64,000 nt of DNA from Mobula hypostoma (taxonomy: Eukaryota), in NCBI RefSeq assembly GCF_963921235.1, contig NC_086108.1, positions 64,234,001 to 64,298,000 of the forward strand, read 5' to 3'. The notes under the pieces were generated by a model. The model was not told the origin of the DNA. It saw nothing but the letters and a program-made list of their open reading frames with translations, and made no database searches. Numbering within the stretch: the first letter of the stretch is position 1; the number at the start of each line of letters is the position of its first letter. The position numbers were made by a program, and so were the translations under genes. Positions 1 through 64,000 of this stretch are shown here, in pieces.

Positions 1-459
1 GTTAAAATCTCCATACTATTACTGCCTGGTTTTCCTTTGCACTATCTTCATACATCTATGTAAAAACTATCAGGAGAAGGGCATTAAGAATTCCAATCAA
101 CTGTTGTTGTGTCACATCAGAGAAAGTTTAAACTTCAGGCCTAGATATGACCTATATTAAATTCCATCTCTTCCCATTTGCTTATATTGCCTAGGTCCTT
201 TGTTAATTAAACAAACCTCAGATTAATGTTGTCAGCAAATCTGAATCACATTCATTGTTCTTCTGACCATGACGCTTAGAGACTTGAACCGCTCCACTTC
301 GTGCATCTGCTGTTTTCTATTTTTCAGCTGGTTACTCAGGCTTTTCAAGATTAACAGGCATACTCACTTCCAAAAGCATATCCAACAACATTCAAAGCTG
401 CTTGAACCCCTTAGATACATTGTACTGTTGTGTTTTTCAGAATGTATTCAGTAAATGAC

Positions 460-2923
460 TTGATGAGACTTGGATGGCTCAAGGGCAGGAATGGTTAGTT
501 AGAGTGCCAGGCTTCAGAAGTTTCAGGTAGGACAGGGAAGGAGGCAAAAGAGGTGGAGGTGTGGCACTACTGATCAGAGATAGTGTCATGGATGCAGAAA
601 AGGAGGAAGTCATGCAGGAGTCTCTGTGCGTGGATGTTAAGAACAGGAAGGGGTCAGTAACTCCACTGGGTGTTTTTTATAGACAGGGACATCGAGGAGC
701 AGATCGGGAGACAGATTCTGGAAAGGTGTAATAACAAGAGGGTCGTCATGGTCAGAGATTTTAATTTCCCAAATATTGATTGGCATCTCCCAGAGCAAGG
801 GGCTCAGCTGGAGTGGAGTTTGTTAGGTGTGTTCAGGAAGGTTTCCTGACACAATATGTAGATCAGACCACAAGAGGAGAGGCTGTACTTGATCTGGTAT
901 TGGGAAATGAACCTGGTCAGGTGTCAGGTCTCTCAGTGGGAGAGCATTTTGGAGATAGTGATCATAATTCTATCGCCTTTACCATAGCATTGGAGAGGGA
1001 TAGGAGCACACAAGTTAGGAAAGGGTTTAATTGGAGTAAGGGGAATTATGAGGCTATCAGGCAGGAAATTGGAAGTATAAATTGTGAACAGATGTTCTCA
1101 GGGAAACGTACGACAGAACTGTCGCAAATGTTCAGCGGATATTTGCGTGACATTCTGCTTAGGTATGTTCCAATAAGACAAGGAAATGATGGTAGGGTAC
1201 AGCAACCGTGGTGTACAAAGGCTGTTGAAAATCTAGTCAAGAAGAAAAGAAAAGCTTACGAAAGGTTCAAAAAACTAAGTATTGATAGAGATCTAGAAAA
1301 TTATAAGTCTACCAGGAAGGAGCTTAAGAATGAAATTAGGAGAGCTAGAATGGGCCATGAGAAGGCCTTGGTGAGCAGGATTAAGGAAAACCCCAAGGCA
1401 TTCTACAAGTATGTGAAGTGCAAGAGGATAAAACATGAGAGAATAGGACCAATCAAGTGTGACAGTGGAAAAGTGTGTATAGAACTGGAGGAGATAGCGG
1501 AGGTACCTAACGAATACTTTGCTTCAGTATTCACTACGGAAAATGACCTTGGCAATTGCAGGGATGACTTAAAGCAGACTGAAAAGCTTGAGCATAAAAA
1601 CATTAAGAAAGAGGATGTGCTGGAGCTTTTGGAAAGCATCCAGTTGGATAAGTCGCCGGGACCGGATGAGATGTACCCCAGGCTGCTGTGGGAGGCGAGG
1701 GAGGAGATTGCTGATCCTCTGGCAATGATCTTTGCATCATCAATGGGGACGGGAGAGGATCTGGAGGATTGGAGGGTTGCAGATGTTGTTCGCTTATTCA
1801 AGAAAGGGAGTAGAGATAGTCCAGGAAATTATAGACTGGTGAGTCTTACTTCAGTGGTTGGTAAGTTGGAGAAGATTCTGAGAGGCAGGCTTTATGAACA
1901 TTTGAAAAGGTATAATATGATTAGGAATAGTCAGCACAGCTTTGTCAAAGGCGGGTCGTGCATTACAAGCCCGATTACATTTTTTGAGGATGTGACTAAA
2001 CACATTGATGAAAGTAGAGCAGTAGATGTAGTGTATATGGATTTCAGCAAGGCATTTGATAAGGTACTCCAAGCAATGCTTATTGAGAAAGTAAGGAGGA
2101 TGGGATCCAAGGGGACCTTGCTTTGTGGATCCAGAATTGGCTTGCCCGCAGAAGAAAAGAGTGGTTGTAGATGAGTCATATTCTGCATGGAGGTCAGTGA
2201 CCAGTGGTGCGCCTCAGAGATCTGTTCTGGGATCCCTTCCCTTCATGATTTTCATAAATGACCTGGATTAGGAAGAGGAGGGATGGGTTAGTAAATTTGC
2301 TGATGACACATAGGTTGGGGATGTTGTGGATAGTGTGGAGAGCTGTCAGAGGTTACAGTGGGACATCGATAGGATGCAAAACTGGGCTGACAAGTGGCAG
2401 ATGGAGCTCAAACCAGATAAATGTGAGGGGGTTCATTTTTGGTAGGTCGAATATGATGGCAAATATGATGCATTGGCCTTCATCAACCGTGGGATTGAGT
2501 TTAAGTGCCGAGAGGTAACGTTACAGCTTAATAGGACTCTGGTCAGACCCCACTTGGAGTTCTGTGCTCAGTTCTGGTCACCTCACTGCAGAAAGGATGT
2601 AGAAACTATAGAAAGGGTGCAGAGGAGATTTACAAAGATGTTGCCTGGATTGGGGAGCATGCCCTATGAGAATAGGTTGAGTGAACTTTACCTTTTCTCT
2701 TTAGAGCCATGGAGGATGAGAGGTGACCTGGCAGAGGCATATAATATGATGAGAAGCATTGATTGTGTGGATAGTCAGAAGCTTTTTCCCTGGGCTAAAA
2801 TGCCTAACATGAGGGGGCACAGTTTTAAGTTCCCTGGAAGTTTGTACAAAGGAGATGTCAGGGGCAGTTTTTTTTAACGCAGAGGGTGGTGAGGGCATGA
2901 AATGGGCTGCCAGCGATGGTGGT
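460..2923 (+). mobile_element. CR1-clade LINE, decayed ORF2 (endonuclease C-terminal part plus reverse transcriptase); 5' part, interrupted by a Gypsy insertion
   Basis: ORF 780-2174 has CR1 ORF2 motifs (FLTQYVDQTTRGEAVLDLVL, GDSDHN, KSPGPDEMYPRLL, NYRLVSLTSVVGK, VDVVYMDFSKAFDKV); 2473-2877 has LVRPHLEFCAQFWSP...IERVQRRFTKM; frameshifts present. Confidence 0.93.
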
Positions 2924-3156
2924 TGTGGTAAACCATATATATATGTTGTAACTGGGTTAACTGTCTGGACACGTCCCACAGCTGACTGCCCTTGTGGCTC
3001 CTCCCACAGACCCCTGAATAAAGGTGATTTTGCCTTGCCCCTCCCCCTCAGTCCAGGGGCAGACACTCAGCATGCTGGAAGTCATAATTTACTGCAAATA
3101 AAAGCCTTTCAGTATTTATCCTACTTCAGTCTTTTGGAGTATTTGAAGGTGCATCA
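2924..3156 (+). repeat. 5' LTR of the Gypsy element
   Basis: TGTGGTAAACC...GGTGCATCA; direct repeat of 7130-7362 with 14 substitutions by manual count; AATAAA at 3097-3102. Confidence 0.96.
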
Positions 3157-3181
3157 ATTTAATTCGCAGTAATTTTAAAGC

Positions 3182-6100
3182 ATGGAACGTGCACTGAGAC
3201 CCGACAAGTTATACCTCGACCCGCAAACACCTGAAGCTGAAAACGCTTTTGAACTCTGACTGGCTTGCTTCGAATTGTACCCAGAGGAGATTAAAGCGAC
3301 CAACCCCGCAGCGGAGCACAGAGTTCTATTCTCCGGGGTCAGTCCAAGGGTCTACTCGATGATCAGAGACCAGCCGAGCTACGACAGCACGATGAGCGCA
3401 CTCAAAGGACAATACCTGCGGCCACTAACCACCGTCTATGCACGGCACCGATTAGCGACTCGGTACCAGCAACCTGGGGAATCAAGTGCTGTGTTTGTCT
3501 GGACACTACAGACACTCGTGCGAGCCTGCAATTGCCAGGGGCTGACGGCAGGACAGCATGCAGCCTAGTGAGAGACTCCTTCGTCATGGGGACCAGGTCA
3601 GTGTATGTGAGCCAGCGGCTGTTGGAAAAAGCTGATCTTACCTTAAGTTCGGCGATCGAGCTGGCCGACACGCTGGAGGCTGCTCTGCACAACTCTGAGG
3701 CTCTCCAGGCACGCGATCCCCCGATGGCCTCGTGGGCGCTGCAGACCCCGCAACCTGCCGGCAAATCGACCTTGGCTGCTGCCAGTTGCGAGTCCGCGAA
3801 GTGCTACTTCTGCGGACTGGAGAAGCACCCCCAGAAACGCTGCCTGGCCCGAGAAGCTACCTGCTCCAGCTGCGGAAAGGAGGGCCACTTCGCCAAGGTC
3901 TGTAAGTCCAAACCACGAGCGGGATCGAGCAGTGCCGTGTGCAAGACATGGGGGTCGCCATCTTCCCTGCACGCCGCCACCACGTGTGAGACATGGGGGC
4001 GGCCATCTTGGTTGGCGCCACCTCCCACTGCCTACGACCAACGGGTGCTCACGGGGCACCCCACCGCGCCGGACCAAGACAGCGACTCAACCCTGGCCTC
4101 CGTGACCCTCGACCAAAGCGCTCCCCACCAGCTCACAAGGTCAATGATGGACATCCTGGTGGAGGGGCACAGGAAGAGCTGCCTGTTTGACACGAGCTGC
4201 ACGGAGAGTTTTATCCACCCAGACACGGTGCAGCATTGCGGACTCGCAATACGACCGGTAAGTCAGAGGGTCGCAATGGCTTCTGGCTCACATACAACAG
4301 ACATCTGGGGGGGATTGTGTAGCGACGCTAGTGGTGCAGGGCACAGGATATCGAGACTTTACGTTACTGGTCACGCCTCAACTGTGTGCCCCTGTGCTAT
4401 TGGGGCTCGACTTCCAGAGCCACCTGAAAAGCGTGATAATGGAGTATATTGGACCCCTCCCACCAATTACTGTCGTAAATCCCCAGTTTTGTAGGGATAC
4501 GTCACATACCCCACTACTGACCACACACACACACCGACCTGCACATCCCACCCAACACCATGCCAACTGCCGCTCTACCAACGCCACTTGCGGCCTCTCC
4601 ACCCTCAAGATCCCTCCCCCACCGCTGTTCACCAACCTGACCCCCGACTGTAAACCTGTGGCAACTAAAAGCAGGAGGTACAGCGCGGGGGACAGAGCCT
4701 TCATTAAGTCGGAGGTGCAGCGGCTGCTCAGGGAGGGGGTCATTGAGGCAAGCACAAGTCCTTGGAGGGCGCAGGTGGTCATTGTTCGGAACAGGGAGAA
4801 GAATAGGATGGTCATGGACTATAGTCAGACCATCAATAGGTTGACACAGCTCGACGCGTACCCTTTACCCCGCACCGTGGATATGGTCAGTCAGATAGCA
4901 CAGTACAAGGTGTACTCGACCATAGACCTAAAATCCACTTACCATCAGCTCCCCATCCGCCGGGAGAACCGCCCTTACACTGCCTTCGAGGCGGACGGCA
5001 GGCTTTATCAATTCCTGTGCGTCCCCTTCGGTGTCACGAATGGTGAATCTGTCTTCCAGAGGGAAATGGACCGGATGGTGGACCAGTGCCAACTGAAGGC
5101 CACATTCCCACATCTGGATAACATCACCATCTGCGGTCACGACCGGCAGGATCACAACAATATCCTCCAAAAATTTCTCCAAGTGGCCAAAGCTTTGAAT
5201 CTCACCAATAACAAGGACAAGCGTGTGTTCGGAACCACCCAACTTGCTATCCTTGGATGTGTCGTGGAAAACGGAGTCATTGGCCCTGACCCCGACCGTA
5301 TGCGCCCCCTGTTGGAACTCCCTCTTCCCAACACCCTCACAGCCCTCAAATTGTGCCTGGCTTCTTTTCATATTATGCCCAATGGGTCTCTAACTACACA
5401 GACAAGGCCCGCCCCCTGGTCAAATCCACCACATTCCCCCTCTCAGCCGAGGCCCGCGCGGCCTTCAGCTGCATTAAAGGGGACATTGCCACAGCAGCAA
5501 TGCATGCGGTGGATGAGGCCATTCCCTTCCAAGTAAAGAGTGACGCCTCCGACTTTGCGCTGGCTGCTACCCTCAACCAGGCGGGAAGACCGGTGGCGTT
5601 CTTCTCCTGTACCCTTCAAGGCCCTGAAATTCGGCACTCCGCAGTAGAGAAAGAGGCCCAGGCCATAGTGGAAGCTATTAGGCACTGGAGGCACTATCTC
5701 GCCAGCAAAAAGTTCACCTGCTAACTGACCAGCGCTCAGTCGCATTCATGTGTAGTAACCAACAGTGGGGCAAAATTAAAAATGATAAAATTCTGAGGTG
5801 GAGAATCGAACTCTCCATGTACATCATGTACATCATGTACATCATGTACAGGCCTGGGAAGCTCAACGAGCCCTCCGATGCCATATCCCGGGGAACGTGC
5901 GCCAGCACGCAGATTGACCGGTTATACGCCCTACATGTAGATCTTTGCCACCCGGGGGTCACCCGGCTTTTCTACTTAGTGAAAGCCCGGAACCTGCCTT
6001 ACTCCCTTGAGGAGATCAAGACGATGACCAGGGACTGCCAAGTCTGCGCAGAGAGCAAACCACACTTCTACCGACCCGAAAAGGCACAACTCATCAAGGC

Positions 6101-6959
6101 CACCCGCCCCTTTGAGCGACTGAGTGTTGACTTTAAGGGCCCCCTTCCCTCCACTGACCGCAATGTGTACTTTCTTAACGTTATCGACGAGTACCCGTGG
6201 TTCCCCTTCGCCATCCCCTGCCCCGATACCACTACTATGTCAGTTATAAAAGCCCTGCGCAAGCTCTTCACTCTGTTTGGATACCCATGCTATATCCACA
6301 GTGACAGAGGGTCCTCGTTTATGAGTGACGAGCTGCGCCAATACCTGCTGGCTAGGGGAATTGCAGCTAGTAGGACCACGAGCTATAATCCCCGGGGGAA
6401 TGGACAAGTAGAGAAGGAGAATGGCACGGTGTGGAAATCCACACTCTTAGCCCTCAGGTCAAAGGGACTGCTGGTCTCCCGCTGGCAGGAGGTCCTTCCC
6501 GAGGCACTCCACTCCATCCGCTTCCCGTTATGCACATCCACCAATGCCACCCCTCATGAGCGGCTCTTTTCTTTTCCCAGTAAGTCGACCACTGGGACCA
6601 CCCTACCAACTTGGCTTACGTCCCCGGGGCCAGTCTTGCTCCGGAAACATGCGAGGAGCGATAAATACTCCCCGATGGTCGAGAGGGTGCACTTACTTCA
6701 TGCGAACCCCCAGTATGCCTACGTGGTTTTACCTGATGGGCGGGAGGACACGGTCTCCATCCGTGACCTGGTGCCCACAGGAGCACTGGTCTCCTACCCT
6801 GAACACTCCATGGTGACTATTAACCCCGTATCCACCGATATATATACCCACCAGACACCGCGCACTCCAAGCCCTACACAGACGCCACACAACACTCCCA
6901 TACCGGGCGCGATGCACACACATGAGGGATTAACAACACCTAACGTGCTAACACCTTAA
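3182..6959 (+). pseudogene. Gypsy gag-pol, broken by one premature stop and about four frameshifts
   Basis: ATG at 3182, TGA at 3257; two zinc knuckles (CYFCGLEKHPQKRC, CSSCGKEGHFAKVC); protease LFDTSCTESF; RT IDLKSTYHQL...PFGVTNG...HLDNITI; RNase H SDASDFALAATL; integrase HVDLCHPG...CQVC, VDFKGP, HSDRGSSF, NGQVEKEN. Confidence 0.93.
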
Positions 6960-7111
6960 GTCAGGCCGGAGCCAGCACAACCGCCATCGCCGGTGCAATT
7001 ACCACCGGTGTTACGTAGATCACAGTGACGGACTCGACCGCCTGATAGACTTAACCTGTAAATATACTTCTTGTAAGTATTGTCAGTCACTTCACCCCGC
7101 GGGACTCTTTT

Positions 7112-7129
7112 AAAAAAAAGGAGGGTGAA
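7112..7129 (+). other. Polypurine tract of the Gypsy element
   Basis: AAAAAAAAGGAGGGTGAA directly before the TG of the 3' LTR at 7130. Confidence 0.88.
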
Positions 7130-7362
7130 TGTGGTAAACCATATATATATGTTGTAACTGGGTTAACTGTCTGGACACGCCCCTCTGCTGACTGCCCCTG
7201 TGGCTCCTCCCACAGACCCCTGAATAAAGGTGATTTCGTCTTGCCCCTCCTCCTCAGTCCAGGGGCAGACACTCAGCATACTGGAAGTCATATTTTACAG
7301 CGAATAAAAGCCTTTCAGTATTTACCCTACTTCAGTCTTTTGGAGTAATTGAAGGTGGATCA
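7130..7362 (+). repeat. 3' LTR of the Gypsy element
   Basis: TGTGGTAAACC...GGTGGATCA followed by the target duplication GTGGT. Confidence 0.96.
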
Positions 7363-7551
7363 GTGGTGGAGGCGGATACGATAGGGATAGGTACATGGAG
7401 CTTAGAAAAATATAGGGCTATGGGTATACCTAGGTAAAATATAGGGCTATGGGTATACCTAAGTAATTTCTAAAATAAGTACATGTTCGGCACAGCATCG
7501 TGGGTCGAAGTGCCTGTATTGTGCAGTAGGTTTTCTATGTTTCTATGTTTC
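7363..7551 (+). mobile_element. 3' end of the host CR1 LINE (continues 460-2923)
   Basis: Removing the provirus rejoins ...CAGCGATGGTGGT to GGAGGCGGATACG...; ends in the CR1-type tail TTCTATGTTTCTATGTTTC; 29-bp tandem duplication at 7407-7464. Confidence 0.88.
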
Positions 7552-8026
7552 CAGAAAAGCACTGCAAAAAAAATGTATTGCAGGGTTGTCAAGCAGAACC
7601 TTCTGTGCTTGCTGTCATTTACTGAGTTATTTTCATAATTATGTTTCTTCTGGCTGATTGGTTCTATTATTTGACAAGTTTTTGAGATGAGATTAATGGG
7701 CCTATAGTCAGTGGGGATGGTTTCCTTGTTGCTGACTCTGTTACAGTCATACCAACAATGAGAGGGCAGCCATTTAGTGACCATCACTTTCCAAAAGTTC
7801 TTCTGTTTAACTGAGGCAAATTATTGAATGGGTTAAAAGAAGCACATTTCACCTCTTATTTTTAAGGTAATAAAACACTTAGCCTGCCATAACACTCCAC
7901 CATATCTGAAGAATATCTCAGAAATGACAACTTGACTGTTTGAACCTTACGGCATCTTACCACTCACAAACCAACAGAGACTTTAAGGAAGCTTGTCTCT
8001 AGAACCAAGGTGCCAGTAATGACAAA

Positions 8027-8305
8027 CCATATAACCATATAACAATTACAGCATGGAAACAGGCTATCTTGGCCCTTCTAGTCTGTGCCGAACTCTTATT
8101 CTCACCTAGTCCCACTGACCTGCACTCAGCCTATAACCCTCCATCCCTTTCCTGTCCATATATCTATCCAATTTAACTTTAAACGACAACATCGAACCTG
8201 CCTCAACCACTTCTGCTGGAAGCTCGTTCCACACAGCTACCACTCTCTGAGTAAAGAAGTTCCCCCTCATGTTACCCCTAAACTTCTGCCCTTTAACTCT
8301 CAACT
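8027..8305 (-). mobile_element. CR1 3' fragment inserted into the Penelope-like element
   Basis: Minus ORF RGNFFTQRVVAVWNELPAEVVEAG; (AACCATAT)n tail; flanked by candidate duplication AATGACAAA at 8018-8026 and 8316-8324. Confidence 0.85.
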
Positions 8306-8745
8306 TTCATTCAAAAATGACAAAAGTAATGTGGTGTACAGGGTCACCTGTGGAGACTGCAATAAGAACTATGTCGGCCAGACAGGACGTAAACTCTCCA
8401 CTCGTTTACAGAAACACAAACTGGTGGTATTGGAGTCATTATCCATATTTTCTAATCCTGGTACATGAAAGCCAAGAAGGACAGCACTTTAACTGGGATA
8501 CCACAGAGGTTCTGTCGCAGGCAAACAAGAAGCAGGCATGAGAATTTTTAGAAGCGTGGTTCTCTTCTGATAACCCTGTAAGCAAACATGTCAAAATAGA
8601 TGCCATCTATGAACCCCTAAGAACCAAAGAAAAGCGGGCCAATAGAAATCAAAAGTCAACTGAACGGGTAGCCAATCAGGACCAAACCTAGTGAATGGGG
8701 TCACATATAAATGCGAGCACTCCCAGAGAGAAATACCAACAACAG

Positions 8746-8787
8746 TGCACTGAAGATGTCACCTCAACTGGTGATGAAACATCTGCA
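8746..8787 (+). ncRNA. Minimal type I hammerhead ribozyme motif (probably decayed)
   Basis: TGCA-CTGAAGA-T-GTCACC-TCAACT-GGTGAT-GAAAC-ATC-TGCA; ATC replaces GTC at the cleavage triplet, consistent with CpG decay. Confidence 0.7.
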
Positions 8788-9409
8788 AGCTAATTGCTCA
8801 GCTCAGCCAACACTGCAACATCATCACTTCACCATGTTCCACCAATCATCCAGTGGAGCTACACAGTGGAACAGGGGCAGCTCTGAATAGACTCCTTATC
8901 TTTGAGTTTCTCTCAACTGAAAAAACAATCCTGACCCCAAAATTCAAAATTCCCTGTCTTCTATGAGATTGTATCTTATTTCATCTATTCTAAGAATTAT
9001 CCTAAATTGTTGAACCACATCAAAGCTCCAGTGAGAAAGGTTCCAGTCATTCTAAAAGACCTTAAAATGCATCACTTTCTTTTCTGGGGAACTCATTATT
9101 GGCATATACTTCAGTATTGCCTCAAGCCTTTCAGAAGGAGAATGGAACTAGACAATGGTGTCATTGTCCATTTGACTGACAGAAATTTGATATCCACTTG
9201 CTTTATTAAATTTGGTCATTAGTGTAAAAATGAAGTATAACAATCAAATCTTCAATCTCCATGCAAGCAATTTTCAGAATCTAAGACCTCAGACAGTGAA
9301 CTTGGAAGAATGAGTAAACAAAACTGCATCAGGCAAAAAAAGCATCTTAATTCCCAGTTGATACTGCTAATGCTGAGAGAATATCTTAAGCCCATTAATT
9401 GTTTATTCA

Positions 9410-9560
9410 TTATACATTCAAAGTTAAGAGAGTTTATGACCACATGGGCATCAAGAGTTATGGAGATCAGGAGGGAAAGTGATATTGAGGCCAACTATCA
9501 GATTGGCCTTCATTCTTTGAAGGGTCAAGGAGCTGAATGGCCTTCTCCTGCTATCCTTTT
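9410..9560 (+). mobile_element. Old CR1 3' fragment
   Basis: GGCATCAAGAGTTATGGAGA...GGAGCTGAATGGCCTTCTCCTGCT resembles the CR1 3' UTRs elsewhere in the window. Confidence 0.55.
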
Positions 9561-10409
9561 GTCCTTATTAATTTCATTAAAGAATACTGACCAGTTGTAA
9601 TGCTCATTTTGGATCCTGTCCTGACAACTGGAGATGTGAAGTCATGGGATCATTTGCTCCAGTGATATGTGATTTCACCTTGTCTCAAATAGTCACCTCA
9701 AAAAGGTAGAACCAGCCATCACTGATCTTGGAACATAATCAGAAGTCTGAACACACATCACAGTACTACCATTTATAGGTGTGTAATGTACTGTGCTGCT
9801 GCTGCTGCTGCCAGAATCTACTTTTCGTGGTATTTATATCCCCTGTATGTACACCTATTACAGCAATAAACTTATCCCTGCCTCTGGTCCAGTGCATGTA
9901 GAGTCAGAGCCAATTCCTTACAGTGTAATACAAGTCTGCAGTTTTGTAAGGATTTGGATCAAAACTAAATTACCATGAAACTACATAGACAATATAATAC
10001 AATGTAAATCAGAAATATTCCTTCTGTGGGCATTTAAAATATCAAACCTGTTCAAGTAGGCCCTTGGTGGCATTTATTTTAAAAAGTTAAGAAACAGCAG
10101 AATGCTTATTGGACCTCACTGTGATGAACCACAAACAATAACCTTCCCACAACCAACTAACCCTCCCCACAGGTTTCTGCTGAAAACTAGTTAGGGTGAA
10201 TGTTTTGGCGTCTGTTATTCCCGCCACATTGAAAGTTTTTCCGACTTCCACATCTCCAGAAAATCTAGGTCAAAACACTTCACTGCAAAGGTTCTGAGCA
10301 GAGTGAATATCAAAAGGGCAGATACAAAATGTCTGCTTATCCACATTGTGGGTGATAGGATGTGGATGCCTGCAAAGCCTCAGATGAGGCAAGCAACTAA
10401 GGTGATGCA

Positions 10410-10680
10410 GACACAGAGCATGAAACAGTACAGTACAGCAAATGGCCCCTCAGCTCACTGTGTCTGTGCTGAGCAACGAGCCAAATTAATCTAACTCTCT
10501 TCTGCCTATACACAATCCATAGCCCTCCATTCTCTTCATATTCACATGTCTATCCAACACCACCAGCCCTAGAAGCCCATTCCAGGGACCCACCACTCTT
10601 TGTGGTGAAAACTTGCCATGCACATCCCCTTTAAACCTTTCCCTTCTCAGCTTAAATGCATGATCTCTAGTACTTGATTG
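10410..10680 (-). mobile_element. Old CR1 3' fragment
   Basis: Reverse complement resembles CR1 3' ends (ACAGTACAGCA...GGCCC; CCCACCACTCT; CCCCTTTAAAC). Confidence 0.6.
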
Positions 10681-11282
10681 TGTGGGGGAACTGGATATTG
10701 GTCATTACCTTCAACTATGTTTGGATGATGTTGAGATGTGTCCAAAGGTTCCCTCCATGGAATATATCCCTGCTCAGCTTCACAATTCTCTTCTAAGTAT
10801 AGTAGATTACAAAGATTGTTATCACCTGATCTGCATCCTCTATCTATGCAACCTTTTATACATCTGGAAGTTCTCCAAAATCAAATAGACCACAGTTTTG
10901 CTCTGTCCAGCAGCAAAAATCTTAGACTCATCACTGAAGTTCAGGGTGTTGAGCAGCTCCTTCAATGCACATAAAATAATTAAATTGTTCCCTTTCAAAC
11001 AAGTGTTCCAGTTAGTTCCCTCTGAAGATTGAACTACATGCTTTAAAGAACCACTGCACAACCTGGTTTCAGATATCCAGTGAACCAGACAGCAGAATGA
11101 CTTGACCCAGAGACTTTCCATTGAAATGAAAGGGAGACATAGGATTCTAGAACTGAGTCAGACCTGCTACCTTTGTTAAATTAGTCCAGGTGCAGAAAAA
11201 AGGTGAAAGCAATAAAACTTCTGAGGAAAACTTAAATTGCGGTAGATATTAATTAAGAAATGCTGATTTATTAATGTCTTAG

Positions 11283-12422
11283 GAACATAAGACCATAAGA
11301 TATAGGAGCAGAAGTAGGCCATTCAGCCCATCAAGTCTGCTCCACCATTCAATCATGGGCTGATCCTCCCCCTATACCCTTTGATGCCCTGGGTAATCAA
11401 GAACCTATCTATCTCTGCCTTAAATACACCCAATGACTTGGCCTCCACAGCCATTCATGGCAACAAATTCCACATATTTACCACCCACTGACTAAAGTAA
11501 TTTCTCCTCATCTCTGTTCTAAATGGATGTCCTTCAACCCTGAAGTCATGCCCTCCTGTCCTAGAATCCCCTGCCATGGGAAATAACTTTGCCATATCTA
11601 ATCCGTTCAGGCCTTTTAACATTTGGAATGTTTCTATGAGATCCCCCCTCATTCTCCTGAACTCCAGGGAATACAGGTCAAGAGCCGCCAGATGTTCCTC
11701 ATACAGTAACCCTTCCACTCCTGGAATCATTCTCGTGAATCTTCTCTGAAGCCTCTCCAATGTCAGTAGATCCTTTCCAAAATAAGTAGCCCAATACTTC
11801 AAGTGCAGTCTCATGAGCGCCCTATAAAGCCTCAATATCACATCCCTGTTATTATATTCTACACTCTAGAAATGGATGCCAAAATTGCATTCACCTTCTT
11901 CACAACCGACTCAACCTGGAGGTTAACCTTTAGGGTATCTTCCATAATGACTCCCAAGTTCCTTTGCATCTCCGCATTTTGAATTCTCTCCCCATCTAAA
12001 TAATAGTCTGCCTGTTTATTTCTTCCACCAAAGTGCATGACCATACACTTTCCAACATTGTATTTCATTTGCCATTTCTTTGCCCATTCCCCTAACCTAT
12101 TTAAGTCTCTCTGCAGGCTCTCTGTTTCCTCAACACTACCCGCTCCTCCACCTATCTTTGTAACATTGGCAAATTTAGCCACAAATCCATTAATCCCATA
12201 GTCCAGATCATTGACATACATCGTAAAAAGCAGCAGTCCCAACACCAGTCCCTGTGGAACTCCACTGGTAACTGGCAGCCAGCCAGAATAGGATCCTTCA
12301 CTCCACTCTCTGTTTTCTGCCAATCAGTTAATGCTCCACCTATGCTAGTAACTTCCCTGTAATTCCATGAGCTCTTATCTTGCTAAGCAGCCTCATGTGC
12401 AACACCTTGTCAAAGGCCTTCT
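11283..12422 (-). mobile_element. CR1 LINE, 5'-truncated RT and 3' UTR
   Basis: Minus ORFs with VTSGVPQGLVLGLLLF, VAKFANVTKIGG, LERLQRRFTRMIPG; ATAAGACCATAAGA tail. Confidence 0.92.
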
Positions 12423-12849
12423 TGTCTCTTAATATCATTTAAAAATCTTTCTATTCCTTTTCTTCTGTAAATAAATTTCTTTTCTTCAGTGATGAAAAAA
12501 ATAAAGCTAATTGCTGTAATTAAGCAGATCCATAGAGCAGAATTTGTACCGTGAAGGTGACCCATTACACATTACCAAATGGAACTACCAGGCCCAAGGC
12601 TACTTCGAATTTGGCAAATCTCCACAGATATGGCCCAAGTCCAATCATGTAAAGCAGCATCATTAAATTTCATTTGACTATTTTCAAACTGAAAAGATAA
12701 GTACAAACGTTGTAATCGAATATTTGAACTAAATAAGCACCAGTCACAAAAGAAGTTATGGTGACACTTCAGTTTCACACGTCATACAGTATGTTTTCAT
12801 TCAGTCATTTGGTTTTTTATTCGTTATTGACAGAATTAGTGCACAACAG

Positions 12850-14544
12850 CTCTTGCGGGGTTTGTGGGCCATAACTTCCTACGAAGTGAAACCTAACATC
12901 ATGAATGGCTGTGATACTTCACTCCCTGATGAGCTCAACATCTTTCATACACTCTTTGAAATGGAGAATGAAACTACACCTGTGCGAATCCCTGCAGCAT
13001 CTGGTGACTCTGTGATATCTGTCTCAGAGGCTGACGGATGGGTGAACCTTCACAAGGCATCACGCCCTAATGGTGTACCTGGTAGAGTATCGTAAACCTA
13101 TGCCAACCATAGTGGGAGTGTTCGAAAACATCTTCAGTCTCTCAGTACTGCAGCCAGAGATTCCCTCCCGCTTCAAAAGGGCAACAATCATACCAATACC
13201 CAAGAAGAACAGGGTGAGCTTTCTCAATGACCATCGCCCAGTTGCACTCACATCTACTGTGATGAAGGGCTTTGAGAGGCTGGTCGTGGCCAAATCAACT
13301 CCTGCATAAGGCAGGACCTGGACCAGCTGCAATTTGCCTATCACCACAATAAGTCTACAGCAGATGCAATCCCACTAGCTCTCCACTTGGCCTTGGATCA
13401 CCTGAACAATAGAAATACTTACATCAGGCTCCTGTTTATTGATTACAGCTCAGCATTCATCACAATTATACTCTCAGTTCTTATCAACAAATTCCAAAAT
13501 CTGGGCCTCTGTACCTCCCTCTGCAACTGGATCCTTGACTTCCTCACCAGGAGACAACAGGCAGTGCAGATTGAAATAACACCTCCATAGCGACAATCAA
13601 CACTGGCTCACCCTAATGATGCGTACTTAGTCCACTGCTCTACTCTCCCTACACACATGACTGTGTGACTAAGCACAGCACAAACGGCATCTCTGAATCA
13701 GTAATTGTTAGCAGAATTTCAGATGGTGCCGGGAGGTGTACAGGAGTGAGCTCGATCGGGCAGTTGAGTGGTATCACAACAACAACCTTGCACTTGATGT
13801 CAGTAAGACCAAGGAATTAATTGTGGATGTCAGGAAGGGAAAGTTGAGGATACACACAATAGTCCTTAACGAGCAATCAAAAGTAGCATGGTGAGCAGTT
13901 TCAAGTTCCTGGGTATCAATATCTCAGATGATCTATCCCAGGCACAACACATTGATGCAATTACAAACGAGGCATAATAGTGTCTTTATTTCATTAGGAG
14001 TTTGAGGAGACTTGGAATGTCACCAAAGACACTCGTAAATTTCTACAGAAACACTGTGGAGAGCATTCTAACTGATTGCATCACCATCTGGTAAAGAGAG
14101 ACCATGGTACTGGATCAGAAAAAGCTGCAGAAAGTTGTAAACACAGCCTGCTCCATCATGGGCACTAGCTTCCCCAGCATGAACAGCACCTTCGAATGGT
14201 GATGCTTCAAGAAGGCGGTATCCATCATTAAGAACCCTCATTACTCAGGACATGCCCTCTTCTCATCAAGGAGGTGGTACTAGAGCCTGAAGATACGCAC
14301 TCAATGTTTCAGGAACACTTTCTTATCCTCTGCCATCAGATTTCTGAATGGACAATGAACCTATGAACAGTACCTCATGATTTTTTTTTTGTTCCCCTTT
14401 AACACTACTTACTTTATTTAAATATATTTATAACTTATTGTAATTCATAGTTTTTTAAAATTATTATGCATTGCAATGTACTGCTTCTGCTAAGCAACAA
14501 ATTTCATGAAGTGCTAGCATTGTTAAAGCTGATTCTGATTCTGA
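12850..14544 (+). mobile_element. Rex1/Babar-clade LINE, decayed RT and 3' end
   Basis: LPDELNIF, FKRATIIPIPKK...[44 protein letters not shown]; (CTGATT)n tail at 14529-14544. Confidence 0.88.
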
Positions 14545-14609
14545 AACAGCGGCCAAATAACTGAGCCTGCACTTTGTTGGGATCAGGAGGGATACTAGAG
14601 CACACCGAT

Positions 14610-14875
14610 GGCACAGTACCACAGTGGTTAGCACAACACTTTACAGTACCAGCAACCTGAGTTCAATTCCTGCCTCTGCCTGTCAGGAGTTCGTACATTC
14701 TGCTCCATGCCCCCACGGATTTCCTCCGGGTGCTCCAGTTTCGTCCCACAGTCCAAAGGCATACTGGTTGGTAGGGTAGTTGGTCATTGTAAATTGTCCC
14801 ATGATTAGGACGAAGGCTAAATTGGGGGTTGCTGGATGGCAGGGATTGAAGGGCCAGAAGGTATCTCGCTCTATC
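14610..14875 (+). mobile_element. tRNA-derived V-SINE-like element
   Basis: A-box-like CAGTGGTTAGC, B-box GAGTTCAATTCC (14659-14670), V-domain-like GGATTTCCTCCGGGTGCTCCAGTTTCGTCCCACAGTCCAAAG. Confidence 0.8.
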
Positions 14876-14882
14876 AGACAAA

Positions 14883-14990
14883 GCCATTGTGGTCATGGAG
14901 AAGATGTAAATTCTAAACGGGTACAACTGGAGGTCACCTATAATCATGGGGTGTGAGGCAGCAGCTCTACTAGCTGCATCATTGTGCCAG
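14883..14990 (-). mobile_element. Degenerate SINE head fragment
   Basis: Reverse complement GGCACAATGATGCAGCTAGTAGAGCTGCTGCCTCACA; similar fragment near 19905-19950. Confidence 0.55.
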
Positions 14991-15084
14991 CCCACATTTT
15001 GTGAAACTTCTCTGCTTATTTTTAGCAGAAATTTTGCTGTCCTTAGCACATTATTGTTAATGTTGTTCCAAAACTGTTCATGTC

Positions 15085-16323
15085 AGAATTCTTTGAGGAA
15101 ATAACAGGCAGGATAGACAAAGAAGAGTCTGTGGACGTTGTTTACTTGGATTTTCAAAAGGTCTTTGACAAGGTGCTGCATATGAGGGTGCTTAACAAGG
15201 TAAGGGCCCATGGTATTAAAGGAGAGGTACTAGCATGGTTAGATTAGTTGATAGGCAGGAGGCAAACAGTCAGAATAAAGGCAGTCTTTGCTGGTTGGCT
15301 GCTGGCGACAAGTGGTGTTTCATATGGGTTTGTATTAGGATCGTTTCTTTTCATATTATATGTCAACGATATGGATGACAGAATAATTGATGCCTTTGTG
15401 GCCAAGTTTGCAAATGATACAAAGATAGGTTGAGGGGCAGGTAGTGTTGAGGAAGCAGGGAATCTGCAGAAGGACTTGGATAGACTGGGAGGTTAGGCAA
15501 AGAAGACCAAAGGAATATAGTGTTGGGATGTGTATGGCCATGCACATTAATAGAAAGAATGGAAGTATAGACTATTTTTTAAATGGGGAGGTGCAAAGGG
15601 ATTGGTAGTTCTTGTGCAGGATTCCCTAAAGGTTAACATGCAGATTGAGTCAGTGGTAAGGAAGGCAAATACAATGTTAGTATTCATTTGGAGAGGACTG
15701 GAGTATAAGAACAAGGATATGATGATAAGGCTTTACAAGGTATGTATTGGTCAGACCACATGGAGTGTTGTGAGCAGTTGCAGGCCCCTTATCTACGAAA
15801 AGATTTGCTGGAATTGAAGAAGGACCAGAGGTGGTTTGTATGAATGATTCCAGGAATGAAAGGGTTAACATATTAGGAGAGTTTGGTGGCTCTGGACATG
15901 TATTCACTGGCATTTAGAAGAATGGAGAGGGGAGGGGGGATCTCATTGAAACCTATCAAAAATTGAAAGACCTAGATAGAGTGGATATGGAAAGATATTT
16001 CATATAGTAGGTAAGTCCAGGACTAGAGGATGTAGCCTCAGACTAGAGGGATGTCCATTTAGAAGAGAGATGAGAAGGAATTTCTTCATCCAGAGGATGA
16101 TGAATCTGTGAAATTCATTGCCAAAAACGGCTGTGGAGTCCAAGTTATTAAGTATACTTAAAGCACAAGTTGATAGGTTCTTGGATAGTCAAGGTGTCAA
16201 AGGTTACGGGGAGAAAGGCAGGAGAATGGGATTGAGAAGGAAAATAAATCAGCCATGATAGAATGGAAGAGCAATCTTGATGGGCTGAGTGGCCTAATTC
16301 TTCTCCAATGTCTTATGGTCTTA
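15085..16323 (+). mobile_element. CR1 LINE, decayed RT and 3' UTR
   Basis: VDVVYLDFQKVFDKV, AFVAKFANDTKIG, ESVVRKANTML; ends GTCTTATGGTCTTA. Confidence 0.9.
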
Positions 16324-16469
16324 CTTCTTTCAAATAACAAACACCAAAAAATGAATACAGTGATATATTTGTGTGAAAATGTCAATGCTTTCTATTCACA
16401 AAGCAAGGTTTTATAAACCCATTTGTTAGTGAAACCCTTTTTTTACCAGGCATCTCTAGAAACACAACT

Positions 16470-17192
16470 AGTTAGCCCTTCACTAACAAGCCAATGGACT
16501 CAGTGGTGAGACACCCACCTTTCTTGAACTCCATATACCTAGGGTCAATATGACTTGCGTCCCACCAGACCAGGAGAACCGGGATGTTTTGACCACCTGC
16601 ACCCCAATCTGAACGAATATAATGTAAATGCTGCCCACTTGCAATTACCCATCAGCAAGAAATAACAGATTGGACACTGCATATGCTAAGGAAGATGCAT
16701 TTATGAATATCAACTTAATCAAACAGTTATTAAAGAAGAAATAAATAAAAAGTAAAGTGCCCATTATATTTAAAACAGTCAAATGTGCATAAAGTTGTAG
16801 CACAAATATTCCAAAAGCTGGAGGTGTCCTTGTATTCATGGCACCAGCTCCTATTCACTAATCACTGATAGAACGTTCCATCTTGGACTCCATTGAATCA
16901 CTCATTCCGATTGGATTGAATCCTACCACCAGTTCTGTTGACCTTCTCTCTCCATCACCCCCCAAAAAAGGACCTCGATCCCTTTGGTGTCCATCACAAA
17001 ACCTCTCTGCCCAGCTTTCTCTAGAACCTTCTCCTAATTCCACCAACGTGATTGGCTGACCCGACATTCCTAAATTGAGAATCACAAACCCTCATCTTTA
17101 ACGGTAACCCAAACAAACACACTGTTTCTATAGAAACTACTAAATGAAATACCTGACAACATTAGCAATAAAAGCTTAACCAAGGCATTACA
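16470..17192 (-). repeat. LTR of a second, older Gypsy element (left edge uncertain)
   Basis: Right end ...AAGCTTAACCAAGGCATTACA (TGTAA on minus) next to a PPT-like GGGGGCTGAG; its last ~75 bp recur at 19595-19672. Confidence 0.6.
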
Positions 17193-17744
17193 CTCAGCCC
17201 CCATCAGGGTGTGCGTGGATCCCAGATACGTGGGCACTAAGTATCACTATGTGTCCAGGCTCTACCTATCTCCCTGGCTGCAAAAGATGGATCTGGCCCC
17301 TTTCTTGTGCAACACCCCCATCAGCTAGTCGTTGCCGCCATACCTGTCCTTCGTAGAAAAGTTCTTCCAGGTCAATGCCTTTGATCACAAGGCCATCAGG
17401 CAGTGGTTCGAACACAATGTCCTGCAGGTGAAGGATGAGATGGACTCAGTGGGGTGGTTCCCTGAGCAGACCGTCCAGTACGTCTGGCAAATTGCCTCAT
17501 TGCCAGAACTCACCAACAGGCACCAAGACCTCGCCTGGCTGGTGGTGAGAGGTGCGCTCCTTGTCAGATCCTTCCTGTATGCCCGGAACATCGTCTGCAC
17601 ACCCCACCGCCCACAGGAGGACTGCAGTGAGACGGAGACAATGACTCACCTCCTTGCACACTGTGGGTTCACGAAGAAGGTGTTGAGGAGGATGGAAGGG
17701 ACGGTGTCGAGATTCATGCCCAGAAGCAGCGTAACCGAGGACTC

Positions 17745-17990
17745 ATCTGTAGGAAGAGGTGCAGTTGACGTTTCAGGCCGAGACCCTTCGTCAGGACTAA
17801 CTGAAGGAAGAGTGAGTAAGGGAGTAAGGGAGTAATCCCTTACTCACTCTTCCTTCAGTTAGTCCTGACGAAGGGTCTCGGCCTGAAACGTCAACTGCAC
17901 CTCTTCCTACAGATGCTGCCTGGCCTGTTGCGTTCACCAGCAACTTTGATGTGTGTTGCTTGAATTTCCAGCATCTGCAGAATTCTTGTT
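17745..17990 (+). mobile_element. Short Penelope-derived fold-back element with hammerhead motifs on both strands
   Basis: 14-bp target duplication GTAACCGAGGACTC (17731-17744, 17991-18004); perfect 80-bp inverted repeat 17744-17823 and 17836-17915. Confidence 0.92.
17861..17896 (+). ncRNA. Minimal type I hammerhead ribozyme motif (mirror copy on minus at 17763-17798)
   Basis: AGTC-CTGACGA-AGGGTCTCGGCCT-GAAAC-GTC-AACT: CUGANGA and GAAA core with GUC triplet. Confidence 0.85.
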
Positions 17991-18647
17991 GTAACCGAGG
18001 ACTCCCTGATTTACAAGCTGTTCCCGGGGACGCACACAAAGACCAACATCTGGTGCTGCTGGCAGATCATCAGCTCTGTGAAGGACACTCTTTGGTCGGC
18101 CCGAAACTTGGTGATCTACCAGCACATGGAGATGTCCATGGCTGAATGCTGCCAGCTGGCACATTCTCACCTCCAGGAATACGTGCCGAGGGATGCACTC
18201 AAACTTGGTGCAGCCACCACAAGAGCCCGGTGGGGAAGGACCACAGTTTATGGTTTGTCATCCGCGGGAGTGGGAGGGGTTGGGTGGAGAGGATATACCC
18301 CTCATCAGCGGTGTGGATAGATGAATCAACATGGTGCCACAGGAGTGGCTGGAAATGTAGGAAGATATAGACCGTAAAGGAACTTCGGTAAAGAAATGAG
18401 AGTCAACGCCTGGCTTTTTATTGTAAATAAGTTTTATTCTTGACTAAAGTTTGAGAGTCAATGAATGATTAATTGTAAACATCTTTATTTTGAATAAGGA
18501 CTGAGAGTCAACGCATGATTTATTGTAAATAACTTTATTTATTGAATAAGGACTCAGTCTATGAATGATTTTTTTGAAAATGACTTTATTTTGTAATATT
18601 TCTGAATAAAGTGTATTTTTGGGGGAAAAAAATTACACTCGGCCCCC

Positions 18648-19672
18648 CACCAAAAATAGTCATATCCTCATGACTTTGAAATTATTAATAACACAGTTTT
18701 TAAATGGTAGTGATATATCTCACTAGGGGGATAGACACAACACTCTGCGCATCATAGGCCAGCTTATCTGGGGGTTTCCTGACTCTTTGAGACCTCCTTA
18801 TCCCTTCTTCAGCCTTAAGCACTCCTTGGGATCTTTCCTATCTACTTAGAGTTGCCTCTCCCTGCCCATTACTTGTGCCTTCTGGCAACTCTAGTCCCTC
18901 TGTCACTTGACTGTGCTCAGCTACATCCCCAATTACACTGGAGCCTAGCTTCCCTTCAGTGTCTAGCATCGAGTATGCCTGCCCACTGCTAGTCCCCAAA
19001 CCACCACCCCCCCCCACCAGGAAACCAGGCACCTGTGGCATCTGACTCTCCACTACGCAAGGCATAGCCACCTAGTAGTCAGCCAACTAATGCTTCCTTG
19101 GTAGCCCCAAATTCCTTATTAAGACTCTCTCTCTAGGCATCAGTTGGGAGAACCTAATCTTTTGATCATATCTCCTCGTTTCCTTGATTCTGCTTGGTAG
19201 TAGGATCCTCTGCTAGTTCACAAGTCTTTTGCAGTTCCTTCCTCATATCAGACACATACTTAAGATAGGTCTTCCATGGCAAGTCTTCCCCACCAGGCCC
19301 AAAACAGAGGTTCACAGGGAATCTTGCTTCATGCCCGAACATCAAATGGTATGGCGAATGTCCAGTACGGTAGCTTAATTCTGTGTACAGTTGTAGCAGT
19401 CGACTAAATGACCAATATGTTGACTCCATTTGTTCTTCTTGCTGATATCCAGGGTCCCGAGCATGTCTAGCAATGTCTGGTTGAACCTCTCAGGCTGGGG
19501 ATCACCCTGAGGGTGATAAGGTGGTCCTTGACTACTAGACTCCAAGCATGCCCAGTAACTCACATATGAGCCTACTCTTAAACACCACCAGCAGAACACA
19601 CTACTTCTACAGAAAACTATTAAATGAAATATCCTACAGCATTAGCAGTAAGAGCTTAATCAGGCTGTTACA
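18648..19672 (-). mobile_element. Internal remnant of the older Gypsy (integrase) plus a truncated LTR start
   Basis: Minus frames PYHPQGDPQPERFNQTLLDMLGTL...WSQHIGHLVDCYNCT, TGHSPYHLMFGHEARFPV, RRSQRVRKPPDKLAY; LTR piece at 19595-19672. Confidence 0.8.
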
Positions 19673-20059
19673 CTAGGGATGGTACTCTTTATGCAACCAA
19701 CATTCAAACTGCATCTTTATCCTCAGAGAAAACTCTGTCTTCCTGCAGTCTTAGAAGAAAACTCATATACGAATCTAAACTGTTTTGCTTGTGGATGTTG
19801 AAGGCACGATCATCCTCAGCTTCCCATCTTCAGAGTCATTATAGGCTGCAGTCCCTGATCACTCGAAAATGTCACTGGGTTGCTCTTCACTGCTACATTT
19901 GGAAGGCTTGGAGGTGTGAGGCAGCTGCTCTCCTAGCAACTGCATCGTGCATTCCAACTACTGGGGACTTAATCAACTTTTCCCACAACCTACATATGCA
20001 GACAGAGAAGGCACTGATAATTGGCTGCACCAGAAGTCTCTCCAAATGGAGGAATGCAT

Positions 20060-21480
20060 AAATTATACTCATGTCCTTGCAGATACAGCAGACCACAGGC
20101 TGGCCTGGAAGATGAGTTCTTATGGGATTCAAAATTGGCTTGACAGAAGGAATCAGACCATAAGACCGTAAGACCATAAGACAAAGGAGCAGAAGTCGGC
20201 CATTCGGCCCATCGAGTCTGCTCCACCATTTTATCATGAACTGATCCATTCTCCCATTTAGTCCCACTCCCCGCCTTCTCACAATAACCTTTGATGCCCT
20301 GGCTACTCAGATACCTATCAATCTCTGCCTTAAATACACCCAATGACTTGGCCTCCACTGCCGCCCGTGGCAACAAATTCCATAGATTCACCACCCTCTG
20401 GCTAAAAAAAATTTCTTCACATCTCTGTTCCGAATGGGTGCCCTTCAATCCTTAAGTCATGCTCTCTCGTGCTAGACTCCCCCATCATGGGAAACAACTT
20501 TGCCACATCCACTCTGTCCATGCCTTTTAACATTCAAAACGCTTCTATGAGGGCCCCCCTCATTCTTCTAAACTCTATGGAATACAGTCCAAGAGCGGAA
20601 AAACGTTCCTCATATGTTAACCCTCTCATTCCCAGAATCATTCTAGTGAATCTTCTCTGTACCCTCTCCAACATCAGCACATCCTTTCTTAAATAAGGAG
20701 ACCATGAATCAGGTTGGTAGCAATGGGCTGCTTTTCAAATTAAAGGCCTGTGGACAGCGGTGTGTCTGCTATATGAAACATATATTAACAATTTGGATGA
20801 GGATATCATTGCCATTATTAGTAAGTTTGCAGATGACACGAAAATTGGTGATGTGGTGAAGTTGTCTACGTTTATAACAGGATCTAGATCGACTGGGAAA
20901 GTGGGAACAGGTTTGGCAGATAAAATTTAGCTCAATCAAATGCAAAGTGATCTGTGACAAGGCCCTGGGGAGTATTGGAAAACAGAGGAATCTGGGGTAC
21001 AAGTACATGCTTCCCTGAAAGTGATGACACAGACAGACAAAGAGGTGAAGGCGGCCAATGGGATGCTTGCCTTCATTGGATAGGGCATTGAGTACAAGAG
21101 TTGGGACATCTTATTGCAGCTGTATAAAACATTAGTGAGACTACACTTGAAATATTGTATATCGTTCCTCTTGACTTACTATAGAAAAGACGTGATTACT
21201 CTCGAATGTATGCAGAAAATAACTCACAATGATGGTGCTGGGGTTGGAGGGCTTGAATTATAAACAGAAACGTTGTAGCCTTGAACTGTTTCCTTTTGAG
21301 TGAAGGAAGCTGAGCGACAACCTTATAGAGGTTTGTAAAATCATGGAAGTGGATGGTCATTGTCTTTTATCAAGGGAAGGGGAGTCTAATGGCTCTGCTC
21401 CATGGATTTAAGATGAGAGGAGAAAGGTTTAAAGGGGATTTGAGGGACAACTTTTTCATACACAAGATGATGACCCAGTG
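20060..21480 (+). mobile_element. Old CR1 RT fragment, split by 20157-20705
   Basis: SKFADDTKIG, GMLAFIG, LQLYKTLVRLHLKYC, FKMRGERFKGDLRDNFF recognisable across broken frames. Confidence 0.75.
20157..20705 (-). mobile_element. Relatively young CR1 3' fragment nested in an older CR1
   Basis: FFSQRVVNLWNLLPRAAVEAKSLGVFKAEIDRYL; (ACCATAAG)n tail; GAATCAG duplicated at 20150-20156 and 20706-20712. Confidence 0.88.
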
Positions 21481-23991
21481 GTACCATACTGTGATGTGGG
21501 AGTTCTCAGAGGTGCATATTATTGGGTAGATTTATCAGGATCAACAACAGAGAAATACTGGGCTGGTAGTACTGGGAAAGTGGAAGTGGGATGAAACAAC
21601 TGAGTTTGTGTAGCACACTACAAAAGCTTAGAAATGGAGATCTAAGGCATACACCAAATCTATCAATACAAAGATAGCAAATCCCATGGTTGGTGAACAA
21701 GTCTATTGAAGATTTGAATCAAGTGCCCAATGGAAATATCAACTTAAGCAAGGGTTGAAGGTAGTGAAGACAATTAAAAGCTCCTCTCTCTCCTCTAGAG
21801 AAGCTGTGTTTTTCATCGTCACTTTCTGACATTTAAGGATATAGTGGACTTATCCTTAAAACACACTGCAATATACTCAGTGACAAGCTTTTCTCCCTCC
21901 TGCAGGAGAATGAGTTACGTCATTGCTGCCAGAAGCAACAAAGGACTAAGATGGAACAAACACAATTCTTTCAGTTCTGCAGCCTTGAGGGGAGCCATTA
22001 GAGCTACCATTACAGAATCTTAGACTGGAGGCTGTCACTGAAAATAATCATACCCTATAATACCCTACTGGCTAAATCACATTCTTTCACTCCCCACAGC
22101 AACCCGCCGCCCAACCACCCGTCTCATGTCTGCCACCCCATGATCTTCCAAGATTAATGGAGATTCATTGCTGATATCTCCAGCTCGCAGCTCTATGAGG
22201 CCTGATGTGGGAAGGTTGAAATCCCCTGAGTAGGCATGGTGATCCAGCCATGCTTTTGCAGTTGCAACAAATCTTGGAAGATCTCCATTAGTACCTCAGA
22301 GGTTCACCTCCACTCAGGACCTTGCTCTTTAGGATCACTTTGCCTGAAGGTTCTGCTTGGATAAGCCTTCCTACTTGGAACCTGCTCTCCTCCTCCCATT
22401 AGTTGGTTACGTCTTCAGGTAGTGTCTTTCCCCTTGCCATGCCACCTCCAAAGTACCAATTCCCTCAAAAGTCCCTTTCACTTTAACAACCACGCTGACA
22501 TTACAATTGCCTTACCTGCTCTAAAATTCTCAGTCACCATAATTCTTTCTAAACAGCTCCACTTGCTTTCACTTTCTGAAGAATTTTCATGCCATCAAGG
22601 GTTCCTTTAAGCAGTGGGGTTCCTTTACATGGCGGGGGTGGGGGATAGTTGGCTACAGACTGAGTTATGACCTCATGCTTCTCCCACTTCTGCAAAATCT
22701 TGCAAACTTGCATGATATTAGACTGAACTTAACATGTAAGAAGAGTTCAATAATTAAAATCCCTCTTCTAACAATTAAAATGCTGCACATCACTCTAAAC
22801 ACCAAATGATCGGTAAAACTGTAAATGTATTGGTGCTACAATTGCAACAGGTTTAGATTGATAACAAGGGTCTTTGCTTGGAGCAATTGTTGATTTTGAT
22901 TTTCACCACTAAGAAATCATAAAACCCAAAGCACTAGCAGCATATTTTTCTAAAAAGTGCTTTCAGGTCTTTGGAAATGCAATCCAAATACTAATCCCAC
23001 AGCTTGCTTCCTCTCCATAGTCCTGTAATATCCGCTATTTCAACTTTTTATCTATAATGTTTCAGCATCAGCCTGTCTTTGCAGATTTAGTCCTCTCATT
23101 CCACTGGGATCAGAGATTCCTCCAAACCTTTCCCCTGGATGATACAATCACTCTTCACCATTAAACCAAAAATGGGAAGAAAATGAAAGGAATGTCAAAA
23201 ATGGACCTAATTCATTTAAAAGAACCCCTGCTGATGATATGCTCCATTTGAAAGCCCTGCAATTTAATGGCTTTAAAAATCAGATGAGCACAAACATTGG
23301 CTTGAGTACAGTGTATTCAGTACTGTTTTTATGGTGCAAATCCCTTTTAGACACGTTCAATGGCAGATCTGCTTGAGCGCTATGAGTTCAATTAAATAAA
23401 TCTGTTAACCAGGACTAGTGGGGCTACAATGATTTATGGCAATGATTCAGTGAGTTTCCTACAGAATAGTATTTACAGATCACTGTATTGGTAGAGGTGG
23501 CATCTTTAGCATTAGGTACTTAACAATTGGCCTAATTACTTTCTCAGTGGGATATATTAAGTTGCTGCAGTGTTCTCTCAGAGAATTCTCTCAATTTCCT
23601 GGACTACATTTATCCTACAAGCAGTACCATAAAAAAAACCACTAACTGGTTATTCATTCGCTGACCTGCAAACCTTTTCTGTTGAAAGTAGATCCCCAAA
23701 TGTGCTTTCACTTTATGGAGCTGACCATTTTGCTTTATAGACTGAATCATAATTAAACCCAAGTAGTTTGTATGGAAAGTTCTTACCACTAACTTCCTAT
23801 TGCCGTATTATCTAGTAAGGGATTGATGACAATAATGCTATTATATGTTATCTTTAGCACATAAACATAGGATACACCACAATTCCAATTGATTTTTTAA
23901 GACACACAATGAAGTGGCTCACCCTTTGGGCTTCATATGCTGAGACAATTTTTTTTGCAGCATTAGTACAGTACAATACACAAGATTATTA

Positions 23992-24030
23992 CAGTACTGT
24001 GCAAAAGACCTAGGCATCCTAGCTATATAT
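23992..24030 (+). mobile_element. Tc1/mariner-like terminal inverted repeat fragment
   Basis: TA followed by CAGTACTGTGCAAAAGACCTAGGCA; partner end not found. Confidence 0.5.
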
Positions 24031-24034
24031 AAGC

Positions 24035-24400
24035 TTGGAGTGGTTGCTGAGTTCCAAAGCTTTTGGAGAGGCCATTGAAGTTCTGAGATTTATGGATCGG
24101 CCTATAGTTCATATTGGCCTCTTTCAGTTTTCTGTTCTGTTTTTTTCATGTTCTCATCCATTCTTTTTGCTGCCAATAAGCAGGAGGGGTTTGGGTGAGC
24201 TGTTAATTTTTGTGTGAGGGAGGGATTGGGGTAGTTTGAAGTTTGCAAATTTTTTCTTATTTTTCTCTTCACGCAGGGAGGAAATTGATGTCTTTCTTTC
24301 AACTACTTCTTTGGCTTTCTGTACTTTGTGGCTGTCTGGAGAAGACAATCTCAGAGGTGTATTCTGCATACATACTTTGATAATAAAAAGAACCTTTGAA
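24035..24400 (+). mobile_element. Non-coding repeat with a Rex1-like 3' tail
   Basis: Ends AATCTCAGAGGTGTATTCTGCATACATACTTTGATAATAAA...CTTTGAA, similar to the ends near 35945 and 44320 and the minus Rex1 tail near 26800. Confidence 0.55.
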
Positions 24401-24557
24401 CAAACACCAATTTAATAGCGTGGACCAAAGCTCGTCATGTGAAGCTTAGCTTTTTAGATGGCATGTTGGTGGTAGGTGCATAAAGTATGCTGTCAAGGGT
24501 TATGGAAGTGGCAGATACATTAAAAGCATTTAGTAATATCTTACATGGGCACATTAT

Positions 24558-24583
24558 ATTATTATTATTATTATTATTATTAT
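24558..24583. repeat. (ATT)n microsatellite
   Basis: About 8 ATT units. Confidence 0.9.
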
Positions 24584-24713
24584 GTGTCAATCGGCAACAA
24601 GAAAGAATGAGTGAGAACGCAAAAAAAAGGAATTGAAAACTGATAGAGGCCAATATTATTAACAATCCCATCCATCCATCCAGGTACCTCTTTGACTTTC
24701 TACCATCAAGCAG

Positions 24714-24880
24714 GAATCAGAATAGGAGTCAGAATCAGGTTTATTATCACCAGCATGTGATGTGAAATTTGTTAACTTAGCAGCAGCAGCATTTCAATGC
24801 AACACATAATCTAGCAGAGAGAAAAAAATAAATAAAACATAATAATAAATAAACAAGTAAATCAATCACGTATATTGATG
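24714..24880 (-). mobile_element. Rex1-like 3' tail fragment
   Basis: GAATCAGAAT...AGAATCAGGTTTATTATCACC is the reverse complement of the tail type at 14529-14544. Confidence 0.6.
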
Positions 24881-24909
24881 CATAAAAACAAGAGTGGTTA
24901 GGATAAGAA

Positions 24910-25575
24910 ACACAGACACGAGGAAATCTGCAGATGCTGGAAATTCAAGCAACACACACAAAAGTTGCTGGTGAACGCAGCAGGCCAGGCAGCATCTATA
25001 GGAAGAGGTACAGTCGACATTTCGGGCCGGGACCCTTCATCAGGACTAACCGAAAGAAGAGATAGTAAGAGATTTGAAAGTGGGAGGGGGAGGGGGAGAT
25101 CCGAAATGATAGGAGAAGACAGGACAGGAGGGATGGAGCCAAGAGCTGGAAAGTTGAATGGCAGAAGAGATACCAGGCTGGAGAAGGGAGAGGATCGTGG
25201 GATGGGAAGCCTGGGGAGAAAGAGAAGGGGGGGAGGGGAGCCCGGAGGGTGAAAAGCAGGCAAGGAGTTATAGTGAGAGGGACAGAGGGAGAAAAAAGAG
25301 AAAAAAGGGGGAAAAAATAAAAGATATATTTATAAAAAATTAAATAAACAAATAAGGGATGGGGTGTGAAGGGGAGGAGGGGCATTAACGGAAGTTAGAG
25401 AAGTCAATATTCATGCCAACAGGTTGGAGGCTGCCCAGACAGAATATAAGGTTTTGTTCCTCCAACCTGAGTGTGGCTTCATCTTGACAGTAGAGGAGGC
25501 CGTGGATAGGCATATCAACATGGGAATGGGACGTGGAATTAAAATATGTGGCCACTGGGAGATCTTGCTTTCTCT
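24910..25575 (-). mobile_element. Penelope-like element 3' part (endonuclease C-terminus, pyrimidine-rich UTR, hammerhead, terminus)
   Basis: Minus frame ...DMSIHGLLYCQDEATLRLEEQNLIFCLGSLQPVGMNIDFSNFR*; same terminus family as 17836-17990 and 62109-62265. Confidence 0.88.
25012..25047 (-). ncRNA. Minimal type I hammerhead ribozyme motif
   Basis: Reverse complement AGTC-CTGATGA-AGGGTCCCGGCCC-GAAAT-GTC-GACT with perfect AGTC/GACT stem I. Confidence 0.82.
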
Positions 25576-26511
25576 GGCGGACATTGCATCGCCTCTGATC
25601 TGGGCGGACATTGCATCACCTCTGATCTGGGCCGACAATTACGTGCTAGGCGGCACCTAATTAATTAGCATGTTTATTTCGGCTTTTTTCTTAAAGATAT
25701 GCTGTGTGCCTCCCGGCTACTGCTGCATTCTTTGTGAATCGGTACAGTATCTGTCCGGGGGCTGGGTGTTGGGGTGGTGGGACACGGGGGTGTCATCTCA
25801 TCATCGATCAGGGCAGGCAGCTCATCTTCTCCTATGACTGCCCACCTCGATGTCGAAGGTCGAGGTTCGTCGTCTGCTGTGGCTGATGTGGAAGGCTTGC
25901 TTGACTGCTGAACCTCGCACATTTTTCTATCATACAGTTGTTTGTAAGCACTCAAACCATCCTGCAAATATCCCCTAAACCTACGTACCCGTTCAAATTT
26001 AAAGTCGTACTTTATCATTGCAGCGAAAATCTCACACAGTTGCTTCACTTTCTGCATTCGGTTACAATCGGTTTCGATTGTTATCCCTTCCTCTTCCAAT
26101 TGCATCAACTCTTCATTTATCGGTTCTTGTTCATGGGATGCCAAAACCTCTTCAACATCATCTTCGTCAACTTCCACAAGCCAAACTCACTTTGTCCTTG
26201 CTTCGTTCACCAGGATCGAAACGCTTAATTATGTCCAGTTTTACGCTAAGTGTAACACTCTTACTCTTTCAGGCTTTTCCGACACCTTAGAACTCATCTT
26301 GCTAACAGCTGCTCAATGCAACGTGTTAAAGCAATGCCGTTCCGAATCCGGGGGAGAGCGGCTGCTCGGGGCGCGCGCTGATTTTTTATCGCACTCTGCC
26401 TTTCTTTGTAACAGTGAAAACAGCTTCTGAAAGCGAAAACAGGGTACTAATGTAGGTCTTTCGTAACAGTGAGGTTTCGTAAAGCGAATGTTTGAAAAGC
26501 AGGGGCACCTG
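25576..26511 (-). mobile_element. Tigger/pogo-type DNA transposon, internally deleted, one terminal inverted repeat
   Basis: Terminal repeat ...CGTAAAGCGAATGTTTGAAAAGCAGGGGCACCTG then TA at 26512; minus ORF EVDEDDVEEVLASHEQEPINEELMQLEEE resembles the Tigger transposase C-terminus; 27-bp tandem repeat at 25576-25629. Confidence 0.78.
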
Positions 26512-26794
26512 TATACATTATATACATGTATATAGTTAAATGACAATAAACTTGATGACATAGATGAAGGAAAAATGGAGGGCTATCTGGGAGGTAAGGG
26601 TTTGACTGATCTTAGGGGAAGGTTACAGCATTGGCACAACATTGCAGAGTGAAGGGAGTGCACTGTTCTATGTTCTGTGACACTGAACAATCCGATTTGT
26701 TACTCCATTTGATTTGTGGGATATTGGTAAAAAAAAAGAGATTCATCGCCAAAGATTTTTTTTTTGGCTGATCAAATTTGAAAGTAAATTTATT

Positions 26795-27392
26795 ATCAAA
26801 GTACATATTTATTACCACATACAACCCTAAGATTGACTTTCTTGTGAGCATACACAGCAAGTCGAAGAAACACAATAAAACAATGAATGACCACAACCAG
26901 ATGGACAAACAACCAACATGCAAAAGCAACAAATTCTGTAAATACAAAATGAGAGAAAAAGAAATAAACATCAAGAACATGAGATGAAGAGTGCTTGAAA
27001 GTGAGTTCATAAGTTATGGGAACAGATCAGTGATGGGGCGAGTGATGTTGGATGAAGTTACACTTCTAGTTCAGGAGCCTGATGGTTGAGTGGTAATAAC
27101 TGTTCCTGAAAATGGTGGTGTGGAGCCTGAGGCTCCAGTACTTTCTTCCTGATGGCAGCAACAAAAAGAGAACATGGCCTGGGTGGTCGGGGTCCTTGAA
27201 AATAGATGCTGTTTTCCTGCGACCATGTAGATGTGCTTAATGGTGGACAGAACTTTACCCATGATAGACTGGATCAGATCCATTACTTTTTGTAGTATTT
27301 TCTATTCAAAGTCATTGGTGTTTCCATACCAAGCCACGGTGCAACCAGCCAATATACTTTCTACCACACATCTATAGAAGTTTGTCAAAGTA
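26795..27392 (-). mobile_element. Rex1-like LINE 3' fragment
   Basis: Reverse complement resembles 14040-14350; tail TTTGAAAGTAAATTTATTATCAAAGTAC. Confidence 0.75.
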
Positions 27393-27759
27393 GACAAAAA
27401 AAGCTTTCAGAATAGCTGCACAGAATTTGAATGTAATCAATGATACAGATTTGACAGGCCTATGGAGTAGAGAGTCACCACCTTCCGAGTGAAGACATTT
27501 CTCCTCATCTCAGCACCAAATTGCACATCTCCTTTTTCCTTTTTCATAGGACCGCCTTTAGAATTGAGAATGACTGACTTCTTCTTTGGTTTATAGCAAC
27601 TGAGACCAGTATGGAACTTGTACTTTCTGCCTCAGGTGGGACAGAAGGAGCAGGTGAGCAGTTACTTTCTTGGGTGGTGCATTCCTTCCATAGAGCTCTG
27701 CTGTCAATACACAAACCCAAAGTTCTTCAAGAAAGTTTTGAATCCTTAAATCTTTGGGA

Positions 27760-27945
27760 GCAACACACAGAAAATGCTGAAGGGACTCAGCAGGTCAGGC
27801 AGCAACTATAGTGAGGAATAAATAATCGATGTATCGGGCTGAGACCCTTCATCAACATTAAAAAGGAAGGGAGAAGAAGCCAGAAACCAGACAGTAGGAG
27901 GAGGGGAAGGAGTATAAGCTAGCAGGTGACAGGTGCACAAACAGG
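27760..27945 (-). mobile_element. Degenerate Penelope-like terminus with a decayed hammerhead
   Basis: GCAACACACAGAAAATGCTG...CAGGTCAGGCAGCA...TCGATGTATCGGGCTGAGACCCTTCATCA. Confidence 0.65.
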
Positions 27946-28289
27946 AAGCCATGAGAAAGGTCGCATTCATTTCCCACTGAAGAGAAGGTTTGAACTTCTT
28001 CAGGATAGGAATACCTCAAAGACACCCATTTCCTCATTTGACCAAAAGTTGTGCTGGCACATTGAAGACAGTGCTGAATTTCATTATTGATATCTGTATC
28101 ACTGAACTGGGAAGTGGTCCACATCTTTACTGTCAGAGTGTGGTACATCCTCAGGAGGTTGCTGGATCTTTCCCTAAATGAAGTTGAGTGTACAGACCAA
28201 TCTATGACATAAGGTGGTTCAGGAAAATCTAAGTGATGGCTTTATTTTAGCAGCATGTATACAATCTATAGTGGGTTGTGAACATAAAA

Positions 28290-31200
28290 AGTGGACATCT
28301 GGATGACTTAGGTTATGCATCTTGATATGCCATTGAAGCAACGTATAAGGTACGTACCAATAACATGGGTAGGACGAGTGGTGAGACTGCATAGGGAGTT
28401 CAGGGAGTTAGGTGCTAAGTTAAAGGGCAGGATGACCAGGGTTGACATCTCAGGATTAATACCCGTGCCACATGCTAGTGAGGCCAGAACTACGAAGATT
28501 ATACAGTTTAACAGGTGGCTTAGGAATTGGTGTAGGAAGAAGGACATAAGATTTTTGGATCACTGGGCTCTCCTCTAGGGAAGGTGAGACTTGTACAGAA
28601 GGGATGGTTTGCACCTGAACAGAAGGGGAACTAATATCCTTGAGGGAAGGTTTGTTAATGCTGCACACTGGGGTTTAAAATGGAGTTGCAGGGGAATGGA
28701 GACCAGAGTACCAGAGCAGTTAGTGGAGAAGTTGCGGAGGCAGATGTTAGTAAGACCTCAGACAAAGTTAAGAATCAAAAGGCTGAGCAGGGTGCGACTA
28801 GTATCCTGAGCTGCATATATTTAAATGCAAGAAGTATCGTAGGTATCGTAGGAAAAGTGAATAATAGAGTTGAAGATGAGATAGCTGGTTTACAACCAGA
28901 GGCAATGTGTAGCGAGGAGAGGCGGTTGGTAGGGGAAAATTGCAGTCAAACAGGATGAGTTGCAATGTAAAAGGTGGACAAAATCTAAAAGGATAAATAC
29001 AGGACTGAAGGTGTATCTGAATACGCAGAGTATACAGAATAAGGTAGATGAGCTTGTAGCACAGTTACAGATTGGCAGGTATGATGTTGTAGGCATCCCT
29101 GAATCATGGCTGAAAGAAGATTATAGCTGGGAGCTTAATGTCCAAGGATAAACATTGTATCGGAAGGACAGGCAGGAAGGCAGAGGGGGCAGCGCTGCTC
29201 TGTTGGTAAAAAATCAGATCAAATCATTAGAAAGAGGTGACAGAGGGTCAGAAGGTACTGAATCATTGAGGGCAGAACTCAGGAATTTTAGGAGTAAAAA
29301 AACCCTGATGGTAGTTGTACACAGACCCACAAACAGTAGTAAGGATATGGTCTACAAATTACAATAGGAGATAGAAAATGCATGCCAAAAGGGCAATGTT
29401 ACAATAGTCATGGGGGACTTCAATATGAAGATTGTGAAAATCAGATTGGTGCTGGATTCCAAGGAGGGAAATATCTAGAATGCCGACAAGATGGCTTTTT
29501 AGAGCAACTCATTGTGGAGCCCACTAGGGAATCAATTATTCTGGTTTGGGTGTTGTGCAAAGAACTAGAATTGATTAGAAAGCTAAGGTAAAAGAACCCT
29601 TAGGAACAGTGATCATAATATGATGGCATTCACCCTGAAATTTGAGGAGAATGTAAAGTTAGATGTATCATTATTACAGTAGAGTAAAGGGAATTACAGA
29701 GGCATGAGAGAGGAGTTGGCCAAAATTATTTGGAAGGGAACACTGGCAGGGATGATGGCAAAGTAGCAGTTGCTGGAATTTCTGGAAGCAACTCAGAAGG
29801 CAAAGGACATATACAGAACATCCCAAAGAGGAGGTATTTTAAGGCAAGATGACACAACCATGGCTAACAAGAGAAGTCAAAGCCAACATAAAAGCCAAAG
29901 AGAGGGTATATAATAGAGCAGAAATTACTGGAAAGCTAAAGGATTGAAAAGCTTTTAAAGACCAACAGAAGCCAACAGAAAAAGTCATTAAGAAGCTAAA
30001 GATGTAATACAGAAGTAAAAGAGAAGTGAGAGTGGATTTCAGACCACTGGAAAATGATGCTGGAGAGGGAGTAATGGGGGACAAGGAAACGGCGGACAAA
30101 CTGAATAAGATTCAATCTTCACTGTGGAAGACACTAGTGGTATGGTAGAAGATCCAGTTGTCAGGAGTCATACTGTATGTGGTTACCATTACTAGGGAGA
30201 GCATTCTTTGGAAACTGAAAGTTCTGAAGGTAGATAAATCACCTGGATCAGATGGTGTACACCCCAGGGTTCTGAATGAGGTGGCTGAAGAGATTGTGAA
30301 GACATTAGTACTGATATTTCAAGAATTACTAGATTCTGGAATGGTTCCAGAATACTGGAAAATTGGAAATGTCAATCCAAGAAGGGAGAAAAACAGAAGA
30401 AAGGAGACTATAGGCCAGTTAGTCTGACCTTAGTGGTTTGGAAGGTGTTGGAGTTCATTATTAAAGGATTAGGTCTCAGGAGGCACATAATAAAATAGAC
30501 CATAGTCAGCATAGTTTCCTCAAAGGAAAATATTCCCTGATAAATCTGTTGGAATTCTTTGAAGAAATTATAAGCAGGACAGACAAAGGAGATCTAGTCA
30601 ATGCTATGTAGTTGGATTTTCAGAAGGCCTTTGGCAAGGTGCCACACCATGAGGCTGCTTAACAAGCTACGGGCCCACGGTATTACAAGGAAGATTCTAG
30701 TGTAGATAAAGCTGTGGCTGATTGGCAGGCAGCAAAGTGTGGAAACAAAGGGAACCTTTTCTGGTTGGCTGCCAGTGACTAGCAGGGTTCCTCAGGTGTC
30801 TATGTTGGGACTGATTGTTTTTACATCGTATGTCAATGATTTGGATCATGGATTTGATAGCTTTGTTCCAAAGTGTGTAGACAATATGAAGATAGGTGGA
30901 GGAGCAAGTAGTTTTGAGGAAGTAGAGAGACTACAGAAGGACTTAGACAGATTAGGAGAATGGACAAAGAAGTGACCGATGGTATGCAGTCATGGGAAGT
31001 GTATGTTCATGCTCTTTGATGGGAGAAATGAAAGGGTAGACTATTTTCTGAATGAAGAGAAAATACAAAAAAAACTGAGGTGCAAAGGGTCTTGGGAGTC
31101 TTTGTACAAGATTTGATTTAATAGAGGTTAATTTGCAGCTTGAGACAGTGATGAGGAAGGTAAATGCAATGTTAGGATTCATTTCAAGAGGACTGGAATA

Positions 31201-31670
31201 TAAAAGCAAGGTTGTAATGTTGAGGCTTGATTAAGCACTGGTGAGGCCTCACTTGGAGTATTGTGAGCAGTTTTGGGCCTCTTATCTTAGAAAGGACATG
31301 CTGAAACTGGACAGGGTTCAAAAGAGGTTCATGAGAATGATTCCAGAATTGAATGGCTAGTCATATGAAGAGTATTTAATGGCTCTGGTCCTGTATTCAC
31401 TAGAATTCAGAAGAATGAGGGGTGATCTAATTGAAACCTATCTAATGGTAAAAAGCCTTGATAGTGTGGATGTGGAGAGGATGTTTCCTATGGTAGGAGT
31501 GTCTGACCAGAGGACACACTCTCAGAATAGAAAGCCATCCTTTTAGAACTGAGATGCGGAGGAATTTCTTTAGCCAGAGAGTGATGAATCTGTGAAATTC
31601 TTTGCCACAGGCAGCTTTATGTATATTTAAGACCTAATTCTGCTCCTATATCTTACAGTCTTATAGTCCA
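28290..31670 (+). mobile_element. Near full-length decayed CR1 (ORF1 esterase-like remnant plus ORF2)
   Basis: ORF1-like REFRELGAKLKGR...ISGLIPVP...QFNRWLRNWC...YRRDGLHLN; ORF2 YLNTQSIQNKVDEL, VDKSPGSDGVHPRVL, VTSRVPQVS. Confidence 0.9.
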
Positions 31671-31829
31671 AGAAGAATGTGAATACTAAAAGCAGGAAAA
31701 GGTCATTCAACCCCCTTTGTGTCTGTTCCTCCATTCAAAAATATCAGTGCTGTTCCACCTTGAATCCTTTTCTCCGCACTAACCCACTATCTTTTGATTG
31801 CTCTAATGTGCAGAAAGTTAAGTCATGAA

Positions 31830-32210
31830 TGCAGGTCTCTGTGGAACACCACTAGTTACAGATCTCCAGCCAGAATAAGTCCCAGCAGCCGCCACCCTCT
31901 GCCATCTCTGGGCAAGCCCATTCTGAATCCAAACAGCCAATTCACTGTGAATCCCATGTATCATAATCTCTGCTTGAACATCCCATAAGGAGCCTTGCCT
32001 TACTAAAATTCATGTAGGCAACAATCACAGCTGTATTTTCATTAATTACATTTACCACCTCCTTGAAAAACATATTCAAATTAGTAAGACATTGCTTGCC
32101 CACAGAAAGCAAAGCTGTCTGTCTCTAATCAAGCTGTGGTTTTTAAAATGGCCATAAAATCTCCTCTCCAGCAACAACCCTACCACTATAGTTTCCAGGA
32201 TTATCCCTAC
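31830..32210 (-). mobile_element. Old CR1 RT fragment
   Basis: CTGTGGAACACCACTAGT, CCATTCTGAATCCA, GCCTTACTAAAATTCATGTAG (reverse complements of TSGVPQ, WIQNG, YMNFSKA). Confidence 0.65.
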
Positions 32211-32799
32211 TCAAGTTGCAGGTGCAGCATGCATGCAAAGTTAGGAGCTTTGCCAGTGACCGATGAATTTCAATACTCAAACTTTGTGGAATGAGTAGCT
32301 GATGATAGTCATGTGACTACTGGCATTTTCTCCATAAAAATGACTAATGTCTTGCTGTCTTCCTTCCTAATAGTAGGAAGAGGGGAAGATGTTGCTGTTT
32401 CTTTGAGAGTTAGACACACCATTGATACCTTCTGGCTCTGTAGGTAGGTAACCTTGAGGGAAAAAGATATCTTCAGTTGACAACATATTTGTCAAAGGGA
32501 TATTTTAGCCCTTTAGTTTCTACAGTACATTGAAAGGGCTTCATGCCAAAACAAACATTCAATAAATTTGGTAACAAGATCAACAGCCACAGAAATTGCC
32601 CATCCCACCACTAATGTAGCCTGTGTGAAAAATAAAACACATGTCACATTTGTCTACAAGTACAACAGCTATTCTGAAGTAGTTTGATTGCTATTACCTT
32701 AAGAAAACTTCCAGCTATGGTTAAAGCTACTGTATATGTGTTTTACTTGATACACATCATCTAAGTGTGTTAAAGTAATACTCACTTTTGATTCCACTT

Positions 32800-33425
32800 A
32801 GAAAATAGAACATAAAACATAAAACATTATAGCACAGTACAGGCTCATATTGTTGTGCCAACCTTTTAACCTACCCTAAGATCAATCTAACCATTCCCTC
32901 CAACATAGCCCTCCATTTTCCTATCATCTGTGTGCATACCTATGAGTTTCTTAAAATTATGTCCCTTTGTTTTAGTCATTTCCACCCTGGGAAAAAGTCT
33001 CTGGCCACTCACTCTATTATGCTTCTTATCATCTTGTGTTCCTCTATCATGTCACCTCTTATCCTCCTTCACTCCAAAGAGAAAAGTCCTAGCTTACTCA
33101 GCAATTTTCATAAGACATGTCCTCTAGTCCAGCCAGCATCCTGGTTGGTAAATCTCCTTTTCATCCTCTCAAAATCTTAGGGTCATAGAGAAGTATGAAC
33201 TAGAAACATGCCCTTCAGCCCATCTAGTGCATGCCAAAACCATTTAAACTGCATACTCCCATCGACCTGCTCTGAGACCATAGCCCTCGGTTCCCCTACC
33301 ATACATGTACCTACCCAAAGTTCTCTTAAAAGTTGGAATGAAGCTCACATGCCCCACTTGTGCTGGCAGCATACTCCACACTCTCACAACCCTCTGAGTG
33401 AAGAAGTTTCCCCTCATCTTCCACA
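32800..33425 (-). mobile_element. Two adjacent CR1 3' fragments
   Basis: TAGAACATAAAACAT tail near 32805; second tail near 33180 with MRGNFFTQRVVRVWSMLP. Confidence 0.75.
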
Positions 33426-34299
33426 AAGGTGCCCAGATCTAAACACCATATTCCAATTGTTGTCTCACTGGGGATTTATAGAGCTGCAACACTACCTTGT
33501 GTCTTTTGAAGAATCAACAATATATGACACTGTTAATGAAGCAGGTGATTATGGAGTCCAAGGCTACAAAAAGTAAGACTCTGTGAGTATGTACATTTAC
33601 AATGGGGTGCATTCCTCAAAATCGAAATAAAAATCAGCACATGGAAAAAATGTTCAGAAGACATATGGGCAAATGTGAGGTTTGTAGTAGACCCTACCTA
33701 GACAAGATGTTCTTCTTCAGTAATAACGTGACAGAGGTAACAGGGGAAAATATTGGAGAACACAAGTAATATGTGGCAATATAGTGCAGAAACGTGAGAC
33801 CATAAGAGAGTTTATTTTGGAAGCATTCAGGTTGAATACTTATTTTTGCACAGGTTAATTTTATAGCACCACACTGAGCAACAACTGTCCCCTTCAATGG
33901 AATTATTAAAAAACTGGAATTAGTTTCACCCAACACTGGGAGTGTGCAAACCTGTGAATTTTCAATGTTGTTTCTTTCATTGGGATCTAGTTCTGATTGA
34001 ATTGGGAAATCAGCATGACATATGAATTCCAAAGGTGAAACAACCTGCCATCACAGTAAGGCCCGGCAGAATCATGCAAGGAGAGAAGATTACAGTTCGA
34101 GGAGATGGCAAAAACAAGAAAGGGCAAGTTTGTGAAGTGGTCACAGGAAGCTACCCTGAATTTACTGAAGTGAAGGAAAACCCAGAATACTACATACTGA
34201 ATAATATTTGTACCATAGCAACACAAGAAAGATGGCCACAAGCTTCCAATCCTGACTCTGACAAAACACAATGAGGTGAGAAAGCTGGGATTTACTTCA

Positions 34300-34955
34300 G
34301 GTGTGTGTAAGTCTCAGGTAAGTAGTGCAAAAAATTAATAAGCTAGTGTACATGGGTTCAATGTCCATTAGAAATCTGATGGCAGAGGGGAAGAAGCTGC
34401 TCCTGAATTGTTGAGATTGTACCTCAGGCCTCCTGTAGCTGCTCCCTGATGGCTGTAATAAGAAGAGGGCATGACCTGGGTGATGGGAGACCTTAATGTT
34501 GGATGCCGCCCTTTTCAAACATTGTTCCTTAAGGATGTCCTGGCTATTTAGGAGGTTAGTGCCCATGATGGAACTGACTGAGTTTAGAACTTCCTGCAGC
34601 TTATTTTGATCCTGTGCAGTGCCCCCTTCCCATACCAGACAGTGATGCAGACAGTTAGAATGCTCTCCATGGTACATCTGTAGAAATTTATGAGCGTTTT
34701 TGGTGACTTACCAAATTTCCTTGAACTCCGAATAAAATATAGCTACTGTCATGCTTTCTTTGGAACTATATCCAATATGTTGAGCTCAGGATAGATTCTC
34801 AGAGATGTTGACACCCAGGAATTTGTAATTCCTCACTCTCCCCACTTCTGATCCCTCTATGAAGATTGGTGTATGTTCCCTCGTCTTACCCTTTCTGAAG
34901 TCTACAATCAATTCTTTAGTCTTATTGAGACTGCATGCAGGTTGTTGTTGCATAA
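34300..34955 (-). mobile_element. Rex1-like LINE fragment
   Basis: LNKTKELIVDFRKGK...YKFLGVNISENLS; FRSSFFPSAIRFL. Confidence 0.85.
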
Positions 34956-34959
34956 ATTG

Positions 34960-36495
34960 ACGTTGGCTGGCTGAATAGTGTAACAGCAAACTCGCGCTCA
35001 TCATCAGCAAAAGCTAGGAACTGATTGGTGGACTTCAGGAAAGGAAAGCTACGTGAACACTGACCAGTACTCACTGAAGGGTCTACAGTGGAAAGGGAGA
35101 GTAGCTTCAGGTTCCTGAGTGTCAAAATCTTGGAGGATTAATTATGGGCCCAGCACGTATGTGCAACTGCAAAGAAGACACACTGCCATTGTTACTACCT
35201 TCGAAGTTTAAGGAGGTTTGGTATGTCATGTTCTCTTGAAGATCCTGATCTGGAGTTACACGCTGACTTCAGTTCTTTGTTGAAATGGGACCTGCTCTCA
35301 GGGCCTCACAACTGGCCCTTTTTCGATATCCCAAAGACACAGCCTGGGAGACTAGCGCAACTTCAGGGTGCCGGATTTACATTGCTCTGAAGACGGCCGA
35401 GCCAAGGCTGGTGCCATGGCCTGATGCGTCATGGGAGACAGAAGATCAGAAGCAGTGAGATTGCTGCTCGCTATGTGCCCAGAGACCTGAGTTCTTTGGG
35501 CACAGGGCTCAGAAAAAGCAGCACAACAGACATTTAACACCATAAATTAGCAAGTTGTAATGTTATATCTCCCCTCTCACTGTGAAACGGGGACACCCCT
35601 TTTTCCCTTTTTACAGAGACAGAGAGCCTGTGGTGTCGAATTACTGGGTGAATGAGTAGTCTTTGCGATACTGCAAGTTTGTGTCTTTATTGATGCTTTG
35701 CTGCACGCTTAAGTGCTTGCTGGGAGGCACCAATGCTTTTTTGCTGTTGGGGAAGTGGGGGTCATTGCCTTGCTGCTGCTTGTTCATGGGAGGGGGTAGT
35801 TGGGAGGGGCTTTAGGGGTTCCCATGTTTAACTGTCATTCATTCTTTGGGGCACTCCTCTGTTTTCCTGGATGCTTGCAAAGAAAAAGAATCTCAGGATG
35901 TATGTTATGTACATTTCTCTGACATTAAATGTACCTGTTGAACCTATTCATTGAAGATGATGACAATCCTCTACAGATGTCCAGTGGAAAGTATTATGTC
36001 TGGATGTGTCACAGCTTGGAATGGAATCTCCAATGCAAAGGAATGCAAGAGGCTAAAGAGCGTGATAGACTCAGCCAGTTCCATCATGGGTACCGATCTC
36101 CTCACCATTAAGGACATCTACAAAATGTGATGTCTCAGGAAAGGGTCGTATGCCATGAAGGCCCCACACCATCCAGGATGTGCTCTCTTGTCAATGCTGC
36201 CATCAGGCAAGAGGTATGCGAGCCTGAAAATATACACTTCAAGATTAAGCAACAGCTCTTCCCTACTGCCATCAGATTCTTGAGGAGGCTTGCAAACCCC
36301 TTACACTACCTCTCAACTTGTATTAAAGTCATTATGTTTATTGATTTTATTTTGTCAGTTATGTATAATTTTAGTTTATATTAGTTCATGTTTGTCAAGT
36401 TTATACAGTACTATGTTGGTGCTGTATAAAAGCTAATTTTATAGCTTTTTTTTACGCTGGGTGTGTATGTGCATGAGAGCAAACTTGAATTTGAC
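34960..36495 (+). mobile_element. Rex1-like LINE fragment interrupted by a non-coding repeat (~35230-35950)
   Basis: VDFRKG, FRFLSVKI, YYLRSLRRFGMS, then LFPTAIRFL after the insert; tail ...AAACTTGAATTTGA. Confidence 0.7.
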
Positions 36496-37290
36496 ATCAA
36501 TAAAATGCTTGTGGACAGTATTGGCTTTAGAATTCCCATCTCTCAAGTTAACATAGAATCTTAATGTTTTGCGTTGCTTTAATTCAACAATGAACTGCTT
36601 ACAACATTAGTCTTCCAATGGACCCTGTACACAGTGTTTTTGGGGTAGTCTATGGGTATACACTTTGTAGACAGTTTAGGAATATTCAAAACACATAGCT
36701 TGGCAATTCTAAAACTGATTCAACTGTAAGTGTAGCTACGATGGCTCAACATTGAGAGAAGAACCGATGAAAGTGACGCAGGATTGCAAACAGGAAGACA
36801 CAGAAACACTCAGACAGAAAGTAAGCCAGTACAGGCTGAAGGCACAACAAAGAAACCAAGGTACACCGTATCATGTGGATGATAGACAAAAGAGTAACAA
36901 AGTAAAAGGAAGGCTTAGAAAAGAGCTCAAACTGCAGCAGTCAAAAAGAAAAGGAAAGCTTACAGAAATCATAGGCCATGGGTAAGTTGAGTATAAAACT
37001 TACCCAGACGTGGGCATGGAGGTTGTACTAGAAACAGTACTGTGGATTCTGGGCTGGAAAGATATTTTCATTCCACAGCTAGCACAAAGAGGACATTGGT
37101 GATAACTGGTGGAATAGAATGAAGAACAATAAGGAGTCAAGGGAATTCAAAAGAAAACATCGCCTGTGGCTGCTGTCATTCAGATTGTATGCCATGAATG
37201 TCATATCAGTATTTCTCAGAGAAATCCAGACCAAGAACATGGAAGAGTGATGAGCAAAACCAAGTCTAGCCACGTCTTTCATACTTGGGT

Positions 37291-40200
37291 CCATAAGACC
37301 ATAAGACACAGGAGCAGAATTAGGCCATTCAGCCCATTGAGTTTGCTCCACCATTCCATCATGGCTGATCCCAGATTCCACTCAGACCCGTACACCTGGC
37401 TTCTTGCCATGTCCTTTGATGCCCTGACCATTCAGAAAATGATCGACTTGACCTCCACCACAGTCTGTGGCAGAGCATTCCACAGATTTTCTACTCTCTG
37501 GCTAAAATAATTCCTCCTTACCTCTGTTCTAAAGAGTCACCCCCCAATTTTGAGGCTGTGCCCTCTAGTTCTGGATGCCCCCACCATAGGAAACATCCTC
37601 CCTACATCCACCCTATCTAGTCCTTTCAACTTTTGGCAGGTTTCAATGAGATTCTCCCAGCCCTCCACATTCTTCTAAATTCCTGTGAGTACAGGCCCAA
37701 AGCTGCCAAACGCTGCTCATATGTTAACCCCTCCATTCCCAGAATCATCCTTGTGAACCTCCTCTGGACTCGATCCAATGTGAACACATCCTTTCAGAGA
37801 TATGATGAACAAAACTGTTGACAATACTCTAAGAATGGCCTAACTGGTGTCTTATAAAGGCTCAGCATTACCTCGCTGCTTTTATACTGTATTCTAGTCC
37901 CCTTGAAATAAATGCCAACATTGCATTTGCCTTCTTTACTGCAGACTCAACCTGTAAATTAAGCTTCTGGCAGTCTTGCACAAGGACTCCTATGTCCCTC
38001 TGCACCTCTGATATTTCAAACTTCTCACCATTTAGATAATAGTCCAAACTATTTTTCTTTTTACCAAAATGCATTATCATACATTACCCAACACTGTATT
38101 CCATCTGCCACTTTTTTCCCATTCTTCCAATTTGTCTAAGTCCTGCTGCAATTGCTTTGCTTCCTCAGCACTACCTACCCATCCACTTAACTTCATATCA
38201 TCCACAAACTTTGCCACAAAGCCATCAATTCCATTATCTAAGTCATTGACAAACAATATGAAAAGCAACAATCGTAACACTGACCTCTGAGGAACACCAC
38301 TAGTCACCTGTAGCCAACTAGAAAAGGCTCCTTTTATTCCCACTCACTGCCTCCTGCCTGCTGGCCATTCTGCTACCCATGCCAATATCTTTCCTGTAAC
38401 ACCATAGGGTTTTATCTTGTTCAGCAGCCTCATGTATGGCACCTGATCAAATGCCTTCAGAAAATCCAAGTAAATGACATCCATTGCCTCTCCTTCGTCC
38501 ACCTTGCTTGTGAATTCCTTCAAGAACTCTAATAGATTTAGACTATAAGACCATAAGATATAGGAACAGAAGAAGGCCATTCAGGCCATCGAGTCTGCAC
38601 CGTCATTCAGTCATGGGCTGATCCAATTCTTCCAGTCATCCCCACTCCCCTGCCTTCATCCCATACCCTTTGATGCCCTGGCTAATCAAGAACCTGTCTA
38701 TCTCTGCCTTAAATACACCCAATGACTTGACCTCCACAGCCACTCGTGGCAACAAATTCCACATATCTACCACCATCTGACTAAAGTAATTTCTCCACAT
38801 CTCAGTTCTAAATGGATGTCCTTCAATCCTGAAGTCGTGCCCTTTTGTCCTAGAATCTCCTACCATGGGAAATAACTTTACCATATCTAATCTGTTCGGG
38901 CCTTTTATCATTTGGAATGTTTCTCATTCTCCTGAACTCCAGGGAGTACAGCCCAAGAGCTGGCAGATGTTCCTCGTACAGTAAGCCTTTTTATTCCTAG
39001 AATCATTGTCGTGAATCTTCTCTGAACCCTCTCCAATGTCAGTATATTCCTTCTAAAATAAGGAGCCCAAAACTGCACACAATACTCCAAGTATAGTCTC
39101 ACAATTGCCTTTTAGAGCCTCAACATCACATCCCTGCTCTTATATTCTATACCTCTAGAAATGAATGCCAACATTGCATTCGTCTTCTTCTCAACTGACT
39201 AAACTTGGAGGTTAACCTTTAGGGCATCTTGCACAAGGCCTCCTAAGTCCCTTTGAATCTCTGCATTTTGAATTCTCTCCCCATCTAAATAATAGTCTGC
39301 CTGTTTACTTCTTCCACCAAAGTGCATGACCATACACTTTCCAACATTGTATTTCATTTGCCACCACTTTGCCCATTCTCCTAAACTATCTAAGTCTCTC
39401 TGCAGGCTCTCTGTTTCCTCAACATTACCCGCTCCTCCACCTATCTTTGTATCATCAACAAACTTAGCCACAAATCCATTAATCCCATAGTCCACATCAT
39501 TGACATACATCATAAAGAACAGCAGTCCCAACACTGACCCCTGTGGAACTCCACTGGTAACTGGCAGCCAGCCAGAACAGGATTCCTTTATTCCCACTCT
39601 CTGTTTTCTGCCGACCAGCCAATGCTCCACCCATGCTAGTAACTTCCCTGTAATTCCATGGGCCCTTGTCTTGTTAAGTAGCCTCATGTGCGGCACCTTG
39701 TAAGAGCCTTCTGAAGATAGAAATACACCACATCTTCTGCATCTCCTTTGACTACCCTGCTTGTAATTTCCTCAAACAATTGTAGTAGATTTGTCAAGCA
39801 GGATTTTTCTTTCAGGAAACCATGCTGGCTTTGGCCTATCTTGTCATGTGCCTCCACGTAATCAGTAATCTCATCACTAACAATCAATTCCAACAATTTC
39901 CCAACCACTGATGTCAGGCCAACAGGAATATAGTTTCCTTTCTGCTGCCTCCCACCCTTCTTAAAGAGCAGAGTAACATTTGCAATTTTCCAGTCATCTA
40001 GTACAATGCCAGAGTCTAACGATTCTTGAAAGATCATCATTAATGCCTCCGCAATCTCTCCAGCTATTTCCTTCAGAACCCAAGGGTGCATTCCATCAGG
40101 TCCAGGAGATTTATCCACCCTCAGATCATTAAGTTTCCTGAGCACCTTCTCAGTCATAATTTTCACTGCACAAGTTTCACTTCCCTGACACTCTTGAATG

Positions 40201-42150
40201 TCCGGTATACTGCAGACATCTTCCACTGTGAAGACTGATGCAAAATACGCATTCAGTTCCTCTGCCATCTCTGCAACTCTCATTACAATATCTCCAGCAT
40301 CACTTTGTATTGGTCCTATATCTACCCTCGAACTCTCTTTTACCCTTTATATACTTAGAAAAGCTTTCAGTATTTTCTTTGATATTAGTCGCCAGCTTCC
40401 TTTCATAATTCATCTTTTCCTTCCTAATGACCTTCTTAGTTTCCTACTGTATGTTTTTAAAAGCTTCCTAATCCACTATCTTCCCACTAGCTCTGGCCTA
40501 TTTGTATGCCCTCTCTTTTGTTTTCACTTTGGCTCTGACTTCACTTTCTTCAATTTCTTCCTATTTGGAACATATCTGTCTTGCACTTCCCTCATTTATC
40601 ACAGAAACTCCAGCCATTGCTGCTCTGCTCTCCTTCTTGCAAATGTCCCTTTCCAGTCAACTTCGGCCAGTTCCCCTCTCATGCCATTGTAATTTCCCTT
40701 ACTGCACTGAAATACCAACACATTGGGTTTTATTTTTCCCTCTCAAATTTCAGATTGAGTTCAATCACATTGTGATCAACGTTCCCTAAGGTTTCCTTAA
40801 CCTTAAGCTCTCTTATCACCTCCAGATCATTACACAACACCCAATCCAGCACAGCCGATCCCCTTGTGGACTCAACAACAAGCTGTTCTAAAAAGCCATC
40901 CCTTAGACATTCTACAAATTCTTTTTCTTGAGTTTCATTCTGACCTAGTTTTCCCAATCCACTTTCATGTTAAAAGTGCCAATGATTATCATGACATTGT
41001 CTTTCTGACACGCCTTTTCTATCTCCTGCTGTAATTTGTAATCCACATCCACATTTGTCAGGCAAGATTTTCCTTCACAGAAACCATGCTGACTTTGATT
41101 TATTTTACCATTCGTCTCCAAGTACTTCAAAACTACGTCCTTAATAATAGCTTCCAACACTTTCCCAACCAATGAGGTTAGGCTATCTGGCCTATGATTT
41201 CCTTTCTTTTGCCTTCCTCCCTTCTTAAAGAATGGAGAGACATTTGCAATCTTCCAGTCTTCTGGGACCATGCTAGAGTTAAGTGATTTTTGAAAGATCA
41301 TGACAATGCATCTGTTATCTCTTCAACAACCTCTCTCAGGACTCTGGGATGTAGTCCATTTGGTCCAGGTGACTTATCCACCTTAAGACCTTTGAGTTTG
41401 CCTAGCACTTCTTCCTTTGTAATGGCAATGGTACTCACTCCTGCTCCCTGACACTCACAGACCACTGGCACACTGCCCCTGTCTTCTACAGTTACAACAG
41501 ATGCAAAGTACCCATTAACTTCATCTGCCATTTCTTTGTTCCCCATTACTATCTCACCACCATCATTTTCCAGTGGTCAAATAGCAACTCTCACCTCCCT
41601 TTTACTCTTATTAAAACTGAGAAAACTTTTGGTATCCTGCTTTATATTATTGGCTAGTCTACCCTCATATTTCATCTTTTCCCTTCTTACAACTTTTTTA
41701 GTTGTCTCTTGTTGAATTTTAAAAGCTTCCCAATCACCTAACTTCCCACTCACTTTTGTTACTTTATATGCCCTTTCCTTGGCTTTTATGCAGTCCTTAA
41801 CTTCCTTTGTCAGCCACAGTTGCCTATCTCTGCCATTTGAGAACTTCATCCTCTATAGTACATATCTATCCTGCACCTTGTGAACTATTCCCAGAAACTT
41901 CAGCCATCTCTGCTCTGCCGTCATCCCCGCTAGTATCTTCCTCTAATCCACCTGGGCAAGCTCCTCTCTCATGCCTTTGTGATTCTGCTTATTCCATTAT
42001 AATACAGATACATGTGAGATACGCTTCTCCCTCTCAAATATCAATATGAATTTAACCATATTATGATCACTGTCTCCTAAGGGTTCCTTTACATTAAGCT
42101 CCTTAATAAGATCTGGGTTATTACACAACACCCAATCTAAGATATCCTTT
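37291..42150 (-). mobile_element. Outer CR1 ORF2 copy, split by a nested CR1 at ~38543-41050
   Basis: VTSGVPQRSVL, AMDVIYLDFLKAFDQV to the left; QSQHGFCEGKSCLTN, VDKSPGPNGLHPRVL to the right; the sequence rejoins across the insert. Confidence 0.88.
38543..41050 (-). mobile_element. Inner CR1 ORF2 copy, same orientation
   Basis: Own tail TATAAGACCATAAGATATAGG at 38544; ORFs 39199-39696, 39684-40283, 40730-40957 (GFLEQLVVESTRGSAVLDWVL). Confidence 0.9.
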
Positions 42151-43529
42151 CCAGTGGGGTCAGAGGTGTGGAGTAAACGTGGGAATGGGGAGGGATCATG
42201 GAATTAGTTTCAAAGTATTTGGAAAAACTCAGAAACCCTAGAAAAGGTCTCTAGAAAGAAAACAGAGACGAACACTTCAAATCAAAGCTTTGGAGAGGAA
42301 TGAGTGAAGCAGAGCAGGTGAGACTGATAATGTGAATATGTATCAGAGTACTGGGGATACAGAAATCCTCCAGACATACGGAGTACAACAAATTAAAGGA
42401 GTATGCGGGGTTTTTCAAAAGTATCAAAAAGAGACAAATGAGCCAGCAAAAATGTCCATCAGTATGTAATTGATGTGGATTAGGGCACAAGTCATTGGAT
42501 CCAGTGTTGCACTGAAGGCACATGAAACACGATGCCATGAGAAGTTTTCAGAAGATTATGTCTGGATGACATTGCCAGATATATGTTATTCACTGTAACT
42601 ACATTTACTAATGTTTAACTTACCAGTTTTATATATTGTTAATACATTCATTTGTCACATTTACTTTTCTCATAAAAGAAAAAGTACCACAGTGTTTGCC
42701 TTTGTTGCTTCCTAAGGGTTGTAACTTCTATCAGAGAATATGGCACTGAAATAATGCCAAACTATGCATTCAGCTTCTGCTGAAAGTTGACAAACAAAAT
42801 AAATGGTTTTGTTTTACTTGATACTCCATATTCAAATATATTAAGGCGACTTTAGAGCAGTTCTGAACTCACAATGCATTACAGCTAATATTGACAAATG
42901 ATAACTACTAGAGTTCTCATAACAATAATTTGATTACTGTTAAGAGAAAGTAAGAAATTACACCAGTTATTTTCAGAGAATTCCAGTCATATATATCCAG
43001 AACCTCACAGCTCCCCAAAACATATTATTTCACTCCCTGAGATACTGGCCACTTCTGGGATTATGAACAGTTGCCTTTCTGAAATCACCTGTATTCTTGT
43101 CAATGATTCTGTCTTTCTGTGCTTTAAAATCATGTATTCAATGCTTCTCAATATAGATTCATACAAAATGTCATCAGCTAGGTACTGATAGATTGCAGCC
43201 ACTACATACCAGAAAAAGGAAATACAATGGAGGATACACAATACAATTATATTCATATAGCCACCAAAATTTATAGCACTGATGGAGCCATTTTATAATC
43301 CAATTTCCAATTTCAATGAACTGGATTTCCATTTTAGTTTGAAAGGAGTTGAACAATTTGAAAAATGTCATTGTCCTTGCCAGCAAACAATACAACCAAA
43401 GGCAATGTCCTTCAAACAGTTCACAAAATTACTTCTTTTACTTCCTTTTCTTCTTCTCCTTTCAAAATGATTCAGCTATTATGGGAGCCTGTGATCTACA
43501 GTTCAATAGTGTGTTTTCGGGCTGATTAG

Positions 43530-43736
43530 GTGATGTGGCACTTTGCTGTCTCTGAGGGTGCTCGGTGAGGTTTCGAGAGGAGTGCAGGCCAAGAAGCCTG
43601 GAGACGGGGCACAAGCCCATGACTGACCACTTTTCTCGCCGATCTTGCCAATTAAAGTGGCGAGGAAGATCGAAATTAACAAGGATGAGAGCAGAAGGTG
43701 AGCAGGTGTTTGGCCCCGCCTGCCTTGCAAGTATCT

Positions 43737-43782
<46 letters not shown>

Positions 43783-44320
43783 CCCCCCCCCCCACTTGCT
43801 GCTGCCAGAGAAGGTGCCTACTTGTGACCAGTCTCTATCACACTCTTGCTTGCTGCTCCCAGAGGAAGGTGTGTGCACTCAATTGTTCTCCTCCTCTCCC
43901 TCTTGCTCATTGATGCTGGAGGTTGGTGCCAGAGTCTAGGCAAAGTTTAATTGACACAGTTTGCGGATTGGACTCTGTAGTTCATGTTACGATGTGTTTC
44001 TGGTTTCATGTTGCTCCTTTTTTTGTTGCTATTTTGTGTGCTTTTGATCAGGGAGGGCTGGTTCTGCAGCCTGCAGTCACCGAATAACACAGCACTAGGT
44101 TGAGCTGAGCTGAGCTGAAACAGAACATTCCTGGACTGCTTTGTTGACTTTGTGATTTGATGTTTTATATTAAGAGCTTTTTGTTCTTTTTTTTGCCACT
44201 TGGGGTGGAGGGCGGGTTGATGTTTTCTTTGGATGGGTTTATTTCGTGGTTGTCTGTGGGAAGACAAATCTCAGGATTGTATACTGCTTCGATAATAAAT
44301 GTACTTTGAATCTTGAATCA
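43530..44320 (+). mobile_element. Non-coding repeat with internal (CT)n and a Rex1-like tail
   Basis: GC-richer block ending AATCTCAGGATTGTATACTGC...GATAATAAATGTACTTTGAATCTTGAATC. Confidence 0.55.
43739..43780. repeat. (CT)n microsatellite
   Basis: About 20 TC units with one interruption. Confidence 0.92.
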
Positions 44321-44934
44321 TTTTACTTTAAGGATCCCTTGATTGGTAAATCTAATGTAACATAGAATGCAATGGAACAGATAACCAGTTCCTGTGTTGT
44401 GATAATGGTGATATTGGGCAATTCCAATTGGTCTTAAGATTTGGTATGGAAAATTTGCTCCATATTCTGCTATCTATTAGTTTCTCCTGGAAGAATGCAC
44501 TTGTGGGCAGCAGATGAGATCAAGATTAGGTTCATCTGCTGTCACCACAACTAAGTCTCTTCTGATAATTGTTATCTGACTTATGCTGACAGAGATCCCT
44601 TTATTGTGAAAAAATTTACTCAGCTGTCTTCAATGTCTTCTGAAAAGACTGGAACACATTGGAGGAGGTTTTGTTGAGTTACACTTTCAACTGCTTGATT
44701 TACCTGCATAAGTACAAATGTGAAAGTGCTATTTATAAATGATTTGGGAGCTAATAGGTCCTACCAAATTCCCACCAAATGATAATTATACAAAGCAATA
44801 AAATTGTTCCTTTTGAAATGATCTAGCATTAATTGTTCATACTAAATGCCTTCTGTTGAGCCCTTTTTGAATACTTGCAGTATTACTACTTCCTAGGAGT
44901 TACTTTTCCTGCTTGTCATGTACTCAGGCAATCC

Positions 44935-45655
44935 AATAATTGGCATTGCTGCCCTCATCAATCATGGTATTGAGTACAACAGTAGGGACGTCATTTTAGA
45001 AAATGTACAAAATGTTGGTGAGACCACACGTTATTGTCTGGAGTTCTTGTGGCCTAATTATAAGAAGAATGTCATTAAGCTAGAAAGGATGCAGAAAAGT
45101 TTTGCAAGAGCAACAAAAAATCTGCTGGGGAAGCTCAGTGGATCAATCAGCATGTGCGGAGGGATAAGGAATTATCCATACTTCAAGCCAAAACCCTACA
45201 TCGGGGCAGATGCTGGTCAACCCACTGAGTTCCTCCAGAAGATTATTTGTTGCTCCAGATTCCAGCATCTACAGTCTCTTGTGTCTTAATAAGGATGTTT
45301 CCTTGACTAAGGGGCATGAGTTATAAGGAAAGCCTGTATTTGCTGGGGCTTTTGAGGGCTGACCTTATAGAGGTACAGTATATAAAATCATGAGGGGCAT
45401 ATATAAGATGAAAAGTTACAGTCTTTTGTTCCAGGCAGGGGAGTCTACACCTAGAAGGCATAGATTTATGGTGAGAGGAGAAAGCTTTAAAGAAGAATTG
45501 GAGGGGTATAATTTTCATACAGGAAGCAGTAAGTACTGTATATTAAACAGACTTATAGAGGAAGTAGTAGAAGAAATTTAGACATTAAGGAAAGGTAGGC
45601 AACTTGGTTGGCATGGATGAATTGGGCTGATGGACCCTCTATAACTTTACGACTC
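44935..45655 (+). mobile_element. Old CR1 3' fragment carrying a palindromic Penelope-like insert (45108-45285)
   Basis: LINHGIEYNSRDVIL, VIKLERMQKSF, HRFMVRGESFK; the insert has 46-bp imperfect inverted arms. Confidence 0.7.
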
Positions 45656-48600
45656 AGTGAATGAGAAAGAATTTGTCAGTGTTGGCCACCACTGTGGCTC
45701 TTCGTTGAATGTTTGAAAATTAACAATAGCCATCCTCAACTGATGTAAAGAAATCCATGTCAATGTTTTGGAATTTAAGATACTATTGATTAATAAAGGA
45801 AGAAGTTCCAGTATTAGAAAAACATCCTTCTTCTCTCTGCTTTATAGACCCACGGACACCAGCAGCACAGGCAATACTAAAGCTAAATGGTCAGTCTTCT
45901 TGCAACAACTTGGAAAATGAGCACATTGGTGGACTATTCCACAAAGTAGGACATCACAGAGAAACTACAATTTACACAGTGGGCACAACAGGCAACGGAT
46001 GATTACTGGGAGTGATTGCCTTTCTTTCTCTCAATTTATGACACTCAGATCCACTGTAACAGTTGTAGTGTGATGTCATCTGAGGTCTGGATCAGACCTA
46101 GGATCACATTGTGAATGATTTAGGAGCGTGTAATATGGTTGTAATTGCCATCACTTTAACTTACAAGGTATTTAAGCATGTAAAAAACTGTCAGTGCACT
46201 AATCAAAGTATTGTTTTATATTCCCACATTGCTTTTAAATATTCTATTAAATTTCCACTTATTATCCAAAATAACCTCAGAGTCTTGGTCAACAGTTTGC
46301 ATTTTTTTTAAATTTCCTACATGATAGGTGCCTGCAGGTTTATCAATTAGATCAATTTAATTCAAGGTTTTCTTGCTCACAGCTGAAGCTTTTTTTTGAC
46401 AAAAAAAATTCTGTTTTTCCAAGCACAATGTGACATTATGGAGGGAGGAGGGGTGGGGTGGGGAGGAGGATGAAATGAACAGAAGCATATCTTTGTTCTG
46501 CAATGAAATCCAGCTACAGAGAAACCATTGAACTTCCTGCAGACTGGAACCGAACACGCAGGATGAAGTATATAGTGGGTGCTCTGTTGCTTCTGCCTTT
46601 AGTGGCACTATAAGAACGACATCTTTGTGCCGAAGTGAAAATGATGCCGCTCAGCTTTCCCATGAGGTGACTTACAGCACCCCCACTGTTTAGAGAGATA
46701 ATTTCACTTGTAACGCTAATAACTTTAGTGGGGTGGCTGGCTGAGCCAGCGAGGACACTTCACTGCACATCTTGGCTCAGTCAGAAATCGGAAGCAGATG
46801 GTTCTTTCGGCTGGCTTCCCACTCAGGCCTGTTACTGCAAGCCTATGGTTGTTTGCTGGTTGCTGCTGGCAGTTTGTGACTTGAACAATGGTAGGACAGC
46901 AGTGAAAAATCAAATCTCTTAGCAGACCAGCACATTGTGATGAAATTTGACAGATCTGACATTCTATACCTGATGCATATTTAGATTATATTAACCTTTG
47001 CTTTCTTTCAGCTCTTTTTCCCCACAAGTTGTTAAAATCGCTCATTTTCACCTGTGACATTATATGCAATGTTTAAAGAGACAGTGATCAAATTCACTTG
47101 CAGGACAGTTCTCCAAGTGAAGATATCCCTATTTTTAATATGAAAAAGTTACAAATGAATTGAAGGCTGTTGTTTTTCTTTTATATCATTACAGTTCTCC
47201 ATCAGTAAAGCTGAAAATTAAGAATGAGAATATTTTCATTTCACACATTTGAAAGAGAAGCTGTTCACAAAAAGATTTTTTAGAAGCGTAATAGCAGTGT
47301 GGATCTTTGTCATAATGTTGGAGATAATGCAGTGATAATTTCTCATGTGTTAGACAAATCAACTATTTTATAATTAAAGGGTTAAAATATTTATTTATAG
47401 TTATTGACTTTAATCATTAGTATTTCTTACACCAATAGTGATGCTTGACAACTGACTTTACAATAATTCTATTGAAAATATGATAATTATTTTGAAAATT
47501 TTCACTGCAATGAGGATTATATTAAGAATTATACTTCATAAAAAAATCAGGTTTTCAATTCTTTACCTTCTCCAGCAGTATTTGTTTTCAGAATCAATTG
47601 TACAGATTTAGAGTATTTTTTCTTTCCAGAAAATGTGAAACAAAATTAGATTTTACCTTTATGAAGGTTTTGCTAACCTACAGAAGAAGAGTGTGTGAGT
47701 AGCAGTTTCATATTCATGCCAGAATGTTCAATTGCCAGCTGTCATACTCATAAATGCTGAACTTTCTCATTTCCTTAATAAACATTTTAATTTCTCATTC
47801 TCAAAAAGCATCATTTTCTCTGATTCCTAGTGTGTTACTTGAAAGAAGTAAAAGACATCAGCAATTATAACCATAAGGAATTGATTAGACTTTGGATAAC
47901 CTAAAGTGGATGTGCATGATTGATTCTCCTGTTTCAAAGACACCAAGATGATATTGATTTTGATTCAACATATTTTGCCAGTAAAGAAGGGGGAAAATAC
48001 TGTGGTTTTTTTTTTTTGTTTTGATTGTATTTCATTCAGCTCCAAGAAAATATTCTGCTTTCAATTCCCGAGCCTCTATGTTGTCTTAAAATTATTCCAT
48101 CTTTTTGTACTGTCAGTCTTCAAATTTCTCTAAGGGCAAGGAATTTGTAATTAGGGGAAAAGGGGGTTTGATTTTAATAAAACTTGAAGTAACGTAAGCC
48201 TGTAAGTGTTCCGGGTGACTTAACACAAGGATGCTGTTTATCATATGCCAATTATGTTTCTAATTGTTGATCACAATTATACATGAAAATATGTAAAGAC
48301 TGCATGGCAATTCAGCTTTGTGTTTGGAAAAGTTATGAAATATTTTTTTCAGAATTGTAATCATTACAGGTTAATGGATTTTTCATTGTTATTCGCTCTC
48401 TGGAGTAAATGATAGATCATTCCCGCTTTCTGGTGGATTTTGTTTTTTTATTTTGAAGATAGTACAATTACACTTTCATTAATATTGGACGCAATAAAAA
48501 GCTGACACAGGAATAAAAGGTAGAGGAAAAACAGTGTATTTTTCTTCGTGTTGAAGAAAGTTAGCTCTTTATGCATGCTTTGTAGAAACAGATACTGCAT

Positions 48601-48837
48601 CAGCCTCGAAGTCTGTAAAAACAAAACATTGCATGATACTCTAAACAGTTCCATCTGTCATGCAGAAATTTTCGGCTAATAGCCTATGGCATTCTCAGTC
48701 CATAGTCCACTACCTGTGTTTCTCGTATTAATTCCCCATGTTCACCAAAAGCTTGCAGGCTTGAATCATCTCAGTGTTGAAACCCTTATTTTTGCTGCCT
48801 CACTTTGATGTTGTGCAGTGAGTTCTTTTTTTCTAAG

Positions 48838-49026
48838 CGAAGACAGTACTGAACAGATTACTCTTCAGTTCCTGTTCACCTTGCCACTGGGTCTGTGAGA
48901 TTGGTTCATTGTCAAGGAGACTTTACCCATGATTCCATATGGTATGGATTGGGCTACAATGTTGCCCAACATGCCATTGCAAATGTTTTCTCAATTAGGT
49001 GTCTTATCTCCCGTGAGCTGCATCAG
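48838..49026 (+). other. Probable 5' UTR part of the NFI exon, containing uORFs
   Basis: Candidate acceptor TTCTTTTTTTCTAAG ending at 48837; in-frame stop at 48850; uORFs at 48929-49030 and 48939-48998. Confidence 0.5.
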
Positions 49027-49122
49027 ATGAAGGTTGTTGACAGCATAATGGCCGGGAAACCCTCCGACAGCTCCATCAAATGGCAGCTGTGCTATGACAT
49101 CTCAGCCAGGACATGGTGGATG
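49027..49122 (+). CDS. NFIA: Distal alternative first coding exon of a Nuclear Factor I gene (NFIA-type N-terminus)
   Basis: Encodes MKVVDSIMAGKPSDSSIKWQLCYDISARTWWM, matching from memory the mouse Nfia long N-terminus MKLADSVMAGKASDGSIKWQLCYDISARTWWM(DEFHPF); phase-0 donor GTGAGT at 49123. The DNA-binding exon was not found in this window. Confidence 0.87.
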
Positions 49123-52100
49123 GTGAGTTGGCAGCAAAAGCTGTTTTTTTTTACTTTCCCTCCCTCTTTGACTGAATGTCCCAGACCTTGCATTCATCAA
49201 ATTAACATTTGATTTTCACACTATTCAGAGCTGTAATCTCACACTTTCAGTTTCTCCTCTATGCTTTTTGAACAATGACCACTGTATAGTAACCTGCCTA
49301 TCCTGGAATCGTGCAAGAAAGTACAAGTGATTGACAGGACAAAGTGTTAATTTTGTGTTTTTTTATACAAAGCATGAAATTAGAGCTGTACTATTTAGAT
49401 GTGTCTGTTGATCATGTAGACTTGCATGCAAGTTGGAGCATGTTTCAGAATGCTAGTGATTAAGTTTTTCAGTGACTTTGAAACTTAAGTTGCATTTATT
49501 GCTTTAAAACAGCTGCAAACAAAACTTAAGTATTTTCTTGCAACATTCAGAGTTAACTTGAGATTTGATCAGCAGTATCATGCTCTAAATGTTTCTATCA
49601 GTTACTACTTCTACATACGACTGATCCATAGTATTCTGTTTGTTTTCATTATATGGGATAATGTGTTCCTGTCAGTTTAAGTCATGTGTTTTGGAGCCTC
49701 TTTATATTATGTAGATTGTTAGCAACTTTACCTGTGGTTTGAGTAGTAGAATGGCTCCGGTGTGTAGCGCGGAGAGGTTAACATAAAATTCACAGTCAGT
49801 CGGGCCACACAACCTTTGACTTGCTGAATCTAAAAGGATACACGGAGTGCAGGAGGATGCACAATAGTCCATTGTAGCACGAGGTACAAATGAGTTCTGT
49901 TGTGTGGGGAGAAGGAGATGTGAAACATAATTGTGTGCTTCAGCCTGTGCATTAGCTTGCGATTCATTAAAAGTGATTATTTATTTTGGTCATTATTATT
50001 CTCGAGGCACACACAACTTCTGCCAATGCGAGGAAGGGAGGGGAGGGGTGTGAGGGAAGAAAGAGAAAAGGAGAAAATAAGTTTGTTGTTGGGACAATGA
50101 ATGCATTATTCTTTCACAACTGGACCGTAAACTTACTTGTTCTGCATCAATATCAGGATGGAGCCTGCAAGTGGATCTGTACAGCAGGTCTTGCTCTCTT
50201 TTCTCTGCTGGGAGGCTGAAATATTGTTGAATTCCTGGACAAGTTTTAGATACACTTTTGGAAATATGTTGTCTCATGGGGGGAATTAATGTGAAGAGTT
50301 TCAAGTCAAGGTATTCATGACCTCTCTCTCAGGGCTGGAGTCATGTCCATTTGTGTTCTTTCAAACCTGTGCTTTAAGATTGCTACTACATCCTTGGTCA
50401 GGAAAATACATGTCTGTACTACCTTCTTGCTATAATCAAGACGAATGGTAATAATACAAGTTCTGTTATGTCACTGCTAGATAAATTACAATGTGATAGC
50501 TATAATTATGGTAGAATTTATTTTCTGTAGGAGGTTTTGCTCCCTCCCCTGACTGCTGCTGTGAAAGGAGAATTTTATTTTTAATGAATCGTAAACATTT
50601 CAAAATAGAAAAGGAGGCGTTCCTTTTATTCCTCTGCATGTGCTTACCATTTCTTATCATTGAATTTCAATGGTGTGTTGTGCAAAAACTTTACAGAGGA
50701 GTGAACCATGTGAAGTTAATGCACAGCTGTTTTAAGGAAGATGTGCATGCAGTATTACTTTCTGGAGCACTTTTAACAACCTGCTTCTCATTTTGCCATT
50801 AAATTCAATGGGGGATAAAACTGATAATTATGTTGATTTCCATTGGATGACTGCACCTTTGGATTGAACGAATATTATGCAGTGCCTATATTTATTACTG
50901 CATGATTAGTGTTTAATGTCCTGCATATGTTAAATGCTGGGAATGAATGCTGTAATGAATTTTGTTCTTTTAAGGACTCAATAAGGTGCGGTATGCAGAC
51001 TATTTTCTCTCTCTTAGAGTTTAAACGACATGGAAAAGAATCTAAACATGCTGTGAAAACAAACCTCTTTGCATGAAAAATTTCTGAATTGATTTTTTTG
51101 TGGTCAACGGCAAAATGAGACTAAATTTAATAAGGCTGCACACTGTTCAAATGACCTGTACTCTCAGCAAGTATCTACACACAGCTGTGTTATTCTTATG
51201 AACTTTTTTTTCATTCTGTGTTTAAAAATGTGTTTTTAGTTTTGTTAGCAATTGGGAAGCAGCAAAGTTTAAGATGCGTCAGTATTTCTTCCTGTGAGAA
51301 AGACTATTGTTTTCAGAACTTTACAGTTTGAATTAAAGTACTGAAAAATTTTCCAAATCATTCTCTGAGTGAGTTATTTGCATTGATGTTACTAGTAGGA
51401 TGGTGTTGACATTTTCCCTCTTTTCATCTGTTCTCTTCCGCTTGATTGATAGATATGTTGTAGAAGTTATAACAACTAATTTTAACCCATTAAAATATCG
51501 GTGATTATTTGTTTCTGAATAGACTTTAAGTTACTGCATTATACTTCTGACATTCTGTTTGCTGATGTTCCGCCTTCCAAATAATTTCCCATGAATAGAG
51601 ATTATTAGTTATTTGGTTCTAAATGTATTAAATTGACCTGTGATTTATACACAAATTCAAACAGGAAAAGGGAGCAACTGCAGATTCAGATGAATAAAGA
51701 CTTGAAGAATATTTGACTCACTTGCAAGAATGTAAAATGTATTGATTTTCTCAGATATGACACATGTAGATAGGATTAGATGATTACATGCATTACATAT
51801 TATGATCAATTTGAATGTTCATTATGCCTGTAAAACAGGAACAGAGTTTAATATTCATAACATAGATAATAACAAATTTCTTTCTACACATGGAATTAAT
51901 AGCACGGAGAAGAATGGGCATTCTTGACCATTAAGTAAAATTATTTCTTCTAACATAGGGAACGGTTGTAAGGAAAGCACTCATCTAACACTGGGTAGCT
52001 AAATATTTACAGAATTATTATTGCTAATAATTCCAACGTGTGCATTTGTTACAAAATTGTCTAGGTAAGTGTGACTCATATAATCTGATGTTATCCATTT

Positions 52101-53239
52101 ATGATATTACGCACAAATGTAGCACATTCTCGTGCACAAAGGTATACTAGTGTGAGATAAAAATAATATTTAATTGTTACCAATACCTTACAAATTAAAA
52201 TTCAGCTGCAAACATTTGGACTCATTCATATGCTACTTCTGTATATAAAAAACAATATTTCTAGCATGATGTTGAGGCAGATCAGGTAATGTATTTGCTC
52301 TTGAGAGCATTCACTAATCTTATTGTTCACAACATTGTGTTTTGTTTTCTTTCAGCATAAGATATGACTTGCTTAAATAGTTTCTGTTTTCGTTAGGAGA
52401 GCTACTTCTCTTCGCCAGATTACCTTGCTAGGTGATTCACTATGATAAATATGATTTATTTAGATTTCCTCTGTGATACCGGACGGAACTCAGGCAGATG
52501 TGCATTGCTTTGCCAAAAACGTTTCGATTATAAACGATTGTCAGTTCATTCAATGCAGAAACAAAACAAATTTAAAAATAATTCCCGCTGAGGAAAAAAA
52601 AGAAGCAGCGGAACAAAATATTTTCTGCTGTTGTGTTTGTTGTGGGAGCACAATAAAAATGGGGTGAAGGTTAAAACTTAAACGTGGCGCTGACATTTGA
52701 TCGACGGTAGTAGATTGTCGGACACCACTCTTTATCTGATCTATTGCAATCATTTTTGCGAGTTCCCCTCCCTCATTTTGTTTTGCGTTGGGCATATTCA
52801 ATATGATTACCGTCCTCCCAGTACGCTTTCTTTTGTATGTAAACAAACCATTCCGTGTATTGGAACATTCTCAATCATTTCTGAGCAAGCTTCATTCATT
52901 TTATTACCTGTGATGTGTGTCCCAATAGATAGTGCTAAGCACTGACCCAAAGGTCCAACTGTATACGTGATGAAGCTAGGGATTTCTGCAAATGTTATTT
53001 GAATGCGGGAAACTTTGATCTCCGTAATTCAAGATTTGTGTAGTTTTTCCTTTGAATCTTCCCGGCAACAATCAGGTATCAGAATTACAGTTTTTTTTTC
53101 CCTTTCCATTCTGCTTGGGAATTATTCCATTTCCTTTATTTAAACAATTGTACAATGAGTGGAGGTCGTATCCCTGTATAGAGAAATAATTATTTTTCTA
53201 GCAATTTTTTTTACAAGTTTTAACCTCGCTGGTCCTTCT

Positions 53240-54059
53240 CCCAATTAAAGTTTCGAGTCTCCGTGTTATCATTGAAGGCGCGGTGTTGAACTCTGCAATT
53301 TACACGAATTTCGAGCAAAACGTCACGAGCAGAGAGGAGTCTTTGTCTGATACTGAGGTCGCTACACTCCGGGCTTTTCAGATCGAAAGCGCAGACTTAA
53401 ATTAGAGCGCATTCCGACGACCAGTTTCTGAACAAAATACGAGGTCTTTTACCAATAAATTAGGTACAATTAGTTTATTCATCCTTTGGCTCAAAGATGT
53501 GTAGGAAATACTTATTAGTTGCCTGAGTTTGTATGTAAATATTTGGCGGCACGCAGTGCCCTAATATCAATTTGATAACCGTACATGACAGCAGCATGCA
53601 AGGAGTTGCTCTGATGCATTGAGCACGATGTTCCAGTTATAAGGTTAATAACTACACCGACACTAAGAGATCCACGGGCACAGAAGGCAGTTTCCCCAAG
53701 TCTGAAAAAAAAACACGATTCTAATTCCGCCCTCCCCCACCTGCTCCAAACTTTTCTTACTTTGCGGGTAACCAAGAGAGAGAGAGAAAAAAAAGTTGTC
53801 TATCCAAGCTGTTAGCACGGCATCGCTTCTGCTGTGGTAGGCAATCTCAAGCAGCCATGGGCGCAGAGATAGAGTCTCATGCGCTTTGAAACGCTGCAGG
53901 AAACTAGAATAAAGGGAAAGAAAATTACCTCTCTCTGATCACCATTGTCACTCCACGTAAAACAAGTTAAACAGTGGCTCTATCTTAAATCTGTAGATTG
54001 TTATTATTTCCACGCCATCCTACTTTGAAGGGAACTCATACACCATCATGCAGGTAAAT
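53240..54059 (+). promoter_or_regulatory. CpG-enriched candidate promoter and first exon
   Basis: CpG visibly retained relative to flanks; CCAAT at 53452, GC-box CCGCCC at 53727, GA tract near 53775; donor ATGCAG then GTAAAT at 54054. Confidence 0.5.
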
Positions 54060-55959
54060 TACTTTAAAGTATAAAAACAGTAATTAAATCCGAATACAGT
54101 ATAGAGAATTGTGAAGGAGGCTGACATCCTAGCAGTTATTTCTTCTGAAGAAAATTTCTGCATCTAATTGTTGAGTTTAGTATTGCTATAACCCCTAGTG
54201 TTGCCTAACTATCTAACTGAGAAGAAACGCATTTCTTTTCAGTTTAATCTATTAGCGAGTTCTGTTTTAAATTCCTATGTTTCTGGCAGGACTGTGGAGC
54301 AGCTGTACTTTGTAGCTGGATCTCTCTCTACCAGTCGTCACAATTTCCTTAAATGCAATTCGGTCCTCGTCTTTCTTTTCCTGCCTGCCTTTACACTTTT
54401 TTTCCTGATTATTTTTAACGTGGATTTGTTATTCCAGTTTGCTTTTGTGCCTCAGTACCCGCTTTCCCTGTCTCCCTTTCTGTCGGCTTTTGGCTGTGTT
54501 TACCTTCGGCCTGAAGCGAAGGTTTTTGCATACATAAAGAGCTTGAGTCCAGCTTGGTCGGAGGAAATCTTCCTCCTGCGCCAGATAAGCTCTGAATCTA
54601 ATTTTACATTGTTACTGGGAATTTCCTCAGGGATTCTCCTGATCGAGTACCGTAACTTCAGCGAAACATCGGCGGAAGCTCCTTTTAAACTGGCTTTTCC
54701 ACCAATCTTCTGCTGCTTACGGTGAGTGATGAGGACATCGTCTTCCCCACCATTCACCTGCATAAGTATAACTTTGGAATGAAATCAACGCATCGCTTAA
54801 TTGCTTTCCACTCATTTAACTGCCTTCTTCGCCCTCTGTTTCAGCGCCTTATTTTTCACTTCTGTCTTTAAAATGGTGTTAACACTCTTCTCCCTTTTGT
54901 TCCTCTAGCTCTCAAACTTCAGATTTTAAGCAGCCCTCCTCCATATCTGTGCACAGTGCCACAACAATGCTTGTGGCTGTCTTATTCACTTAAGAAATAC
55001 AAGTTGTCATGACATCGCCAGCTGCTTTGCCAGGCAAGAGTTTACTCCAGATTTGAGGTTAATCAACTGCAAATTCCATTAGCTTCATACAGAGCAAAAA
55101 CTACCAGGCAGATGGATCCATATGTGAGCCAGCAGTCAGGTGCAAGTGAGCAGAGCTGTCCATCAGGTGTGCTCTGCACTCATTGGAACATACACTAACC
55201 AGCATGACTAGGAGGATGAGCAGGACTCCATTGAGTCTAGGTATGACAAGTACACCCACACACGGACTTTCATATGTCTGCATTCACACTGATTTCTTTG
55301 CCTCCTTTGATACCTCTGAGTTTTATTATCGTAATTCTATTCAGTTAAATATCACGAAAAGATTCCAATGTTCCATATAAATTCGGCTTTGTCTTATTGC
55401 TAGAAATGTTTCCTGATAGATAGACAGATAGATAAAGAGAGTGGGTAAGAGATTCTATTTGTTGTTAATACCATTGGGATGATTATTGTCCTCCAATATG
55501 GATCATATTATTTTGCACCACTAATTGAGTGTAAATACTGAGCTTAAATTCTGTGTCTTTTCAAGAGTGGCATGGGAGCTATCATAATATTTGCCTGAAA
55601 GAAGCAGCAAGAACTCAGGTTTAATGTACACATCACACAGGTGTAGTTTGGAGCTATGCAGCAAGATTTCCCTTGAAACTTAATACCTTTGTAGTCTAAC
55701 CCGATAAATGCTTTTCATTGCAAGTCACATAAATGAAAGGTTATTAAGAGAATAGGAAGAAACAGAAGATGATATCAGAATCTAAATTAATTGTAACATG
55801 TTAAATAAAATCTCACTTAGAAAATAAAATGATGCCAACATAGCATGCCCACAAGACAAGCTGCCTTGAAAGGAGTTTTTAATTTTCACAGCAGTACTGT
55901 TTTTACTGCTCCATTGGCACAGGGGAAAAAAAAATCTCATTGGAGTGTAATCAAATAAG

Positions 55960-56660
55960 AAATGGCCTCTGAAAAGGCGATATTGAGGCCGATGCCTAAA
56001 ACGTTGGTTTAAGAGCTAAGCTTCGAGCAGCGTGTTAAAAGGGGCATGGGGGGCATAGAAGCAGTAACATTCTGAGGGGGAATTCCAGGCCTTGCCAGTT
56101 TAAGGCACAGCAATCCTGTGATACAGCAATTAAATTTGGGTTAATACAGAGCCAAAGTTGGAGGAGAACCGATATCCCGGAGAGTGCTATAGAGGTGAGA
56201 AGAGGCAAGGTGATAAGAGGGATTTGAAAGCAAAGTTTAAAATTAAGTCTTTGATAACCAGATGTTAGTGTTAGTTGGCATCTTAGGGTGACTTCAAGAT
56301 ATGGAATATGGAATACCAGGGTTCAGTCAGGATTGCATTCGAATTGAAGTTAGATCCATTGGAATTAGGGATATAGGCCTAATGTGGTCAAATGTGATTA
56401 GCACAGATAGGCATTATGGCTGGTGTGGGTGTGGTGTGTGGAAAGGGCCCAATATTGATGAATTCAAGGCATAACAGAATGATGTTTTCAGCAGCAAACG
56501 AGATGAAACAAGGACATAGTCGGGCAGTTAAAGAGATAGAAAATAGTGACGGGGCTAATATAATATTTAAAGTTCTACCTTAGGACAATTATTAAGCCAC
56601 ATTTGCAAGTGATCTGATTAACTTCAGGTTGTTGCCAGGGATAGGAAATAAGTTGGGGCT
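55960..56660 (-). mobile_element. Ancient L2-like LINE remnant
   Basis: Purine-rich degenerate text (GGGGGAATTCCAGGCC...TTAAGGCAC...GATTTGAAAGCAA) resembling antisense L2 3' regions; no ORF. Confidence 0.45.
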
Positions 56661-57429
56661 CAAGAGTTGAATTTGTCGTGGGAAATTCAGCTCTGTTATT
56701 GCTGTCCCTGCCACCATAGCATAAGTTTCCACAGGCCTCCCATGGGCCAGCCAAGTGGCCTGAGTCAGGTGGTCAGTCCAGTTGAAATACAGAGGATACC
56801 TGCTTATCTTTTTTTGAAAAGTACGAATATGGGTGCCTTGGGCTCACTCTGACTGGAGTGCCTACAACTAAAAAATTTTTTAAAATCTTGAATTTTTCTG
56901 GGATCGATGAGCTGGGATTGTGGTGTATCAATTCACCTTGGAAAATCCTTTTACCTGTGCTTTGTTATTGTGTCAACTCAGAAAAATTACTGGGTGCAAA
57001 AGCATTGAATTAATCTTTAGGATCAAGGATAACTAATTTTGAATTTTATGAGGTACCAAGAAGGTGAATGTAGGAACCACTGACAGTGCATGAGGTGCCT
57101 GGAGGGAGGGTGAATAGTTCCTAAGGTGATGCATTCCTTCCAATACCTACACAGGAACAGGAATTCTCTGTTCTCTGGATGCCTGGCCACTATACCATCC
57201 TTAGTTTGCCCCCTAAACTTAAAGAGGTTATGGATCAGAGATTCAAAAGATACCACATTTTTTCAAGGAGACTTTGAGCTCATTCTTGAATATTTTCCCC
57301 TATCCACCTTGTAATCTTTGATTCTTTTGATTAGCAATTGAATGATCGGCATTGTAGCAGGGCAGGAGTCATTTGAAAAGAATAAGTTTCATTGGGAGTG
57401 AGCTTTATTTTAGTCAATAAAAAGAAAGG

Positions 57430-60060
57430 AGGTGTAAGCACGGCGGCCACTGTTGGAGTCAGAGTTAGAATGGTCAGGCTTTGGCTCAATGGGCTTCAGT
57501 GAGAAAGGCAAGGTCTGTGTGTGACTCAAAGATTTCAGAGGAAAGGCACAGGTAAGAACAGGTGAGTTTTTTTATCGTCTGTAAATCATTAGTCCTTAGT
57601 TCAATGTAGGTAAGATAGTTAAGGTGGTGGAATGCTCCTCCTCTGAGATGTGGGATTTCAGAGTACCTGGCAGTCTCCTTGATGCCAAAGGCTGTGATGC
57701 ACATTGGCACTAATGACATAAGGGGAAGACGACCCACACATAGCATATAGGGAATTAGGAAAGAGGATGAAGAGCAGGACCTCCACGGTGGCAATCTCTT
57801 GGTGCCAGATGCTAGTCAGGGTAGGAATAGGATAATAGTACAGATGAATGAGTGGCTGAGGAACTGATGCAGGGGACAGGTACAAGATTGCACATGCACC
57901 AGAAAATCTGCAGATGCAGGAAGTCCAAAGCAACACACACAAAATGCTGGAGCAACTCAGCAAGTCAGGAAGCATCTATGGAAAATACTAAACAGTTGAA
58001 GTTTTGGGCCAAGATCCTTCTTCAGTACTGAAAGGGAAGGGGGAAAGTGCATGAATTAAAAGATGGTAAGTGAAACCAGATGGTGGGAAAGGTAAAGGGG
58101 GAGGGGCAGTTGCACTACTAATGAGAGACAATATCAGGACTGCACTCAGAGGGGACATAGGGTAGAACTCAAAAACAGGAATGGTGCAATCACTCTAATG
58201 GGATTGTACTACGGACACCCCAATATCCACAAGGACACCGAGGAACAAATATGTAGGCACATTATGATTTAAAAGCAATTTCCCTGATATAAACTGGGAC
58301 CTTCTTAGTGCAAATGGTTTTGCTGGGGAAGAACTTGTTCGGCACATCCAGGAAGGATTCTTAAATCAATATATAGATAGTCCAACAAGAGGCGGACTGT
58401 ACTAGAGCTAGTGTTGGTTTATGAGCTGTTTGTTTGAGCTGTTAGGGAACAGTAACCAGAACTCCTTAATCTTTTAAGATAGCTACAGATAAGCTAAACA
58501 CAGAGCTTATGAGAGAGTATTAAATTGGAGCAGGGCAAATTACAAAAACGTTAGGCAGGAACTAGGGAACGTTCATTGGGAACAGCTGTTTTTGGGCAAG
58601 AGCGCGTCCGACATGTGGAGAGTGTTTAAAGACCAACTGCACAGAGTATAGGACAGTTATGTTCCAGTCAGAAGGAAGGACAAGGATGGCAAGGTAAAAG
58701 AAACTTGGATGTTGAGGGAGGTATTGTAATGCTAGGAGTATTATGAACAAAGGTGATGAACTTAGAGCATGGATCAGTATATATCAGGATGTTTTAGCCT
58801 TTACGGGCATTTGGTTGAGAGAGAGGCAGGAATGGGTGTTATAGGGATAGGAATGGTCAAGAAGGAAAAGAAGTACGTAAACTTTTGGGGGCTCCAATCA
58901 AACAGAGTCCTGGAAGATTATACAGAAACCAGAAATGAACTCAAGAAATTAATTAGGGAAGTCAGGAGGGGCCATGAAAAGTCTTGGCAGGCAGGAATAA
59001 TGAGAATCCAAAGGCATTCGATACATAAAAGAGCAAGTGGATAACTAGGGAGAGGGTGAGACCACTGAAGTATAAAGGGTGGAATATTTGCCTGGGTGCA
59101 AAAGACATGGGTAAGGTCCTTAATGAGTACTTTACATCAGAATTTACCAAGGAGAAGGACGTGGAGGATAAGGAGATATGGTGCTGACAGTATTAGGGCT
59201 GGGGCATTTCAAAGTAAAGTTGGAGAAGAAGTTGAAACTCTTAAAGAGCTTTAAGGTGGATAAATCCCCAGGGCCTGATGGGATATATCCCAGCTTATTG
59301 AGTGAGGCGAGCGAAGAAATTGCTGGAGCCATGACCAATATCTTTGTGTCCTCTCGAGCCACTGGCAAGGTCCCAGAGGACTGGAAATTATCTACTGTTG
59401 TTCCATTGTTCAAGCAGGGGAAAGGGGATAATCGTAGAACCTGTAGACTGGTGAGTCTCATTTCAATAGTAGGGTTGCTGAGAGAATTCTTAGGAATTTA
59501 GCATTTAGAAAATAATGGCCTAATTAGGGAGAGTCAGCATGGCATTGTGCAGGCAAATCATGTCTTACTAAATAGATGAATTTTTTGACGATTTGACACA
59601 GGTGATTGATGAAAGTAGAGCTGTGGAAGTTATCTACATAGATTTTAGTAAGGCATTTGACAACGTCTCTTATCGGAGGCTCATCCAGAAGATTAAGATG
59701 AATGGGGTTCGTGGTAAATTGGCTGTTTGGATTAGAACTAGCTTGTCCATAGAAGACAAGGGACACTGGTTGAAGGAACGTCTGTGATTAGTGATGTTCC
59801 ACAAGCATCTGGACTGGGACCTCTGGTGTTTGTAATGTATATATATGACCTGGATGAAAATGTATATAGGTGGGTTATTAAGTTTGCAGATGAGCTAAAG
59901 ATTGGTGATGTTGTAGATAGCACAGATGACTGGCAAAGAATAGAGTAGGATATAGATCAGTTGTAGATATGGGCATAGAAATAGCTTAAGCTGGCCAACT
60001 GTGAAGTGTTGCACCTTGATAGAAATATTACACTGTTAAGGGTAAGATCCTTAATGGAAA
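57430..60060 (+). mobile_element. Decayed CR1 with 5' UTR and ORF1 remnant plus ORF2
   Basis: HIGTNDIG esterase-like motif near 57700; VDKSPGPDGIYPSLL, AVEVIYIDFSKAFDNV, KFADELKIG. Confidence 0.85.
57893..58110 (-). mobile_element. Degenerate Penelope-like terminus inserted in CR1
   Basis: GAAAATCTGCAGATGCAGGAAGTCCAAAGCAACACACACAAAATGCTGG...TTTTGGGCCAAGATCCTTCTTCAGTACT (decayed hammerhead). Confidence 0.7.
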
Positions 60061-60077
60061 CACGCAGGAAACACACA

Positions 60078-60160
60078 CGGAAAGAGAAGTCAATATTTAT
60101 GCCATCAGGCTGGAGGCTCCCCAGATGGATTATAAGGCTTTGCTTCTCCACCCAAGGGTG
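60078..60160 (-). mobile_element. Penelope-like endonuclease C-terminal fragment
   Basis: VEKQSLIIHLGSLQPDGINIDFS, homologous to 25385-25470. Confidence 0.65.
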
Positions 60161-60164
60161 CATC

Positions 60165-61720
60165 TATCCAAGTAGGGCCCCCTGTATACTGACTCAGGAA
60201 ACGTTCCTGAACACATTTCACAAATTCTGCCCTTAACACTCTGGGGTCCAGTCACTGGGGAAAATCAAACCCACTAATTACAACCCTATTATTCTTACAA
60301 CTGTGAGCAATTTCTCTCTACACCTGCTCCTCAAGACCTGCTGACTATATTACAGCCCTATTACAGCCCCACTAGAGTGACCTTCCCCTTCTTGCTTCTA
60401 AGCTCCACCCAATTGACCTCACTGGATGTTCCAAGTAATTTCATCTTTAAGTACTGCCATTACTTCCTCCCTGCTCCAGTAGACTACACTCCTCCTTGCT
60501 TACCTGTACCTCTGTCATGTGTGTAGCATCTGTATCCTGGAATATTGAGCTGCTGGTCCTACCTTTCTCTTAACCATGTTTCTGTCACGGTGAGAATATT
60601 CTAGTCCTCAGAGACAATCCAAGCTCTGAGACTGCCTATTTAACCAATTAACCTCATCCACTGAAATAAATGCAGGTTAACTGAGTATTCCCTTCTCTTC
60701 TTTCACTGTGCCCTTGGCCATCCTTATCACCAAACTTGCTGCTGCCATGTCCCATGACGTGCTCCTGTTCAGAGTTCTGCACTGCTACCAATTTAGTTAG
60801 TCCGCCTCATGTAGCACAAGTAAATTTCCCTTCCAGGACACAAGTTCATCTCTGGATCAGGTGAAAATCATCCCTCTTGTACTGATTGCCTGTCTCCCTG
60901 AAGAGATCCCAAAGGTTCCGAATCCTTAGTCTCTGCCCCCTCCATCAATTGCTCAGCCACAAGTTCATCTGGCCTATTCTATTTCTGTGCTTGCTTGCAC
61001 TTGGCACTGGGAATAGTCTAGAGGTGCTATATCAAGTTCCTGCTTCTTAACTTACTACCTAACTCCCTATGTTTTTTCTGTAGGACCTCATCCCTGATTC
61101 TACCTATGTTGTTTGTACAAACATGTACAGAAACCCCTGGCTGATCACCCTCTCCCCTAGAGAATTTTCTGCAGCTGCTCAGAGACTTCCTTGATCACAG
61201 CACCTGGGAAGCACACACCATCTTGGCATGTCTTCTACAGCCACGGAATCTTGTGGCTGTCTCCCTTTCTGTCAAGCTTCCTATCACTATCACCCTGTCT
61301 GACTGCACTCTTTCCCTCTCAGAGCCAATCTCAGTGCCAGAGACCTGATTACTGTTGCTAGACTCTGAAAGAACATCTTCTTAAAGGATATCCAAACCAT
61401 ACTAAATCGTTAACATATATGACAAACTACAGGAGTCCCATCACTGAACCTTGCAGCATACCACTATTCATACAACTCCAAGCTGAAGAACAACCCTCCA
61501 TACTACATTTGGATTCCTTGCATCAAGTCAATTTTGTGTCCATTGGCTTGCTCACCTTGGATACCATGTGATCTAACCTTCCAGATCCACCTATCATGAG
61601 AGACTTTGTTAAAAGCTTTGCTATGTAGTCTATTGCTTTGCTATTGTCAATCCCCTAGGTCCTTCAAAAAATTCAATCAAGTTTGTGAGACTGTCTCCCA
61701 TACACATAGCCACACTGACA
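60165..61720 (-). mobile_element. Heavily decayed CR1 fragments
   Basis: Antisense CR1-like text (ORF1 and endonuclease-like at 60165-61400; RT-like at 61400-61720). Confidence 0.5.
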
Positions 61721-62108
61721 AGGATGGATAGATGCAATTTCAGCCCCACTTTGTAGTCAACTACTCTACCCTTGTTTTCAAAAAGATTTATATTATTTAT
61801 AGACAGCTAGAAAGGAAGGCAACTGCAATATTAGCAGTTATTTTGAGAGGATATAAATGCAAGGATGTAATGCTGAAACTTTATAAGGTATTGGTCAGAT
61901 CACACTTGAAGTATTGTGGCAGTTTTGGGCTCCTTATCGAAGAGAGGGTGAGCTGGCATTGAAGAGGGTTCAGAGGAGTTCCAGGAGAATGATCTCAGGA
62001 ATGAAAGAGTTTACTTATGAGGAGCATTTGGTGGCTCTGGGCCTATATTCACTTGAGATTAGAAGAATTTGGGGAGATCTCATTGAAACCTATCGAATAT
62101 TGAAAGAT

Positions 62109-62341
62109 GCAAACACGAGGAAATCTGCAGGTGCTGGAATTTCAAGCAACACACATAAAAGTTGCTGGTGGATGCAGCAGGCCAGGCAGCGTCTCTAGGA
62201 AGAGGTACAGTCAACATTTCGGGCCGAGACCCTTTGTCAGGACTAACTGAAAGAAGAACTAGTAAATCTCTTACTAGTTCTTCTTTCAGTTAGTCCTGAC
62301 AAAGGGTCTCGGCCCGAAACGTCGATTGTACCTCTTCCTAG
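62109..62341 (-). mobile_element. Second short Penelope-derived fold-back element with hammerhead motifs on both strands
   Basis: 14-bp target duplication GAATATTGAAAGAT (62095-62108, 62342-62355); 71-bp inverted repeat 62195-62265 and 62271-62341 with 3 mismatches. Confidence 0.92.
62292..62327 (+). ncRNA. Hammerhead motif with a core substitution (mirror copy on minus at ~62209-62244)
   Basis: AGTC-CTGACAA-AGGGTCTCGGCCC-GAAAC-GTC-GATT; CUGACAA instead of CUGANGA in both arms. Confidence 0.72.
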
Positions 62342-64000
62342 GAATATTGAAAGATCTAGACAGAGTGGATGTGGAGAAGATGTTTCCTACAGGAGGCGGA
62401 GTCTAGGACCAGAGGGCACAGCATCAGAATGGAAGGACATCCCCTCAGAATAGAGATGAGGAGGAATTTTTTTAGCTAGAGGGTGGTGAAATTTATTGTG
62501 ACAGACAGCTGTGGAGGCCAAGTCAATGGGTATATTTAAAGCAGAGGTTGATAGGTTCTTGATTCGTAAGGGTGTCAAAGGTTCTGGGGAGAAGGTAGGA
62601 GAGTGTAGTTGAGAGAGATAATAAATCAGCTATGATGGAAAGGCAAAGCAGACTCAATAGGTTGAATGGCCTAATTCTGCTCCCACGTCGCATAGTCTTA
62701 TGCTAAACTTATGAAACTTGAATATGATAGAAATACAGCTGATTAAAAACTGGAATCTCTGCTGGATAGGCGCTGGGCATTGCAAATCTCAAAGTCCACA
62801 GCCCGTGGACTTAATGTGATTTATTTACAAATGAGAATTTAGCACAAAAGAAACAAAGAAAAGCAGACAACATAATTTGCGGTTTTGAAGACAGAAAAGA
62901 TATGTGGATATAGAACGTAGGATTTTTTTAATAAACTGTACAATGCTGAGGTAGATTTTTGCTTTCAGGGCGAACCAACTGTCCAACCAACTGTCAAGTG
63001 CATCGACCAGCTGCCTGATGTGTCAGCTGGAGGCTCAGCCCATTTTGAGCACTAGGCTTCATTAACATTTATTTCAGAAGACTGTGTACACTCAGTGAGT
63101 CACTGTGCAGTTTTCTATCTTCAGACCTGTGCAATAGCACAGGGCCCAAAGACTGGTCGAACCATAAAAGTAGGTTGGATTTGTGATCATGGGAAAAGAT
63201 AGGGTTTGTAAACCTGTGCGAATGGCCAGATCCTACTGTATTTCAGAACCATGGAGGAGTTATCTGCAGACCTCCTGAGCTCAGAAAACTATCAAGGTAC
63301 TTTCTATTAATTTGAGTGTTCCATCATGGAAGATGCTCTGTACAGCAATTCATTAACTTGGCACTGGAGTATTACATAAAGATAGGACGATGGTCTGCAC
63401 ATATTAATGAGGCTTGCTGCTGTGTCATTCCACTCCATTGTCCTGTGAAGAAAGGCAATTGTTCGTGATGTCTACCGCAACCACACCTAGAACTGTTCAG
63501 TTTTTACTGGATGAAAAGAACTGACCCTCTTTTTAAATATTATGCCTTTGTGCCCTGGAGAGAGATTAATTGAGAATCTTCTGATGACTAAAATTTCTGC
63601 CTTGATAATTGTAAGCATTGAATCCATGTTTGTCCATGTACAATCTGTGGGAGCTTTGGGATGATTTTGTACAAGTAGGCAATACACTTCAGTAAACCAA
63701 CAAACTGCTCAGCACAGGGCTGGTTCCTACACTTGCAATGTGGGTGACCTTCTAAAGCAGGGGACTTAGAGGATTATTAAGTAGCAGGAGAATTGCTTTG
63801 CATGCATCGTGCATGTGAGATGAATTTCCAAGAATATGAAATTGAAAAACAGCAAAATAAAACAGTGCCTGCAGTTCAGTAGCAAAGCAGTTAAGTGTTC
63901 TGAGTAGCTTCTGTTAGCCAATGCATCTAGCTAACATTGGCATCCCTTGGACGGGTAAACAGAGCATCCAGATTCTATGACTACTGCATAATTTAGCAAT

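Follow-up and report, generated by a model that had tools for sequence, protein, structure and literature searches.

The hairpin at positions 17731–18004 of the window (the whole 64,000-nucleotide stretch of Mobula hypostoma DNA that was analyzed) is a one-off, dead-end, 5′-truncated insertion of an abundant Penelope-like element (PLE). Its architecture, an inverted pLTR with a one-sided tail, is of an already known, published kind, and taken singly, the copy is ordinary. The value lies in the statistics of the family, which turn the question of PLE inversions into counts and provide sharp predictions for an existing in vitro system. These counts favor two-ended priming of reverse transcription over simple cDNA fold-back as the likely general mechanism.

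Architecture of the hairpin and of its parent element

The insert is 246 bp long and is flanked by an exact 14-bp target-site duplication, GTAACCGAGGACTC (plus strand, 17731–17744 and 17991–18004); the final base of the left duplication, 17744, doubles as the first base of the inverted arm. The two arms (17744–17823 and 17836–17915) are complementary at 80 of 80 bp. When mapped on the parent unit, the inverted arm (17744–17823, minus strand) is an antisense copy of the pLTR stretch between ca. 80 and 158 nt before the family 3′ end. The sense arm (17834–17990, plus strand) consists of the final 157 nt of the pLTR, tail included, which in longer copies runs into RT/GIY-YIG coding sequence; it differs from the family majority base at four positions, one of them a subfamily allele. 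The tail (17960–17990, plus strand) is present on this arm only and measures 31 nt, compared with ca. 34 nt in the family. Between the arms lies a 12-nt spacer, GTAAGGGAGTAA (17824–17835), in which ca. 10 nt are re-copied from the arm end (GTAAGGGAGT) and the AA is native to the right arm. The target duplication, the perfect inverted repeat and the slippage-type spacer described in the initial annotation were all recovered in this form. Its suggestion that a read-through transcript would form a long stem burying the hammerhead motif is borne out by the computed fold of the insert (−184.1 kcal/mol, z −23.4), which none of 200 shuffled sequences equalled.

The insert lies in the 3′-terminal part of an older LINE ORF2 (17329–18320, plus strand), which it splits; reading frames are present on both sides of it, and a zf-RVT match stays under the 27.5 cut-off (26.1 bits, E 1.4e-5). 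We take this LINE to be likely of the Tx1/L1 type. Tandem repeats of ca. 50 bp are present in its 3′ region (18391–18591). The window also contains an older hairpin of a sister subfamily (62120–62340, minus strand) with the same architecture, a tail ending in CTCGTG and an outer end at ca. 85, an older plain 5′-truncated family copy that extends into the end of the endonuclease coding sequence (24923–25560, minus strand) and two diverged relatives of the family (57904–58029 and 27759–27869).

A search with the final 38 nt of the parent family returned 29,661 exact matches in the 3.48-Gb genome and 0 for the control. The parent is a Neptune-type PLE with at least 29,661 young copies. RT is followed by a C-terminal GIY-YIG domain in one reading frame, as in EN+ PLEs; in a 500-aa frame (L087), RVT_1 and GIY-YIG are matched at E 1.5e-5 and 3.7e-4, both just under the curated cut-offs. 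DKG and YIDD motifs were recognized by eye in the RT, as were two cysteines between GIY and YIG (VIYCVRCSRCGLLYIG) and histidines downstream, i.e., a CCHH finger. The linker preceding the endonuclease, CKRNKCYTC, fits the CX2-5CxxC pattern that defines the Neptune and Nematis clades in PMC8557442; the Neptune-type label is proposed from this motif.

The longest unit, L141, spans 3,515 nt between two tails and has an 891-aa open frame. Its full-length structure (L141:341–4143) begins with a short leading hairpin (inverted arm 37–155), followed by a direct pLTR of ca. 160 nt, the body, the tail and a target duplication. Among the longer copies examined, none was fully intact. In L141, L142 and L144 a pLTR-tail continues into a further unit, i.e., the pLTRs occur in tandem. 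EN+ PLEs are described as carrying an inverted 5′-truncated copy and a one-sided tail of 30–40 bp (PMC8557442 and PMC3846280), and family insertions have a tail of this size at one end, an inverted 5′-truncated copy and a target duplication. The initial annotation was right about the Penelope-like origin and about a hammerhead motif in the pLTR. A different Penelope-like family, represented by locus L173, has the same hairpin-plus-tail architecture and turn position.

Predicted hammerhead motifs and variants shared by the arms

A motif scan located the hammerhead core that had been noted on each strand. The predicted minimal motif on the plus strand occupies 17861–17896, with the core CTGACGA...GAAACGTC at 17865, and that on the minus strand occupies 17763–17798, with the core beginning at 17794; their features match those given in PMC4209133. 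Stems were assigned by eye from the same features. The plus motif comprises stem I AGTC, the core CTGACGA, an extra A, stem II GGG/CCT and GAAAC-GTC. Cleavage is predicted after 17892, and a G>A change at 17893 abolishes the first pair of stem I, which is lost in both hammerhead copies of the hairpin, i.e., on both strands. Stem I is AGTC/GACT in 82 of 86 family copies and AGTC/AACT in the window hairpin, where the conserved core is present. No Rfam family reached the gathering score anywhere in the 64-kb window, and the 20 matches at E≤10 within 17700–18050 included no hammerhead family, the weak matches being generic miRNA hairpins.

In common with the minimal metazoan PLE hammerhead, as described in PMC4209133, the predicted motifs appear to have an extra base after position 9, a G10.1 pair, a palindromic 15.2–16.2 and no loop 3. 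In contrast to it, the young subfamily has G-U instead of G-C at 10.1–11.1, and the two motifs of the window lie on opposite strands and cannot make a tandem dimer. The same source reports that the minimal PLE hammerhead is inactive as a single copy and needs a same-strand dimer. The earlier idea that a ribozyme on either strand is the product of the rearrangement is not upheld: with no stem III loop, the reported need for a same-strand dimer and the first stem I pair lost twice, the arrangement would be a by-product. The second predicted hammerhead is probably a passenger, and the hairpin is not a two-strand ribozyme device. Non-LTR retrozymes, defined by same-strand tandem hammerhead repeats, were considered and rejected, the motifs here being inverted, one per strand.

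Both arms were said to share variants absent from the 25-kb copy and from the plus arm of the 62-kb copy. They do, but in the young subfamily most copies have GGCCTGAAA (83 of the 86 that cover the site), and only GTCAACT, a CpG transition found in 4 of 86 copies that disrupts hammerhead stem I, is rare. It is carried by both arms of the window hairpin, whose left arm is fully nested. A search for the lineage that donated GTCAACT gave two matches; the second, L145, carries it on a single arm, and no source lineage for the rare alleles of the hairpin was found.

The insertion population and the origin of inversions

Contig C1 (9.2 Mb) was sampled for its first 100 matches to the tail, an intact tail being required and a single contig end being covered. 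Since L038 and L039 mark opposite ends of a single structure, 99 insertions were counted. End distances are counted from the family 3′ end throughout. A head-to-head inverted arm is present in 54 of the 99 (95% interval 44–65%), which extrapolates to about 16,000 young hairpins genome-wide. Where a target duplication was detected in an inverted copy, its most frequent length was 14 bp (21 of 51). Each of the 29 family hairpins selected through their junction carries a single tail, the 30th locus belonging to another family.

On the 5′ side, the inverted arm exceeds the tailed arm by more than 10 nt in 22 of the 54 copies, falls more than 10 nt short of it in 12 and ends within 10 nt of it in 20; in 10 of 54, the excess is above 100 nt. 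The outer end of the inverted arm lies at 32–47 nt, just upstream of the tail, in 46 of 54 copies and is alike in every symmetry class (19/22, 11/12 and 16/20). The outer end of the window hairpin is near 80, and ends at 78–85 occur in 3 of 54 copies, all symmetric. Two solitary tail-less copies with target duplications of their own (L037 and L091) end at 34–35, which shows that an insertion can start from the proximal site.

In 22 of 54 copies, each arm has sequence absent from the other. One of these, L039, carries a second tail and probably arose by recombination. It follows that in such non-nested copies neither arm was copied from the other unless a deletion occurred later. The lengths of the two inner ends are coupled (short/short 34, long/long 18, mixed 2), and long pairs agree within 25 nt in 6 of 18 cases (expectation 0.94, p 1e-4); the left arm of L114, which is among these six, is chimeric. 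The arms match at 140 of 159 diagnostic sites, compared with 55% for random pairs. With L039 and L114 left out, they disagree at 3 of 71 diagnostic sites in short copies and at 34 of 188 in long ones, which is more than a single RNA predicts. Asymmetry tends weakly to be higher where the arms have diverged more (rho 0.31, p 0.036), a relation confounded by length.

Short 5′ ends cluster at 126–139 (38 of 63 ends), 144–148 and 154–161; they may reflect transcript starts or stops at a splice site or branch point. The base preceding the end is G in 18 of 46 testable ends, and position 132 is natively G. A small cluster of ends at 99–104 coincides with the hammerhead cut site, which is also a self-complementary word. 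We take the pyrimidine tract, CTCAC and TTCAG/TTAG seen by eye at 17834–17864 and in the family to resemble an initiator and a branch point with a 3′ splice site. No interpretable splice joint or transcript start was present in the contigs of four possibly-RNA runs. For the Penelope of D. virilis, an intron ending at the hammerhead 5′ end is described (PMC4209133).

We consider it probable that the window hairpin was made when both ends of a staggered target cut primed reverse transcription and the resulting cDNA ends were joined head to head. The endonuclease would make a cut with a 13–15-nt stagger, as the duplications suggest. One nick would prime at the distal start, giving the tailed arm; the other would prime ca. 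35 nt upstream (in the window hairpin, at a minor site near 80), giving the tail-less inverted arm, in agreement with the observed arm ends. As a rule, a single RNA would serve as template for both cDNAs, which would terminate at its 5′ end or close to it, a step to which the coupled lengths and common alleles point. The near-identical cDNA 3′ ends would then be trimmed and joined via microhomology with short re-copied inserts, as the junctions exemplify, the 12-nt spacer included. Polymerase-theta-type joining is a candidate for this last step. One junction, in L127, contains a 39-nt insert derived from sequence downstream of the tail, which points to an RNA template at joining. Zero-loop centers on self-complementary words, found in 10 of the 50 hairpins listed among those that turn near the position of the window hairpin and in 28 of the 32 that turn at the predicted cut site, are hard to obtain by intramolecular fold-back.

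Several features of the window hairpin itself speak against two-ended priming: the outer end near 80 is atypical, the left arm is nested, and the rare GTCAACT is common to both arms. Fold-back or arm-to-arm conversion explains the nested arm and GTCAACT more simply. The spacer sequence fits snap-back and annealing to an identical partner strand equally well.

The strongest competing explanation, which we nevertheless regard as unlikely, combines both processes: priming occurs at both nicks, but the longer of the two cDNAs then folds onto itself. The sense strand made in this way would pair with the second cDNA, and the inner portion of one arm would have been copied from the DNA of its counterpart. 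It accounts for the coupled inner ends without requiring one RNA, for the partial allele discordance in long copies (34/188), for the palindromic non-native junctions of L032 and L069 and for GTCAACT on both arms, and rare shared variants do tend towards the turn (by eye, ca. 15 sites). However, the zero-loop centers do not fit snap-back, and the discordant sites are not limited to the outer arm.

Somewhat less likely still is the scheme of the initial annotation, in which a nascent cDNA folds back and self-primes with slippage. To account for the family, it has to be supplemented with a halt of copying, or a cut, close to the border of the tail and with subsequent deletions at the center that create the asymmetry. 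It fits the window hairpin fully, including the nested arm and the identical arms with their rare variant, and a 2-bp stem with two re-primings could explain the spacer. Self-priming, on an antisense template, was inferred for such palindromes in PMC3846280, and resolution by the endonuclease, which would account for the tail, appears in PMC8557442. The 22 non-nested cases among the 54 inverted copies make fold-back of a single cDNA unlikely as the general mechanism, even though later deletions at hairpin centers could yield non-nested arms. In addition, the inverted arm of short non-nested copies stops at the 127–138 hotspot, as in plain copies, and solitary insertions end at the proximal site; the zero-loop centers again do not fit. 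Formation during retrotransposition stands, and fold-back may hold for the window hairpin, with its nested arm and shared rare variant, but probably not as the rule for the family.

For PLE integration in general, two-ended priming may be coordinated, a rule that we propose tentatively: a dimer would cut both strands and copy one RNA twice, one subunit always using the distal start and the other the proximal one, and the cDNA ends would be joined. If true, this rule would by itself account for the tail on one side, the inverted pLTR and the palindromes at the junctions, with ca. 16,000 young hairpins as its record. We found no statement of two-ended priming for PLE inversions in the literature searched, which covered the main texts of papers available without subscription; the accessible parts of bioRxiv 10.64898/2026.07.22.740005 and PMC12910113 contained nothing relevant to the inversion mechanism.

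The Mobula family shares with the EN+ PLE insertions described in PMC8557442 and PMC3846280 the head-to-head inverted pLTR, the one-arm tail, the target duplication, the palindromic junction and the tandem pLTR copies. It differs in that its arms are usually very short and that its copy number, extrapolated to ca. 16,000, allows junctions to be counted. The origin of the inverted structures is called undefined in PMC8557442, and where PMC3846280 inferred self-priming, the Mobula counts favor two primed cDNAs.

The in vitro system is that of PAc, the Poseidon protein of Anolis, which cuts and extends both target strands and initiates at two sites that delimit the tail; a dimeric form is predicted (PMC11167929). 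The two start sites, the cutting and extension of both strands and the hammerhead in the pLTR are common to both elements; the Mobula element has a CX4CxxC linker, which Poseidon lacks. No start-site difference between strands was reported for PAc, and the main text of PMC11167929 does not discuss inverted insertions, a text search giving only “inverted dT”.

In L1 twin priming, too, cDNA is primed from both target strands and a 5′ inversion results (PMC12016303, section 8). There, the second primer lies near the end of the first cDNA, with a median overlap, when present, of 12 bp. In the Mobula family, by contrast, the second start would have a fixed place, 35 nt away from the first one, with nearly complete overlap of the arms and hence a hairpin.

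Copy-specific junctions

The initial annotation regarded the hairpin as a mobile fold-back element, a reading that the data do not support. The exact junction of the window hairpin occurs once in the genome, and sister hairpins vary in turn, spacer, outer ends and target duplication. When the entire insert served as query, 80 matches were obtained; in the 30 loci fetched (27 distinct), spacers and target duplications differ. The inverted hammerhead architecture, for which a genome-wide search had been suggested, is recurrent even though the window junction is single-copy: 100 hairpins turn near the position of the window hairpin, 984 at the front edge of the hammerhead motif and 32 at the predicted cut site, counts that cover three narrow turn classes and come from patterns of differing stringency. 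The last two figures offer a genomic hint concerning self-cleavage of the motif.

A non-autonomous fold-back or MITE-like family was rejected, as it requires many copies with the same junction and ends; here the junction is unique and the ends vary. We also consider it very improbable that a non-autonomous hairpin element is transcribed and re-mobilized as a unit. Some junctions do recur, and two pairs in the sample (L083/L105 and L039/L052), 1.9 and 1.4 Mb apart, have a common junction. However, that of the window hairpin is unique, that of L083/L105 is limited to two copies in the whole genome, which looks like local conversion, and L170 and L178, although one of the recurrent junctions is common to them, carry different alleles and stop at different outer positions. 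An assembly artefact produced by read fold-back deserves practically no credence: although no contig piece from four DNA-type sequencing runs spans the locus, the target duplication is clean, the tail one-sided and the arms of sister copies diverged, and analogous joints are present in contigs of other runs (15 listed and 616 more).

Through this family, thousands of perfect hairpins have been scattered over the genome; both hammerhead cores and a short center are present in at least 984 + 100 of them. Such hairpins are a possible source of double-stranded RNA and rearrangement.

Members of the pairs L083/L105 (C1:3842163 and 5740649, 1.9 Mb apart) and L135/L136 (1.4 Mb apart) have a rare junction in common and different flanks, and local gene conversion between copies is the likely cause. 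L135 has tails on both arms and no target duplication.

Follow-up and report, generated by a model that had tools for sequence, protein, structure and literature searches.

A 64,000-nucleotide stretch of Mobula hypostoma DNA, hereafter the window, carries at 62095-62355 a fold-back insertion that is a real, ordinary further example of the insertion layout known for Penelope-like elements (PLEs). It is a dead, truncated insertion whose product codes for nothing and in which both ribozymes are mutated. We give about an even chance to its having arisen de novo, with both ends of one staggered cut priming a cDNA and the two cDNA ends being joined via a 2-nt match.

The insert comprises 233 bp between perfect 14-bp target-site duplications on the plus strand (62095-62108 and 62342-62355, identical in sequence), and it interrupts a LINE fragment that we take to be CR1-like and whose sequence around the insert resembles other copies of the LINE reverse transcriptase end. 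All arms are numbered with the C of the hammerhead CTGA as +1. The long arm, 157 nt of PLE pLTR on the minus strand (62109-62265, C of CTGA at 62240), starts at -25, or at -23 without the AA shared with the other arm, and extends to +132, reaching the tail end of the family. The short arm is inverted relative to it (62264-62341, plus strand, C of CTGA at 62296), and its 78 nt of pLTR run from -32 to +46. This outer end lies about 50 nt before the tail-less end of the family, with about 80 nt missing, and sits at the foot of a predicted 8-bp helix (+47 to +54 with +106 to +113). The helix has a modest fold z of -1.0 to -2.5 for three family copies, and six of its eight predicted pairs are present in the 62-kb insert. 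At the turn (62264-62270, plus strand), an AA microhomology common to both arms (62264-62265) is followed by 5 unpaired nt belonging to the short arm. The paired arms (62195-62265 and 62271-62341) are 71 nt long and 96% complementary with a 5-nt spacer. The pair 62195-62341 and a second one at 17744-17915 are the two best among the 14 inverted pairs of the window, none of the remaining 12 exceeding 80%. Within the 62-kb insert the arms differ at 3 of 69 sites (-23 to +46); all three differences are C>T, two of them at CpG. An in-silico empty site, from which the insert and one duplication were deleted, can be aligned at 72-84% to five further LINE copies of the window, the alignments having 1-9 gap openings.

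Sequence comparison identifies the arms of both inserts as the end repeat (pLTR) of an endonuclease-bearing GIY-YIG PLE, since they match an unfolded, 5'-truncated copy of the same family at 24912-25583 (minus strand) whose open reading frame ends in a sequence matching ray proteins with a weak GIY-YIG domain. This copy, which contains the GIY-YIG C-terminus and the pLTR, was used as the reference. Its ORF end shares 78-86% identity with four ray proteins, from Mobula hypostoma and Hypanus sabinus, and three of the four give a weak GIY-YIG match (E 5e-4 to 2e-3, below the Pfam cut-off). The long arm of the 62-kb insert is 90% identical to 24913-25068 of the copy over 156 nt, and the long arms of the two inserts and the unfolded copy are 87-90% identical among themselves. 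Of the features that define PLEs, continuity with an ORF of C-terminal GIY-YIG and presumed reverse transcriptase is provided via the ORF end of the unfolded copy, a single 14-bp duplication surrounds the whole unit in both inserts, the pLTR carries a minimal type-I hammerhead motif, and the family has two 3' ends 30-40 nt apart (an optional tail). An inverted partner that lacks the tail only is not seen in either insert, as the short arms end at +46 and +50/51. No target duplication was found for the unfolded copy. A different repeat with a 170-codon ORF and no Pfam match (25584-26200, minus strand) adjoins its 5' end, with a short tandem duplication at the border between the two.

The family is abundant: 84,134 contigs of the public DNA run X1, which contains 53% of the window's sampled words and may represent a related species, align to the 741-nt reference. 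Abundance and breakpoint counts rest on contigs, two raw-read runs having given just 3 and 2 reads on the reference. Family 3' ends pile up in X1 contigs at 24914-16 and 24947-48, about 32 nt apart, which agrees with the tail reported for PLEs (PMC8557442, PMC11167929), and 724 contigs have a loose end at 24916, the place matching the tail end of the long arm. Letters typical of the subfamilies each account for about half of X1 depth (24960 A>C, 2.26M of 4.49M; 24998 A>C, 2.89M of 6.17M), indicating that the two inserts derive from two abundant subfamilies. DNA-pattern scans of viral, metagenome and prokaryote collections returned no copies of this pLTR. A protein scan found distant PLEs at 29 metagenome loci, none of them similar to it at the DNA level, and a protein scan of viral contigs found no PLE relatives. 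Another fold-back, older and formed by a sister PLE family, is embedded in a LINE of the window (45108-45287). Its antisense arm runs from about +97 to -2, and its sense arm begins at about +46 and continues to the tail end; a tail of about 31 nt is present on one side, and nothing but this tail is missing from the shorter arm. The sense arm of this fold-back starts at about the position where the short arms of both younger inserts end. Degraded sister-family fragments without a nearby inverted partner lie at 57891-58100 and 27759-27935 (both minus strand), 60077-60153 and 8082-8465, the last with a weak GIY-YIG match. For five other PLE fragments that were checked, no target-site duplication could be resolved.

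Minimal type-I hammerhead motifs lie in the long arm at 62208-62245 (minus strand) and in the short arm at 62291-62328 (plus strand). Both carry the CTGACAA variant reported in the preliminary description, which corresponds to G8A, and the long-arm motif shows further CpG decay. The core is intact in the sister insert and in the unfolded copy. G8A in both arms is a CpG change and does no more than suggest a common template. Rfam gave no hammerhead match at E ≤ 1, and the motif was identified by pattern and by comparison with PMC4209133; the eight Rfam matches obtained at E ≤ 1 were all below the gathering score and seven were generic miRNA-hairpin models. As a separate observation, 25046-25100 (minus strand) and the same positions in the arms of both inserts contain a pyrimidine tract and a branch-point-like word at about -23. 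Together with a CAG at -9 to -7 in both inserts, these resemble a 3' splice site immediately upstream of hammerhead stem I, comparable to that reported for the Drosophila Penelope intron (PMC4209133). Such a stretch could account for copies starting at the ribozyme edge.

The sister fold-back insert, at 17731-18004 (plus strand), belongs to another subfamily and comprises 246 bp between duplications at 17731-17744 and 17991-18004, inside a LINE with a zf-RVT match. Its inverted short arm (17745-17823) runs from +50 to -29, with the outer end at +50/+51, and is followed by a 10-nt templated insertion repeating adjoining arm sequence (17824-17833) and by the long arm (17834-17990), which runs from -31 to about +126 to +128. 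The paired arms (17744-17826 and 17833-17915) span 83 nt, are 99% complementary and differ at none of the 69 sites from -23 to +46. The host frame with the zf-RVT match continues through the empty site with one stop in 244 codons. Because this frame reads on and the empty site at 62 kb aligns to other LINE copies, both inserts are clean insertions. A protein search with the antisense translation located the sister subfamily's type at three other ray loci. They correspond to annotated isoforms of Mobula hypostoma (Tim8A, mago nashi and an uncharacterised gene), each with an exon from the antisense pLTR, matching 17745-17815 and 17845-17985 of the window, in what amounts to Alu-like antisense exonisation. 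All three exons stop at one place, about 10 nt before the turn, at a GT donor-like word, and there was no fold-back junction among the three exonised fragments.

Most of what the preliminary description had recorded of the pair was reproduced: exact 14-bp repeats around inserts of 233 and 246 bp, opposite orientation, different hosts (the presumably CR1-like LINE and the zf-RVT-bearing LINE), different subfamilies, and short arms that end within about 5 nt of each other (+46 and +50/51, 4-5 nt apart). The arms vary at 10-11 of 69 sites between the inserts, against 3 and 0 of 69 within them, and the junction sequences are not homologous. Two subfamilies and two non-homologous junctions imply two independent insertion events, which bears out the earlier view of a PLE reverse-transcription product formed independently of the sister. 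The claim of a shared turn, with sense arms starting at -32 and -31, stands in part. The 5' ends are -25 (long) and -32 (short) in the 62-kb insert and -31 (long) and -29 (short) in the sister; the further-reaching arms thus agree to 1 nt, but they are the short arm in the former and the long arm in the latter, and the match is otherwise 4-7 nt. In both junctions a cDNA ending in TT at -31/-32 continues as if paired with AA at -24/-25, this cDNA belonging to the short arm in the 62-kb insert and to the long arm of the sister. Remodelling of palindrome tips after the insertion event can occur and would obscure any deduction drawn from the junctions. Microhomology between target and template at the outer ends of the short arms is 1 nt in the sister insert and none in the 62-kb insert.

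In the favoured mechanism, the element's endonuclease would cut the target 14 nt apart, the duplication being the visible trace of this step. One target end would prime reverse transcription at the family's usual tail end (+128 to +132), an end seen in the inserts, with priming proposed by analogy with PMC11167929. The other target end would prime near +46 to +51, where the short arms are seen to end, just 5' of the predicted helix. Both cDNAs would stop near -25 to -32, perhaps, on slight grounds, where the template begins at an initiator-like word. TT at the tip of one cDNA would then anneal to AA 4-5 nt inside the other, as the junction letters allow, and repair would fill in; slippage would have added sequence at the junction of the sister insert. 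In vitro, the anole PLE protein, a predicted dimer, cuts both strands and extends them from internal starts that have no homology to the target (PMC11167929), and inverted 5'-truncated partners with junction palindromes are described as typical of PLE insertions (PMC8557442, PMC3846280). The short-arm priming is the costliest step. Positions +46 to +51 correspond to neither family 3' end seen in contigs (24914-16 and 24947-48) and no start-site difference between the strands was seen in the published assay (PMC11167929), so that a third start site is needed. The 2-nt microhomology is weak evidence of the route, as a match of 2 nt or more is available at 59 of 195 positions.

Snap-back or self-priming of a single cDNA is possible and clearly less probable. 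One cDNA (or antisense RNA) would end near -31/-32, fold on a 2-bp stem, copy itself for 70-80 nt, stall at the helix near +47 and join the other target end, with the tip at 62 kb reworked later. Self-priming on an antisense template has been proposed for PLE palindromes by Arkhipova et al. 2013 (PMC3846280), and fold-back inverted duplications at breaks are known (PMC11724301; bioRxiv 10.1101/2024.12.14.628481), although those of yeast are mostly 5-34 bp (PMC11724301). The sister junction can be written wholly as iterative snap-back of the long-arm cDNA, and near-perfect palindromic centres would arise without the coincidence of two ends. Snap-back would also explain why the short arms end non-canonically at the helix foot, the helix being predicted in the cDNA too. 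However, the short arm of the 62-kb insert reaches 7 nt further 5' than its long arm, which calls for an extra deletion or a second cDNA. It is this reach, beyond what snap-back of the long arm could template, that favours two target-primed cDNAs.

Inheritance of the inversion is improbable. A source locus with an inverted pLTR before a direct pLTR would be transcribed, and reverse transcription from the tail site would pass the turn and truncate in the inverted arm, the hairpin spreading as a unit with no separate family. This explanation accommodates co-variation of the arms, either junction polarity and short-arm ends as plain 5' truncations; the shared G8A fits one template, and masters with inverted 5' pLTRs have been published (PMC3846280; PMC2377424). 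However, the junctions of the two inserts differ, which requires two masters with a nearly identical turn. The top listed strand-switch joints in X1, where contigs may break at perfect palindromes, have depths of at most 85 against 5-10 for ordinary contig pieces, and among the matches listed no joint, of high depth or otherwise, falls at -23 to -32. None of the three arm differences carries the A>G signature of a double-stranded RNA template, which speaks weakly against a transcribed hairpin.

The preliminary description also proposed a propagating non-autonomous, ribozyme-dependent hairpin family of retrozyme-like character, with small or circular RNA, which we consider very unlikely. Both inserts are short and non-coding, of like size and furnished with hammerhead motifs. 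Retrozymes are, however, built as tandem direct repeats with at least two complete hammerheads; here the arms are inverted, the junctions of the two inserts are not homologous, and the C3-G8 core is broken by G8A in both arms of the 62-kb insert. G8 is required for catalysis, as tested with G8C (PMC11167929). In the predicted transcript fold (-153.5 kcal/mol) the hammerhead motif would be fully paired with its complement and thus buried in the stem. No end of either insert falls at the predicted hammerhead cut (+28), which was accordingly rejected as a turn or end, and catalytic mutants left in-vitro insertion unaffected (PMC11167929). An assembly or library fold-back artefact, as palindromes can be, is hardly credible given the exact 14-bp duplication, the clean empty site, the three C>T arm differences and a second copy of like build with another junction.

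A modest hotspot for the turn, enriched genome-wide, has in our estimate somewhat less than an even chance; a universal or programmed turn is not supported. For a hotspot speak the further-reaching ends 1 nt apart, the same dinucleotide at both junctions, the proximity of the short-arm ends and an initiator-like word with its A at -32, one of four such words in 339 nt. Against it, the turn of the older fold-back (45108-45287) is at about -2/+46, and none of the 54 breakpoints among the matches listed (15 + 12 rows of 100 + 59, public contigs) falls at -23 to -32. Six of the 54 lie at +1 to -5, where they are confounded by divergence of a sister family, and three at +45 to +51. X1 depth has no step at -32 (2.72M in bin 25060-84, 2.76M in 25085-109), in a profile with roughly threefold noise. 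Assuming a uniform turn over 100-400 nt, a 10% short-arm match and a 20-50% chance of equal duplication length, coincidence is estimated at 0.00015-0.0075 per pair, or 0.04-2 such pairs over 275 stretches of this genome. Equal 14-bp duplications are unremarkable for one endonuclease. Of the stereotyped or programmed turn claimed initially, the nearness of the two turns therefore survives, on n = 2. A loose-end peak at 25047 (-4; 744 contigs) was rejected as a truncation hotspot because a sister family diverges there, and microhomology alone was rejected as insufficient to cause the shared turn. It is doubtful that the family makes a stereotyped minimal product, in which a dimeric enzyme would prime one target end at the tail site and the other at a third site at +46 to +51, the foot of the pLTR helix, and both cDNAs would extend to a fixed 5' end of the RNA, lying at an initiator that precedes the hammerhead by 32 nt. 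In the open-access literature no report was found of short elasmobranch PLE palindromes or of turn-position statistics.

The preliminary description further placed the insert downstream of an NFI exon, but no such exon was found. NFI peptide motifs gave no credible match, and no Pfam NFI family was detected in 150 of the 175 ORFs that lie beyond 41 kb and have 48 aa or more, nor in any of the 143 ORFs of at least 60 aa chosen outside six TE blocks below 41 kb; short exons could escape these searches. A candidate first coding exon lies at 54506-54733 (minus strand), a 76-codon ORF from ATG to a canonical splice donor, inside a repeat-poor, partly CpG-rich region (about 49500-55000) and with one unnamed homologue at 69%. 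If this exon is real, the 62-kb insert lies about 7 kb upstream of it, not downstream. At about 3300-6960 (plus strand) the window also contains a long, GC- and CpG-rich, LTR-retrotransposon-like gag-pol region with several open frames, apparently young.

The formation of inverted PLE insertions is stated to be unresolved (PMC8557442, PMC3846280). The two inserts have opposite junction polarity, pair TT with AA in the same way and have short arms that end at the foot of a predicted helix; they thus provide a cheap genome-wide discriminator between double priming, snap-back and inherited inversion. Should the product prove stereotyped, thousands of fossils would show where transcription starts and document double-ended priming in vivo, and the question of how inverted PLE insertions form would be answered.

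In L1 twin priming, the inverted piece sits next to the other piece and does not duplicate it, whereas the arms of the 62-kb insert overlap fully. Shared with that system are cDNA on both target ends, an inverted junction and a retained duplication (bioRxiv 10.1101/2024.12.14.628481). Non-LTR retrozymes (bioRxiv 10.64898/2026.07.22.740005) are likewise PLE-derived, non-coding and hammerhead-bearing, but are described as tandem direct repeats with at least two complete motifs, whereas the insert has its motifs mutated and its two arms inverted, and is flanked by a target duplication. The minimal type-I hammerheads of metazoan PLEs (PMC4209133) have the same core, short stems I and II and a palindromic stem III, and dual motifs 100-700 bp apart on opposite strands are reported there in Schistosoma; in the 62-kb insert the core is broken and the motifs are 56 nt apart. 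In the anole Poseidon element (PAc; PMC11167929), as would apply here, both strands are cut and extended from internal, homology-independent starts about a tail length apart, comparable to the 3' ends of this family about 32 nt apart. Neither a third start some 50 nt upstream nor a joined inverted product is described in the available text of that report, and its Fig. S2 (genomic ends) may bear on a third end.

The closest counterparts are the published head-to-head PLE insertions with a palindromic junction (PMC3846280, PMC2377424, PMC8969392). As in Pen2a_Av of Adineta vaga (PMC3846280) and the scheme in PMC8557442, the 62-kb insert has an inverted 5'-truncated partner joined at the 5' end through a palindromic junction, one duplication around the whole, a one-sided tail and a hammerhead in the pLTR. 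It differs from Pen2a_Av in being minimal, with no ORF and both arms inside the pLTR, and in a short arm that lacks about 80 nt and not just a 30-40 nt tail; an inverted partner without the tail is described as typical, not obligatory (PMC3846280, PMC8557442). The duplication is 14 bp, compared with 8-10 bp in the rotifer examples, and here, unlike Pen2a_Av, two subfamilies turn within 7 nt of each other.
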